Source of the DNA: an uncultured Pseudomonadota bacterium
GTDB lineage: Bacteria; Pseudomonadota; Alphaproteobacteria; RF32; CAG-239
Length of the DNA: 64,000 bases
Direction of reading: 5' to 3'
NCBI GenBank assembly: GCA_949295995.1
Contig: CASFNK010000015.1
Location: 6,473-70,472 of the forward strand
The notes under the pieces were generated by a model that worked only from the letters and a program-made list of their open reading frames with translations, was not told where the DNA came from and made no database searches. Numbering within the stretch: position 1 is the first letter of the stretch; each line of letters begins with the position of its first letter. This document shows positions 1 to 64,000 of this stretch, piece by piece. Position numbers and translations under genes: made by a program.

Positions 1-1297
1 CCAACTGCGGGTTATTAACCAACGTATTAACATCATCACCCGTGATATAATAAATGGCTTTTTGCTCCGGCTGAGCTCGGCTGATATATTCATCCAAAGA
101 GGTGAGTTTGTTAATATCATGCGTTGAATAGAAACGAGACAATTCGGCAATCTCGGTTCTATTTGCAAAATCTTCATAAATACCTTCCTTAAAGGCAATA
201 CCGAACGCATCCCAGAATTTTTTATAATCATCATAATCTTGGCTACGATTCTTTAATTCTTTGAGTAAGCGATTAACCGTACCGGCTTTGATTTTGGCAA
301 TCAAAGGTGATTGTTGCAGCATTTCACGCGAAATATTCAACGGCAAATCAGCCGAGTCAATCACACCTCTAACAAAGCGCAAATAAGCCGGCATCAATTC
401 TTCAACTTTATCGGAGATAAACACCTTGTTGACATAAAGTTTCAAGCCGGTTTTTCTATCGGGTTGGAACAAGTCATAAGGCGCGGTTGAAGGAATATAG
501 AGCAAACCAGTATATTCAATATTTCCCTCAGCCTTAAAATGCAACGTCATCCAAGGCTCATCAAAATTTTTAGAAATATGGTGATAAAATTCTTTATATT
601 GCTCTTGAGTGATTTCGGACTTGTGCTTTGCCCACAAAGCCGAACCTGAGTTAACTGTTTCTTCTCCGGCTTCACCTAACTCTAATACGATTGGATAATC
701 AATATGGTCGGAATACGTTCTGATAATCTGACGCAAATAAATCGTATCGGTAAATTCTTTAGCGTCTTCTTTTAAGAACAATTTGATAGCCGTACCATTG
801 GTATCTCTTTTTCCTTCACTGATTTCAAACCCGCCGACGCCGTCCGAAATCCAAACCCAAGCCTTATCTTCACCGGCTTTACGTGTTGTAATTTCAACTT
901 TTTCAGCCACCATAAAGGCTGAATAAAAACCCACGCCGAATTGGCCTATTAAATCAACTGCCGAACCATTATCTTTCACATTTTTCACAAATTCGGCTGT
1001 ACCTGATTTTGCAATCGTCCCCAAATGATTGATAAGGTCGTCTCTGTTCATACCGATACCGTTATCCTCAACCACCAAAGTCCGATTCTTAGCATCGGGA
1101 ATAATCTTAATTTTCATCTGTCCGGAATCTTTGGCGATATCGGGATGTGTCAAAGCCAAATATTTGAGTTTATCGCACGCATCACTGGCGTTAGAAATCA
1201 ATTCCCTCAAAAAGATTTGTCTTTCCGAATACAAAGAATTGACCACAATATCCAACAATTTGCCGACTTCGGCCTGAAAATTCATTTTATCGCTCAT
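1..1297 (-). CDS. htpG: Molecular chaperone HtpG (Hsp90 family), N-terminal ~432 codons; 3' end lies beyond the window edge
   Basis: Minus-strand ATG at 1295-1297 gives MSDKMNFQAEVGKLLDIVVNSLYSERQIFLRELISNASDACDKL...VEDNGIGM (GHKL ATPase motifs). No stop before position 1. The plus-strand ORFs at 1025-1315 in the track are antisense artefacts. Confidence 0.85.
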   Translation of the reverse strand, partial: MSDKMNFQAEVGKLLDIVVNSLYSERQIFLRELISNASDACDKLKYLALTHPDIAKDSGQMKIKIIPDAKNRTLVVEDNGIGMNRDDLINHLGTIAKSGTAEFVKNVKDNGSAVDLIGQFGVGFYSAFMVAEKVEITTRKAGEDKAWVWISDGVGGFEISEGKRDTNGTAIKLFLKEDAKEFTDTIYLRQIIRTYSDHIDYPIVLELGEAGEETVNSGSALWAKHKSEITQEQYKEFYHHISKNFDEPWMTLHFKAEGNIEYTGLLYIPSTAPYDLFQPDRKTGLKLYVNKVFISDKVEELMPAYLRFVRGVIDSADLPLNISREMLQQSPLIAKIKAGTVNRLLKELKNRSQDYDDYKKFWDAFGIAFKEGIYEDFANRTEIAELSRFYSTHDINKLTSLDEYISRAQPEQKAIYYITGDDVNTLVNNPQL

Positions 1298-1397
1298 AAC
1301 TTTTGTCCTTTGTAAAAAATCGTTACTCAATATATGGGAACTCTTGAAGCAAAACGCAAGGGCGAGAGAATAAATCGGCACACAAAAGTTTTTTTAC

Positions 1398-1425
1398 TTG
1401 ATTTTATGACAAATCAGGCTAGATT
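1398..1425 (+). promoter_or_regulatory. Candidate sigma70 promoter for the ferredoxin gene (TTGATT-N16-TAGATT)
   Basis: -35 at 1398-1403 and -10 at 1420-1425, about 40 nt upstream of the ATG at 1465. Confidence 0.3.
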
Positions 1426-1464
1426 AAGCCTTGAACTATTGAACAACAATTAGGAGTTAAATTA

Positions 1465-1704
1465 ATGGTTTCTGTTGTAAATGACTCTTGCGTAAAATGC
1501 AAATCTTGCGTTGAAGTATGCCCGGTTTCAGCTTTCCGCGAAGGTCCGACCCAAATGGTTGTTGATCCGGATACTTGCATTGACTGCGGTGTATGCATCT
1601 CTGAATGCCCGCAAGAAGCAATCTGCAATGATGCCGACGCTGACCCGAAATGGGTTGAATTCAACGCTGAAAAAGCCGCTGAATGGCCGGAAGCAGAAGC
1701 TTAA
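1465..1704 (+). CDS. Ferredoxin with two Cys clusters (FdxA-like, 79 aa)
   Basis: CVKCKSCVEVCP and CIDCGVCISECP motifs. AGGAG lies 8-9 nt upstream of the ATG. Confidence 0.85.
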   Translation: MVSVVNDSCVKCKSCVEVCPVSAFREGPTQMVVDPDTCIDCGVCISECPQEAICNDADADPKWVEFNAEKAAEWPEAEA

Positions 1705-1722
1705 TTCAAGCTTTGAGAATTG

Positions 1723-1754
1723 AAAAAGCCTTTGCGAAAGTAAAGGCTTTTTTT
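1723..1754 (+). terminator. Intrinsic terminator after the ferredoxin gene
   Basis: Stem GCCTTT/AAAGGC followed by T7. Confidence 0.6.
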
Positions 1755-1829
1755 ATGAAATAAGACTTGCAGAAAAAATCAAAGCAAGCTACAAAAGAAT
1801 CAAGTTTAACTTTCAACCAAGAGAAAATA

Positions 1830-2852
1830 ATGAGCAACAAGAGTGATATAATTTATGACGTAACCGGTATCGGCAATGCCATAGTTGACGTTTTGGCCAA
1901 AGTCGGCGACGGCTTTTTAAGCGAACGCAAACTAGAAAAGGGGGGCATGACGTTACTTGACGCCCCAACGGCCGGAGCCATTTATACCGACCTTATTCCG
2001 GAAAGAGAAGTTTCCGGCGGTTCGGCGGCCAATACGGTCGCAGCCATTGCCTCATTAGGAGGCACACCGGCCTTTATCGGAAAAGTTCACGATGATGAAT
2101 TAGGACAAGAATTTCAACGCTCCATCGGTGCTGCCGGCGTTGACTTTTTCACCACGCCCTTATATCAAGGTCCTTCCACCGGACGGAGTATTGTTTTGGT
2201 AACGCCTGATGCCGAACGCTCAATGTTCACCTATCTTGGCGCCGCTCAAAAGCTCTCGGCCGAAGATATTGATGAAAACGTCATCAAGAGCTCCCGCATT
2301 ATTTATCTTGAAGCCTATTTATGGGACAGTGCCTCTGCAAGGGAAGCAATGTTCAAGGCTTGTGAAATTGCGCATAAATACGACCGAATGATTGCATTCA
2401 GCTTGTCTGATAAGAGCTGTATTGAACGCCACCGTGAAGAATTCTGCCAATTTGTTGATAATGAGGTTGATATTTTGTTCGGCAATGAAGAAGAAATCAA
2501 ATCTCTTTACCAAAAGGAAGATTTGATTGAATGTTTGGACATCATCAAAGACAAGGTTGAAATTGCCGCCATCACGCGCAACGCACAAGGTTCGGTTGTT
2601 GTCAATCAACGCATCAAAATTTTCATTGATGCCGAAAAAGTAAACGACGTTGTCGATACGACCGGAGCCGGAGATTTATACGCCGCCGGATTCTTATATG
2701 GTTACACGCAAGGACGCAGCCTTGGCACTTGCGCCATGATTGGGGGCATTGCTGCCGCTGAAATCATCAGGCATTATGGCGCCCGCGCCGAAGTCTCTTT
2801 GCGAGGCTTTGTCCGCAATCAATTAAGAGCCTACGGCAAATCTTTTTCATAA
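1830..2852 (+). CDS. PfkB-family sugar/nucleoside kinase (adenosine kinase-like)
   Basis: GIGNAIVDVL N-terminal motif and C-terminal DTTGAGDLYAAGFLYG (PfkB signature). ATG at 1830 is preferred over the TTG at 1767, which sits inside the upstream terminator T-run. Confidence 0.75.
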   Translation: MSNKSDIIYDVTGIGNAIVDVLAKVGDGFLSERKLEKGGMTLLDAPTAGAIYTDLIPEREVSGGSAANTVAAIASLGGTPAFIGKVHDDELGQEFQRSIGAAGVDFFTTPLYQGPSTGRSIVLVTPDAERSMFTYLGAAQKLSAEDIDENVIKSSRIIYLEAYLWDSASAREAMFKACEIAHKYDRMIAFSLSDKSCIERHREEFCQFVDNEVDILFGNEEEIKSLYQKEDLIECLDIIKDKVEIAAITRNAQGSVVVNQRIKIFIDAEKVNDVVDTTGAGDLYAAGFLYGYTQGRSLGTCAMIGGIAAAEIIRHYGARAEVSLRGFVRNQLRAYGKSFS

Positions 2853-2878
2853 AAAACACCATTTTTTTCAGGATTTTC

Positions 2879-2906
2879 TTGAAAAATAAATTAAACTTGG
2901 TATTGT
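2879..2906 (+). promoter_or_regulatory. Candidate sigma70 promoter for typA (TTGAAA-N16-TATTGT)
   Basis: -35 at 2879-2884 and -10 at 2901-2906. A 7-bp hairpin (2944-2966) lies in the predicted leader. Confidence 0.25.
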
Positions 2907-3011
2907 AAAGCGAATTACAAAACAAGAGTTTAAGGCAAAATTTCCCGTGAGGATAGATTTCACGGGCGTAGAGGTATTTAATCCAATTGCCTGCATACAA
3001 GGAATTCTAAT

Positions 3012-4832
3012 ATGAATATGAGAAACATTGCCATCATTGCCCACGTTGATCACGGCAAAACCACATTGGTCGATGGCCTTTTAAGACAAAGCGGAACCTT
3101 CCGCGACAATCAAAAAGTTGCCGAATGCGTTATGGATAGCAACGACCTCGAAAGAGAAAGAGGCATTACCATTTTATCCAAATGCACATCGGTAAATTGG
3201 CACGGCACCCATATTAATATTGTAGATACACCGGGACACGCGGACTTCGGCGGTGAAGTAGAACGCATTTTATCAATGGTTGACGGTGTTGTCTTATTGG
3301 TCGATTCTTCCGAAGGTCCTATGCCGCAAACCAAATTCGTTTTAGGGAAAGCTCTCAAACTAGGTCTCTGCCCGATTGTTGTCATCAATAAGGCCGACAA
3401 AGCCGACGCTCGTGTTGATGAAGTATTAGACGAGATTTTTGATTTATTCGTCAGCCTCAATGCCAATGACAAACAACTTGACTTCCCTGTTTTGTATGCT
3501 TCCGGACGTAATGGTTGGGCAGTTAAAGATATGGCCGACGAGAAGAAAGACTTAAGCCCTCTTTTCCAACTGATATTAGACTATGTTCCTGAACCGGCTT
3601 GCGATTTGAACGCACCTTTCTCAATGCTTGCCACCACTTTGGAAGCCAACAAATTCATAGGTCGTTTGCTCACCGGAAAAATCCAAACTGGAACCTTGCA
3701 CGTTAACGATACGGTTAAGGTTTTAGATGGCGAAAATAAAGAGTTAGAGCGTGTTCGTATCAGCAAGATTTTGGCCTATCGCGGCTTAGAGCGTGTTGCT
3801 TTGGAAGAAGCTCACGCCGGAGATATCGTCGCCGTTGCCGGTGTAGTTAAAGGCACTGTTGCCGATACCATCTGTGCCATGGAAGTTAACCAAGCCATCA
3901 AAGCGCAACCAATAGACCCACCGACCTTGGCCATGACTTTCTCAATCAACGATTCTCCTTTAGCCGGACGTGAAGGCGACAAAGTTACTTCTCGGATGAT
4001 TTGGGACAGACTATGCAAAGAAGCCGAAGGTAATATTGCGCTCAAAATTTCCCGTACCGATTCTTCAGATTCGTTTGAAGTTGCCGGTCGTGGTGAATTG
4101 CAATTAGGCGTCTTGATTGAGACTATGCGCCGTGAAGGCTTTGAGCTCTCAATTTCTCGTCCTCGCGTTTTGATGAAAAGAGACGAAAACGGACAACTTC
4201 TTGAACCTTTTGAAGAAGTGGTTATTGACGTTGATGAAGAATTTTCCGGCAATGTTGTTGAAAAACTTGGACAACGCAAAGCCGAACTTGTTGAGATGAT
4301 ACCGTCTCAAATAGGCAACAAAGTCAGACTTATTTTCAACGCCCCATCCAGAGGACTAATCGGTTACCACTCGGAATTTTTAACCGACACCCGCGGCACC
4401 GGTATTATGAACCGCATTTTTAAGGATTATGAACCCTACAAAGGCGAGATTGACAGCCGCCGCAACGGAGTTTTGATTTCTTCCGAAAACGGTACAGCCA
4501 TTGCTTATTCTTTGTGGAAATTACAAGACCGCGGTCCAATGTTTATTGATGCCAACGTTCCGGTTTATGTCGGAATGATTATTGGTGAACACACCAAATC
4601 CAATGACTTGGAAGTCAACCCGACCAAAGCCAAACAATTAACCAACATTCGTGCCGCTGGTAAGGATGAAGCAATTGACCTGATTCCGCCACGCAAGCTC
4701 TCACTTGAACAGGCTTTATCTTACATTCAAGAAGATGAGCTTTTGGAAGTTACGCCTAAAACTTTACGTTTGCGTAAAAGAATTTTGGACCCTATTGCCA
4801 GAAAGCGCGCCAAACCGGAAGTTATGGCATAA
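3012..4832 (+). CDS. typA: Translational GTPase TypA/BipA
   Basis: AHVDHGKTTL, DTPGHADFGGEVER and NKADK G-motifs; 606 aa; EF-G-like domain order. Confidence 0.92.
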   Translation: MNMRNIAIIAHVDHGKTTLVDGLLRQSGTFRDNQKVAECVMDSNDLERERGITILSKCTSVNWHGTHINIVDTPGHADFGGEVERILSMVDGVVLLVDSSEGPMPQTKFVLGKALKLGLCPIVVINKADKADARVDEVLDEIFDLFVSLNANDKQLDFPVLYASGRNGWAVKDMADEKKDLSPLFQLILDYVPEPACDLNAPFSMLATTLEANKFIGRLLTGKIQTGTLHVNDTVKVLDGENKELERVRISKILAYRGLERVALEEAHAGDIVAVAGVVKGTVADTICAMEVNQAIKAQPIDPPTLAMTFSINDSPLAGREGDKVTSRMIWDRLCKEAEGNIALKISRTDSSDSFEVAGRGELQLGVLIETMRREGFELSISRPRVLMKRDENGQLLEPFEEVVIDVDEEFSGNVVEKLGQRKAELVEMIPSQIGNKVRLIFNAPSRGLIGYHSEFLTDTRGTGIMNRIFKDYEPYKGEIDSRRNGVLISSENGTAIAYSLWKLQDRGPMFIDANVPVYVGMIIGEHTKSNDLEVNPTKAKQLTNIRAAGKDEAIDLIPPRKLSLEQALSYIQEDELLEVTPKTLRLRKRILDPIARKRAKPEVMA

Positions 4833-4837
4833 AGTAA

Positions 4838-4866
4838 AAACCGGACAGATAAGTCCGGTTTTTTTA
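4838..4866 (+). terminator. Intrinsic terminator after typA
   Basis: AAACCGGAC-loop-GTCCGGTTT followed by a T-run. Confidence 0.75.
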
Positions 4867-4877
4867 TTTTAAACAAC

Positions 4878-4904
4878 AAAAAACCTCCTTAAAAATTAAG
4901 GAGG
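4878..4904 (-). terminator. Intrinsic terminator after the 111-aa gene (minus strand)
   Basis: 9-bp stem CCTCCTTAA/TTAAGGAGG. The plus-strand A6 run gives a U-run on the minus strand. Confidence 0.6.
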
Positions 4905-4948
4905 CTTTTCATGAAATTGCTAAGCGAGAAGTTTTATTTCAAAAAAGA

Positions 4949-5284
4949 TTAACGAGTAATACTCTTTGATGAAATAACATTTCTCCCAATCTCGATATTA
5001 TTAACAAGCTGTCTGGCTTTTTCAGCAGAAACTTTACGATAAGTTCCATCACTTTGTAATTCTAAACCATTATTAGCCAAAACTTTTGCTGACAACATAC
5101 TCTTTGACGCATCAGCCTTATAAGCAACATCGGTTGCCAAGCCTCTATAACCTCTTGACATTAAAATTTGAGCTGCCAATGTATAAGCCGGTTCTGATTC
5201 ACGAGTTGCATTGCGAGCGATACTTTGAACGCCGCCTTTCTTTGCAAACTCTGTGCCTTCCGGCAATTTGTCCATATTAACCAT
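4949..5284 (-). CDS. Hypothetical basic 111-aa protein
   Basis: ORF with AGGAGA 5 nt upstream of the ATG, bracketed by hairpin terminators. No family recognised. Confidence 0.55.
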   Translation of the reverse strand: MVNMDKLPEGTEFAKKGGVQSIARNATRESEPAYTLAAQILMSRGYRGLATDVAYKADASKSMLSAKVLANNGLELQSDGTYRKVSAEKARQLVNNIEIGRNVISSKSITR

Positions 5285-5493
5285 AAAACTTCTCCTAGAT
5301 ATTATTTTTATTATTCTTATCTCTTTTGTCTATTATCGCAATAAAATAATATTTTGTCAACACATAAAGCCAATTTTTTTGTTAAAAATAAGGCAATAAA
5401 ACGCTTTTTCTATTCGTAATTTTAACCTTTATACAATATACTATCTCAAAATCAATAAAATATCCTTAACAAATAACAACTTAAGAGAACAAA

Positions 5494-7089
5494 ATGTCTT
5501 TATTTAAGTCTATCGCCACTTTTGGCGGATTCACGCTTATCAGTCGCATTACCGGATTCTTACGCGACATGGTCTTGGCCAATTTTTTGGGAGCCGGTGC
5601 CATATCCGATGCTTTTTTTGTAGCCTTTAAGCTACCAAACTTATTTAGGAGTTTGTTTGCCGAAGGAGCTTTTACCACCGCATTTGTTCCCATGCTCTCA
5701 CACAAACTGGTAACCGACGGTAAAGAACAAGCCGTTACCTTTGCCTCACAAGCCATTTCGGTATTAGCGGTATTTTTAACCGTTTTTGTAATTATCATGG
5801 AATTTTGTATGCCTTGGGTGGTTGAGATTATGGCACCGGGCTTTAGCTCTGACCCCGAAAAAATGTCTTTATCTATCGAGTTATCGCGCATTACTTTTCC
5901 GTTTTTGCTTTTTATTTCTATTGTATCCTTTCAATCAGGAATTTTGAACTCATTTGGCAAATTTGCCGGTCCGGCGGCCGCTCCGGTTATCTTAAACCTG
6001 ATGATGATAATTTCGGTATTTATATTTGTACCTCTAGGAGAAACCCCCGCCCACGGAATTTCATGGAGTGTTACCATTGCCGGATTAGTTGAAATCTTTT
6101 GGCTGTCTTGGTTTTTGCGTGGCATAGATGTCAAAATAAAGCCACAAACCAACATCATTCAACTGCTTAAAAATTCTGAAATAATCACGTTGTTTAGGCG
6201 TATTGCACCGGGAATTTTAGGAGCCGGAGTATATCAAATTAATATGGTAGTTGACACCATCATTGTATCTCTAGTCGGAACGGGAGCAATTTCTTGGCTT
6301 TACTATGCCAACCGCATTCAACAACTTCCCTTAGGCGTGGTCGGTGCCGCCATCAGCGTTGCCTTACTGCCGATTCTCTCGCACCATCTCAAAGCCGGAG
6401 AGCAAGAGCAAGCTAACCACATGCAAGATAAAGCCGTTGAATACGGCGCATTAATGTCGATTCCAGCCATGGTAGCACTAATTGTTTTAGCCTTCCCGAT
6501 TATTGATATTTTATTCCGCCACGGACGCTTCACCCAAGAGGATTCGATAATGACCGCTCAAGCCGTCATTGCTTACTCAGTAGGTTTACCGTCTTATGTA
6601 ATGGTCAAAGCTCTCGCTCCAAACTTTTTTGCCCGCGGCGACACCAAAACACCGGTCAAATACAGCATAATTGTAATGTTGGCAAATTTGACCTTAAGTA
6701 TTGGCTTAATGATACCTTTCGGACACGTTGGTGTAGCTACCGCTACATCTTTAGCCTCTTTTGTCTCTTTGTATCAATACTTAAGAGGACTTAAGAAAAG
6801 AGGCTATTGGTCTTACTCCAAAGCCCTTAATATAAAAATTCTAAAAATCACATTTTGCTCAATTGTCATGGGTGCGATTCTCTATCTGGCAGAATATGGT
6901 TGCGACCTAATTTTCAATAACTGGCTACAAACCGCTTACGCCATAAAAATACCGCTTTTGGGCGGATTATGCGTTTTGGGTGTTGCAAGTTTCTTGATAA
7001 TGGCTAAACTAACCAAGACATTGGATATTGCAGAAATTCTGAAATTGTTAAAATCAAAAGGAAAGAAAAATGCTCAAAACCAAGCTTAA
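5494..7089 (+). CDS. murJ: Lipid II flippase MurJ (MviN)
   Basis: 531 aa polytopic membrane protein. N-terminus MSLFKSIATFGGFTLISRITGFLRD is typical of MurJ. Confidence 0.9.
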   Translation: MSLFKSIATFGGFTLISRITGFLRDMVLANFLGAGAISDAFFVAFKLPNLFRSLFAEGAFTTAFVPMLSHKLVTDGKEQAVTFASQAISVLAVFLTVFVIIMEFCMPWVVEIMAPGFSSDPEKMSLSIELSRITFPFLLFISIVSFQSGILNSFGKFAGPAAAPVILNLMMIISVFIFVPLGETPAHGISWSVTIAGLVEIFWLSWFLRGIDVKIKPQTNIIQLLKNSEIITLFRRIAPGILGAGVYQINMVVDTIIVSLVGTGAISWLYYANRIQQLPLGVVGAAISVALLPILSHHLKAGEQEQANHMQDKAVEYGALMSIPAMVALIVLAFPIIDILFRHGRFTQEDSIMTAQAVIAYSVGLPSYVMVKALAPNFFARGDTKTPVKYSIIVMLANLTLSIGLMIPFGHVGVATATSLASFVSLYQYLRGLKKRGYWSYSKALNIKILKITFCSIVMGAILYLAEYGCDLIFNNWLQTAYAIKIPLLGGLCVLGVASFLIMAKLTKTLDIAEILKLLKSKGKKNAQNQA

Positions 7090-8110
7090 AGACTGGCTGG
7101 CAAAGACAATAGAAAAAATAAAATCGGCAATTAACATCAAACGCCTGAGTTTTAGCTTTGATGTATTGAGTAACAAAATCTTAAACTTCTTAGCTTCATG
7201 GTGGCATATTCTGACTATTGGTTTAGCACTCATCATCTTTTTATATTATCCTTTGGGCGGATTTTTAGTCAGTAACATTGACCGCACCACCACTTATGAA
7301 ATTGATGAATCGCACCCTGAGCAATCCAGCACGGTTGAAATGATTTCTTTCTTAATCAACCGCGAAGTCAACGAGAAAATTTGGACACCCAACCTCCCAT
7401 TTTTCTATCCTTCTTACTTCTTAGATAATATGCCGAGTTTTCAACTAGGAATGTTTGATGCTTTGAGCAAATTTTCTTCATCTTTTGCCAAAAGAATAGA
7501 TAAGAAAATCACCACCGAAGAAGAACAATCCGACCTTCGAGCCGCCGCTGAACTCTTGCGTTACCCCGGAACGGTTTGGATGTTTTCGGCCGAAAATAAA
7601 TTATTGCTGGCTCCCTCTGCCAATAATCAATACCGGAAAGCCCGCCGCCACCTGATTCACTACAATCAAAATCTAAGCTCAGGCACTGAAACTTTTTACA
7701 AATCTCCATCAGATTTGGCTTATCTTTTAAATAAATCTCGTATCAATCTAGCCAAAAGCACGGCAGCACTCGATACTCAAATCCGTGAAGAAAGCTCTTC
7801 TTGGATAGATACCAAAGCCGACAATGTCTTTTACTATCAACAAGGCAAGGCTTATGCTTACTTTTTGCTTTTCAAAGCTCTTGGCAATGATTACAAAGAA
7901 ATAATTGTCGCCGCTGACCAATACCGCAACTGGATAAGCGTTGTTAAAGCCTTGGAAGAGGCCTCTTCAATTCAACCGCTCATTGTTCGCAACGGAGAAT
8001 TAAGCAGTCTGACAGCCCCCAATCATTTAAGCTATCTTGATATGTATATCAGCAAGGCTCAAAACCTTATGGCGCAAATTGCACAAACCCTAAATAATCT
8101 CAAACAATAG
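7070..8110 (+). CDS. Hypothetical membrane-anchored protein (possibly DUF2333-like)
   Basis: One N-terminal TM helix. AAGGAA RBS. Overlaps the murJ 3' end by 20 nt. Confidence 0.6.
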   Translation: MLKTKLKDWLAKTIEKIKSAINIKRLSFSFDVLSNKILNFLASWWHILTIGLALIIFLYYPLGGFLVSNIDRTTTYEIDESHPEQSSTVEMISFLINREVNEKIWTPNLPFFYPSYFLDNMPSFQLGMFDALSKFSSSFAKRIDKKITTEEEQSDLRAAAELLRYPGTVWMFSAENKLLLAPSANNQYRKARRHLIHYNQNLSSGTETFYKSPSDLAYLLNKSRINLAKSTAALDTQIREESSSWIDTKADNVFYYQQGKAYAYFLLFKALGNDYKEIIVAADQYRNWISVVKALEEASSIQPLIVRNGELSSLTAPNHLSYLDMYISKAQNLMAQIAQTLNNLKQ

Positions 8111-8119
8111 GATTTTAGA

Positions 8120-8668
8120 ATGTTAATTGAAACCCAAACCACACCTGATTCCAATGTTCTCAATTTTTTTCCGCCGGTTCAACTTTTAAAAAGCGGCACG
8201 GCAGAATTTATTGATGCCAAATCTCTACGCAAATCCCCTTTGGCAGAACATATTTTTGATTTAGGCGGCATCAAATCCATATTTATGACCGCGGAAATGA
8301 TATCCGTTACCAAAGAAGAAAACGCCACATGGGAGACACTTAAGCCTGAAATTTTAGCTGAGATAATGGATTATATCTCTCTTGGAGAAGAAGCCATTAT
8401 TTCTGCCGATGAAGAACAAGGTAAAGGCGACGTCATCAACCGCATTATCGGATTAATCAATGCCCGTATTCGTCCGGCAGTTCAACAAGACGGAGGCGAT
8501 ATAGTTTTCAAAAAATTTGAGCAAGGAATAGTTTATGTAGAAATGCGAGGCAACTGCGCCGGCTGTCCTTATGCCATGGTAACATTAAAAGAAGGTGTTG
8601 AAAAAATTCTCAAAACCTACATACCCGAAGTAAAAGAAGTTAAAAATTACGAAGCCCCCCAAGCATGA
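8120..8668 (+). CDS. NifU/Nfu-family Fe-S cluster assembly protein
   Basis: Nfu N-terminal domain plus a C-terminal NifU-like segment with the CxxC pair (GNCAGCPYA). Confidence 0.8.
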   Translation: MLIETQTTPDSNVLNFFPPVQLLKSGTAEFIDAKSLRKSPLAEHIFDLGGIKSIFMTAEMISVTKEENATWETLKPEILAEIMDYISLGEEAIISADEEQGKGDVINRIIGLINARIRPAVQQDGGDIVFKKFEQGIVYVEMRGNCAGCPYAMVTLKEGVEKILKTYIPEVKEVKNYEAPQA

Positions 8669-9615
8669 TAAAATCGATTGCTTACATATTTTTATTTTTT
8701 CTTATAAGCACTTCCATCGGATTTGCAGCAGAGAACAAGGCTAAATACGACTTCAAAGCCGACGGCATTTATGTTGATGAAATCACCACCGTCGAGTTGG
8801 AAGAAATGTACCAGATATATGGTTACAAAGATTATATTTATATGAGGGATTGGATATACCCACCGATATTTTTGAAAAAACTTCCCACTGATTTTAGGGA
8901 GATTAAAGACCCACAAAAACGCAATAAACTTTTCTTACAAATTACAGGACCTTTAGCATTAAAGCTCAAAGAAGAGCTTTTAGAAGAACGCCTGCAAATA
9001 CGATTATTGGAAGACCAATTCAAAACCAAACATAATCTTTCCTCTGAGCAAGAAAAGTTTTTAGAAGAACAAGCAAAGAAATATGACATTTTCACCCGCC
9101 TCAAAGGAGAAAGACGCTACGCTTATATCCTCAAAGAACTTATGCTACGCGTCAACGCAGTTTCACCGTCTTTACTGATGGCTGTTGCGGCAATAGAAAG
9201 CAACTGGGGAACCAACCGCCCTGCCAACGAAGGAAATTCTTTATATCGCGAACTTTTATGGTATTCGGATGAAGAAGGATTAATCCCAGAAGATGAAACC
9301 GAAGACAAAAGCTACAAATACAAAATCTTCCCATCTTTACTGGATTCAATGCGTTCATACGCTCACAAAATCAATAGCAGCGTAAATTACCATCAAGTTC
9401 GATTTTTGCGGCAAGAAATAGAATACCGCGATAAACCCGTATTTGGGCGCACACTGGCTCATGCCATGATATTCGATTCAAATTTACCCAATTTCGCAGG
9501 ACTTTTGGACTATACCATCACCTTTTATGAACTCACGAATTTTGATGAAGCAAGTTTAGGCGACATAGACTGGCTTTTAAATAAAGCCGAAAAAAAGAAA
9601 CGACCAAACATGTAA
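8665..9615 (+). CDS. Secreted Bax/FlgJ-like N-acetylglucosaminidase-domain protein
   Basis: Signal peptide. LLMAVAAIESNWGT glucosaminidase motif. ATGA overlap with the upstream gene. Confidence 0.65.
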   Translation: MIKSIAYIFLFFLISTSIGFAAENKAKYDFKADGIYVDEITTVELEEMYQIYGYKDYIYMRDWIYPPIFLKKLPTDFREIKDPQKRNKLFLQITGPLALKLKEELLEERLQIRLLEDQFKTKHNLSSEQEKFLEEQAKKYDIFTRLKGERRYAYILKELMLRVNAVSPSLLMAVAAIESNWGTNRPANEGNSLYRELLWYSDEEGLIPEDETEDKSYKYKIFPSLLDSMRSYAHKINSSVNYHQVRFLRQEIEYRDKPVFGRTLAHAMIFDSNLPNFAGLLDYTITFYELTNFDEASLGDIDWLLNKAEKKKRPNM

Positions 9616-9691
9616 CAAAACATTAATTGTTCTTTTCAAATAAATTATTATATGATAAAACATAAACGTTTAATAAGACGGATTTGGGACA

Positions 9692-10798
9692 ATGAGCAAA
9701 CTCGAGCTGTCAAAAAAGGATATAGAAAGACTTTCTCAAGATTTATCAGTTGAGAATAAGGCTCTGACTGCGCAAAAAGTTTCCGCTTACTATGATGGGA
9801 AAGACATTAGCGAAAAAGGACGCAAGTTAGCGGAAGACATTTTTCGCATTATGGTAGAAGACGTCCAAATTAAGGTTCGCGAAGTTTTATCTGAAAGCCT
9901 AAAAAACTGCAAATCCATTCCTCGAGATATTGTTTTAAAACTTATAAATGATCAGGACAGCGTAGCCATTCCATTTATAAAATATTATGACAATCTGACT
10001 GATGAAGATTTAATTAATATTATTGAAGCCCAAAGCATCAACAAGCAAAAGGCAGTAGCCTTGAGAAAAGGGTTATCAGCAGATGTTTCCCAATATATAG
10101 TCGATAAATGTTCCGAAGATGTTGTTGGTGTCCTAATCACTAATGAAACCGCAAATTTAAGAGAACAAACTTTTAACAGCATTATCAGTAAATATCCCGA
10201 CAGTGAAAACATCAAAAAGAATTTAGTTTACCGCTCAGAACTTCCGACCTCGGTTATTGAAAAGATAGTCAATTCACTTTCGGAAGATTTGCAAAAAAGG
10301 CTAATCATTACCCATAATCTCCCGAACGATATTGCTACGGATATTGTAGAGCAAGTAAAAGAAAAAACCACACTTAAAATTTCGGAAGAATACAGTACCG
10401 ACAAGCAAATTGAAGAATTAGTACATCAACTCTACACCTCAAATCACCTAACCCCGTCATTAGTTGTTCGTTCAATATGTATGGGAGATTTGAAGTTTTT
10501 TGAATATGCTTTAGTTTATTTATCAAACACGCCGCTGTTAGAAGTCAGAAAAATTTTATTTAATTTACAAGTAGATTTTATGATACGCAATTTACTGCGC
10601 AAAGCCTTTATTCCGAAAAGTATGTTTCCTGCAGTATTTAGTGCACTTAATGTCATAAAAGATATCCGTTTTGGGTGTCAAAAGAGTGATAGAGCATCTT
10701 TTGTTCACAAAGTTATAGAAAGAATACTTTCAGTAAATTCCTCATCTGACGAATTGAGTGAAGAGGATGTAAATTATCTGATATCCAAAATAAGTTAA
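9692..10798 (+). CDS. Hypothetical protein (368 aa, helical repeats; DUF2336-like?)
   Basis: Long ORF with coding-like codon usage. No catalytic motif recognised. Confidence 0.55.
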   Translation: MSKLELSKKDIERLSQDLSVENKALTAQKVSAYYDGKDISEKGRKLAEDIFRIMVEDVQIKVREVLSESLKNCKSIPRDIVLKLINDQDSVAIPFIKYYDNLTDEDLINIIEAQSINKQKAVALRKGLSADVSQYIVDKCSEDVVGVLITNETANLREQTFNSIISKYPDSENIKKNLVYRSELPTSVIEKIVNSLSEDLQKRLIITHNLPNDIATDIVEQVKEKTTLKISEEYSTDKQIEELVHQLYTSNHLTPSLVVRSICMGDLKFFEYALVYLSNTPLLEVRKILFNLQVDFMIRNLLRKAFIPKSMFPAVFSALNVIKDIRFGCQKSDRASFVHKVIERILSVNSSSDELSEEDVNYLISKIS

Positions 10799-10860
10799 TT
10801 GATTATTTCTTAACCAATCTTGTATTATAAATAATAAATTCCAACAAAGGAGAAACTTCT

Positions 10861-12543
10861 TTGGCATTAAATAATACAAGAAATTTAAGTGCGATTCTCG
10901 AATTAAATGATTTAATCTTAAATCAAGAAAATTATTCAGACGTCGTAGAAAAAATAATGGACACGGCCGCAGATATTTGTGATGCCGACAGTTATTTTTT
11001 CTACAATGTAAATGATGATAAATTTTTAACCCTCAGCTACAGCGTAAGTAAGAGCTTACGAATTTCACGCAAAGGGTCAGACAATATGGTCTATGCGCCC
11101 ACCATTTTTTTACCTGAGCAAAAGAACAAAGAGCAAAAAACTATTGCTGAAGATTGCTTTTTTACCAAAGGTGTCATTAATCTTAATAATATTTACGCCA
11201 ACACCCAATATGATAACAGTTTTTTTTCGGAATTTGATGAAGACAATGACTATTCAACAGTGTCGATTTTAAGTTTTCCGATAACCACAAGAAAAGACTA
11301 TATCGTCGGCATAGCGCAGTTTATCAACCCGCGAGATGAAAGTGGTCGCACTTTAACCTTTACGCCTGACGTACAAAAATACACCATACTGATTTGCAAT
11401 TTGATAGGTATTTTGCTGGAAAACAAAATGCTTTCCGAATCTTATGGACAATTATTAGAGTCTTTTATAGAAGTATTAGCCCGAGCGATTGATGCCAAAT
11501 CCCCATACACGGGAGCGCATTGTCAAAGAGTTCCGGTTATTGCACGTCTTTTAGCCACAGCGGCCGTACAAACCGACAGCGGTCCATTAAAAGACTTTGA
11601 AATGAGTTCTAACGATTGGTACACTTTACACATTGCCTCATGGTTACACGATTGCGGTAAAGTAACCACACCGGAATACATTGTTGACAAAGCGACAAAA
11701 CTTGAAACGATATACAATCGCATACATGAGATTCGCAATAGATTTGAAATTCTGAGACGAGATGCGCACATAGAATATTTGAAAAAGCGCTTAAAGAACA
11801 CCGACACGCAAGAAAGATTACAGGCAGAATTTGTACACAAGGTTAAGTTACTTGAAAAAGATTATGACTTTGTAGCAAAGTGCAACATTGGCGATAACGA
11901 GCTCACACCCAAAGACATAGCCGAGCTGGAAAGGATATCGCGAATAACATTTATGCGTTATTTCAGCCGCATAAAAGGTATATCTTGGGCTGAAAGGGAC
12001 CACATCTCAGATCTTGAAGCCAGCGACAAACCGGGAGTAGAAACGCTGTTACAAAATCGCCCCGATCATTTGTTTGACAAATACAATCGGGGAGAGCTGT
12101 ACAACTTAGAAATACAGCAAGGCACCATTAACAAAGAAGAGAGAGAAAAGATAAACGAACATATTGTCGTAACGATAGATATGTTAAAAGCACTTCCGTT
12201 CCCCAAAGAGCTTTCGAAAGTTGTTGAATATGCAGGTGCACATCACGAGCGCATTGATGGTAAGGGATATCCCAACGGTTTAACCGGTGCACAAATGTCT
12301 ATTCCGGCCAAGATTATGGCTATTGCAGATATTTTTGAGGCCTTAACCGCCAACGATCGTCCATACAAAGAGCCCAAAAAACTCTCAGAAGTTCTAAGGA
12401 TAATGCAAGAGATGAAAAACAGCGGTCATATTGACCCTGATTTATATAAGGTTTTCATCACCAGTCAAGTTTATATGGACTACGCCGAACAATACATTTC
12501 ACCCGAACAAATTGATGAAATAAATCCAGATGACTACCTTTAA
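10861..12543 (+). CDS. HD-GYP domain phosphohydrolase with N-terminal GAF-like sensor region
   Basis: HD motif (WLHDCGK) and HHERIDGKGYP (GYP) present. TTG start at 10861 has AAGGAG 8 nt upstream. The first in-frame ATG is 32 codons downstream. Confidence 0.75.
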   Translation: MALNNTRNLSAILELNDLILNQENYSDVVEKIMDTAADICDADSYFFYNVNDDKFLTLSYSVSKSLRISRKGSDNMVYAPTIFLPEQKNKEQKTIAEDCFFTKGVINLNNIYANTQYDNSFFSEFDEDNDYSTVSILSFPITTRKDYIVGIAQFINPRDESGRTLTFTPDVQKYTILICNLIGILLENKMLSESYGQLLESFIEVLARAIDAKSPYTGAHCQRVPVIARLLATAAVQTDSGPLKDFEMSSNDWYTLHIASWLHDCGKVTTPEYIVDKATKLETIYNRIHEIRNRFEILRRDAHIEYLKKRLKNTDTQERLQAEFVHKVKLLEKDYDFVAKCNIGDNELTPKDIAELERISRITFMRYFSRIKGISWAERDHISDLEASDKPGVETLLQNRPDHLFDKYNRGELYNLEIQQGTINKEEREKINEHIVVTIDMLKALPFPKELSKVVEYAGAHHERIDGKGYPNGLTGAQMSIPAKIMAIADIFEALTANDRPYKEPKKLSEVLRIMQEMKNSGHIDPDLYKVFITSQVYMDYAEQYISPEQIDEINPDDYL

Positions 12544-12558
12544 CCCAAAGGAATAACC

Positions 12559-13284
12559 ATGAGTAATTTAGAAATAGAACCGATTCTATGTCGTGCCGGA
12601 ACAATGGATAATTATAGTTGGCTCATAACCGATGAGACAAGCAAACAAAGTGCTATCATTGACCCATCAGAAGCCGAGCCTATAATCCAAAAATGCCAAT
12701 CTAAAAACATTCGCCCGCAATATATATTTAATACACATCATCACTACGACCACACCGATGCCAATGAAGAACTTAAAACACTTTATGGAGCAAAAATTGT
12801 CGGCAGCGCACACGACATAAATCGCATTCCCGGAATTGATATCGGTTTAGAAGACAGAGATACATTCAACCTTGGTGATTCGCAAGCCCAAATCATCCGT
12901 GTTGACGGGCACACCATCGGCCACATTTTATGGTATTTTCCTGAAAATAAAGCCTTATTTACCGGCGATACCTTATTTAACTTATGTATTGGAGGGCTTT
13001 TTGAAGGCTCATCAGAGCAAATGTTTCACTCGCTGGAAAAAATAAAAGAACTACCCAATGATGTCAAATTTTATCCGGGACATGAATATACCATTCACGG
13101 CATGGGCTTTGCGCAATACTACAATCCCAATTCGCAAATCTTAAAACAATATATAGAAACAGCCATGCAAAAAATTCGCAACCACCAGCCAGTTGCACCT
13201 ATAACTTTAGGTATTGAAAAACAGTGTAACCCATACCTACAAGCGGTAACACCTCTGGCTTTACAAAAATTATGCAATGAATAG
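12559..13284 (+). CDS. gloB: Hydroxyacylglutathione hydrolase (glyoxalase II)
   Basis: Metallo-beta-lactamase motif THHHYDHTD; 241 aa; AAGGAA RBS. Confidence 0.85.
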   Translation: MSNLEIEPILCRAGTMDNYSWLITDETSKQSAIIDPSEAEPIIQKCQSKNIRPQYIFNTHHHYDHTDANEELKTLYGAKIVGSAHDINRIPGIDIGLEDRDTFNLGDSQAQIIRVDGHTIGHILWYFPENKALFTGDTLFNLCIGGLFEGSSEQMFHSLEKIKELPNDVKFYPGHEYTIHGMGFAQYYNPNSQILKQYIETAMQKIRNHQPVAPITLGIEKQCNPYLQAVTPLALQKLCNE

Positions 13285-13352
13285 AAAAAAATTAGACAAA
13301 ATGATAATTTTATGCTAAAGTAAAATAATAAAACAACAACGAAAGCTAAGTC

Positions 13353-14744
13353 ATGAAAATTTTATCAAAAGCAGAAAGAGATGCCGCCCTCAAAAAACAA
13401 GCAGAAGAAGCTACGCAAAGAGCCAATCAATCTCCGGCAGACGAAAAAAAGAAAACTTTCGCCTTTGAAAAAATAAAAGATTCTCTTCAAAAGATGGGCT
13501 ATGTAATTAAAGATGAAGAAGGCTTAAAAGAAATCATCGGCTCAGATACATCTCTGAAATATGATAAAATAGGCATTTTAGCAGAAAGAGACATTATCTC
13601 ACTTAATGAAGAAGAATTGGATAAAACACCCCCTAAAAGGCCTGTAATTTTTAGCATCAGCGAAGCCGATATTCCAGCCCCGCAAGAGCAACACACACAA
13701 AAATCTAAACCGCAACACAAGCAAGAAGAAGTACAAACTTCTAAACAAGAAACACGTGCCCATATTCATAAAATAGAAGAACAAAAAGAAAAACAATCTA
13801 AAGAACAAACATCAACAAACAAAAGCGGCAAAAAAGAAGAAAACCAACAAACAACAACATCCGAAGAAAGAGAAAGAGAAAGAGACACAGACACACAACA
13901 AGAAAAAGAAAAAGAAAATAAAAAAGAAGAAAAAATAAAATCAGATAAAAAGCCTTCGCCCCAAAAAGAAACGTCTTCTTTTGAGAAAAAATATGCCCAA
14001 TCACTTGAACAATGGTGTCAAAAAAACACAGATAAAAAAACCGGCAAAATCAAAAGAGAAGTAAAAGAGGTTCAACAAACCATAATAAATTCCGAAAAAG
14101 AAACTCAAATAAAAATCGCACCACTTAGCCCCATTGCCGCCAAACGCGGTGATAGTGGCGCTATTTATAAAATCAAAAAAGGCTCAAGACCCAACCAAAC
14201 AGATGTAACATTAGGAAGTTCAGAACCGGGAAAAACCTTAAATTATGACTATTTTTACGCATTGGTAAAAGCAGCACATGATAGCGGTGCCGACACAATC
14301 GAATTTAACAACATTAAGACCCCCGAATTTAGAGATAAGCTCTTAGCAGCAGCACTTCAGTTTAAGATGAAACTCAAAAATCCACCGGGAGCAATTAATT
14401 TAGACGCACCACATTTACAGAGTATTCCACCCGGCTGTCGTCATTATCTTGAACTTCACAATGCAAGTGTAAAAAAAGCGCTTCGTGAAATGGGCAAACA
14501 AATCACTCCCGAAAAGGGTACAAAATTTGGCACTGGTCCCAAGGCTGAAGATCGCACGCATACTGAAAAAGAATTTATAGAAGCCGAAATCGCACAAATA
14601 AAATCCAAAAAAGCCGAGCAGGCACGGATTGCAATGGAACAAAGGTTAAATTCTCCCTCACAGGAAGACTATGACCGGCATCCCGAAAAATACATTAAAT
14701 CTCAAAAAAGAACTTTTTATAAAAAGAAAGAATATTCACACTAA
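13353..14744 (+). CDS. Hypothetical K/E/Q-rich low-complexity protein (463 aa)
   Basis: Long ORF with a central highly charged, disordered region and an in-frame hexanucleotide microsatellite. Terminator hairpin follows. Confidence 0.55.
   Translation: MKILSKAERDAALKKQAEEATQRANQSPADEKKKTFAFEKIKDSLQKMGYVIKDEEGLKEIIGSDTSLKYDKIGILAERDIISLNEEELDKTPPKRPVIFSISEADIPAPQEQHTQKSKPQHKQEEVQTSKQETRAHIHKIEEQKEKQSKEQTSTNKSGKKEENQQTTTSEERERERDTDTQQEKEKENKKEEKIKSDKKPSPQKETSSFEKKYAQSLEQWCQKNTDKKTGKIKREVKEVQQTIINSEKETQIKIAPLSPIAAKRGDSGAIYKIKKGSRPNQTDVTLGSSEPGKTLNYDYFYALVKAAHDSGADTIEFNNIKTPEFRDKLLAAALQFKMKLKNPPGAINLDAPHLQSIPPGCRHYLELHNASVKKALREMGKQITPEKGTKFGTGPKAEDRTHTEKEFIEAEIAQIKSKKAEQARIAMEQRLNSPSQEDYDRHPEKYIKSQKRTFYKKKEYSH
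13865..13896. repeat. In-frame hexanucleotide microsatellite (GAAAGA)x3 then (GACACA)-like
   Basis: gaaagagaaagagaaagagacacagacacaca inside the K/E-rich CDS, encoding ERERERDTDT. Confidence 0.55.
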
Positions 14745-14745
14745 A

Positions 14746-14775
14746 AAAAGTCCGTGTTGCCACGGACTTTTTTCT
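14746..14775 (+). terminator. Intrinsic terminator after the K/E-rich gene (possibly bidirectional)
   Basis: AAAGTCCGTG-TTGC-CACGGACTTT followed by TTTT. Confidence 0.7.
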
Positions 14776-14827
14776 CCTGAAGTTTTGCGATTTTAAGGAG
14801 ACATAATAATATTGAAACTCTTAAAAT

Positions 14828-15169
14828 TTAGCCTTTGAAATCAGTATCCAAGCCAGACTCACTGGTTCCGGTTGCATATTCAACAATTGCACCTGCTGAT
14901 GCTAAAATAGCCAAACCAACTGCAAGACCTGCAAACCAAGACCACTTTACTTTACCGATAATAGCCGAGTAAGCTATACCAATTAAACCGAAACCACCTA
15001 AAATATATGTTATTGTTTTAACGCTACTAAATACATCTTTTACTTTACCTGTAGCATCACTCATAATAGAGCTTCCTGTTGATTGAGCCCAAGCCTCACC
15101 ACCAAAACCCAATGCAATAATCAAAGCCAAACAGCACAAAGTTAAAACATTTTTACGAATAAACCACAT
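14828..15169 (-). CDS. VirB2/TrbC-like pilin-type small membrane protein (113 aa)
   Basis: Long signal peptide ending AWA followed by Q. Two hydrophobic helices are separated by a GKVKWSW loop, then a short polar tail. Strong RBS (GGAGAAAG). Confidence 0.45.
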   Translation of the reverse strand: MWFIRKNVLTLCCLALIIALGFGGEAWAQSTGSSIMSDATGKVKDVFSSVKTITYILGGFGLIGIAYSAIIGKVKWSWFAGLAVGLAILASAGAIVEYATGTSESGLDTDFKG

Positions 15170-15307
15170 TTTCTTTCTCCATAATCAAAAGTTTTTTAAT
15201 AGGATGACAAAATAATCAACCTATATTTAGGTTAGTACAAATTTATAAAAAAAGCACTAAAAATTTTGTGAATTTTTTGTAACAAAAAACTTTTTAATTA
15301 AAAGAGA

Positions 15308-16450
15308 TTAATCTTTACCAATCTGAACATTACGATTGATATGAACTGACATGATAATGCCAAAAGATGCCATAACCGACAACATCACCGTCCCACCGTA
15401 AGAGATAAGCGGCAGAGGAATGCCTACAACCGGAATAAGCCCCAAAACCATGGAAATATTAATAAAGATATACATAAAATAGTTTGTCGCCAATCCGATA
15501 GCGACCAATTTTCCGAAATAACTGGTACTCTTCAAAGCAAAAGAATAGCTGTAAGCCAAAATAAGAAAATTCAAAACAATTACCAAAAGAGCCCCCATCA
15601 TTCCGAATTCTTCGGAAAGCATCGTGAAAATAAAGTCTGTGTGTTTTTCAGGCAAAAAGTTTAAATGGCTTTGTGTTCCTTTTAAAAAACCTTTGCCAAA
15701 AACGCCTCCGGACCCCAAAGCAATTTTAGATTGAATAATATGATATCCGGCCCCTAAAGGATCTCTCTCGGGGTCAAGAAAAGTCAACACGCGATTTTTT
15801 TGATAATCGTGCAAAAAGTGCCACGCCACAGGCATAGAAATCAAACCGGCAACAAACACGGCACCGAACTTCCAAAGTTGCACGCCAACGGCAAAAAAGA
15901 TAGCCCCTGTTGTAAACAAAAGCATCAAGGCCGTACCCAAATCCGGTTGAACGATAATCAAGGCCGCCGGCATCAAAGCCATTAACAAAGGAGGAATAAT
16001 TCCTTTAGTACTTTCAATCGTTTGTAAAGAAGAAGTATGAAAATATCTTGCCAAAACCAAGACCATTGCAATTTTCATCAGTTCAGAGGGTTGTAATTTA
16101 AAAAAACCTAAGTTAATCCATCTTTGCGCCCCCATACCGATATGTCCGGTAATATCCACGGCAATCAATAAAATCAAAGTTCCCACATAAAATAAGTAAG
16201 CATAGCGCATAAGCCAACGAATATCTATCAGTGCCAAAAAAATCATCAGACCAAAACCCATTGCAAAACGAATTAGATGATTAACCGCCCAAGGTTTCCA
16301 GTTTCCGTTAGCCGCCGAATAAAGCATCAAAACACCGATTCCCGCCAACATCACTATTAGTAATAAATAAGAAAAGCTCAAATTGGCTAATTTTTCTCTG
16401 ATAGTCAAACTCTGATTTCTAAAAGTAGTTTCGTATGGTTTATACATCAT
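15308..16450 (-). CDS. rodA: Rod shape-determining protein RodA (SEDS family)
   Basis: 380 aa polytopic FtsW/RodA-like protein. ATGA overlap with mrdA, last gene of the mre operon. Confidence 0.9.
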   Translation of the reverse strand: MMYKPYETTFRNQSLTIREKLANLSFSYLLLIVMLAGIGVLMLYSAANGNWKPWAVNHLIRFAMGFGLMIFLALIDIRWLMRYAYLFYVGTLILLIAVDITGHIGMGAQRWINLGFFKLQPSELMKIAMVLVLARYFHTSSLQTIESTKGIIPPLLMALMPAALIIVQPDLGTALMLLFTTGAIFFAVGVQLWKFGAVFVAGLISMPVAWHFLHDYQKNRVLTFLDPERDPLGAGYHIIQSKIALGSGGVFGKGFLKGTQSHLNFLPEKHTDFIFTMLSEEFGMMGALLVIVLNFLILAYSYSFALKSTSYFGKLVAIGLATNYFMYIFINISMVLGLIPVVGIPLPLISYGGTVMLSVMASFGIIMSVHINRNVQIGKD

Positions 16451-18279
16451 CTTGCAGTCCTTACTTTTTCATTGACCGGATCAAGCATCAAGGTTTCAAG
16501 CAACAATTTACTGGCAATCGGAGCCGCGGCAGAGGCCCCGCCACCGCCATGCTCTACTAAAACAGCGACCGCATAACGAGGATTATCTTGCGGAGCGTAT
16601 GCAATAAACAATCCGTGATCACGATACTTCCAAGGCAACTCATCTTGTTTCAAAACTCTGGTTTGACGTTCTTTCATTGTAATACGTCTGACTTGGGTTG
16701 AGCCTGTTTTGCCGCTCATCATCTGTCCGTTATAATTAAAGTGAGAGCGATAAGCCGTACTCCCAGGAATATTCACAACAGCAAACATACCATCTTTAAT
16801 CAGTTGCAAATTTTTATCTGACACATCAATTTTTCGAATAGCGCTTTTATCTTTCACTTTAGTAAAAGTAGGCTTAACTTCATACCCGCCATTGGCAATT
16901 CTAGCCACCATTGTCGCCAATTGCAAAGGCGTTGTTAGAATATAGCCTTGTCCAATACCTGAAATCACACTTTCACCTTGTTGCCAAGGCTCTCCAAAAC
17001 GACTAAATTTCCATTTTTTATCAGGAATAAGACCAGGTTTTTCATTTTCGAGTCCAACATCAATTCTATTTCCCAGACCAAATCTTCTCGACATATCGGC
17101 AATTTTTTCGATTCCTAATTTAAGCCCCATCTCATAAAAGAAAATATCACAAGAATGAGCCAAAGCCTCAACCACATTGAGGTTTCCATGTCCACCTTTT
17201 TTCCAGTCATGAAAGATATGATTGCCAAGAGTCATCTGACCACTACAATAGACCTGTGTATCAGGTTTAATTATCCCAGCTTCCAACGCTGCCAATGCCA
17301 CGATCACCTTAAAAGTTGACCCTGGAGAATATTGTCCTGAAATTGCCTTGTCGGTTAAGGGATGTTTTTCATCACTAAGCCAAGATTTCCAATCTTTAGA
17401 ACTAACACCTTTAGCCATTAAATTCGGGTCAAACGCCGGCGCGGAGACAAAAGCTAAAATCTCACCGGTATTAACATCTAAGAGGACAGCCGCACCGCTT
17501 TCTTCCCCAAAGAGTTCAAAAGCCTTTTGCTGTAATCTTGAATCAATCGTCAAAGTCAAAGGTTTACCGCTGACACCGTCCGTTTTTTCAATTTCTTTCA
17601 TAATACGCCCGTATGCGTTAACTTCGAGCTTCAGGTTTCCTCCTTTTCCTCTGAGTTCGTCTTCATACTTTTTCTCAATACCTGACTTTCCGATTTTAAA
17701 TCCCGGAACTTGCAACAAAGGATCATCGTCTTGCTTTGCTTCTTTTTCATTCACGGCAGCCACATACCCCAAAATATGAACCATACTCGGTCCGAAAGGA
17801 TATTCTCTGGTTAAACCTTCATCAATATAAATACCGGGCAAATCAGCCGCATTGAGTTGAATTTTCGCCACTTCTTCCCAAGTCAAATTTTCTTTAATTT
17901 TAATCGGTACGAAACTTCTGTTTCGTTTCATTTCTTTTTTAATTTTTTCCTCTTCTTCTTCGGAAAGGGGCATAATTTTTTTGAAAGCATCGAGAGTTTC
18001 TTGAACATTCGGTGTTTGTTCAGCCACAATCAACGCCTGAAAATTTTGTTGATTTGTCGCAATTTCCACACCGTTTCTATCATAAATCACCCCACGAGGA
18101 GGAATCAAAAGACGAGTAGAAATTCGGTTTTCATCGGCCAAAGTTTTATATCTGTCTGCTTGATAAACTTGCAAATAATACAGTCGTCCGGTAATAACCA
18201 ACAACAACAAAAATTTCCCCAAAGCCATAATCAGGGAACGAGTGGTAAGAACTTTTCCTTTATCATTATCGCGGTTCAT
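16447..18279 (-). CDS. mrdA: Penicillin-binding protein 2 (transpeptidase)
   Basis: 610 aa. SGSTFK (SxxK) motif and an N-terminal TM anchor. Confidence 0.92.
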   Translation of the reverse strand: MNRDNDKGKVLTTRSLIMALGKFLLLLVITGRLYYLQVYQADRYKTLADENRISTRLLIPPRGVIYDRNGVEIATNQQNFQALIVAEQTPNVQETLDAFKKIMPLSEEEEEKIKKEMKRNRSFVPIKIKENLTWEEVAKIQLNAADLPGIYIDEGLTREYPFGPSMVHILGYVAAVNEKEAKQDDDPLLQVPGFKIGKSGIEKKYEDELRGKGGNLKLEVNAYGRIMKEIEKTDGVSGKPLTLTIDSRLQQKAFELFGEESGAAVLLDVNTGEILAFVSAPAFDPNLMAKGVSSKDWKSWLSDEKHPLTDKAISGQYSPGSTFKVIVALAALEAGIIKPDTQVYCSGQMTLGNHIFHDWKKGGHGNLNVVEALAHSCDIFFYEMGLKLGIEKIADMSRRFGLGNRIDVGLENEKPGLIPDKKWKFSRFGEPWQQGESVISGIGQGYILTTPLQLATMVARIANGGYEVKPTFTKVKDKSAIRKIDVSDKNLQLIKDGMFAVVNIPGSTAYRSHFNYNGQMMSGKTGSTQVRRITMKERQTRVLKQDELPWKYRDHGLFIAYAPQDNPRYAVAVLVEHGGGGASAAAPIASKLLLETLMLDPVNEKVRTAR

Positions 18280-18281
18280 AT

Positions 18282-18800
18282 TTAGCCCTCATCTTTCATC
18301 AAAGAATTTTGAACAAAGGCATTAACCAGACCGATTACCGGATAACAAGCAATTGTAGCAAAGACGGAAAACATCAATAAAGGAAGCGGCAAAAATTGAC
18401 TATAATACACCGAAACCAAAAGCCAACGCGCCAACATAGTAATTAAGCAAAACAAGGCAAACCCATACCAAGTAACCACAAAGGGTTTAGCATTAAAATA
18501 AGCCGCCAAATTACTAACCAACAAATACATTACCAAAAAAGAAAAAATATTGGAACCAAAGGGAGCCGCCGTAATAATATCAACCACGAATCCCAAAAAA
18601 TACACTGAAAAAAGATTAAAGACATCTGGTCTGTGTAATGTCCAAAAAAACACACACATAAGCCCCATATCGGGTCGTAAATTATTAGCTACTGCACTAT
18701 CCAAAGGAATATAAGAAAACAATACCCACACAACAGACGTCGCAAACGGCAAAAACTTCTGCAAATAAGCAACTAAATTCTCTTGGAATTCTTCACTCAT
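18282..18800 (-). CDS. mreD: Rod shape-determining protein MreD
   Basis: Small polytopic membrane protein between mreC and mrdA. ATG at 18800 is preferred over the TTG at 18815. Confidence 0.75.
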   Translation of the reverse strand: MSEEFQENLVAYLQKFLPFATSVVWVLFSYIPLDSAVANNLRPDMGLMCVFFWTLHRPDVFNLFSVYFLGFVVDIITAAPFGSNIFSFLVMYLLVSNLAAYFNAKPFVVTWYGFALFCLITMLARWLLVSVYYSQFLPLPLLMFSVFATIACYPVIGLVNAFVQNSLMKDEG

Positions 18801-19680
18801 CAGTTTTAGCCTCAATCGTTAAAGAGATATCCTGAGAGTTATCCGTATCGTCAATAATGTTATAATCAACAATTCTGACATACTCAATTCTGTCCAAATT
18901 ACCAAGAACTTTGACTTTAATATCATTTTTATCGACGGAAATAATTTTTCCGACCGGCAAACCTGGAGGAAATACGCCGGCGACACCGGAAGTAACAACT
19001 CTGTCTCCGATTGCCAACTTTGCGTCTAAGGGAACGAACACCAACTTAGGAATAGAAGTATTATCACCCGATAAAATGCCTCTGGCTCTGGTACGTTCAA
19101 CGACCACGGGAATTTTTGAGTTAATATCGGTAATCAAAATAATTTTGGAATACATCTGACCGACTTGCTCAATACGTCCGATAACACCATTTTCACTCAA
19201 GACGACTTGCCCTTTTTTCACATTGGGATTTCCGGCAGTATAAGCAATTAACGAGTGAGAAAAGGCGTTTCCTTCTTCGGCAATCACGCGAGCCGTAACA
19301 AAAGTTGCTTCAGGTGGGGGAGTATAGTTAAGCAATCCGCTCAAGAGCTTATTTTCAATTTCCAAAGCTCTGGCTTTGCCGGTCATCATCACCAATTTTC
19401 TATTTTCATCACGAAGGAGCACATTATCTTCACGAATTTTCTTTAATTCATACACATAATCATAAGCACTGGCTAACAACCTTGCAGGAATGACCAAAAC
19501 ATCAATTAAAGGGCTAACAACATCAGTTGCAACGGAAGAAGTTTTTTCAATAATTACGGTATCGGTTTTATTAATCAGCATCATAGCAAAAGCTGAGATA
19601 AAAAGGATTACGATGGCAAATTTTTTTACCAAGAGTCGGATATTACTCAAATGAATAAATAGGACTTTCCGTCTTTTCAT
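18793..19680 (-). CDS. mreC: Rod shape-determining protein MreC
   Basis: N-terminal TM anchor, coiled coil, and beta-rich C-terminus. Operon context. Confidence 0.85.
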   Translation of the reverse strand: MKRRKVLFIHLSNIRLLVKKFAIVILFISAFAMMLINKTDTVIIEKTSSVATDVVSPLIDVLVIPARLLASAYDYVYELKKIREDNVLLRDENRKLVMMTGKARALEIENKLLSGLLNYTPPPEATFVTARVIAEEGNAFSHSLIAYTAGNPNVKKGQVVLSENGVIGRIEQVGQMYSKIILITDINSKIPVVVERTRARGILSGDNTSIPKLVFVPLDAKLAIGDRVVTSGVAGVFPPGLPVGKIISVDKNDIKVKVLGNLDRIEYVRIVDYNIIDDTDNSQDISLTIEAKTDE

Positions 19681-19783
19681 CGCCTAATCCACATCAAGCC
19701 GTTACCAGAAACGCTTAAGGGGGCAAGTACTTTTAAATTACAAAAAAATCTAAAATCTGCCCCCTAATTATAGCAAAACAAAA

Positions 19784-20866
<1,083 letters not shown>

Positions 20867-20895
20867 TTATAACCCTTTAAGCATTTGTGCAACCC

Positions 20896-21843
20896 TTATA
20901 ATAGTTTTTTAACACCTAAAATCACATTTTCCCTTTCATTTTTCAGCCCATGGTAACAAGATAAAATTTCGACATCGGCTTTGAGTTTATTCCGAAACCA
21001 AGTCATCTGTCTTTTAGCATATTGTCTGGTATGAAGTTTCGCCAAGTTGCAAGCCTCATCAAAAGTCATTTTTCCTTCGACAAAAGCCAAAAGTTCGGGC
21101 ACGCCGAGAGCTTTCATTGCCGGCAAATTTTTATCCAAATGAAGATGAGCCAATTCTTCAATTTCTTTCAAAGCCCCTTGCTCCATCATTTTATCCCAGC
21201 GAATAAAACATCTTTCATCAAGTTCTTCTCTTGATGGCAAAATTTTAACCACAATAAAACGAGCTTCGGGAATTTTTTTAATCATTGGCTTTTGGTGCCA
21301 TTCACTCAAAGGAATACCTGTCTGCAACCACACTTCAAAAGCGCGTCTGACGCGTGTGGTGTCATTGGGACTGAGGCGACTTGCGGTTATTGGGTCATGA
21401 AGAGCCAATTCTTCATGGAGTTTATTTACCCCTATTTCATGCAGTTTTTGCATCACTTTTTGCCGCACATTGACTGATGTTTCGGGAATAGGTGTTGTAC
21501 CCTGCATCAAATTGTCCAAATAAAGTCCCGTTCCACCGACCACAATCGGCATTTTACCTTCTGCCCAACAATTTTTAATTTCTTCGACAGCCAGATTAAG
21601 CCAATCCACCACCGACCCGTTCACATCAGGAGAAAAAATTTCATACAAACGGTGCTCAACTCGTTTTTTATCATCTTCACTAGGGGCAGCCGAAATAACA
21701 GGCGTCCCTTGATAAATTTGCATTGAATCCGCATTAATGACCACACCGTTAAAGGCCTCAGCCAAATCAATGGCCAAAGCAGATTTTCCCGAAGCGGTCG
21801 GACCGGCAACCACAATCACCTTATTCTTAAAATTGCGATTCAA
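20896..21843 (-). CDS. miaA: tRNA dimethylallyltransferase MiaA
   Basis: P-loop GPTASGKS. TTG start with AAAGGA 8 nt upstream. Confidence 0.9.
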   Translation of the reverse strand: MNRNFKNKVIVVAGPTASGKSALAIDLAEAFNGVVINADSMQIYQGTPVISAAPSEDDKKRVEHRLYEIFSPDVNGSVVDWLNLAVEEIKNCWAEGKMPIVVGGTGLYLDNLMQGTTPIPETSVNVRQKVMQKLHEIGVNKLHEELALHDPITASRLSPNDTTRVRRAFEVWLQTGIPLSEWHQKPMIKKIPEARFIVVKILPSREELDERCFIRWDKMMEQGALKEIEELAHLHLDKNLPAMKALGVPELLAFVEGKMTFDEACNLAKLHTRQYAKRQMTWFRNKLKADVEILSCYHGLKNERENVILGVKKLL

Positions 21844-21924
21844 AACAAAATCCTTTATTTAAACAAATTTTGTGCTATTGTAACGCCCAAGTTTTGATAT
21901 TTTATTAAGAAAGACCTTTCACAG

Positions 21925-22713
21925 ATGAAAAAGACTATTTTTTTTGCCGCTTTACTGACGTTTTTGAGCAAGCCTGCCTTTGCATTTAACGCCACACATG
22001 ACTTTACGGTTTTTTTAGGACCTTTCAACGCCAGCAAAACCTCTTTCAACTATGCCCTGGATAGCAATAACTACGCTGTTTCATCAAAAGTTCGCACGGC
22101 AGGATTTTTTGACACATTATACCCGTTTGAAGCCAATTATGCCACCACCGGCAAAATTGTCGCCGATAAACTAGAAACCACCAGCTATAAATATCAATCC
22201 CAATCACGTTTTACCAATCGCAAAAAAGAATTGGTTTACAACGAAGACGGTCAACCCATCTATCGTATAAGCTCAAAAAACGGAAAAGAGAAAAAAGTCG
22301 AATTAACGCCATCACCCCAAAATGATGAAACCACGGATTTGCAAACCGTCTTTGCCGAATTGGCGCGCCAATACAACAAAGTAAAATTTTGCGATTCCCG
22401 AATGGAAGTTTTTGATGGCAAAAGACGCTTTGATGTTATTTTTAAGGATGAAGGACAAGAAGAGCTTACGCCCAACGAATATATGCCCTTCCAAGGCACC
22501 GCCAGCAAATGCTCCATGTATATTGATAAGCTAGATTCTTCCGGCGATGACTTGCTTTGGCAAATCACATCTGACCGTCCGATTTATTTCTGGATTTTAA
22601 CCGATAAAGAGACTAATATACCTTTCATCGCCCAAATTCATATTGATGATACCCCTTTGGGCAAACTTGATGTCTATACATCAAACATAACCATAAATTC
22701 ACAAAGAGGATAA
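21925..22713 (+). CDS. Hypothetical secreted protein (262 aa)
   Basis: Signal peptide MKKTIFFAALLTFLSKPAFA; no known motif. Confidence 0.55.
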   Translation: MKKTIFFAALLTFLSKPAFAFNATHDFTVFLGPFNASKTSFNYALDSNNYAVSSKVRTAGFFDTLYPFEANYATTGKIVADKLETTSYKYQSQSRFTNRKKELVYNEDGQPIYRISSKNGKEKKVELTPSPQNDETTDLQTVFAELARQYNKVKFCDSRMEVFDGKRRFDVIFKDEGQEELTPNEYMPFQGTASKCSMYIDKLDSSGDDLLWQITSDRPIYFWILTDKETNIPFIAQIHIDDTPLGKLDVYTSNITINSQRG

Positions 22714-22714
22714 A

Positions 22715-24148
22715 ATGTTAGATAGAGCTGAATTGCTTCTTCCGGCCGGATCTCTGGTCAAATTAAAAACCGCCATACTCTACGGTGCCGACGCCGTTTA
22801 TGCCGGCACACCGGATATGTGCCTACGCGCTCAATCCAAGATGACGCTGGAAGACTTGGAAGAAGGCATTAAATTTGTGCACCAAAAAGGCAAAAAAATC
22901 TACCTAACCTTAAACCTATTTATGCATAATTCAGACGCCGCCAAATTACCGCAATTTGTTGAAACTTTGCGCCACCTTGGTCCGGACGGAGTTTTGATTG
23001 CCGACCCCGGTGTTTTTCAATATGTCAAAGACCACGCCCCTGAATTAAACCTCTTTGTTTCAACTCAGGCAAATATATGCTCCTCTTTAGCCGTTCAGTT
23101 TTGGCAAAACCAAGGAGCCAAGCTCTGCGTTTTAGGACGAGAAGTTACCTTTGCGGAGATGAAAGAAATTCGCGAACAATGCCCCGATATTTTGCTTGAG
23201 TGCTTTATGCACGGTGCAATGTGTATGTCTTATTCCGGCAGATGTTTAATCTCCAACTATCTGGCAGACCGCAGCGCCAACCAAGGCAAATGCGCCCATT
23301 GTTGCCGCTGGCACTATAAATTACACTTACGTCTCAAAGACGGCACCATCAAAGAAATCGAAATCAACGACCAAAACAAAGACGCCTTTGAATTTTTGTT
23401 GGAAGAAGAATTTCGTCCCGGAGAATATTTTGAAGTTGTTGAAGACGAGCACGGCGGTTACATTTTGAATTCCAAAGATATGTGCTTGCTTCCTCGCTTA
23501 CCGGACTTGCTGAACATCGGCATGGATTCTCTTAAAGTTGAAGGACGCAACAAAACCGAATATTATGCCGCCATTGTAGCCCGTACTTACCGCCAAGCCA
23601 TTGATGATTATTACAAATCACCGCAAACTTGGGACTATAAAAACTATATGAACGAGCTCTACACATTGCAAAATCGCGGTTATTGCCTGGGTTTTCATGA
23701 TGGCAAATTAACCAACATCAGCCAAAACTATGAATATACCCGCACCCTAGGCGATTGGCTTTTCGCAGGTTCTATCATTGAGTGGCTTGACGACAAAGCT
23801 GTTTTTGAAATTCGTAATTATATTGACCAAGGAGAATATATTGAGTTTCTCATTCCAAACGGTCTGCAAAATATCCGCGTAACATTCAATGAGTTTGAAG
23901 ACGCCAACACCCATGAAATCAGCACAAAAGTTTCAGCCGGGCAAGGCAAAAAAATCCTCATAGACTTTAACCTTGTTAAAGCCGAACTCATCACCAAAGG
24001 CAAAGCCAACAAAGAGCTCTCAGCCTCCCAAGTTAAAGAGCTTTTGCCGCAATACACCATTGCCCGCAAACCGGCTCCTTTAAGTGGAGAGAGCGGCAGC
24101 ATGTTAAGCCACAAAAAAGCAGAATTTAATATTTTGTGCAAGGATTAA
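22715..24148 (+). CDS. Peptidase U32 family protein (YegQ/TrhP-like)
   Basis: U32 signature region E-x-F-x-HGAMCMSYSGRC; 477 aa. Confidence 0.8.
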   Translation: MLDRAELLLPAGSLVKLKTAILYGADAVYAGTPDMCLRAQSKMTLEDLEEGIKFVHQKGKKIYLTLNLFMHNSDAAKLPQFVETLRHLGPDGVLIADPGVFQYVKDHAPELNLFVSTQANICSSLAVQFWQNQGAKLCVLGREVTFAEMKEIREQCPDILLECFMHGAMCMSYSGRCLISNYLADRSANQGKCAHCCRWHYKLHLRLKDGTIKEIEINDQNKDAFEFLLEEEFRPGEYFEVVEDEHGGYILNSKDMCLLPRLPDLLNIGMDSLKVEGRNKTEYYAAIVARTYRQAIDDYYKSPQTWDYKNYMNELYTLQNRGYCLGFHDGKLTNISQNYEYTRTLGDWLFAGSIIEWLDDKAVFEIRNYIDQGEYIEFLIPNGLQNIRVTFNEFEDANTHEISTKVSAGQGKKILIDFNLVKAELITKGKANKELSASQVKELLPQYTIARKPAPLSGESGSMLSHKKAEFNILCKD

Positions 24149-24151
24149 GAT

Positions 24152-24433
24152 TTAATTCGTCCCACCGGTTTTCAGACAATAATCCTGATGTTGCAAGCGG
24201 TATTTTTGGTAAATTTCGCATTGCTTACATAAGCAACCTTTGCTTTTCACGATACAACGGCTTTTTTCAAAAGCGCAAAACATCAATTCCAAATGTTTAA
24301 TCTTATCAACTTCGGTCATAAGTTTATAAGACGTGCCGACCGTATTTTTAATTTGGCAAATTTGCGAATAGGAAGGACATTGCAAACAAAGACATTTCTG
24401 CACATTTTCTTTTGATTTTTCAATTTTGCGCAT
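24152..24433 (-). CDS. Cysteine-rich small protein (93 aa)
   Basis: Contains CLCLQCPSY...CAF...RC...CLCKQCE. Strong RBS (GAGGAGGG) 4 nt before the ATG at 24433. The longer track ORF to 24577 overlaps acyP and is rejected. Confidence 0.5.
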   Translation of the reverse strand: MRKIEKSKENVQKCLCLQCPSYSQICQIKNTVGTSYKLMTEVDKIKHLELMFCAFEKSRCIVKSKGCLCKQCEIYQKYRLQHQDYCLKTGGTN

Positions 24434-24449
24434 TATTCCCTCCTCAAAA

Positions 24450-24740
24450 TCAAAATCGCTTAAAAACACCCTCTTCAATCGGCGGCAAAAAGCAAGACCA
24501 TCTCCCCACCACAAAGGAGACGGAATCAACTCTTGCCAAAGGCGGTCCGGAATGGCAAGCCAACACCATTTCATCAATTTTTTCTTCTTCGCCGCGCATC
24601 ATAATCTCAACTGAACCATCCGTTTCATTATGCACCCAACCGGACAGCCCGCCGATTTCATTAGCGGTTTTCACCGCCCACCAACGAAATCCGATACCTT
24701 GAACGCGACCTTGAATTTTGATAAAGACTTCTTTTTGCAT
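24450..24740 (-). CDS. acyP: Acylphosphatase
   Basis: VQGIGFR signature; 96 aa. Confidence 0.8.
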   Translation of the reverse strand: MQKEVFIKIQGRVQGIGFRWWAVKTANEIGGLSGWVHNETDGSVEIMMRGEEEKIDEMVLACHSGPPLARVDSVSFVVGRWSCFLPPIEEGVFKRF

Positions 24741-25240
24741 TATTTTTTCAAAAAATCTTCCACATCTTTGAGTTCTTGCTTAATCTCATCGCGACGTTTA
24801 TCGGCTTGTTCATCATGCCCCCATTTATCGGCTTGCCAAATTTCTTCCAAAAAAGCGGCTTTAAAAGTCTCATCGGCATTTACTTTTCCTTTAACGAACG
24901 CCGCCGCCAAAAGAACCGATTTGGTTATTTTTGAGACTTCGTAAAAAGCAACCAGTTCTTTATCCGATAGAGATTCCAAAAAGACCTGCAAACGAGGTAA
25001 CGAAGCGTTATTTTCAATAGGAGCTTCCAAACTCTGAGTTGTTTGAAAATCAATTTTCATTTTTTCCCTGGCCCACGCAACAATCGGATCCCAAACTTTG
25101 CGTTCTTCTTCAATCAGTTCAACCGCATCAGGGCTCCGAAACAAGAGCGTATCGGTTAAAGAAAAATTGACCATACGTTCAATAATTTCCGCCCGATGTT
25201 GCGACACATCTTTCACCATCGCTTTAAAATCAGTAGTCAT
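24740..25240 (-). CDS. ATP12-family (ATP synthase F1 assembly chaperone-like) protein, short form
   Basis: C-terminal region resembles ATP12 family. 166 aa is shorter than typical. Confidence 0.45.
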   Translation of the reverse strand: MTTDFKAMVKDVSQHRAEIIERMVNFSLTDTLLFRSPDAVELIEEERKVWDPIVAWAREKMKIDFQTTQSLEAPIENNASLPRLQVFLESLSDKELVAFYEVSKITKSVLLAAAFVKGKVNADETFKAAFLEEIWQADKWGHDEQADKRRDEIKQELKDVEDFLKK

Positions 25241-25252
25241 AAGTTTTGTCTC

Positions 25253-27424
25253 CTAGAAAGATTTTAATAATGTCTTCAAATTATCGCGAATATCACGTAC
25301 ACTTTTTTCAATTTCTTTTCCGGTAGCTTTGACAGCCGCTTTTGTATCATTAACGGCGTCATTTTTAATTGTTGACACTTTGCTTGGTGCCGGAAATTGA
25401 TTGGCAAAAGGCGTATTTTTCAAAGCTGTCCAACAAGGGCTGCTTCCGCTATCCAAAATAAGTTGTGAGCCGATAAACGCCGGCCCCGTTGTTGCCACCC
25501 CTACCAAAGTCTGCAGAGCTTGTTTTTCATCAATAGAGATTTTAGGATTTTCAAGTGTTCCTTTAACTTTAATAAAAGAACTGAGAGCCTGAGCAACATT
25601 TGTTTCCGCCAATCCCAAAGAAGGTGTAATGGTAAAATCAATATCATCATTCACCATATTAACCACTCCATCGCTCACCAAATTAAGCTGGCTGGATTGA
25701 ATAGCAATACTTTGCGGAAATTTAGCTTTGCCAGAGCCTAAATCTGTTCTGACCACGGCACATTGCAAATTAATTTCAGGATTTTTATTAACTTTAAAAT
25801 CAATCATACTCAAGAGTTGGGTTAAAATATTTCCGGTCAAAAAGTGCAAACTTCCTGTATTCACCACCGATTCACCTACAATTGTAACAACTTGACCATT
25901 GAGGTTTTGCACCAACTGTCGATAAGTTGTCCCTTGAGTGGCAACATCGGCAAACACCTGAGTTTGACCTCCAGACTTAATACCGAAATCTTGAGGATTT
26001 TCGACCACAAATTCTTTGTGCAAATCTTGGAGTAAAATATTTTTGCTGTTTAATTTCAGCACAATTTTTTGCGCATTAGAATCAACATTCAGCTGAGCCT
26101 CAATATCCCCTTGCCCAAAATCAAAAACCAAAGGATTAACATTGAGTACGCCATTTTTCAAGCCCGCCGTCAAAGCCACATTTTGTGCCGACATAGCCTC
26201 GTTTACAATCAAGTTTTTAACATTAAGAATTACATTGGCGTTAAGCGTATTTAAAACCTCGTAGGGTACTTTCTCATCAGGAACAAGTTGAGAGGCTTGC
26301 GCTGTTCCGATAATGCTAAAATTAGGTAAGTTCAGAGCCAAAGGCTCCTGAGCATTAAAGGATTGCAAATCAATTTGTGCCGAATTTAAGTTTGCTTTAA
26401 CATAGGGTTTCGCAGTACTAATATCAGCTTCAACCGTACCGGCAATGACATTTCCCGCCAAAGTCAAAGACGAAATATCCGCTTTTATATTTTTGGTATT
26501 ACCGCTCAAATCAGCAATCAAAGTAGCCTCGGGTACTTCAAAATTTCCGGCTGGATTATAAACATTAACCGCCAAGTCATAACCAATATCCGACATAATG
26601 TTTTTAAGCACACCTTTGGCTTTTGCCTGTACTTGATAAGCCTTCACATTAACATCGATATTATAAGGATTTTCGGACATCAAAAATTCATTAACCGAGC
26701 CTAAAACCGCCTGCCCGACAATCGGTTGATTATTATAAGTTACATCAAAATCAAGGCTAATCGGCGCATCCATACTATCCATAGACAAATGAAAAGTATT
26801 AATCCCGACATTAACCTGACTACTTGATTGCAAATTATCAAACATCAAAATCGCATTTTGAATAATAACGTTTTTAGCGGCAAAACCGGCAATCAAGGCA
26901 TTCACCGGAGCAGGTTCCGCATTCACAACATCTTGCGAAGAAACGGCAACGGGTAACATAACCTCTTCATTCTGCGTTTGCGGAACTTGAGGCTGAGGTA
27001 AATTTTTGGCAGTTGCCACTTCTTCTGCACCCAATACCCAGTTTTCTTTTCCCTGAGCCGATACTTCCAAATAAACCTCTGGCTCACTTAACGTAATATT
27101 ATTGATAATCACTTGTTTTTGAAGCAAAGGAAGTAAAGCAAATTCCAGTTTGAGCTGTTTCACTTTGACCATTTGCGGATATTGCGCCCAAGGAGCATTT
27201 TCCAATTCCACATCATTTATAACTAAAGTCGGGACAAGCGAAATTCCAAGGCTTGCCTCACCGTTAATGGTTAATTTTCGCCCTAACTCTTTTGAGGCTA
27301 AATCTTCGGCATATTTTTTATATTCGTTCAAATCAAATGTTTTGAGAAAATAATATCCACCGCCCAAAACACCAAGGATTAAAACCATAATAACAAAAAA
27401 CAAAACCTTAAAAAATTTTTTCAT
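25253..27424 (-). CDS. AsmA-family outer-membrane assembly protein
   Basis: ATG at 27424 gives an N-terminal TM (MKKFFKVLFFVIMVLILGVL) and a long beta-rich body. It lies 5 nt after the stop of the upstream gene. Confidence 0.75.
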   Translation of the reverse strand: MKKFFKVLFFVIMVLILGVLGGGYYFLKTFDLNEYKKYAEDLASKELGRKLTINGEASLGISLVPTLVINDVELENAPWAQYPQMVKVKQLKLEFALLPLLQKQVIINNITLSEPEVYLEVSAQGKENWVLGAEEVATAKNLPQPQVPQTQNEEVMLPVAVSSQDVVNAEPAPVNALIAGFAAKNVIIQNAILMFDNLQSSSQVNVGINTFHLSMDSMDAPISLDFDVTYNNQPIVGQAVLGSVNEFLMSENPYNIDVNVKAYQVQAKAKGVLKNIMSDIGYDLAVNVYNPAGNFEVPEATLIADLSGNTKNIKADISSLTLAGNVIAGTVEADISTAKPYVKANLNSAQIDLQSFNAQEPLALNLPNFSIIGTAQASQLVPDEKVPYEVLNTLNANVILNVKNLIVNEAMSAQNVALTAGLKNGVLNVNPLVFDFGQGDIEAQLNVDSNAQKIVLKLNSKNILLQDLHKEFVVENPQDFGIKSGGQTQVFADVATQGTTYRQLVQNLNGQVVTIVGESVVNTGSLHFLTGNILTQLLSMIDFKVNKNPEINLQCAVVRTDLGSGKAKFPQSIAIQSSQLNLVSDGVVNMVNDDIDFTITPSLGLAETNVAQALSSFIKVKGTLENPKISIDEKQALQTLVGVATTGPAFIGSQLILDSGSSPCWTALKNTPFANQFPAPSKVSTIKNDAVNDTKAAVKATGKEIEKSVRDIRDNLKTLLKSF

Positions 27425-27428
27425 TCTC

Positions 27429-28361
27429 TTACCCCTTAAACTCAATACCAAGCGTTTTCAAAGCCTCGGCAAAATGCGTCGGCAAGGCAGCCTTAACAAC
27501 CAATTTCTTATTATATAAGGCTGACAAATCAATTTTATAAGCATGAAGATAAAGTTTATCCTGAATATCCTTAAATTTCTGACGCTTTTCTCCGCCAAAA
27601 TATTTATCATCACCGACAATCGGACAACCGATATATTCCATGTGCGCTCTGATTTGGTGTGTCCGCCCCGTCAAAGGCATCGCCTCCACCAAAGCAAATT
27701 TGCTTCCCACTTCATCTAAAACTCTAAAACTTGTAATTGCAGGTTTTCCCTCATCGGTAACCACACACTTCTCACCGATTTTTTCCAAATTAGCTTTAAT
27801 TTCGCCCGATTCTTTTTTAGGAGTATTGCACACCAAAGCTAAATATGTTTTAGGCAATAAATGTTCTCTGAAAGCCTTAGTTAATTTATCGGCCCAAGTT
27901 CGATTCCTTGCCAAAACCAACACTCCGCTTGTGTTTTTATCAATCCGATGCACGAGCTTTGGTTTTTCTGAATTTTCAAAACACAAAGCCTCAAGCATTC
28001 CGTCCACGTGCCTGTCGGTATTAGTTCCCCCCTGCACGGCCAGCCCCGATGGTTTGTTTAACACAATGATATTGTCATCTTTATAAATCACCAAAGAAGT
28101 AATATATTGTGCATCTCTCTTAGCAACTTGAGCCTTATTCTCAACCACATTTTGGTCATCCATCGGTGGCACGCGCACTTCGCTTCCGGCCACTAATTTC
28201 AAACTCGCTTCCGCTCTTTTGCCATCGACTTTAATTTGCTTGGTACGCAAGAGTTTTTGCAATCTTCCTAAAGTCAAATTCGGATAATACTTCAAAAACC
28301 ATCTGTTCAGTCGCATTCCGTCATCTTCTGACTTAACTTTTTTAATTTCAACACCCGACAT
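27429..28361 (-). CDS. RluA-family 23S rRNA pseudouridine synthase (RluC/RluD-like)
   Basis: N-terminal S4-like domain and HRIDKNTSGVLVLARN catalytic motif. Confidence 0.85.
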   Translation of the reverse strand: MSGVEIKKVKSEDDGMRLNRWFLKYYPNLTLGRLQKLLRTKQIKVDGKRAEASLKLVAGSEVRVPPMDDQNVVENKAQVAKRDAQYITSLVIYKDDNIIVLNKPSGLAVQGGTNTDRHVDGMLEALCFENSEKPKLVHRIDKNTSGVLVLARNRTWADKLTKAFREHLLPKTYLALVCNTPKKESGEIKANLEKIGEKCVVTDEGKPAITSFRVLDEVGSKFALVEAMPLTGRTHQIRAHMEYIGCPIVGDDKYFGGEKRQKFKDIQDKLYLHAYKIDLSALYNKKLVVKAALPTHFAEALKTLGIEFKG

Positions 28362-28418
28362 TTTCTTTCCTCACTAATTTGGCTTAGTGTAAAATAAACT
28401 TAAAAGATTTACAAATTT

Positions 28419-28456
28419 AAAACGCAAATCGCCCTGAATAAAAATTCAGAGCGATT
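28419..28456 (-). terminator. Terminator after the 152-aa hypothetical gene
   Basis: 12-bp stem (one mismatch) AATCGCCCTGAA/TTCAGAGCGATT; U-rich after the stem on the minus strand. Confidence 0.45.
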
Positions 28457-28468
28457 TTGCAAAAAGAA

Positions 28469-28927
28469 TCATTTCCGGCGTACATAGTTACACTTTGTCC
28501 GTACTTTTCCGATTTTTTTAGGAACAAAATAATATTTCTTCTGTTCCTTTGCACTTTTAAAAACCGGCTCAAGCACAGGAAGCTCCACTCTTTCTAATTT
28601 ATACAGCGGTTCCAAAAACCTTTTCATTTCAAAACTGCAGTTGCAATTATTAATCTTCACCGCCTCAATACCATACTCATCACGCAAAACGCGTGCCAAT
28701 TCCTCCAAATCCTTCGACGAAGAATTAATTAAGGCCAAAACAAAATCTTTCAAAGAGCTAACGACCTCTTCTCCTTCTTCAAAAGAAGAATCTCCGTAGG
28801 CTCTGACTTCGAGGGGCTCACCTTTTTTCAAAGCAAAGCTAGCCGTTAAGACCTTTCGTCCCATTCCGATGGTGCTCACAAAATAAGAAGACTTTTCTTC
28901 TTTTAAAACATCTTTTTCCATACGCAA
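28469..28927 (-). CDS. Hypothetical protein (152 aa)
   Basis: ORF in the co-directional array, followed by a hairpin terminator. Confidence 0.5.
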   Translation of the reverse strand: MRMEKDVLKEEKSSYFVSTIGMGRKVLTASFALKKGEPLEVRAYGDSSFEEGEEVVSSLKDFVLALINSSSKDLEELARVLRDEYGIEAVKINNCNCSFEMKRFLEPLYKLERVELPVLEPVFKSAKEQKKYYFVPKKIGKVRTKCNYVRRK

Positions 28928-28984
28928 TAAATTTAGAATAATATTATGAAATTACTTTTCATATAAAAGAAAAACACAAAAAAA

Positions 28985-29350
28985 TCAAGCAATAAACAAT
29001 CGCATCATTTTGGCACCAATCAGTAAAAAACCAAAACCGACCACGATTGAACCGGTCAAATAAGCCCCTGCTTCATACCATTTTTGATTAAGCAACAGAT
29101 TATTAAAATCCAACATATAGGTTGAAAAAGTCGTAAAGCCGCCTAAAAATCCGGTAATGATAAAACTTCTAAGCTCTGGACGCAGATTCGTTTTACTCAA
29201 AAAATATTCCGACGCCATACCGATTAACAAAGCCCCGATAACATTAGTCAACATCACCCCCCAATGAGATGAAATTTTAGAAGTAACCAACCAACGTAAA
29301 ATTGACCCGATTCCCCCACCGAGAAAAATACCAAAAATTACCATTTTCAT
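28985..29350 (-). CDS. crcB: Fluoride ion channel CrcB (Fluc)
   Basis: 121 aa with four TM helices and a GFxGGxTTFSTF motif. Confidence 0.85.
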   Translation of the reverse strand: MKMVIFGIFLGGGIGSILRWLVTSKISSHWGVMLTNVIGALLIGMASEYFLSKTNLRPELRSFIITGFLGGFTTFSTYMLDFNNLLLNQKWYEAGAYLTGSIVVGFGFLLIGAKMMRLFIA

Positions 29351-30666
29351 TGTCCTTGCTGTTTTTTGCGTGCTTGCTTTTCAATACGCAACTTATCAAA
29401 ATAGTCCACACGTTTTTTTATTTCTCTTTCAAAGCCTCTGTCAACCGGAAAATAGAGTTTAACTCTGCTCATTCCGTCGGGAAAATAATTAGCTCCTGAA
29501 AAACCGTCTTCGCAATCAGGATCATATTCATATCCTTCATTATAACCAAGCTGCTTCATTAATTTTGTCGGTGCATTTAAGATATTTTTCGGAGGCATGA
29601 GAGAGCCTGTTTTTCTGGCCAACTCACGAGCCTTATGCATTGCCTTATAAACCCCGACGGATTTAGGAGCTGTAGCCAAATAAGCCACCAATTGCATAAT
29701 CGCCAAATCGCCTTCGGGCGAGCCCAAACGCTCATACGTCTCCCAACAAGCAATGGCTTGTGTTACGGCATTAGGTTCTGCCAAAGACACATCTTCCACC
29801 GCAAAACGCGTTAAACGCCGCAATAAATACTTCGGATCTTCTCCGGCTTCCAACATACGCGCCGCCCAATACAACGCTGCATCAACATCGGAACCTCGTA
29901 AAGATTTATGCACCGCAGAGATAAGGTTATAATGCCCATCACGCCCTTTGTCATAAATTGGAGCCCGAGAACGAATCACTTTCAAAATTGAATCTTTATC
30001 AAAAATTTCGCCCTCTTTGGCGTATGCCCAAACACTTTCCGCCAGATTCAAAATATAGCGCCCATCACCATCGGCGGTTGACTTCATAATCTGTCTGGCA
30101 TCTTCATCTACTGGCAATTTACGCCCAACTTCGCGTTCGGCTCGTTTTAACAATTCCTCAAAATCATCTTCATCAAGCCTGTTCAGCACAAAGACCTGAC
30201 ATCTGGAAAGCAAAGCGGAATTAAGTTCAAACGACGGATTTTCGGTTGTAGCACCCACCAAAATCACCGTTCCGTCTTCCACGTATGGCAAAAAACCATC
30301 TTGTTGCGATTTATTAAATCTGTGAATTTCATCTACAAACAAGAGAGTTCCTTTGCCCTGATTAGCACGGCGTTCTTGCGCATATTGAAACACGCGCTTC
30401 AAATCAGCCACACCGGAAAACACAGCTGAAATTTGTTCAAAATAAAGATTTGTATGTTCGGCAATCAAACGAGCAATAGTCGTTTTTCCGCACCCTGGAG
30501 GCCCCCACAAAATGAACGACGTAATTTTACCGCTTTTGAGCATTCGACCCAAAGGCGCGTCATCACCGACAATATGGTCTTGTCCCACAACTTCTTCAAG
30601 ACTTTGCGGACGCAACCTATCGGCCAAAGGTCTTTTAACCTTATTTGAAAACAGCGTTTCTTCCAT
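29347..30666 (-). CDS. rarA: Replication-associated recombination protein A (AAA+ ATPase)
   Basis: GPPGCGKTT Walker A, LLFVDEIHR Walker B, and the MgsA C-terminal domain. Confidence 0.9.
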   Translation of the reverse strand: MEETLFSNKVKRPLADRLRPQSLEEVVGQDHIVGDDAPLGRMLKSGKITSFILWGPPGCGKTTIARLIAEHTNLYFEQISAVFSGVADLKRVFQYAQERRANQGKGTLLFVDEIHRFNKSQQDGFLPYVEDGTVILVGATTENPSFELNSALLSRCQVFVLNRLDEDDFEELLKRAEREVGRKLPVDEDARQIMKSTADGDGRYILNLAESVWAYAKEGEIFDKDSILKVIRSRAPIYDKGRDGHYNLISAVHKSLRGSDVDAALYWAARMLEAGEDPKYLLRRLTRFAVEDVSLAEPNAVTQAIACWETYERLGSPEGDLAIMQLVAYLATAPKSVGVYKAMHKARELARKTGSLMPPKNILNAPTKLMKQLGYNEGYEYDPDCEDGFSGANYFPDGMSRVKLYFPVDRGFEREIKKRVDYFDKLRIEKQARKKQQGQ

Positions 30667-30731
30667 CTCACATCGATTCGTTTGAATTTTTGCTTATAAT
30701 AGCAGAATTTGCGCCAAATTCCAGTTGAAAA

Positions 30732-40612: not shown

Positions 40613-41173
40613 CTAAAAAGCCTCAAAAATTTCTTTCTCCAGTACGCGTTGCGCCACGTCATAATCAAATCCGGCACGTACAAGAGTAGCCAAATCTTTT
40701 TGCCGATATTCTCTTCGTTCATCATCATTTTTTCGAAACGGACCGATTTTTTTCTTTTTTGCCAAATTCAGAGCCAATTCTTCGGGATTATATTCTTGTT
40801 CTTGCAATAAGTTTTCGATTAAAGGTTCTTCTATTCCTTTTTGCAACAATTTTAGCTTAATATATCGTGCAGATTTTCCTGCAGCCAAGTAATCTTTAAT
40901 TTTCATTTCAGCAAAACGTGCATCGGAGATATAGCCGTATCTTTCACAATCACTCAAAATTTCTTCAATCCAAGCAAGAGCCTCCGACTTATCAAAATCA
41001 GGATTAGAGTAAGCATAGTCATTAACACGCCGCATCAAAACTTGTCTCAGATTGTCAACGGAAGATTCAAAACGTTCCAAATAATACAAGGCAATATTTT
41101 TGAGCCTTTGCTTGGTAATTTTTTTAGGAGTTCTGGTCTTTATTTTTTTGATTTCATCTTCCAACACTTGCAA
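40613..41173 (-). CDS. recX: Regulatory protein RecX
   Basis: 186 aa with triple helical-repeat pattern (ALxYL..R..S..ELR.KL-like). Confidence 0.7.
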   Translation of the reverse strand: MQVLEDEIKKIKTRTPKKITKQRLKNIALYYLERFESSVDNLRQVLMRRVNDYAYSNPDFDKSEALAWIEEILSDCERYGYISDARFAEMKIKDYLAAGKSARYIKLKLLQKGIEEPLIENLLQEQEYNPEELALNLAKKKKIGPFRKNDDERREYRQKDLATLVRAGFDYDVAQRVLEKEIFEAF

Positions 41174-41234
41174 AATCCTCTAAAATATACTACATCTAAG
41201 CTAAGTTAAACTAAGTATATAAAGGAAAAAAACG

Positions 41235-42158
41235 GTGGTTAACAATAATTTTGATAAGTGCACATCTTTTCACATTGACAACGGAGCATTTATGGGACGC
41301 TTAGTCCGCTTGGATGAAGTCATCAACACCATACTCTCCAAACACCAATACCCATTGCAGGTTTCAGGAGTTGTTGCCGAAAGTACGGCTCTGGGCGCAC
41401 TTTTATCCAGCACCCTTAAATATGACGGACTATTCACCCTCCAAACCCAAACCAACGGACCGGTCAGCATGGTTGTTGTTGACGTCTCCTCTCAAGGGCT
41501 TATCAGAGCTTGTGCCAACTTCAATCAAGAAGCGTTAAACAAAGCTCTTGCGTTAAGAAAAGCTGACGAAACAGAGTTATTGGAAGCCCCACACTACATG
41601 GGAGGCGGACACTTAGCTTTCACGGTTGACCAAGGCTCAAAAACCGATTTATACCAAGGCATCGTTGACCTCCAAGGCAAAACCTTGAGTGAATGCGCTC
41701 TCCGTTATTTCAAACAATCTGAGCAAATTGAAACCTATCTGCAATTGTTTTTACAAGCCCCAAACGAAACCGAGAAAAAATGGAAAGCCGCCGGAATTTT
41801 ACTGCAAAAATTACCTGACAACGGCGGTAAAATCTCTTCTGATACCGAAACTTTGGATGAAAACTGGAAAGAAGCGACAATTTTGGCTCAAAGCCTAAAA
41901 CCAGAAGAAGTCTTTGATGATACCTTATCCGATAAAGAGATATTGCATCGCCTTTTCCACGCCAACGACCTCCGCTTAAGTAATATAAAAGAATATCATT
42001 TTGGGTGTCGTTGCAGCCGGGAGAAGCTGTTTAATACCTTACACGCCATGAGCGCCAAAGATATTGAAGACATGTGCGAAAACAACAAAATCACGGCAAC
42101 TTGCCACTTCTGCTGCACAGTTTACAGTTTTGATAAAGGAGAACTAATTTCTCACTAA
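41235..42158 (+). CDS. hslO: Redox-regulated chaperone Hsp33
   Basis: C-terminal zinc centre CRCS...CHFC. N-terminal FMGRLVRL. GTG start at 41235; an alternative ATG is at 41292. Confidence 0.85.
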   Translation: MVNNNFDKCTSFHIDNGAFMGRLVRLDEVINTILSKHQYPLQVSGVVAESTALGALLSSTLKYDGLFTLQTQTNGPVSMVVVDVSSQGLIRACANFNQEALNKALALRKADETELLEAPHYMGGGHLAFTVDQGSKTDLYQGIVDLQGKTLSECALRYFKQSEQIETYLQLFLQAPNETEKKWKAAGILLQKLPDNGGKISSDTETLDENWKEATILAQSLKPEEVFDDTLSDKEILHRLFHANDLRLSNIKEYHFGCRCSREKLFNTLHAMSAKDIEDMCENNKITATCHFCCTVYSFDKGELISH

Positions 42159-42232
42159 AAAATATAAAAAAACACTAGTGAAATATCTAAAAATAAGATA
42201 GAATAAAAGAAGTGATAAAATTTTCTTTCTCC

Positions 42233-42258
42233 GAGGCAGGGACTCCCTGCCTTTTTTC
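42233..42258 (+). terminator. Terminator downstream of hslO
   Basis: AGGCAGG-GACTC-CCTGCCT followed by T6. Confidence 0.55.
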
Positions 42259-42325
42259 TATACATTAAGTATATATTAAACTTCCGCTTGTATATTAGAT
42301 AAAAATAACTTTAGGAAACCATAAA

Positions 42326-42937
42326 ATGAAAAAGTTAAATAAAATTTTCTTAGTCTTATGCGTTATTGGATTAAGTGCCGGCTGCGCATTATTTGGCACC
42401 CCGGAAGAACCCAACCGCTATAGCGATGTACGCTTTGAAAATCAAAGCCCGATAAAATTAAAAGTTAACAAAGTAGAGGTAATATCGGAATTCACACCGA
42501 CATTCCGTCGCCCGAATGTAGAACACCTCTTTCCGATTTCTATTGAAAAATCCGCTCGTAATTGGGCTCATGACCGTTTAGAGGCTGTCGATTTTTCATC
42601 AGACAAAGTTGCACAATTTATCATTAAAGATGCCAGCGTTACCGAAGAGCTTGAAACCACGGATAAAGTTTTTGAAAGCGACCGCATGGTTTATCGCGCT
42701 AACTTAAATGTTGTCATTCGCATCAGCGACCCGCAAAAACTTTCCAACGCCGAAACCGAAATCCAAGCATGGAGAGAATTAAAGATTCCTGCCGATTATG
42801 ACATTTCGGAAAAAGAAAAATATTGGAACAACATGGTAAGAAAACTGTTTGACGAATTCAATGTTCGTATGGAAAAAAATGTTCATCAATACTTAAATAT
42901 GTATGTTGAAAACAGTAACTACATTCAAGAATACTAA
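42326..42937 (+). CDS. Hypothetical lipoprotein (203 aa)
   Basis: Lipobox LSAGC. AGGAAA RBS. Shares a bidirectional terminator with apaG. Confidence 0.6.
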   Translation: MKKLNKIFLVLCVIGLSAGCALFGTPEEPNRYSDVRFENQSPIKLKVNKVEVISEFTPTFRRPNVEHLFPISIEKSARNWAHDRLEAVDFSSDKVAQFIIKDASVTEELETTDKVFESDRMVYRANLNVVIRISDPQKLSNAETEIQAWRELKIPADYDISEKEKYWNNMVRKLFDEFNVRMEKNVHQYLNMYVENSNYIQEY

Positions 42938-42939
42938 AG

Positions 42940-42970
42940 AAAAACTCCGGATAATCTCCGGAGTTTTTTT
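42940..42970. terminator. Bidirectional terminator between the lipoprotein gene and apaG
   Basis: AAACTCCGGA-TAATC-TCCGGAGTTT followed by T7; A-run on the other side. Confidence 0.7.
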
Positions 42971-43379
42971 AATTTAAGTGAGCTAAAACAGGCTCATTAA
43001 CTGACATCATAAAAGTCGGAATTTTAATATCTTGCGATTCCTTTTGCCCTTCTTTTTGAATTTTGCAACTTCCGTAAAATACGGCATTAGGAGAGCTCAA
43101 CGGAGCCATACTCGTAAACTCAAAAAATTCACCGGGTTCAAGCATTGGAATTTCACCCTTAAACCCCATAGAATCATCACAAAAGCGATTTCCTTTATCA
43201 TCGGTAATATTCCAATTTTTGCCAAGCAACTGTACTCTTTGTGAAGAATTATTTTCAATACAGAAATAATACCCCCACAAAAACTCTTGTTTTTTTGCGT
43301 TTTCTTCCACCAAAGTCGGACAAGCTCTGATAACAATATCCTCGGTAGAAGTAACCACCGGCTCAACTTCACTAAACAT
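42969..43379 (-). CDS. apaG: ApaG (DUF525) protein
   Basis: ~125-aa ApaG fold pattern (GYYFCIEN...PGEFFEFTS). Confidence 0.75.
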   Translation of the reverse strand: MFSEVEPVVTSTEDIVIRACPTLVEENAKKQEFLWGYYFCIENNSSQRVQLLGKNWNITDDKGNRFCDDSMGFKGEIPMLEPGEFFEFTSMAPLSSPNAVFYGSCKIQKEGQKESQDIKIPTFMMSVNEPVLAHLN

Positions 43380-43543
43380 GGACTTAGCTCCCGTTTATAA
43401 TTAATTAATAATTTATTAATAAATTTCTCTTAGCTGATTCGCAATTTGAGTCTTTACTTGTTCACAGTATTATCCCCACATATCTTTAAAAGCCAAAAAA
43501 GGCTTGCAAAGCCCAAAATTTTTCATCTTTGGAGTCGCTGGAA

Positions 43544-43578
43544 ACAAAAAGGTCGGGAATTCAAATCCCGACCTTTTA
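43544..43578 (-). terminator. Terminator after the CarD-family gene
   Basis: 8-bp stem GGTCGGGA/TCCCGACC with a 7-nt loop; A5 on the plus side gives a U-run on the minus strand. Confidence 0.65.
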
Positions 43579-43595
43579 TCTCAAGTCATACAAAA

Positions 43596-44102
43596 TTATT
43601 TAGCTAAGATAGAAAGCAATTTCTTTGTAGCTTCTTCAGTGCTTGTATTATCACATACGGCAACTTCACTAGCCAAGCGGTCTAAGGCTTGCTCATAAAT
43701 TTGCCTTTCGCTATAAGATTGTTCAGCTAAATTTTCACTACGATACAAATCACGAACGACTTCAGCGACAGCAACCGGGTTTCCGGAATTAATTTTATTT
43801 TCATATTCCTGAGCCCTGCGAGACCACATAACTTTCTTAACTTTAGCTTTTCCCTTTAAGACATTCAAAGCATCACTCATGGTAGAAGCCTCAGAGATTT
43901 TACGTAATCCGACTGATTCGACCTTAGCCATCGGAATACGCAAAGTCATTTTATCTTTAGCAAAATTAACCACAATTAATTCCAGCTCTGAACCGGCGAT
44001 TTTTTGTTTTGAGATATCGGATACTTTACCAACCCCATGAGCCGGGTAAACAACAAAATCACCAGAGTTAAAAGCAATAGCAGATGAAGTTTTTTTAATC
44101 AT
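43596..44102 (-). CDS. CarD/CdnL-family RNA polymerase-binding transcription factor
   Basis: N-terminal RNAP-interacting domain FNSGDFVVYPAHGVGKV; 168 aa. Confidence 0.8.
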   Translation of the reverse strand: MIKKTSSAIAFNSGDFVVYPAHGVGKVSDISKQKIAGSELELIVVNFAKDKMTLRIPMAKVESVGLRKISEASTMSDALNVLKGKAKVKKVMWSRRAQEYENKINSGNPVAVAEVVRDLYRSENLAEQSYSERQIYEQALDRLASEVAVCDNTSTEEATKKLLSILAK

Positions 44103-44272
44103 TTATCTGTCCTATCAAAATATCTGAAATTAATGGAAGAGAACAATATTGTCCTAATTACGAACAGGACTATACCACATTTTTGAGCTTAAATCTAGTC
44201 CAAAAATAAAAAATTTTGTCAAAAAAAACAAAACAGCCGCAAAGCATAAGCAAAGGGCTGTTTTTTAATAGT

Positions 44273-45058
44273 TCACACCGCAACGGGAGCTTTGATTGAC
44301 GGCCAAGGATTATAGTTTTCCAAACAAAAATCCTCATACCTAAAATCCTCCAAATTTTTTACATCTGGATTAAGCCTCATCTGCGGAAGCTCTCTTGGCT
44401 CTCGCGCAAGCTGCTCTTTGACTTGATTAAAGTGGTTCAAGTAGATATGCGTATCACCAAAGGTATGAATAAATTCATAAGCCTGCAACCCGCACACTTG
44501 AGCCAACATCATCGTCAATAAAGCATAAGAAGCGATATTAAAAGGCACGCCTAAGAAGCAATCACAACTTCTCTGATAAAGCATCAAAGACAAACGCCCA
44601 TCTGCCACATAGCATTGAAACATCATATGACAAGGCGGCAAGTGCATTTCTGCCAACTGCGAAGGATTCCAAGCCGAAACAATCATACGCCTGTCATTTG
44701 GATTAGTTTTGAGTCGTTTCACCAAATCGGCGATTTGGTCGATTCCATCACCGTTCCAATTTCGCCATTGCGCACCATACACCGGTCCGAGATCTCCATT
44801 TTCATCAGCCCACTCATCCCAAATTGTTACCTTGTTGTCGTGGAGATATTTGATATTTGTATCTCCTTTGAGAAACCATAACAACTCATGAATAATCGCT
44901 CTGGTATAGAGCTTTTTGGTGGTCAACAAAGGAAAACCTTTGGTCAAATCAAACCGCAACTGCCTTCCGAAAACACTTCGAGTCCCAACACCCGTACGAT
45001 CCATTTTATCAATACCATGCTCCATGATATCTGATAACAAATCCAAATACTGCTTCAT
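44273..45058 (-). CDS. thyA: Thymidylate synthase ThyA
   Basis: MKQYLDLL...DRTGVGT...catalytic Cys region PPCH, 264 aa. ATG at 45058 is preferred over the upstream extension. Confidence 0.92.
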
Positions 45059-45192
45059 AAAAATTGAAATTAAAATGATAAAAACAAAATAACAAATTTT
45101 GCTTTTACCTAACACAAAAAATCAGAGAAATCAATAAGAAGGTTTTCTTTAGCCTTGTACTTAGCGTATTTCTTTGACACGCGAAATCTGCC

Positions 45193-45669
45193 TTATTTTG
45201 CCACAGAAGGAAATCCGCCCGTTTGGCGCAAACACTCCCCCACCACCATCACCGCCGATACGGCAACGTTAATTGAGCGCGCATTCTCATTCATCGGAAT
45301 AAGAAGACGAGTATCTGCCGTATGGTGTACTTCTTCGGGAACACCGGCCGATTCGCGCCCCATTAAGATGATGTCATTGGATTGAAATTTGAAATTATAG
45401 TATGGCTCTGTTGCATGTGTGGTCAAAAGTACGATTCGCCCATATTCATCCGGATGTTCGGCACGATATTGCAAAAAATGTTCCCAAGATTTATGTCGTC
45501 TGTATTTCACCAAATGCAAATAATCCATACCGGCACGCTTCAACGTTTTTTCTGAAAAAATATAACCGCAAGGCTCAATAATATCAAGTTCCACATCTAA
45601 ACAAGCGCCCAAGCGCAAGAGTGTACCAGTATTTTGCGGAATATCAGGTTGAAACAGGGCCAAACGCAT
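45193..45669 (-). CDS. trmL: tRNA (cytidine/uridine-2'-O)-methyltransferase TrmL (SpoU family)
   Basis: 158 aa; SPOUT motifs (NTGTLLR, MGRESAGVPEEV). Confidence 0.85.
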   Translation of the reverse strand: MRLALFQPDIPQNTGTLLRLGACLDVELDIIEPCGYIFSEKTLKRAGMDYLHLVKYRRHKSWEHFLQYRAEHPDEYGRIVLLTTHATEPYYNFKFQSNDIILMGRESAGVPEEVHHTADTRLLIPMNENARSINVAVSAVMVVGECLRQTGGFPSVAK

Positions 45670-45730
45670 AATCTTATCCTCTCATCAAAGTTTTTATGAG
45701 TTGTAGCGCAAAAGCGCTTCTCTCGCAAGC

Positions 45731-45774
45731 AAAAAACAAAAAAACGGAGCTTGTCCTCAAAACAAACTCCGTTC
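45731..45774 (-). terminator. Terminator after the 171-aa hypothetical gene
   Basis: AACGGAG...CTCCGTT stem with a long plus-strand A-run (minus-strand U-run). Confidence 0.5.
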
Positions 45775-45790
45775 TTCTCTAAGTTTTAGA

Positions 45791-46306
45791 TTAGAACCGA
45801 CCTCTACGATAATAAAGGTCAATTATTTCTCTAATGTTCTTTGCTTTTTCCAGTAAAGATACCGGCGGATAATAAGCCCGCTTTTCACCTTTTAATCCCA
45901 AAGACAAAGCCTGATAGACTTTGTTGGTTTTGATAAAATACCGACACTGCTGAGAGAGATACTCATTTGTACCATGAGTAGCCTCATCAGGTCTTAACTC
46001 CGAATACAAGTCATCATCTAACCCGTATTCTTTTCCCGTTACTTTCCTAACAATCGCCAAGCCTTTTTGGAAAAAGGTTTCCTTTTTTTCTTCCTGCTGC
46101 TCAACATAAGCAGCAAAATCTGAAACCTTTACCAAGCCAAGGCTGGTAGATATTCTCAAATCCGGCAACACCTGCCGAAGCATTTGTTTCAGAGATTCAC
46201 GCTTTCGGGCATAAACCTCTAAGTTCATAATTTCAGCACTATTACCTTCAATTCCCGTTAATTTTTCGAACTGGCTCGCAACCAGTTCTTCAGTCTGTTT
46301 ACACAT
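45791..46306 (-). CDS. Hypothetical protein (171 aa)
   Basis: ORF followed by a hairpin terminator. Confidence 0.5.
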   Translation of the reverse strand: MCKQTEELVASQFEKLTGIEGNSAEIMNLEVYARKRESLKQMLRQVLPDLRISTSLGLVKVSDFAAYVEQQEEKKETFFQKGLAIVRKVTGKEYGLDDDLYSELRPDEATHGTNEYLSQQCRYFIKTNKVYQALSLGLKGEKRAYYPPVSLLEKAKNIREIIDLYYRRGRF

Positions 46307-46405
46307 AATTTATAAATTTTAATTAAAATAATAAAATGTTTACGCGGTATATAGCACAAAATACCGACGCTGTCAACTTTTTGTCTAAAAGTATTTTTTT
46401 GCGAA

Positions 46406-47515
46406 TTAAACGTTAAACAAGAAATTCATCATATCGCCGTCTTTAACGACATAATCTTTGCCTTCGGAACGCATTTTTCCGGCATCTTTGCAGGCTTGTT
46501 CACTGCCATATTTCACAAAATCATCATAAGAGATTGTCTCAGCTCGAATAAAGCCTCTCTCAAAGTCTGAGTGAATAATTCCGGCACAAACCGGTGCTTT
46601 TGAACCTTTCAAAAACGTCCAAGCACGTACTTCTTTCGGTCCGGCAGTAAAATAGGTTTCGAGTCCCAAAAGTTTATATCCGGCACGAATAATCTTTGCC
46701 AAACCGGTTTCTTCCAAACCAAGCGATTGCAAAAATTCTTTTTTCTCATCTTCGGATTCGAGTTGAGCCACTTCCGATTCGATTTCAGCTGAAATAATAA
46801 CCGCACTTGCCCCTTCTGCCTCTGCCTTGGTCATCACCATATCAGAGAACTTATTACCACCCGCCGCCGATTCCTCATCTACATTGCAAACATAGAGTAC
46901 CGGCTTAGCCGTTAAAAGCTGCAACATCTTATATTCTTTGCAGGCATCTTTATTTGTGGGCTCAGGAGCTGCCGTCCGAGCCGGTTTTCCAGCCTTCAAA
47001 GCCTCAATCACCGGACGCATAACCGATTCTCTTAAAACGGATTCTTTTTCACCGCTTTTAGCTTTTTTCTGCACTTGGTCATAGCGTTTTTCCAAAGATT
47101 CCAAATCGGCAATCATCAATTCCGTTTCCACGATTTCCGCATCGCGAATAGGGTCTACAGAGCCTTCAACATGGGTAATATTATCGTTTTCAAAACATCT
47201 CAACACATGGATAATTGCATCAACTTCACGAATATTAGCCAAGAACTGATTGCCTAATCCCTCGCCCTTGGAAGCACCTTTAACCAAACCGGCAATATCC
47301 ACAAATTCCAATTGCGTCGGGGTAACCATTCTGGGTTTAACGATTTCAGCCAATTTATCCAATCTCGGATCAGGCACGGCCACACGACCGGTATTTGGCT
47401 CAATCGTGCAAAAAGGAAAATTGGCAGCCTGAGCCGCAATAGTCTGCGTCAAAGCATTAAACAAGGTAGATTTACCGACATTAGGCAAGCCGACAATTCC
47501 GCAATTAAAACCCAT
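46406..47515 (-). CDS. ychF: Ribosome-binding ATPase YchF
   Basis: [19 protein letters not shown]-loop; TGS domain at the C-terminus. Confidence 0.93.
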
Positions 47516-47556
47516 AACAAAAAACTCCTTAAATTTTTAGTTCAAACTTAAGGAGT
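47516..47556 (-). terminator. Terminator after the GT2 gene, overlapping the ychF ribosome-binding site
   Basis: 9-bp stem ACTCCTTAA/TTAAGGAGT followed by a U6 run on the minus strand. The hairpin 5' arm on the minus strand (AAGGAGT) lies 9 nt from the ychF ATG at 47515. Confidence 0.6.
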
Positions 47557-47592
47557 CTTATATCTGATAGAGGACGATATTTCAAGCCAATT

Positions 47593-48663
47593 CTATAACT
47601 TCCAACCCAAGATAACCGTTTTTTCGCCTTTTGCCAAATGGAGTAAAGTCAAACCAAACAAGGCTATATGCGTTTTCTTTCCGACTTGACAGCGAAACCA
47701 CGATTGCCTTAAATTCTGCAAACTTTGTTTAATCTTATAGCAGGTAGCACAACGGCAATAGCTCAAAAAATCATCACTTTCCAAAAGTTTTCCCACCAAC
47801 TCATGATGATTGACCATCTCTTTAGAAACCCCTAAATGACACAACAAATCTTTCACTTGCTGATAATAGAGCTTATGGTTTGCGTTTTGCGCAAAACCGG
47901 CACTTAAAATCCGCACCGGCAAATCAATTTTTCCCAAGAAACCATTTTCCTGATAATATTCAAAAATTTTTTGAAAAATCAGCAAATTATCTTTTCCGCT
48001 TTTGAGTTTTTGGCGAGCAACGACCGAATTTTCATGCTGGCGATAAAACACGGTTCCGCCATCACTAACGGCAATTTTTCGTAAATGCGGTAATAAAGCA
48101 TAGTGAAAGAACTCATCTTCATACAAACAACCCTCAGGAAAAGAAAGCTCCAAATCTCGGATTGGTTTTATCTTAAAAAGCTTTCCCCAAGCCACAACCC
48201 ACATCTGATTAACAATTTCGTTTGTAATCTGAAAAGTTCCCTCCGAATGCCCCGAAATCATGCGGTCTTTTGCGGTTTTTTTCTTTCCCTCACAAATCAC
48301 GATATCATGCACGCAAACCACATCGGCATTAGTCCTTGTTTGTGTTTTCACCAGTTCTTCAATGCATATCTTATCAATTTTATCATCGGCATCCAAAAAG
48401 AACACCAAATCCCCTTTGGCCTTTTTTAAGCCTAAATTTTTGGCTGTGGCTTTTCCGCCTTCTTTTAAGGTAAAGACCTGAATATTTTTATATTTATGAG
48501 CATAATCGGATAAAATATCGGCACATTTTTCCGAAGCACCGAAATTCACACAAAGAACTTCTAAATTTTCGTAAGTTTGTTTAACAATCGATTCCAAACA
48601 ATTCTCTAAGAATTGTTCATCCTTATAAACCGGCACAATTACCGACACCAAAGAAGAAGCCAT
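47593..48663 (-). CDS. Family 2 glycosyltransferase
   Basis: VSVIVPVYKDEQFLENCLESI...DADD GT-A motifs. Confidence 0.75.
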   Translation of the reverse strand: MASSLVSVIVPVYKDEQFLENCLESIVKQTYENLEVLCVNFGASEKCADILSDYAHKYKNIQVFTLKEGGKATAKNLGLKKAKGDLVFFLDADDKIDKICIEELVKTQTRTNADVVCVHDIVICEGKKKTAKDRMISGHSEGTFQITNEIVNQMWVVAWGKLFKIKPIRDLELSFPEGCLYEDEFFHYALLPHLRKIAVSDGGTVFYRQHENSVVARQKLKSGKDNLLIFQKIFEYYQENGFLGKIDLPVRILSAGFAQNANHKLYYQQVKDLLCHLGVSKEMVNHHELVGKLLESDDFLSYCRCATCYKIKQSLQNLRQSWFRCQVGKKTHIALFGLTLLHLAKGEKTVILGWKL

Positions 48664-48704
48664 AGCACTCTCCTGTTTTTACCAAAACTCTAAATATTCA
48701 ATAC

Positions 48705-49724
48705 CTATTTTCTCTTTCTTTCCACTTGAAAACGCATACCCAAAAAATGAATAATCTTATATTTTTTGCAATAAGAATTGCGAATACTAAACAGACGCTC
48801 CGCAAGAGTTAAATCTTTAATATGAACTAATTTATTAATAACTTCCGCACCATATTTTTTCCGCAAATCATTCAAAAATTTCTTCCGCAAAGACATATAT
48901 TGCTTATTATTCTGCAAAGAAAACTTATTAATATATCCCTCAATTCCGCTGATAAATTTATTCATTACCAACTGTTTTGTTTCCAGAGATTGCTTTTGAA
49001 AAATATCCATTTTTTCCAAAGAATAAAAAGCCTCTATATCGCTGGCAATGCAATCGAGCTTAGCAGTTGCCGACCCTTGACGGTTGATTCGATAAACATA
49101 GAAATATTCATCCACATAAGAACAATGCGGTTTATTAAAATAGCACAACAAATTAAAAATAACATCTTCCGCCGTCTTAATTCCGACAGGAAATTCGATA
49201 TGATGTTTTTTAATAAAATCAGCACGATAAATCTTATTCCACACAACGGACAAGAAAGCATAAATCGAAGGATTTTTAGGATCTTTTTCCAAAGATTCTT
49301 GAATTTCATTTTTGAAAGTATCATTATCCCAAACAAATTTTTTATCTCCGTCGAGTAAATAACTTTCAAAAATCAAAATATCGGAATTATTTTTTTCAAT
49401 ATGAGCCAGAGCGTCTTGCAAAAAATTCGGTTCAACACAATCATCGCCGTCCAAAAAAGCAATATACTCGCCTTGAGCTTTTTTCAATCCCTGATTTCTG
49501 GCAACGGACACACCTTCATTTTTCTTATCAATCACGACAACGCGGCTATCTTTTGCTTGGTATTTTTTCAAAATCTCCAAAGAACCGTCTTTTGACCCGT
49601 CATTAATAAAAATTGCCTCAAAGTTATCAAAACTTTGGGCAAGCAAACTATCCAAACATTGGGGAAGATATTGTTCAACATTATAAACGGGTATGATGAC
49701 AGAAATTTTAGGCTGTTGTTTCAT
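48705..49724 (-). CDS. Family 2 glycosyltransferase
   Basis: ISVIIPVYNVEQYLPQCLDSLLAQ...DGDD. ATG at 49724 has GGAGAA 4 nt upstream. Confidence 0.8.
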   Translation of the reverse strand: MKQQPKISVIIPVYNVEQYLPQCLDSLLAQSFDNFEAIFINDGSKDGSLEILKKYQAKDSRVVVIDKKNEGVSVARNQGLKKAQGEYIAFLDGDDCVEPNFLQDALAHIEKNNSDILIFESYLLDGDKKFVWDNDTFKNEIQESLEKDPKNPSIYAFLSVVWNKIYRADFIKKHHIEFPVGIKTAEDVIFNLLCYFNKPHCSYVDEYFYVYRINRQGSATAKLDCIASDIEAFYSLEKMDIFQKQSLETKQLVMNKFISGIEGYINKFSLQNNKQYMSLRKKFLNDLRKKYGAEVINKLVHIKDLTLAERLFSIRNSYCKKYKIIHFLGMRFQVERKRK

Positions 49725-49800
49725 TTTCTTCTCCACAAATAAGAGCAACATTTATGATAATAGGATTATAAGGATACGAAACAAAAGTCAACTAAAGAAC

Positions 49801-50379
49801 CTATTTTCTGAGTAAATTTCCGATTTTATTGGAAAAAGCGGCAATACCGTCTTTCAAAACAACACCGATATTTTGCGTAACCAAACGAATATTCTCATCA
49901 AGGATTGCTTTGTCAGCCTTAGAAAAACCGGTCAAAACATGATTAACCACCGCCTCGTGAGGCAAACTACTGTCGGGATGACCAATTCCTAACCGAACCC
50001 GATTATAATTTGGGCTAATTTGCGCATCAATACTTTTAAGCCCGTTATGTCCACCGGCACCACCACCGATTTTGGCTTTAATTTGATTGATTTTCAAATC
50101 CATATCATCATGAATGACAATCACGTTTTGTGGTAAGATTTTATAGAAATGTGCAGCCTTAACCACTGAATTGCCGGACAGATTCATATAAGTCTGCGGC
50201 TTAAGCAAATAAACTTTTTCGCCCTCAATCACACCTTCACTAATCAGCCCGTCAAACTTAGCCTTATATGGCCCGAAATGATATTCTTCATGAATTTCAT
50301 CAGCCACCATAAACCCGACATTATGACGAGTATTTTGATATTCAGCTCCGGGATTGCCCAAACCAACAATTAAAAACAT
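49801..50379 (-). CDS. pth: Peptidyl-tRNA hydrolase
   Basis: MFLIVGLGNPG...H..G; 192 aa. Confidence 0.9.
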   Translation of the reverse strand: MFLIVGLGNPGAEYQNTRHNVGFMVADEIHEEYHFGPYKAKFDGLISEGVIEGEKVYLLKPQTYMNLSGNSVVKAAHFYKILPQNVIVIHDDMDLKINQIKAKIGGGAGGHNGLKSIDAQISPNYNRVRLGIGHPDSSLPHEAVVNHVLTGFSKADKAILDENIRLVTQNIGVVLKDGIAAFSNKIGNLLRK

Positions 50380-50503
50380 CTTTGACCTTTTCTTTCATTT
50401 TCACAGAACATAATCGTTAAAGTTCCGGAGAAAGAATTTAATAATACAGATTTTAAAACAACAAAAATTGATAAAGGCCTGCAATAACAGGCCTTTTGCA
50501 ATT

Positions 50504-50794
50504 TTATTTTCTAAGAAAATCGACATGTAACGGCTTATCGCTAACCGGATGGAATTGAACATCCTGGCAAACGACTTTGTGTTTTTTGCCATCAACATTG
50601 ATTTCGATATCGGCATCATAGAAACCGACCATATCCAAAGCTTTTTCCAATTGAACCGGATCCAAGCTAATCAACAGGGCTTCTTTGTTACCACCGTAAA
50701 TAACCGCAGGAACGCGACCTTCACGACGACATGCACGAGCTGCCCCCTTACCTGCTTTTTCACGCAATTGAGCGTCAAAAGTAATATCTGCCAT
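50504..50794 (-). CDS. rplY: 50S ribosomal protein L25 (short form)
   Basis: 96 aa L25 N-domain (REGRVPAVIYG). Confidence 0.85.
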   Translation of the reverse strand: MADITFDAQLREKAGKGAARACRREGRVPAVIYGGNKEALLISLDPVQLEKALDMVGFYDADIEINVDGKKHKVVCQDVQFHPVSDKPLHVDFLRK

Positions 50795-50905
50795 CTTTAT
50801 TATTCCTTATAAAAAAATTAAACTCTCGCAGACCTCCAGGGGTGTCCGACGAGTAGAACTCTTTTACACCTTTATTTTCAATATTTCAAGAGCTTTTTAA
50901 ACGCC

Positions 50906-50933
50906 AAAGAGGAGATGTTTCCACCTCCTCTTT
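50906..50933 (-). terminator. Hairpin after P6 (weak terminator)
   Basis: 9-bp stem AAAGAGGAG/CTCCTCTTT; downstream sequence is only partly U-rich. Confidence 0.35.
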
Positions 50934-50945
50934 AATAAATTTTTC

Positions 50946-51245
50946 TTAAGCTCTTAACAAATAGAGCTCATTGTCGGCAGTTGGTTCTTCTTCAATTACG
51001 GCTGGAATGGTAACTCCTTTGGTTACCTGCCCTTCACTAAGATTTACAAAAACCCCATAGCAAAGAACCCCGTTTTTGTTAAAGACGGCATGCCAGCCAT
51101 CTTCTTCAGAGAAGAACTCCAACTTGGCTTCAACCTCTACAGGCTGTTTAGTAGTTTTTTTCTCTCGCGGTGCATGACCAACGTTTTTCCAATACACCAA
51201 TACAAATAAAAAAGCCAAGACAGCAATTAAAATAATTAGTTCCAT
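50946..51245 (-). CDS. Small membrane-anchored protein P6 (99 aa) of the tandem array
   Basis: N-terminal TM helix, basic stretch, then a small soluble domain. Starts 4 nt after the P5 stop. Confidence 0.55.
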   Translation of the reverse strand: MELIILIAVLAFLFVLVYWKNVGHAPREKKTTKQPVEVEAKLEFFSEEDGWHAVFNKNGVLCYGVFVNLSEGQVTKGVTIPAVIEEEPTADNELYLLRA

Positions 51246-51249
51246 AATA

Positions 51250-51783
51250 TTAGTTTTTTAAAAATTTAAAGAAATTTGCTAAATTCAGTTTTTTGCTTTT
51301 TTGCTTTTTTGAAGCAAAATAATGAACAGTTTCACCCCAATCCATTTTTTCCAAGAGTTCAACCTCCACTCTTGTAGAAAGGACAGAATATTTCAACACC
51401 CGACACCAATAGGTTTGCTTTTCTTCAGGCTTCTCATCATTCAAAGTCTGAACAATCACCACCGGAATAATCGTCAAATGCGTCAGGATTCTCCCCCTTA
51501 ATTCATCATCGATTTTATCGACAATGCAAGGATACATTGCACCGGTTTTAGCCCGATGCCATAAACGAAAATCGACCCAAAATTTATAACACAATGCTGC
51601 AATAATAGCTACCCAACCAATAAAGTTTTTGGAGCTAAAAAGCAACACCCAAACCAAAGTCAAACCAAACTGCACTCGAATGTCTTGCATTCTTGGCAAA
51701 GATTTAGCCAACCAAAACTGATTAGCTAACCAGACAATGACACCAGCCACCGCCCAATAAATTAAGATAACGATTGGATTCAT
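51250..51783 (-). CDS. Small membrane protein P5 (177 aa) of the tandem array
   Basis: N-terminal TM helices plus a C-terminal soluble region. Preceded by a consensus TTGACA-N16-TATAAT promoter. Confidence 0.6.
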   Translation of the reverse strand: MNPIVILIYWAVAGVIVWLANQFWLAKSLPRMQDIRVQFGLTLVWVLLFSSKNFIGWVAIIAALCYKFWVDFRLWHRAKTGAMYPCIVDKIDDELRGRILTHLTIIPVVIVQTLNDEKPEEKQTYWCRVLKYSVLSTRVEVELLEKMDWGETVHYFASKKQKSKKLNLANFFKFLKN

Positions 51784-51835
51784 ATCTCTAAATTTTTATA
51801 ATTAATAATATTCCTAATACTTATAAATTAGCGCC

Positions 51836-51863
51836 ATTATAGACAAAAATTATAAAATGTCAA
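51836..51863 (-). promoter_or_regulatory. Consensus sigma70 promoter for P5-P6 (TTGACA-N16-TATAAT)
   Basis: -35 at 51858-51863 and -10 at 51836-51841 on the minus strand, immediately after the P4 terminator. Confidence 0.5.
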
Positions 51864-51869
51864 ACAAAC

Positions 51870-51903
51870 AAAAAGGCTTTTATCTTACATTAGATAAAAG
51901 CCT
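51870..51903 (-). terminator. Terminator after P4
   Basis: 11-bp stem AGGCTTTTATC/GATAAAAGCCT followed by UUUUUGUUUG on the minus strand. Confidence 0.65.
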
Positions 51904-51912
51904 CTATAAAAA

Positions 51913-52440
51913 TTATGAATAAGAAGTAACCTTTATGTCAACCTCTTCACCGTAAAACCATTCCCAAACATCATAATAACACGATTTCACAACGACAGGA
52001 AAAACATTTCCCTTTTGGTACTTTTCAAAATTTCTGACCTCCAGCTCTGCACTTAAAGGATATTTGCAAAAATCAGTATCAAACTCACCGAAAATTCTAT
52101 CAGGTTTATAACAAATATAATTCACCTTAAAGTAATAAACACCTGACATCAGCTTGTTTGTAAACTTCTTTCTAAAAATCCGAATAGAAAGCAACGCCAA
52201 AATCTGACTTACAATTACCAACCCCAACCAGAAGAACAATTCAAAACGGTTAAAAGGATTTGTTGATACAAAATATCCAACAAAAAAGATAGCATCCACC
52301 GTTAGCTTAAATAAAAGATAATAAGCCCATCCTCCCTGAGAACCGATACTCATAATCTTTTTCTTGAATAGAGCAAACAAAAAATTACCCACATTAAGAG
52401 CAATCAGGATTCCGAAAATCCAATAAAAGACACAATCCAT
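51913..52440 (-). CDS. Small membrane protein P4 (175 aa) of the tandem array
   Basis: Three predicted TM helices plus a C-terminal soluble region. Has its own TTGACT promoter and a 5'UTR homologous to those of P2 and P5. Confidence 0.6.
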   Translation of the reverse strand: MDCVFYWIFGILIALNVGNFLFALFKKKIMSIGSQGGWAYYLLFKLTVDAIFFVGYFVSTNPFNRFELFFWLGLVIVSQILALLSIRIFRKKFTNKLMSGVYYFKVNYICYKPDRIFGEFDTDFCKYPLSAELEVRNFEKYQKGNVFPVVVKSCYYDVWEWFYGEEVDIKVTSYS

Positions 52441-52485
52441 AACTCGAAAAAATTTAAGTGATACAATAATAAATTACTGTTTTCA

Positions 52486-52514
52486 GCTATACTTAAATTT
52501 CTTTTTTGAGTCAA
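52486..52514 (-). promoter_or_regulatory. Candidate promoter for P4 (TTGACT-N17-TATAGC)
   Basis: -35 at 52509-52514 and -10 at 52486-52491 on the minus strand, immediately after the P3 terminator. Confidence 0.4.
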
Positions 52515-52547
52515 ACAAAAAAGGGGTAGCCTTGCCCCCCTTTTTTA
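52509..52547 (-). terminator. Terminator after P3
   Basis: AAAAAAGGGG-10 nt loop-CCCCTTTTTT immediately after the P3 stop codon. Confidence 0.55.
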
Positions 52548-52898
52548 TAATTTATCTATATTTTTGCAAGTTTTGATACCTCTAAGAAAAAGTACTCCAA
52601 ACAATATCGGTGCAAGCACCAATCCGGCAGACAGCAAGTAGTACCCCAAATTTACATAAACGTGCAAAGATAATTCGCACCACCACATAAAGAGCACAAC
52701 CGCCGCCACAACAAACCCAAAGAACAAAAATCCTTGAATTTCGATAATCCTTTTTTCAAGTTGAACTTTGATAATAGTGCGGTTTACCGTTCTTTTCAGT
52801 GTTTCCGCAGCCTCCTTATCACATTTTTTCAACTCTAAAAAAGCATAGCGGTCTAATACCAAACAAAACACAACAAAAAAGATTAAAAGCCATAACAT
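52545..52898 (-). CDS. Small 3-TM membrane protein P3 (117 aa), paralogue of P2
   Basis: C-terminal half aligns with P2 (QG...W...VLVLA.ILF.V...R.....K...KL). 13 nt downstream of P2. Confidence 0.6.
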   Translation of the reverse strand: MLWLLIFFVVFCLVLDRYAFLELKKCDKEAAETLKRTVNRTIIKVQLEKRIIEIQGFLFFGFVVAAVVLFMWWCELSLHVYVNLGYYLLSAGLVLAPILFGVLFLRGIKTCKNIDKL

Positions 52899-52911
52899 AA
52901 CTCATAATTTG

Positions 52912-53283
52912 CTATAATTTTTCTACTTTTTGAGAAATGCAAACCGCTCTTATTGCCACAACAGCAAACAAAATTGTCGCCAAAACAAGGACTCCGCCAA
53001 AAAGATACATCCAAATATCCAATGTCAAATAGGTTTTATCTTCCCAAAAATAGCAAAAGACCAAACCGACACAAGCTAAAGCAAGAATAACTCCTTGCAC
53101 ACGAACACCTTTAACCGCGGAAATATGTTTTTCCATATTCCACCTATCTTCAAAAGAAAGAGAGTGTTGGCTTAACTTTTCTTCTGTGAGTTGTTTTTCA
53201 GACTTGTTAAGCGAAACCAGATACCAAACACCTATTGCGACTAACAATATCGCAATAAATAAAAAAATAATACTTTCTAACAT
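52912..53283 (-). CDS. Small 3-TM membrane protein P2 (124 aa), paralogue of P3
   Basis: ATG at 53283 has the same start context as P3 and P4 (gagttATG). Track start at 53328 is a TTG that would lie upstream of the predicted promoter -10. Confidence 0.6.
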   Translation of the reverse strand: MLESIIFLFIAILLVAIGVWYLVSLNKSEKQLTEEKLSQHSLSFEDRWNMEKHISAVKGVRVQGVILALACVGLVFCYFWEDKTYLTLDIWMYLFGGVLVLATILFAVVAIRAVCISQKVEKL

Positions 53284-53326
53284 AACTCGAAAATTTTTAA
53301 GATTAATAATAAAATTAAGTATTTTC

Positions 53327-53354
53327 AAAATATCATATAGCTACATTTTGTCAA
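53327..53354 (-). promoter_or_regulatory. Candidate promoter for P2-P3 (TTGACA-N16-TATTTT)
   Basis: -35 at 53349-53354 and -10 at 53327-53332 on the minus strand, immediately after the P1 terminator. Confidence 0.4.
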
Positions 53355-53361
53355 CATCTTC

Positions 53362-53401
53362 AAAAAAAGAACTCGCTTTCGTTTATCAAGAAAGCAAGTT
53401 C
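53362..53401 (-). terminator. Terminator after P1
   Basis: 12-bp stem (one G-U) GAACTTGCTTTC/GAAAGCGAGTTC followed by a U7 run on the minus strand. Confidence 0.7.
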
Positions 53402-53407
53402 TTTTAA

Positions 53408-53698
53408 TTAATTTTCGACAAACTCTTCCAATTTAAAGAGTTTATTCTTTTCGTTATACCCAACAACAACAGCTTTAACTCTTTCAGAGTGAGGTTGTTT
53501 TTCAAAATATCCCAAATGGTCTCCGTAAAGAAAAAATTTACAAAGCCAAAGACCATTTTCTTCTTTTTTTAATCGAGCAACAACCACACCATTTTTATAA
53601 TACTGCTGTCTTCTTTTTTTTCTGGCCACCCTTATTTCATTATAGACATACAAACTATAAAGAACAAGGAATGCCACAATACATAAACCAGTTTTCAT
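53408..53698 (-). CDS. Small membrane-anchored protein P1 (96 aa) of the tandem array
   Basis: ATG at 53698 (MKTGLCIVAFLVLYSLYVY...). The longer GTG-start form to 53749 would overlap the predicted promoter. Hairpin terminator follows. Confidence 0.5.
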   Translation of the reverse strand: MKTGLCIVAFLVLYSLYVYNEIRVARKKRRQQYYKNGVVVARLKKEENGLWLCKFFLYGDHLGYFEKQPHSERVKAVVVGYNEKNKLFKLEEFVEN

Positions 53699-53729
53699 AA
53701 TGATAAATAAATAAGATTTTATATAAAAA

Positions 53730-53759
53730 TATATAAATAAGTTTTTCACTAACTGTCAA
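53730..53759 (-). promoter_or_regulatory. Candidate promoter for P1 (TTGACA-N18-TATATA)
   Basis: -35 at 53754-53759 and -10 at 53730-53735 on the minus strand, immediately after the pnp terminator. Confidence 0.3.
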
Positions 53760-53767
53760 CATTCAAA

Positions 53768-53802
53768 CAAAAAAAGACCCATTTCTTTCCCAAGAAATGA
53801 GT
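53768..53802 (-). terminator. Terminator after pnp
   Basis: 12-bp stem (one G-U) GACTCATTTCTT/AAGAAATGGGTC followed by a U7 run on the minus strand. Confidence 0.75.
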
Positions 53803-53830
53803 CCTTTCTTTTCAAAAGCGGATTAAATAA

Positions 53831-55951
53831 TTATTTTTCCAAATCTTCACCGGTTTCTTGATTAACTCTTTTAGCTGAGAGTTTAATCTTACCGCGATTA
53901 TCTTGACCGATGCATTTAACCCAGATTGTATCACCTTCTTTATAGAAGTCGGAAACGGAAGCGATTCTCTCATTTTTGACTTCAGAGATATGAACCAACC
54001 CTTCGGTTGTTCCGAGGAAGCGAACAAAAGCCCCGAAATCCATAATTTTGGTAATAACACCTTTATAGATTTTGCCTTCTTCGGGTTCTGCAACGATTCC
54101 CATAATCCAGTCAAGAGCCGCATCACCATCTTCTTTTTTCATGGTAGCGATACGAATAACACCATCATCGGAAATATCGATTTTAGAATTGGTTTTTTCG
54201 GTAATTTCACGAATAACCTTACCGCCGGAACCAATAACTTCGCGAATTTTATCGACCGGAATTTTAATGGCGATGATACGCGGAGCTTTGTCAGAAACAT
54301 GCGGACGAGGAGCAGAAATAGCCTTAGCCATTTCACCCAAGATATGGATACGACCTTCATGAGCTTGAGCCAAAGCCTTTTCCATAATTTCTTTGGTAAT
54401 GGAGGTGATTTTAATATCCATCTGCAAAGCGGTAACACCATCTTTTGTACCGGCGACCTTAAAGTCCATATCGCCCAAATGGTCTTCATCACCCAAAATA
54501 TCGGTCAAAATAGCAACACGACCGTCATCTTCTTTAATCAAGCCCATGGCAATACCAGCCACTGGTTTTGTCATTGGCACACCGGCAGACATCAAAGACA
54601 TGGTTGAGCCGCAAACGGTTGCCATAGATGAAGAACCGTTTGATTCCATAATTTCTGAAACCACGCGAATAGTGTAAGGGAAACTGTCTTGATTTTTCGG
54701 CAACATCGGATGAATAGCACGCCAAGCCAATTTACCATGACCGATTTCACGACGTCCCGGGCTACCGATTCTACCGCATTCACCAACTGAGAACGGCGGG
54801 AAGTTATAGTTCAGCATAAAGTCTTCTTTATACTCAGCCATCAGACCATCAACGACTTGAGCATCTTCACCTGTACCCAAAGTGGTAACCACCAAAGCCT
54901 GAGTTTCACCACGGGTAAAGATAGCAGAACCATGAGCCATAGGCAAAACATCAACTTCGCATTGAATTGGGCGAACGGTTTTGGTATCACGACCATCAAT
55001 ACGATGACCGGTAGTCAAAACTTTTTCTCTCATAACATGGTGCATCAATTTTTCGATAGCATCTTGCGCATAGCGTTGCTCGAATTCATTTTCCGGATCC
55101 AAAGTAGCCTTGAATTTTTCAGAGGCTTGGGCAATGAGTTCGCCACGTTTCAATTTATCGGTTTCCTTAAAGGCTTCTTCAAAATCAGCACTAAATCCGT
55201 CAGCCAATTTTTTGTAGAGTTCATCAAATTCAGGCGGAAATACCGGAGTTTCCCAAGCTTCTTTTCCGGCTTCGGCTTTTAATTCTTCAATAAGTTTAAT
55301 AACCGGTTGGAAGTTTTCAAAACCAAACATAACGGCACCAAGCATTGTTTCTTCAGACAATTCTTGAGCTTCGGATTCAACCATCAAAACACCTTCTTTG
55401 GTACCGGCAACCACCAATTCCAAATCCGATTCTTTAATTTGTTCAATCGTTGGGTTCAAAATATATTGACCATCTTTATAGCCGATTTTAGCCGAAGCAA
55501 TAGGCCCCAAGAACGGAATACCGGAAATGCTCAAAGCAGCCGAAGCGGCAATCATAGCCGGAATATCGGAATCAGTTACTTGGTCATGAGACAATACGGT
55601 ACAAATAACTTGAACTTCGTTTTTGAAAGCATCCGGAAACAGAGGACGAATAGGTCTGTCAATCAAACGAGAGAGCAAAACTTCACGTTCACTTGGTTTG
55701 CCTTCACGTTTCATAAATCCGCCGGGAACTTTACCGGTAGCATAGTATTTTTCTTGATAATTAACTGTCAAAGGAAAGAAATCCTGATCAGCCTTTACCT
55801 CTTTAGCTGCGCAAACAGTTGCAATAACTTCGGTTTCACCATAGGTAACAACGACAGCCCCTTGCGCTTGACGAGCCAGCTTACCCGTTTCCAATACCAA
55901 TTTGCGTCCGCCCCATTCCATTTCTTTGCGAACCACATTAAAATTGATCAT
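53831..55951 (-). CDS. pnp: Polyribonucleotide nucleotidyltransferase (PNPase)
   Basis: ATG at 55951 ([18 protein letters not shown]) has AAAGGAAAG RBS. RNase PH, KH and S1 domains present. Confidence 0.95.
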
Positions 55952-56254
55952 ATATCTTTCCTTTCTTTCATATTCTCTTACAAACATCAATCAATCCGAG
56001 CCTTCCCGAACTGACCACCTGCTCAAGAGCAGGATTTAAAACGAATGCGGAACACCCTGCCCCGCATTCCAAAAACTTTGTTCAGCCAACAACAACCCCA
56101 AAGGTTGATTTAGGCTGACTTCTCCACATATCAAAAAATATTTTAATGGAGCAAAGAGAGCTCTTTTTAACGGCAACACAAATTATATCATACACCAAAG
56201 TACATAATTGCGAGACGAAATAAAATTGCCCTAATTGCCCCATTAAATAAATTC
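55952..56254 (-). promoter_or_regulatory. rpsO-pnp intergenic leader (terminator/attenuator hairpins upstream of pnp)
   Basis: 303-nt gap between rpsO and pnp with an 8-bp GC hairpin (56043-56069) and a 5-bp hairpin (56018-56033). The E. coli rpsO-pnp intergenic region carries the rpsO terminator and an RNase III-processed pnp leader. Confidence 0.35.
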
Positions 56255-56524
56255 CTACTTACGGAGGTCTAATCTCTTAATCAAATCCTGATATCTGCTT
56301 TCGCTCTTAGATTTCAGGTGATCTAACAAGTGGCGACGACGGCTAACCATCTTCATCAAGCCCAAGCGAGAGTGTAAATCTTTTTGATGAGTATTGAAGT
56401 GCTCAATCAAAGCATTGATTCTGTAGGTCCAAATAGCGATTTGAACTTCCGGAGAACCGGTATCACCTGGGGTTAAACCATATTCTTTAATTAATTCTTG
56501 TTTTTTTTCATTAGTAATCGACAT
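56255..56524 (-). CDS. rpsO: 30S ribosomal protein S15
   Basis: ATG at 56524 gives [15 protein letters not shown]...; 89 aa. Confidence 0.92.
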
Positions 56525-56544
56525 CAATTTATCCTTTATACATA

Positions 56545-57453
56545 TTAAAGATTAAACACTCGAACCGGAGAAATTCTTTTTTCCTCGATTCGCACAATCG
56601 CAATCAAATTATCCTCGAAATAAGCCGCAGCCTCACGACCAATCAAATTTTGCACTTGATAAGCCTTCGGCGACACGCCTTGTCCAAGTTTAAGTTTGTT
56701 TGCATCAACTTCCGAAACAGCAATCACCGCGATGTCGCGCAGAGATGTTTCTAACGGAAGCAAAAATTCTTTTAGGGGGATACTATGCACCAAATTTTTT
56801 ATATTTTCCAGTAAAATTTTCGACTCAAGCCCGAAATTACCGCATTTTGTGCGTCTTAACTCCTGCAAATAGCCGAGAGTCCCCAATTTTTGAGCCAAAT
56901 CATGCCCGAGTGTGCGCACATAAGTCCCTTTAGAGCACTCCACCCGAAAACGCGCTTGGTGATTCTCTAATTCTTCTAAAAGTTCCAGAGCATAAATTTC
57001 AACTTCTCGCTCCGGTATGGCAACCTCTTCACCTTTTCTGGCCAAATTATAAGCCCGTTCCCCATTGATTTTAATGGCAGAATAAACCGGCGGAACCTGT
57101 TTTATTTTGCCGATAAATTGCGGCAAGACGCTTAAAATTTCTTCTCTTGTTGGAATTTTTGACGATTCTCCGATAATTTCGCCTTCAGAATCATCGGTAT
57201 TGGTTGCTTTGCCCCATTGAATGATAAATTCATATTCTTTTTTTCCATCCGTAACATAAGGCAAGAGCTTTGTCGCCTCACCGAATGCAATCGGCAACAC
57301 GCCGGTAGCAAAAGGGTCAAGCGTGCCGGCATGCCCGTTCTTTTTGGCATTAAGCCATTTACGAGTCAAATTAACCACCTGCGTTGAGCCGATATCCCGA
57401 GGTTTATCGACAATCAGCCAACCGTTTATATTTTCGCCTTTTTTATGTTTCAT
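56545..57453 (-). CDS. truB: tRNA pseudouridine(55) synthase TruB
   Basis: [14 protein letters not shown] catalytic motif. Confidence 0.9.
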
Positions 57454-57546
57454 ATTTTATCATCCTTACCTCTTGTTTAAAGGATAAGTTTTCGGCTGGC
57501 AACAAAAAAGTGCTTCTTTCAAATAGAAGCACTTTCAAGCAAAAGA

Positions 57547-58599
57547 TTAATCTTTGAGCAACTGCACACGATACCTCAAACCGTCTTTAACACAGACAAA
57601 TTTATCCGTTTTTTTACCCCGACAAACAAACAAGCATCTCTGCCCGTTATACTTATCCATAAACACATCATCGGCCTTTTGCTCATAGCTCAATGACGGG
57701 CAACTCACCAGATAAACCTCTTTCTGATATCCCTGAAATATCCGCCAGACATCGGCATAGATATTCAAGTCCAAATTCTGCATCAAACAACTCTCAAAGC
57801 AAGGGATTAACTTTTTCTTTTCATTAGATATTTTCCCTTCCCATAAAGCGTTCACCAAAACAGAATCTTCCGCTAAGACATTACCAAAACCTTTTTTCTT
57901 TTTCAGAAAATCCTCAACAAAATTGGCATATTCCACCAGCTTCGAACAAGGACTTTCCGTAAAGATAATTTTGGTTTCAAAGGTGCTTTCCGGAATTTTC
58001 ATTCCCAAATGTTCGCTCATTTTGCGACGTCGCATACAGCTGACAAATCGCCAACCGTCTTTCAGCCGAATTTTCATAATATCGGCTTCCAAACCTTGAG
58101 CACTTTGGGAGGTTAATTTTTGGTAATCCGAACACTCTTTTTGGCAGAGCTTTTCATTTTGAAAATAGCTGAAAAGATATTTTCCGCTCAACTGTTTGCC
58201 CTCAAACACCTTAAGTACAAACAAAAAATTGTTCAAATCTTCCGCTTTTCCCAGAATTTTCACCTGAAAATCCTCTTGCCACAAATGCCACGTTCCATTT
58301 TGCGAATATAAAATTTGTTCACCCAAAATTTCATACTTTTCAACAATGGATACCGTATGCAAAAGATGTGCTTTTTTATCTTCCCGACACAAGCAGAAAA
58401 ATTTTTCATTATACTTCAAGGCAAACACATTATCGCTAACGTCTAAAATCTCATCAGCCACAAGGGTTGTTTTCATCTCATAGTCCGGAATACTCATTTG
58501 TCGCAAAACAATTTTGTTTCCGACTTTTCTTAACTCATAATCTTTTTTAATTTCTGGTTTCATAATAATAAAATTTATAATTAAGTGAATTGAGCCCAC
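57547..58599 (-). CDS. Hypothetical Cys-rich protein (350 aa)
   Basis: Many Cys pairs (CLC, CQKEC, CFESC, FVCRGKKTDKFVC). No known family. Inserted between truB and rbfA. Confidence 0.55.
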   Translation of the reverse strand: MGSIHLIINFIIMKPEIKKDYELRKVGNKIVLRQMSIPDYEMKTTLVADEILDVSDNVFALKYNEKFFCLCREDKKAHLLHTVSIVEKYEILGEQILYSQNGTWHLWQEDFQVKILGKAEDLNNFLFVLKVFEGKQLSGKYLFSYFQNEKLCQKECSDYQKLTSQSAQGLEADIMKIRLKDGWRFVSCMRRRKMSEHLGMKIPESTFETKIIFTESPCSKLVEYANFVEDFLKKKKGFGNVLAEDSVLVNALWEGKISNEKKKLIPCFESCLMQNLDLNIYADVWRIFQGYQKEVYLVSCPSLSYEQKADDVFMDKYNGQRCLFVCRGKKTDKFVCVKDGLRYRVQLLKD

Positions 58600-58711
58600 T
58601 ATACATCAAACTTTTCAAAAAGCAAACATTTTCGACAAATCACTTGACAAAACACTCTGTTTTGCTATCATAAATCCAATAACTTATTTTTATGACTAAA
58701 AACAAATCAAA

Positions 58712-59608
58712 ATGAAAAAGAATGTGAACTTAGAATTTTTGCCGGAGTATAATGCTTACGGCATTAGTGATGAAAAAATGTCATCTTTTGCAAAAGAAGG
58801 CATCACGCCTATTTTGCAATTGTCAGATGGAGACTACGCCCAACTGGCAAACAAAGAACCTCTTGCCAACCAACCAATCGTCGGCTTTCTGATGGGTCGC
58901 GAAAAAGGCTATTATACAATTGATATGCCTTACGCCAAGGCAATTGCCCAATCAGGTGTAAATCTCAGATTTTTAACCTACAACGAAAATCTGTCGCAAA
59001 TGGATGGCATTGACGGTCTGATTTTGCCGGGTGGCGCATTTGATTCGCCCAATGAGTTCTACACGGACCCGCAAAAAGGAGACAGTAAACCTGGAACCCG
59101 TTCTTACGCCTACATAACTTCAATTATGAAAGCCGAAAAAGAAGGGATTCCAATGTTAGGAATTTGCGCCGGAGCGCAGATGATAGGTGGTATGCACGGC
59201 ATGAAAATGTACCGTGATCTCAAAGCCTACACCCAAACCTCTTTGGAACACAAAACCAAAGATTTGGGCGCACACGACGTTTTCATCTACCCTGACACAC
59301 CTTTGGCAAGAATCTTAGGCGAAGGGCATATTAAAACCAACTCACGCCACCGTGAGGCAATGATGCCCAACGATAAGATGTCAGACCTCAAAATCTACGC
59401 CTCCACCGCTGATGGCACACCCGAAGCCTGGGGCAATGAGGACAAAAACATTTTGTGTATCCAGTGGCATCCAGAGGATTTTGCCGCCCAAGGTGATACC
59501 AAAATGCAAAAAATTTATGACTGGTTGGCCGAAAAAGCCTCTCAGCATAAACAAATGCAGATGCAAAAACAAAGAAGCTGGCAGAAGAAATCTCTTCTCT
59601 CCCGCTAA
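58712..59608 (+). CDS. Class I glutamine amidotransferase-like / peptidase C26 family hydrolase
   Basis: GLILPGGAFD...MLGICAGAQM (nucleophile Cys)...IQWHPE (His). Terminator hairpin follows. Confidence 0.7.
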   Translation: MKKNVNLEFLPEYNAYGISDEKMSSFAKEGITPILQLSDGDYAQLANKEPLANQPIVGFLMGREKGYYTIDMPYAKAIAQSGVNLRFLTYNENLSQMDGIDGLILPGGAFDSPNEFYTDPQKGDSKPGTRSYAYITSIMKAEKEGIPMLGICAGAQMIGGMHGMKMYRDLKAYTQTSLEHKTKDLGAHDVFIYPDTPLARILGEGHIKTNSRHREAMMPNDKMSDLKIYASTADGTPEAWGNEDKNILCIQWHPEDFAAQGDTKMQKIYDWLAEKASQHKQMQMQKQRSWQKKSLLSR

Positions 59609-59626
59609 CCTTTGTTAAAAAAAAAC

Positions 59627-59662
59627 CGCTCAGCTCAATTCTGGGCGGTTATTTTTATACCT
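59627..59662 (+). terminator. Terminator after the GATase-like gene
   Basis: 8-bp stem CCGCTCAG/CTGGGCGG (one G-U) followed by TTATTTTTAT. Confidence 0.55.
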
Positions 59663-59674
59663 AAAAATTTCAAA

Positions 59675-60277
59675 CTATCGTACCAAGGTTTCAAGTTCAT
59701 ATTTCTCCAAATCTTGCAAAGAAACGCCTCTTTCAATTTGCAAGCACCAAATGGGTCGCGGAGCCATTTCTTCATAAACCTGAATTCCATAAACCCCATT
59801 TGCAAAGCAGGCTTCACGTTCTTTTTCAAACATATCGAAATATCCCGCTACAACACAGTACAATAAATCATAAGTATCGCCATTTCTAACAAGCAATACC
59901 TCGCTTTTGAGTTTTTTTGAAACTTTCACATCAAAAAAATCCGTCTCACAAACATAGCCGTTTTCTTTAGCAAAAATTCTAAATTTCTTATCAAATTTTT
60001 TTGCTAAATAATTTTCAAGATTGATTCTCAAAACAACCTCATCCGCAAACCGATGCGACCAAGTATAAAAGACAAATTCGGGCATCTTTTCCGCCCATTT
60101 GACCACATCTTCTTTGATAGCCATTTTTTTCTTACGAAATTCTGATACCAGAAGAATACTCTCAAGTTCTCTTAAATCCATAACAATAAAAGACCTGATG
60201 TATTTTTCATCTTTTTCATACAACTCTTGCAAGTCTTGCGTTGGCAAATACTTAGCTTTGTTTTCTTTACTTAACAT
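59675..60277 (-). CDS. Hypothetical protein (200 aa)
   Basis: ORF between the rbfA terminator and the GATase-like gene. Confidence 0.5.
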   Translation of the reverse strand: MLSKENKAKYLPTQDLQELYEKDEKYIRSFIVMDLRELESILLVSEFRKKKMAIKEDVVKWAEKMPEFVFYTWSHRFADEVVLRINLENYLAKKFDKKFRIFAKENGYVCETDFFDVKVSKKLKSEVLLVRNGDTYDLLYCVVAGYFDMFEKEREACFANGVYGIQVYEEMAPRPIWCLQIERGVSLQDLEKYELETLVR

Positions 60278-60337
60278 AATGCTTAAATTTTAATAATTAG
60301 AAATTAAACCAAGAATAACATTTTATTTTCCTTAGGC

Positions 60338-60366
60338 AAGAAAAAACCTCCTTACGGAGGCTTTTT
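60338..60366 (-). terminator. Terminator after rbfA
   Basis: CCTCC-TTAC-GGAGG hairpin with A/T runs on both sides, 8 nt after the rbfA stop. Confidence 0.5.
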
Positions 60367-60368
60367 AT

Positions 60369-60758
60369 TTATTCTTCACCTTTGGTCTGTAAGTCTCTTT
60401 GAACTTTTGGGTCATGAAGCAATTTTTCGATTCGATCAACTTCCTCAAAAGTATCATCTAAGCGGAAATTAATCTCCGGTACATAACGCAAGGTCGTCTT
60501 TTTGCCGATAACCTTACGAAAATGTCCGCCGGCCAATTGCAAACCACCCATAACCTCTTGGTTCAAAGCATTATTGGACGTGATAAAATAAACATTACAA
60601 TACTTCAAATCCGGAGAAACTTGCACATCGGTAATTGTAACGAGCGCATCGATTCCCTCCAAATTTCTGACATTTTCATGCTGAATTTCGCCGGCAATAA
60701 TTTTCTTAATTTCTTGCCCAACACGCAGCTGTCTTTGAGATTGTTCTTTTATTGCCAT
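60369..60758 (-). CDS. rbfA: Ribosome-binding factor A
   Basis: 129 aa (RVGQEIKKIIAGEI...VTITDVQVSPDLKYCNVYF). Confidence 0.88.
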   Translation of the reverse strand: MAIKEQSQRQLRVGQEIKKIIAGEIQHENVRNLEGIDALVTITDVQVSPDLKYCNVYFITSNNALNQEVMGGLQLAGGHFRKVIGKKTTLRYVPEINFRLDDTFEEVDRIEKLLHDPKVQRDLQTKGEE

Positions 60759-60776
60759 ATTTCACCTCACAACCAA

Positions 60777-64000: not shown

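What the first reader, a model, noticed from the sequence alone, without database searches (positions are those of the whole stretch)
50946..53802. Cassette-like array of six small membrane-anchored proteins, each unit built as terminator, TTGACA promoter, then gene
Six small proteins (96-177 aa) lie between pnp and rplY, all on the minus strand. Each starts with one hydrophobic helix followed by a K/R-rich stretch and a variable C-terminal part. The sequence shows four transcription units: P1, P2-P3, P4 and P5-P6. Each unit begins within about 15 nt of the previous gene's strong hairpin terminator, with a -35 box reading TTGACA, TTGACA, TTGACT and TTGACA respectively. The P5 promoter is a perfect TTGACA-N16-TATAAT. 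The 5'UTRs of P2, P4 and P5 are homologous over about 35 nt, for example ttattattaatcttaaaaattttcgagttATG, tttattattgtatcacttaaattttttcgagttATG and attattaattataaaaatttagagatATG. Repeated promoter-UTR-gene modules with a conserved N-terminal anchor and diversified C-termini resemble a diversifying family such as immunity-like or phage-exclusion membrane proteins. Nothing characterised that I know of matches it, so this is my best candidate for an undescribed system.
Basis: seen in the sequence. Interest (0 to 1): 0.8.

Follow-up and report, generated by a model that had tools for sequence, protein, structure and literature searches.

The report
Membrane-anchored OB-fold protein gene array
Between two housekeeping genes, an uncultured gut alphaproteobacterium carries six real, separately transcribed genes for small membrane proteins from three unannotated families, one of which I could model as a membrane helix plus an OB-fold barrel; the array gains and loses genes between close strains, and its function is unknown.

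Summary
Six minus-strand genes (96, 123, 117, 175, 177 and 99 aa) lie between pnp and rplY. They form four units, each with a near-consensus sigma-70 promoter directly after the previous hairpin terminator. The leader similarity is real homology, not AT-richness.

The proteins are not one family with a shared anchor and diversified tails. There are three families: A (P1, P6), B (P2, P3) and C (P4, with P5 marginal). Family A is one transmembrane helix plus a confidently predicted five-stranded OB-fold, inferred to be cytoplasmic. Its closest structures are S1 domains and the membrane-anchored OB domain of NfeD proteins (YuaF, YbbJ). No member matches Pfam NfeD or S1, and no SPFH partner gene lies nearby.

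The families are confined to a small clade of gut alphaproteobacteria. An exhaustive search of 1.84 billion proteins found 27 hits, and members always sit just upstream of rplY. Close strains carry 6, 5 or 3 genes. In a sister strain a 111-nt terminator-promoter-leader repeat flanks the P2-P3 cassette, which points to gain and loss by recombination. dN/dS is 0.14-0.23, so selection is purifying.

Function is unknown. A defence or immunity role has no positive support. I rate it a new variant of a known kind, of moderate interest.

The parts
53762..53816 (-). Intrinsic terminator after pnp (hairpin plus U-run)
   Evidence: RNAfold gives -23.3 kcal/mol and a UUUUUUU tail. Sequence read.
53730..53759 (-). 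P1 promoter: TTGACA (53759-53754), about 18 nt spacer, TATATA
   Evidence: Sequence; TTGACA position. The -10 box matches consensus at 4 of 6 positions. The site was read by eye and is not mapped.
53408..53698 (-). P1, 96 aa, family A: one TM helix plus a five-stranded OB-fold
53365..53405 (-). Intrinsic terminator after P1
   Evidence: -19.9 kcal/mol with a U-run.
53327..53354 (-). P2-P3 promoter: TTGACA-N16-TATTTT
   Evidence: Promoter scan, 10 of 12 matches.
53281..53312 (-). P2 leader: a 32-nt copy of the repeated leader module, with ATTATTAAT at 53302-53310 and TTTTCGAGTTATG
   Evidence: Repeat family D1, 78% identical to 52438-52469. The 13-mer occurs exactly twice in the window. Motif position.
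52912..53283 (-). P2, 123 aa, family B: 3-TM membrane protein
   Evidence: Hydropathy. BLASTP against P3 gives 23% identity over 118 aa, E 2e-9. The family has 23 members of 115-123 aa, none annotated.
52545..52898 (-). P3, 117 aa, family B paralogue of P2, co-transcribed with it (13-nt gap, no terminator)
52519..52544 (-). Intrinsic terminator after P3; the start of the repeated module
   Evidence: -12.1 kcal/mol with a U-run. The same hairpin follows pnp directly in L001, L092 and L093.
52486..52514 (-). P4 promoter: TTGACT-N17-TATAGC
   Evidence: Sequence. The -10 box is weak and lacks the final T. The element is conserved in L001 and L093.
52438..52469 (-). P4 leader: reference copy of the repeated leader module, ending in TTTTCGAGTTATG
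51913..52440 (-). P4, 175 aa, family C: 3 TM helices plus a C-terminal five-strand beta domain
   Evidence: The AlphaFold2 model is poor (pLDDT 58) but shows helices 2-25, 36-58 and 65-98 followed by 5 strands. hhalign to the 3TM-plus-domain proteins of other species gives 96.8% probability.
51872..51905 (-). Intrinsic terminator after P4
   Evidence: 14-bp stem; -17.5 kcal/mol.
51836..51863 (-). P5-P6 promoter: perfect TTGACA-N16-TATAAT
   Evidence: 12 of 12 matches.
51801..51809 (-). ATTATTAAT leader motif upstream of P5
   Evidence: In related arrays the motif is about 15-fold enriched on the coding strand (0.45 per kb against 0.029 per kb).
51250..51783 (-). P5, 177 aa: 3 TM segments, a beta-rich domain and a basic C-terminal tail; only marginally related to family C
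   Evidence: hhalign to the wider family C set gives 38% probability, E 3e-4, and shows no direct relation to P4. dN/dS is 0.14. The third TM segment is my reading of the sequence.
50946..51245 (-). P6, 99 aa, family A: one TM helix plus an acidic OB-like domain; starts 4 nt after P5 ends
   Evidence: hhalign to the P1 group gives 91.4% and to other family A groups 96.6%. Domain net charge is -7.
50905..50934 (-). Intrinsic terminator after P6
   Evidence: -19.9 kcal/mol.

Best explanation
The pnp-rplY interval holds a lineage-specific, fast-evolving set of small inner-membrane proteins from three families.
- Family A (P1, P6): one TM helix followed by a compact five-stranded OB-fold, placed in the cytoplasm by the positive-inside rule.
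- Family B (P2, P3): three TM helices only.
- Family C (P4, with P5 marginal): three TM helices plus a C-terminal five-strand domain.

Shown:
- The genes are real and under purifying selection.
- Each of the four units has its own promoter, terminator and unstructured AU-rich leader without a Shine-Dalgarno sequence.
- The fold and architecture of P1 resemble short NfeD proteins.
- The families co-occur, and A is usually co-transcribed with C.
- In some species a B-like membrane module is fused to an A-type OB domain.
- Strain haplotypes differ by whole cassettes, and a cassette is flanked by a 111-nt repeat of the terminator-promoter-leader module.

Inferred:
- The proteins assemble into hetero-oligomeric membrane complexes. 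Their cytoplasmic OB domains would bind a protein or peptide ligand at the membrane surface, acting as an NfeD-like tethered adaptor or scaffold rather than an enzyme or an RNA binder.
- The array expands and contracts by homologous recombination between the repeated modules.

The biological process served is not known.
For: Reality of the genes:
- dN/dS is 0.14-0.23 for P4-P6, against 0.02-0.05 for pnp and pth.
- Eight or more independent contigs carry the same six called genes.
- The P1 model is confident, with pLDDT 88.9.

Fold:

Topology:
- In 22 of 26 family A proteins the 15 residues after the TM helix carry a net positive charge, while the N-terminus is at most +1.
- The NfeD OB domain is also cytoplasmic (PMC11222466).

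A protein ligand rather than RNA: most family A OB domains outside the P1 subgroup are acidic, with net charge down to -11.

Partnership:
- A and C genes are adjacent, with overlaps or gaps of 18 nt or less, in L007, L016, L017, L018, L020 and L049. P5-P6 shows the same pairing here.
- The 3TM-A fusion proteins match family B over their TM region (74.6%, E 2.7e-5) and P1 over their OB domain (99.5%).

Cassette dynamics:
- 6-, 5- and 3-gene haplotypes occur in strains that are 92-94% identical in nucleotide sequence.
- A 111-nt direct repeat flanks P2-P3 in L093, and a 32-nt remnant survives in the window.
- In L001 the pnp terminator is the window's P3 terminator.

Regulatory modules.
Against: - No experimental or functional evidence bears on these proteins.
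- No sequence link to NfeD exists: no member reaches E <= 1 against Pfam NfeD, and hhalign to YbbJ gives under 4% probability.
- No SPFH gene was found in the window or in the 80 related loci fetched at that stage, each up to 16 kb.
- Only P1 has a confident model. The C-terminal domains of P4 and P5 are inferred from secondary structure alone (pLDDT 58), and the fold search on that model was uninformative.
- Hetero-oligomerisation rests on gene adjacency and one moderately supported fusion (74.6%).
- Topology rests on the positive-inside rule alone.
- Low GC, strain-level presence and absence, and rapid divergence fit a conflict-related role equally well.
Confidence: 0.45

Rival explanations
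1. Conflict system. The array is a set of orphan immunity or phage-exclusion (abortive-infection) membrane proteins. Each is expressed constitutively from its own promoter, and cassettes are shuffled between strains, as in the gut Bacteroidales rAID-1 arrays.
For: - Gene content varies between close strains: 6, 5 or 3 genes.
- Intergenic modules are repeated.
- GC is low, 0.31-0.35 against 0.38-0.44 in the flanks.
- Amino-acid divergence is 10-20 times faster than in pnp.
- Each unit has its own strong promoter and terminator.
- rAID-1 arrays share the skewed GC and the repetitive intergenic sequences (bioRxiv 10.1101/471110).
- From my own knowledge, not tested here: P2 and P3 match the size and 3-TM layout of pore-former immunity proteins.
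Against: - No PADLOC or PHROGs hit.
- No homologue in IMG/VR viral contigs for the P1 family or for P4.
- No recombinase, toxin or mobile-element gene adjacent.
- The families sit at the same chromosomal position across many species, which suggests vertical descent.
- dN/dS is well below 1.
- A cytoplasmic OB domain is not what one expects of immunity against envelope-delivered toxins.
Confidence: 0.25
2. RNA-linked function. The proteins are membrane-tethered S1-like RNA-binding domains that work with their neighbours in RNA decay and translation (PNPase, S15, L25, Pth, YchF), for example by holding RNA or PNPase at the membrane.
For: - The viral fold hits are eIF2-alpha and S1 domains.
- The families always lie immediately upstream of rplY and usually downstream of pnp.
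- The P1 subgroup's OB domains are neutral to basic, up to +7.
Against: - No sequence relation to Pfam S1: one member reaches only E 0.15.
- No relation to the neighbouring PNPase S1 domain: hhalign gives 2.8% or less.
- Most family A domains are strongly acidic.
- The loop between strands 3 and 4 is short, as in NfeD, and lacks the helix typical of S1 (the S1 comparison is from my own knowledge).
- The upstream neighbour varies (pnp, infB, a methyltransferase-like gene).
- Strain-level loss of P1-P3 is odd for a housekeeping partner.
Confidence: 0.12
3. Divergent true NfeD proteins. They partner an SPFH (stomatin or flotillin) protein encoded elsewhere in the genome and act in membrane-microdomain scaffolding.
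For: - The architecture is the same: N-terminal TM segments plus a C-terminal cytoplasmic OB domain.
- The NfeD description is taken from PMC11222466 and PMC4208085.
Against: - No match to Pfam NfeD in any of the 29 members scanned.
- No SPFH gene within the 64 kb window or the 80 related loci, whereas NfeD genes are described as operon partners of flotillin genes (PMC11222466).
- Multiple paralogues in a variable array are atypical for NfeD.
Confidence: 0.1
4. Non-functional ORFs in an AT-rich spacer: an annotation artefact.
For: No database annotation exists, and the leaders are AT-rich and lack a Shine-Dalgarno sequence.
Against: - Selection is purifying.
- The genes are conserved across more than 20 species.
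- The predicted fold is confident.
- Dedicated promoters and terminators are present.
Confidence: 0.02

Closest known systems
Short (truncated) NfeD proteins: YuaF (B. subtilis), YbbJ (E. coli), PH1510 C-terminal domain
   Same: - N-terminal TM helices are followed by a compact five-stranded OB-fold on the cytoplasmic face.
- The size range of 150-180 aa matches P4 and P5.
   Different: - No sequence similarity.
- No adjacent SPFH gene.
- Minimal single-TM forms of 90-110 aa exist.
- Several paralogues lie in a strain-variable array, each unit with its own promoter.
- The families are restricted to one small clade, whereas NfeD is reported across almost all bacterial genomes (PMC11222466).
S1 RNA-binding domain (Pfam PF00575)
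   Different: - No profile match.
- The proteins are membrane-anchored.
- The domains are mostly acidic.
- The helical insert between strands 3 and 4 is absent (the S1 comparison is from my own knowledge).
rAID-1 orphan-immunity arrays of gut Bacteroidales (bioRxiv 10.1101/471110)
   Same: A gut bacterium, an array of small fast-evolving genes, skewed GC and repeated intergenic sequences.
   Different: - No XerD-type recombinase.
- No homology to known immunity genes.
- Only 1-6 genes.
- A fixed chromosomal position upstream of rplY across species.
- The repeats here are terminator-promoter-leader modules.
Integron gene cassettes
   Same: Modular units of one or two genes are gained and lost at one locus.
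   Different: No integrase gene lies next to the array. Each cassette carries its own promoter and terminator. I did not scan for attC sites. Turnover is inferred to occur by homologous recombination between 111-nt repeats.

Membership tests
NfeD (short form) | N-terminal transmembrane segments followed by a C-terminal five-stranded OB-fold | tested here: met
NfeD (short form) | OB domain on the cytoplasmic face of the membrane | tested here: inconclusive
   The positive-inside rule favours a cytoplasmic C-terminus in 22 of 26 family A proteins. I could run no topology predictor or experiment.
NfeD (short form) | Sequence match to the Pfam NfeD model (PF01957) | tested here: not met
   None of the six proteins, and none of the 29 family members scanned, matches at E <= 1. 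hhalign to YbbJ gives under 4% probability.
NfeD (short form) | Encoded in an operon with an SPFH (flotillin or stomatin) gene (PMC11222466) | tested here: not met
   tblastn with E. coli QmcA finds nothing at E <= 1 in the window or in the 80 related loci. The flanking genes are pnp and rplY.
S1 RNA-binding domain | Match to Pfam S1 (PF00575) | tested here: not met
   One of 14 members reaches E 0.15 and none is significant. hhalign to the genome's own PNPase S1 domain gives 2.8% or less.
S1 RNA-binding domain | Basic or aromatic nucleic-acid-binding surface | tested here: inconclusive
   Domain net charge runs from +7 to -11. The P1 subgroup is neutral to basic, and most other members are acidic. 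I did not analyse the surface.
rAID-1 / orphan immunity array | Adjacent XerD-family tyrosine recombinase | tested here: not met
   The neighbours are TruB, S15, PNPase, L25, Pth and family-2 glycosyltransferases (Pfam annotation of the contig).
rAID-1 / orphan immunity array | Repetitive intergenic sequences and skewed GC | tested here: met
   A 111-nt repeat in L093 and a 32-nt remnant here. GC is 0.31-0.35 against 0.38-0.44 in the flanks.
rAID-1 / orphan immunity array | Homology of the array genes to known immunity genes | tested here: not met
   No Pfam or NCBIfam family matches. No dedicated immunity-protein library was available.
Known anti-phage defence or phage superinfection-exclusion proteins | Match to PADLOC or PHROGs models, or presence on phage genomes | tested here: not met
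   PADLOC gives no hits. PHROGs gives only noise at E > 0.01. IMG/VR scans for the P1 family and for P4 give no confirmed hit.

The most novel reading that the evidence does not exclude
The array is an undescribed conflict module of uncultured gut Alphaproteobacteria. Membrane-tethered OB-fold sensors would be paired with multi-TM partners and carried in self-promoted cassettes. Those cassettes would be swapped between strains by recombination at a shared terminator-promoter-leader module. This would amount to a recombinase-free chromosomal cassette array for phage exclusion or toxin immunity.
Probability: 0.2. Interest if true: 0.75.

Novelty: new variant of a known kind. Interest (0 to 1): 0.45.

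Why it matters
The finding defines three unannotated protein families. Family A has about 25 clusters at 50% identity among 1.84 billion representative proteins. All three are confined to a poorly studied clade of uncultured gut alphaproteobacteria.

It shows that the membrane-anchored OB-fold layout, so far tied to NfeD and SPFH systems, also occurs without an SPFH neighbour, in minimal single-helix forms and in paired or fused combinations.

It also gives a clean natural example of genes gained and lost as promoter-carrying cassettes between direct repeats of a regulatory module. That is useful for understanding strain-level variation in gut metagenomes.

If the proteins prove to be defence or immunity factors, this would be a new class. 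If they are NfeD-like scaffolds, they broaden that family's scope.

Tried and rejected
- Pfam, NCBIfam, PADLOC and PHROGs scans of the six proteins found nothing significant. Pfam scans of 29 family members found no NfeD match and no significant S1 match.
- A profile search of PDB sequences with the family A domain gave only noise.
- The afdb50 fold library was unavailable.
- The BFVD viral fold search gave only generic S1 and eIF2-alpha hits above E 1e-3.
- Viral-contig scans with the broad family alignments failed for lack of conserved stretches. Scans with the P1-subfamily alignment and with P4 found no relatives.
- I tested whether family A arose by duplication of the adjacent PNPase S1 domain. 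hhalign gives no support, at 2.8% or less.
- I tested whether P4 and P5 are direct paralogues. This is not supported directly (0.6%). P5 links only weakly, at 38%, to the wider family C.
- I tested whether the leaders form a structured RNA. They do not: z-scores run from -0.43 to +1.7, and Rfam finds nothing in 50300-56700.
- I rejected the spurious-ORF reading on dN/dS, conservation and the confident fold.

Full report
**Observation**

The region 50946-53802 holds six minus-strand ORFs between pnp (53831-55951) and rplY (50504-50794).
- With ATG starts the products are 96, 123, 117, 175, 177 and 99 aa.
- Independent gene callers made the same six calls on eight or more metagenomic contigs from different samples.
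- P1 must start at the ATG at 53698, because the longer GTG ORF begins inside its own promoter. Homologues also begin MKTGLCIV.
- Hairpins followed by U-runs lie after pnp, P1, P3, P4 and P6, at -12 to -23 kcal/mol. None lies at the P2-P3 or P5-P6 junctions.
- Each terminator's T-run is followed within about 5-20 nt by TTGACA, TTGACA, TTGACT and TTGACA. The P5 promoter is a perfect TTGACA-N16-TATAAT.
- TTGACA is five-fold over-represented on the coding strand of the region. Three copies fall in about 500 nt of intergenic DNA, where 0.16 is expected.
- The -10 boxes of P1, P2 and P4 are weaker than consensus. The raw count of promoter-like sites does not exceed shuffles. What is non-random is their placement and quality.
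- The leader similarity is real. TTTTCGAGTTATG occurs exactly twice in the 64 kb window, at the P2 and P4 start codons, inside a 32-nt repeat.

The four-unit reading is therefore supported by sequence, but it has not been mapped experimentally.

**Source organism**

The flanking proteins cluster with those of MAGs labelled 'Azospirillum sp. 47_25', 'Candidatus Scatocola faecipullorum' and 'uncultured Alphaproteobacteria' from human, chicken and ruminant guts.

**What the proteins are**

None of the six matches any Pfam, NCBIfam, PADLOC or PHROGs model. They do not form one family.
- By BLASTP only P2 and P3 are related (23% identity, E 2e-9).
- I built profiles from homologues in 80 related genomic loci and compared them with hhalign.
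- P1 and P6 belong to one family, A (91-97% probability).
- P4 belongs to a family, C, of proteins with three TM helices plus a C-terminal domain (96.8%).
- P5 is only marginally linked to C (38%).
- Families A, B (P2/P3) and C show no mutual similarity.
The anchors are simply generic TM helices.

**Fold**

P4 modelled poorly (pLDDT 58), but it shows three TM helices followed by five strands. That is the layout of short NfeD proteins. The fold search on this model was uninformative.

In 22 of 26 family A proteins the segment after the TM helix is net positive and the N-terminus is not. By the positive-inside rule the OB domain is cytoplasmic, as in NfeD (PMC11222466).

Most family A OB domains outside the P1 subgroup are acidic, with net charge down to -11. 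That argues against a general RNA-binding role.

**Membership tests**

None of the 29 members scanned reaches E <= 1 against Pfam NfeD, and only one reaches E 0.15 against S1. hhalign to E. coli YbbJ and to the genome's own PNPase S1 domain is negative. NfeD genes are described as the operon partners of flotillin (SPFH) genes (PMC11222466, PMC4208085). tblastn with QmcA finds no SPFH gene in the window or in the 80 related loci fetched at that stage, each up to 16 kb. These proteins therefore resemble NfeD in fold and layout but fail two defining membership features.

**Distribution and context**

An exhaustive HMMER search with the family A domain over 1.84 billion representative proteins gave only 27 hits. 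Word-indexed searches of 5.8 billion proteins gave 27 hits for family A, 11 for family C and 23 for family B. None is annotated and none has a Pfam domain.

Every member whose context I could read lies directly upstream of rplY.
- Usually it sits in the pnp-rplY interval, which ranges from 0.64 to 5.2 kb.
- In L049 it follows an infB-like gene, and in L004 and L012 a methyltransferase-like gene.
- Content varies from one gene to six.

Two patterns recur.
- A family A gene is followed immediately by a family C gene, overlapping by up to 13 nt or separated by at most 18 nt. This is seen in L007, L016, L017, L018, L020 and L049. In the window the order is reversed, as P5-P6.
- In some species (L044, L047, L094, L095 and proteins P0108, P0109, P0113) a single protein combines a family-B-like three-TM region (74.6%, E 2.7e-5) with a P1-type OB domain (99.5%).

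Adjacency and fusion together suggest that the families act as one membrane complex. This is an inference.

**Evolutionary dynamics**

Against strain L001 (pnp 99% identical in amino acids, dS 0.24), P4, P5 and P6 are 90%, 97% and 86% identical, with dN/dS of 0.16, 0.14 and 0.23. pnp and pth give 0.02-0.05. Against Ca. Scatocola the three proteins fall to 38-61% identity, while PNPase stays at 96%. The genes are therefore constrained but evolve 10-20 times faster than their neighbours. They are not under net positive selection.

Close strains carry different haplotypes:
- six genes in the window and in L084-L091;
- five genes, lacking P1, in L092 and L093;
- three genes, P4-P6, in L001.

In L093 the P2-P3 cassette is flanked by a 111-nt direct repeat comprising terminator, TTGAC(A/T) promoter and leader. 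The repeat is 77% identical without gaps and 85% by BLAST. In L001 one copy of that module joins pnp directly to P4. In the window, the exact 13-mer and the 32-nt repeat are the remnant of the upstream copy.

This explains the 'homologous UTRs'. It also suggests, by inference, that cassettes come and go by homologous recombination between module copies.

**Leaders**

Across species the leaders share an ATTATTAAY...TTAAA motif about 10-25 nt before the ATG. The motif is 15-fold enriched in the arrays. The leaders lack a Shine-Dalgarno sequence: 0 of 6 array genes have one, against 24 of 49 long ORFs in the window. They are unstructured and match no Rfam family.

**Function**

Nothing here establishes function.
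- I found no phage link: no hits in IMG/VR, PADLOC or PHROGs.
- No recombinase or toxin gene lies adjacent.
- Low GC, strain-level turnover and repeated intergenic modules recall the gut rAID-1 orphan-immunity arrays (bioRxiv 10.1101/471110). The fixed position across species, the cytoplasmic OB domains and the purifying selection fit that model poorly.

My best reading, at confidence about 0.45, is a lineage-specific set of membrane-tethered OB-fold adaptors that works like short NfeD proteins. The cytoplasmic barrel would bind a protein partner at the membrane, in complexes of A with C or B subunits. The rivals are a conflict system (0.25), a membrane-tethered S1-like RNA function linked to pnp and rplY (0.12), and divergent true NfeD proteins with a distant SPFH partner (0.10).

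**Verdict**

I class it as a new variant of a known kind: membrane-anchored OB-fold proteins, here without an SPFH partner and arranged as a recombining array of self-promoted cassettes. Interest is moderate. The families and the cassette mechanism are new, but there is no functional handle yet and the organism is uncultured.

Noticed in passing
window 50826-50860 (- strand), core at 50833-50844: A conserved hairpin lies 35-45 nt upstream of the rplY start codon. Its 12-nt core, CACCCCTGGAGG, is invariant in all 24 related species aligned. The flanking stem covaries: 8 of 11 predicted pairs show compensatory changes. The core is unique in the window and has no Rfam match at E <= 1. It may be an undescribed L25 (rplY) autoregulatory leader.
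   Followed up: partly
window 47593-49751 (- strand): Two family-2 glycosyltransferase genes sit between pth and ychF (Pfam annotation). In relatives pth is followed directly by ychF (L083), or by a hexapeptide-transferase gene plus a 138-aa ORF (L094 and L095). This is a second strain-variable spot in the same operon neighbourhood.
   Followed up: no
L092 about 4290-4440: An insertion of about 140 nt lies between the pnp terminator and the P2 promoter. It contains two near-identical hairpins (ccccgagtttactcgggg and cccccagtttactggggg), like a small MITE or REP element, and is absent from the sister strain L093. No copy occurs in the window.
   Followed up: partly
L017 3164-6943: A 1259-aa repeat-rich protein lies between pnp and the A-C gene pair. 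It has a PEPE linker and a C-terminal region that resembles an autotransporter beta-domain. The pnp-rplY interval therefore also accepts large cargo.
   Followed up: no
L022 6893-7871 and L040 5412-5891: In these species the interval holds soluble proteins of 158-177 aa with no TM segment, either instead of the membrane families or alongside them. The L022 pair looks beta-rich, and I did not check whether it carries related domains.
   Followed up: no
window 51912-51941 (- strand): A second near-consensus promoter-like site, TTGACA-N18-CATAAT (11 of 12 matches), lies inside the 3' end of P4, upstream of the P4 terminator. Its significance is unknown.
   Followed up: no
window 50504-50794 compared with loci L057-L080: L25 is the short 96-aa form in this gut clade. 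In more distant alphaproteobacteria the match covers only the first 95 residues or so, and pth starts 330 nt or more further downstream. This suggests the longer CTC-type L25 there. I did not verify it.
   Followed up: no
L004 2425-2934 and L012 4352-4855: These family A variants have one TM helix followed by two tandem OB-like domains (167-169 aa). They lie upstream of rplY but are not next to pnp.
   Followed up: no
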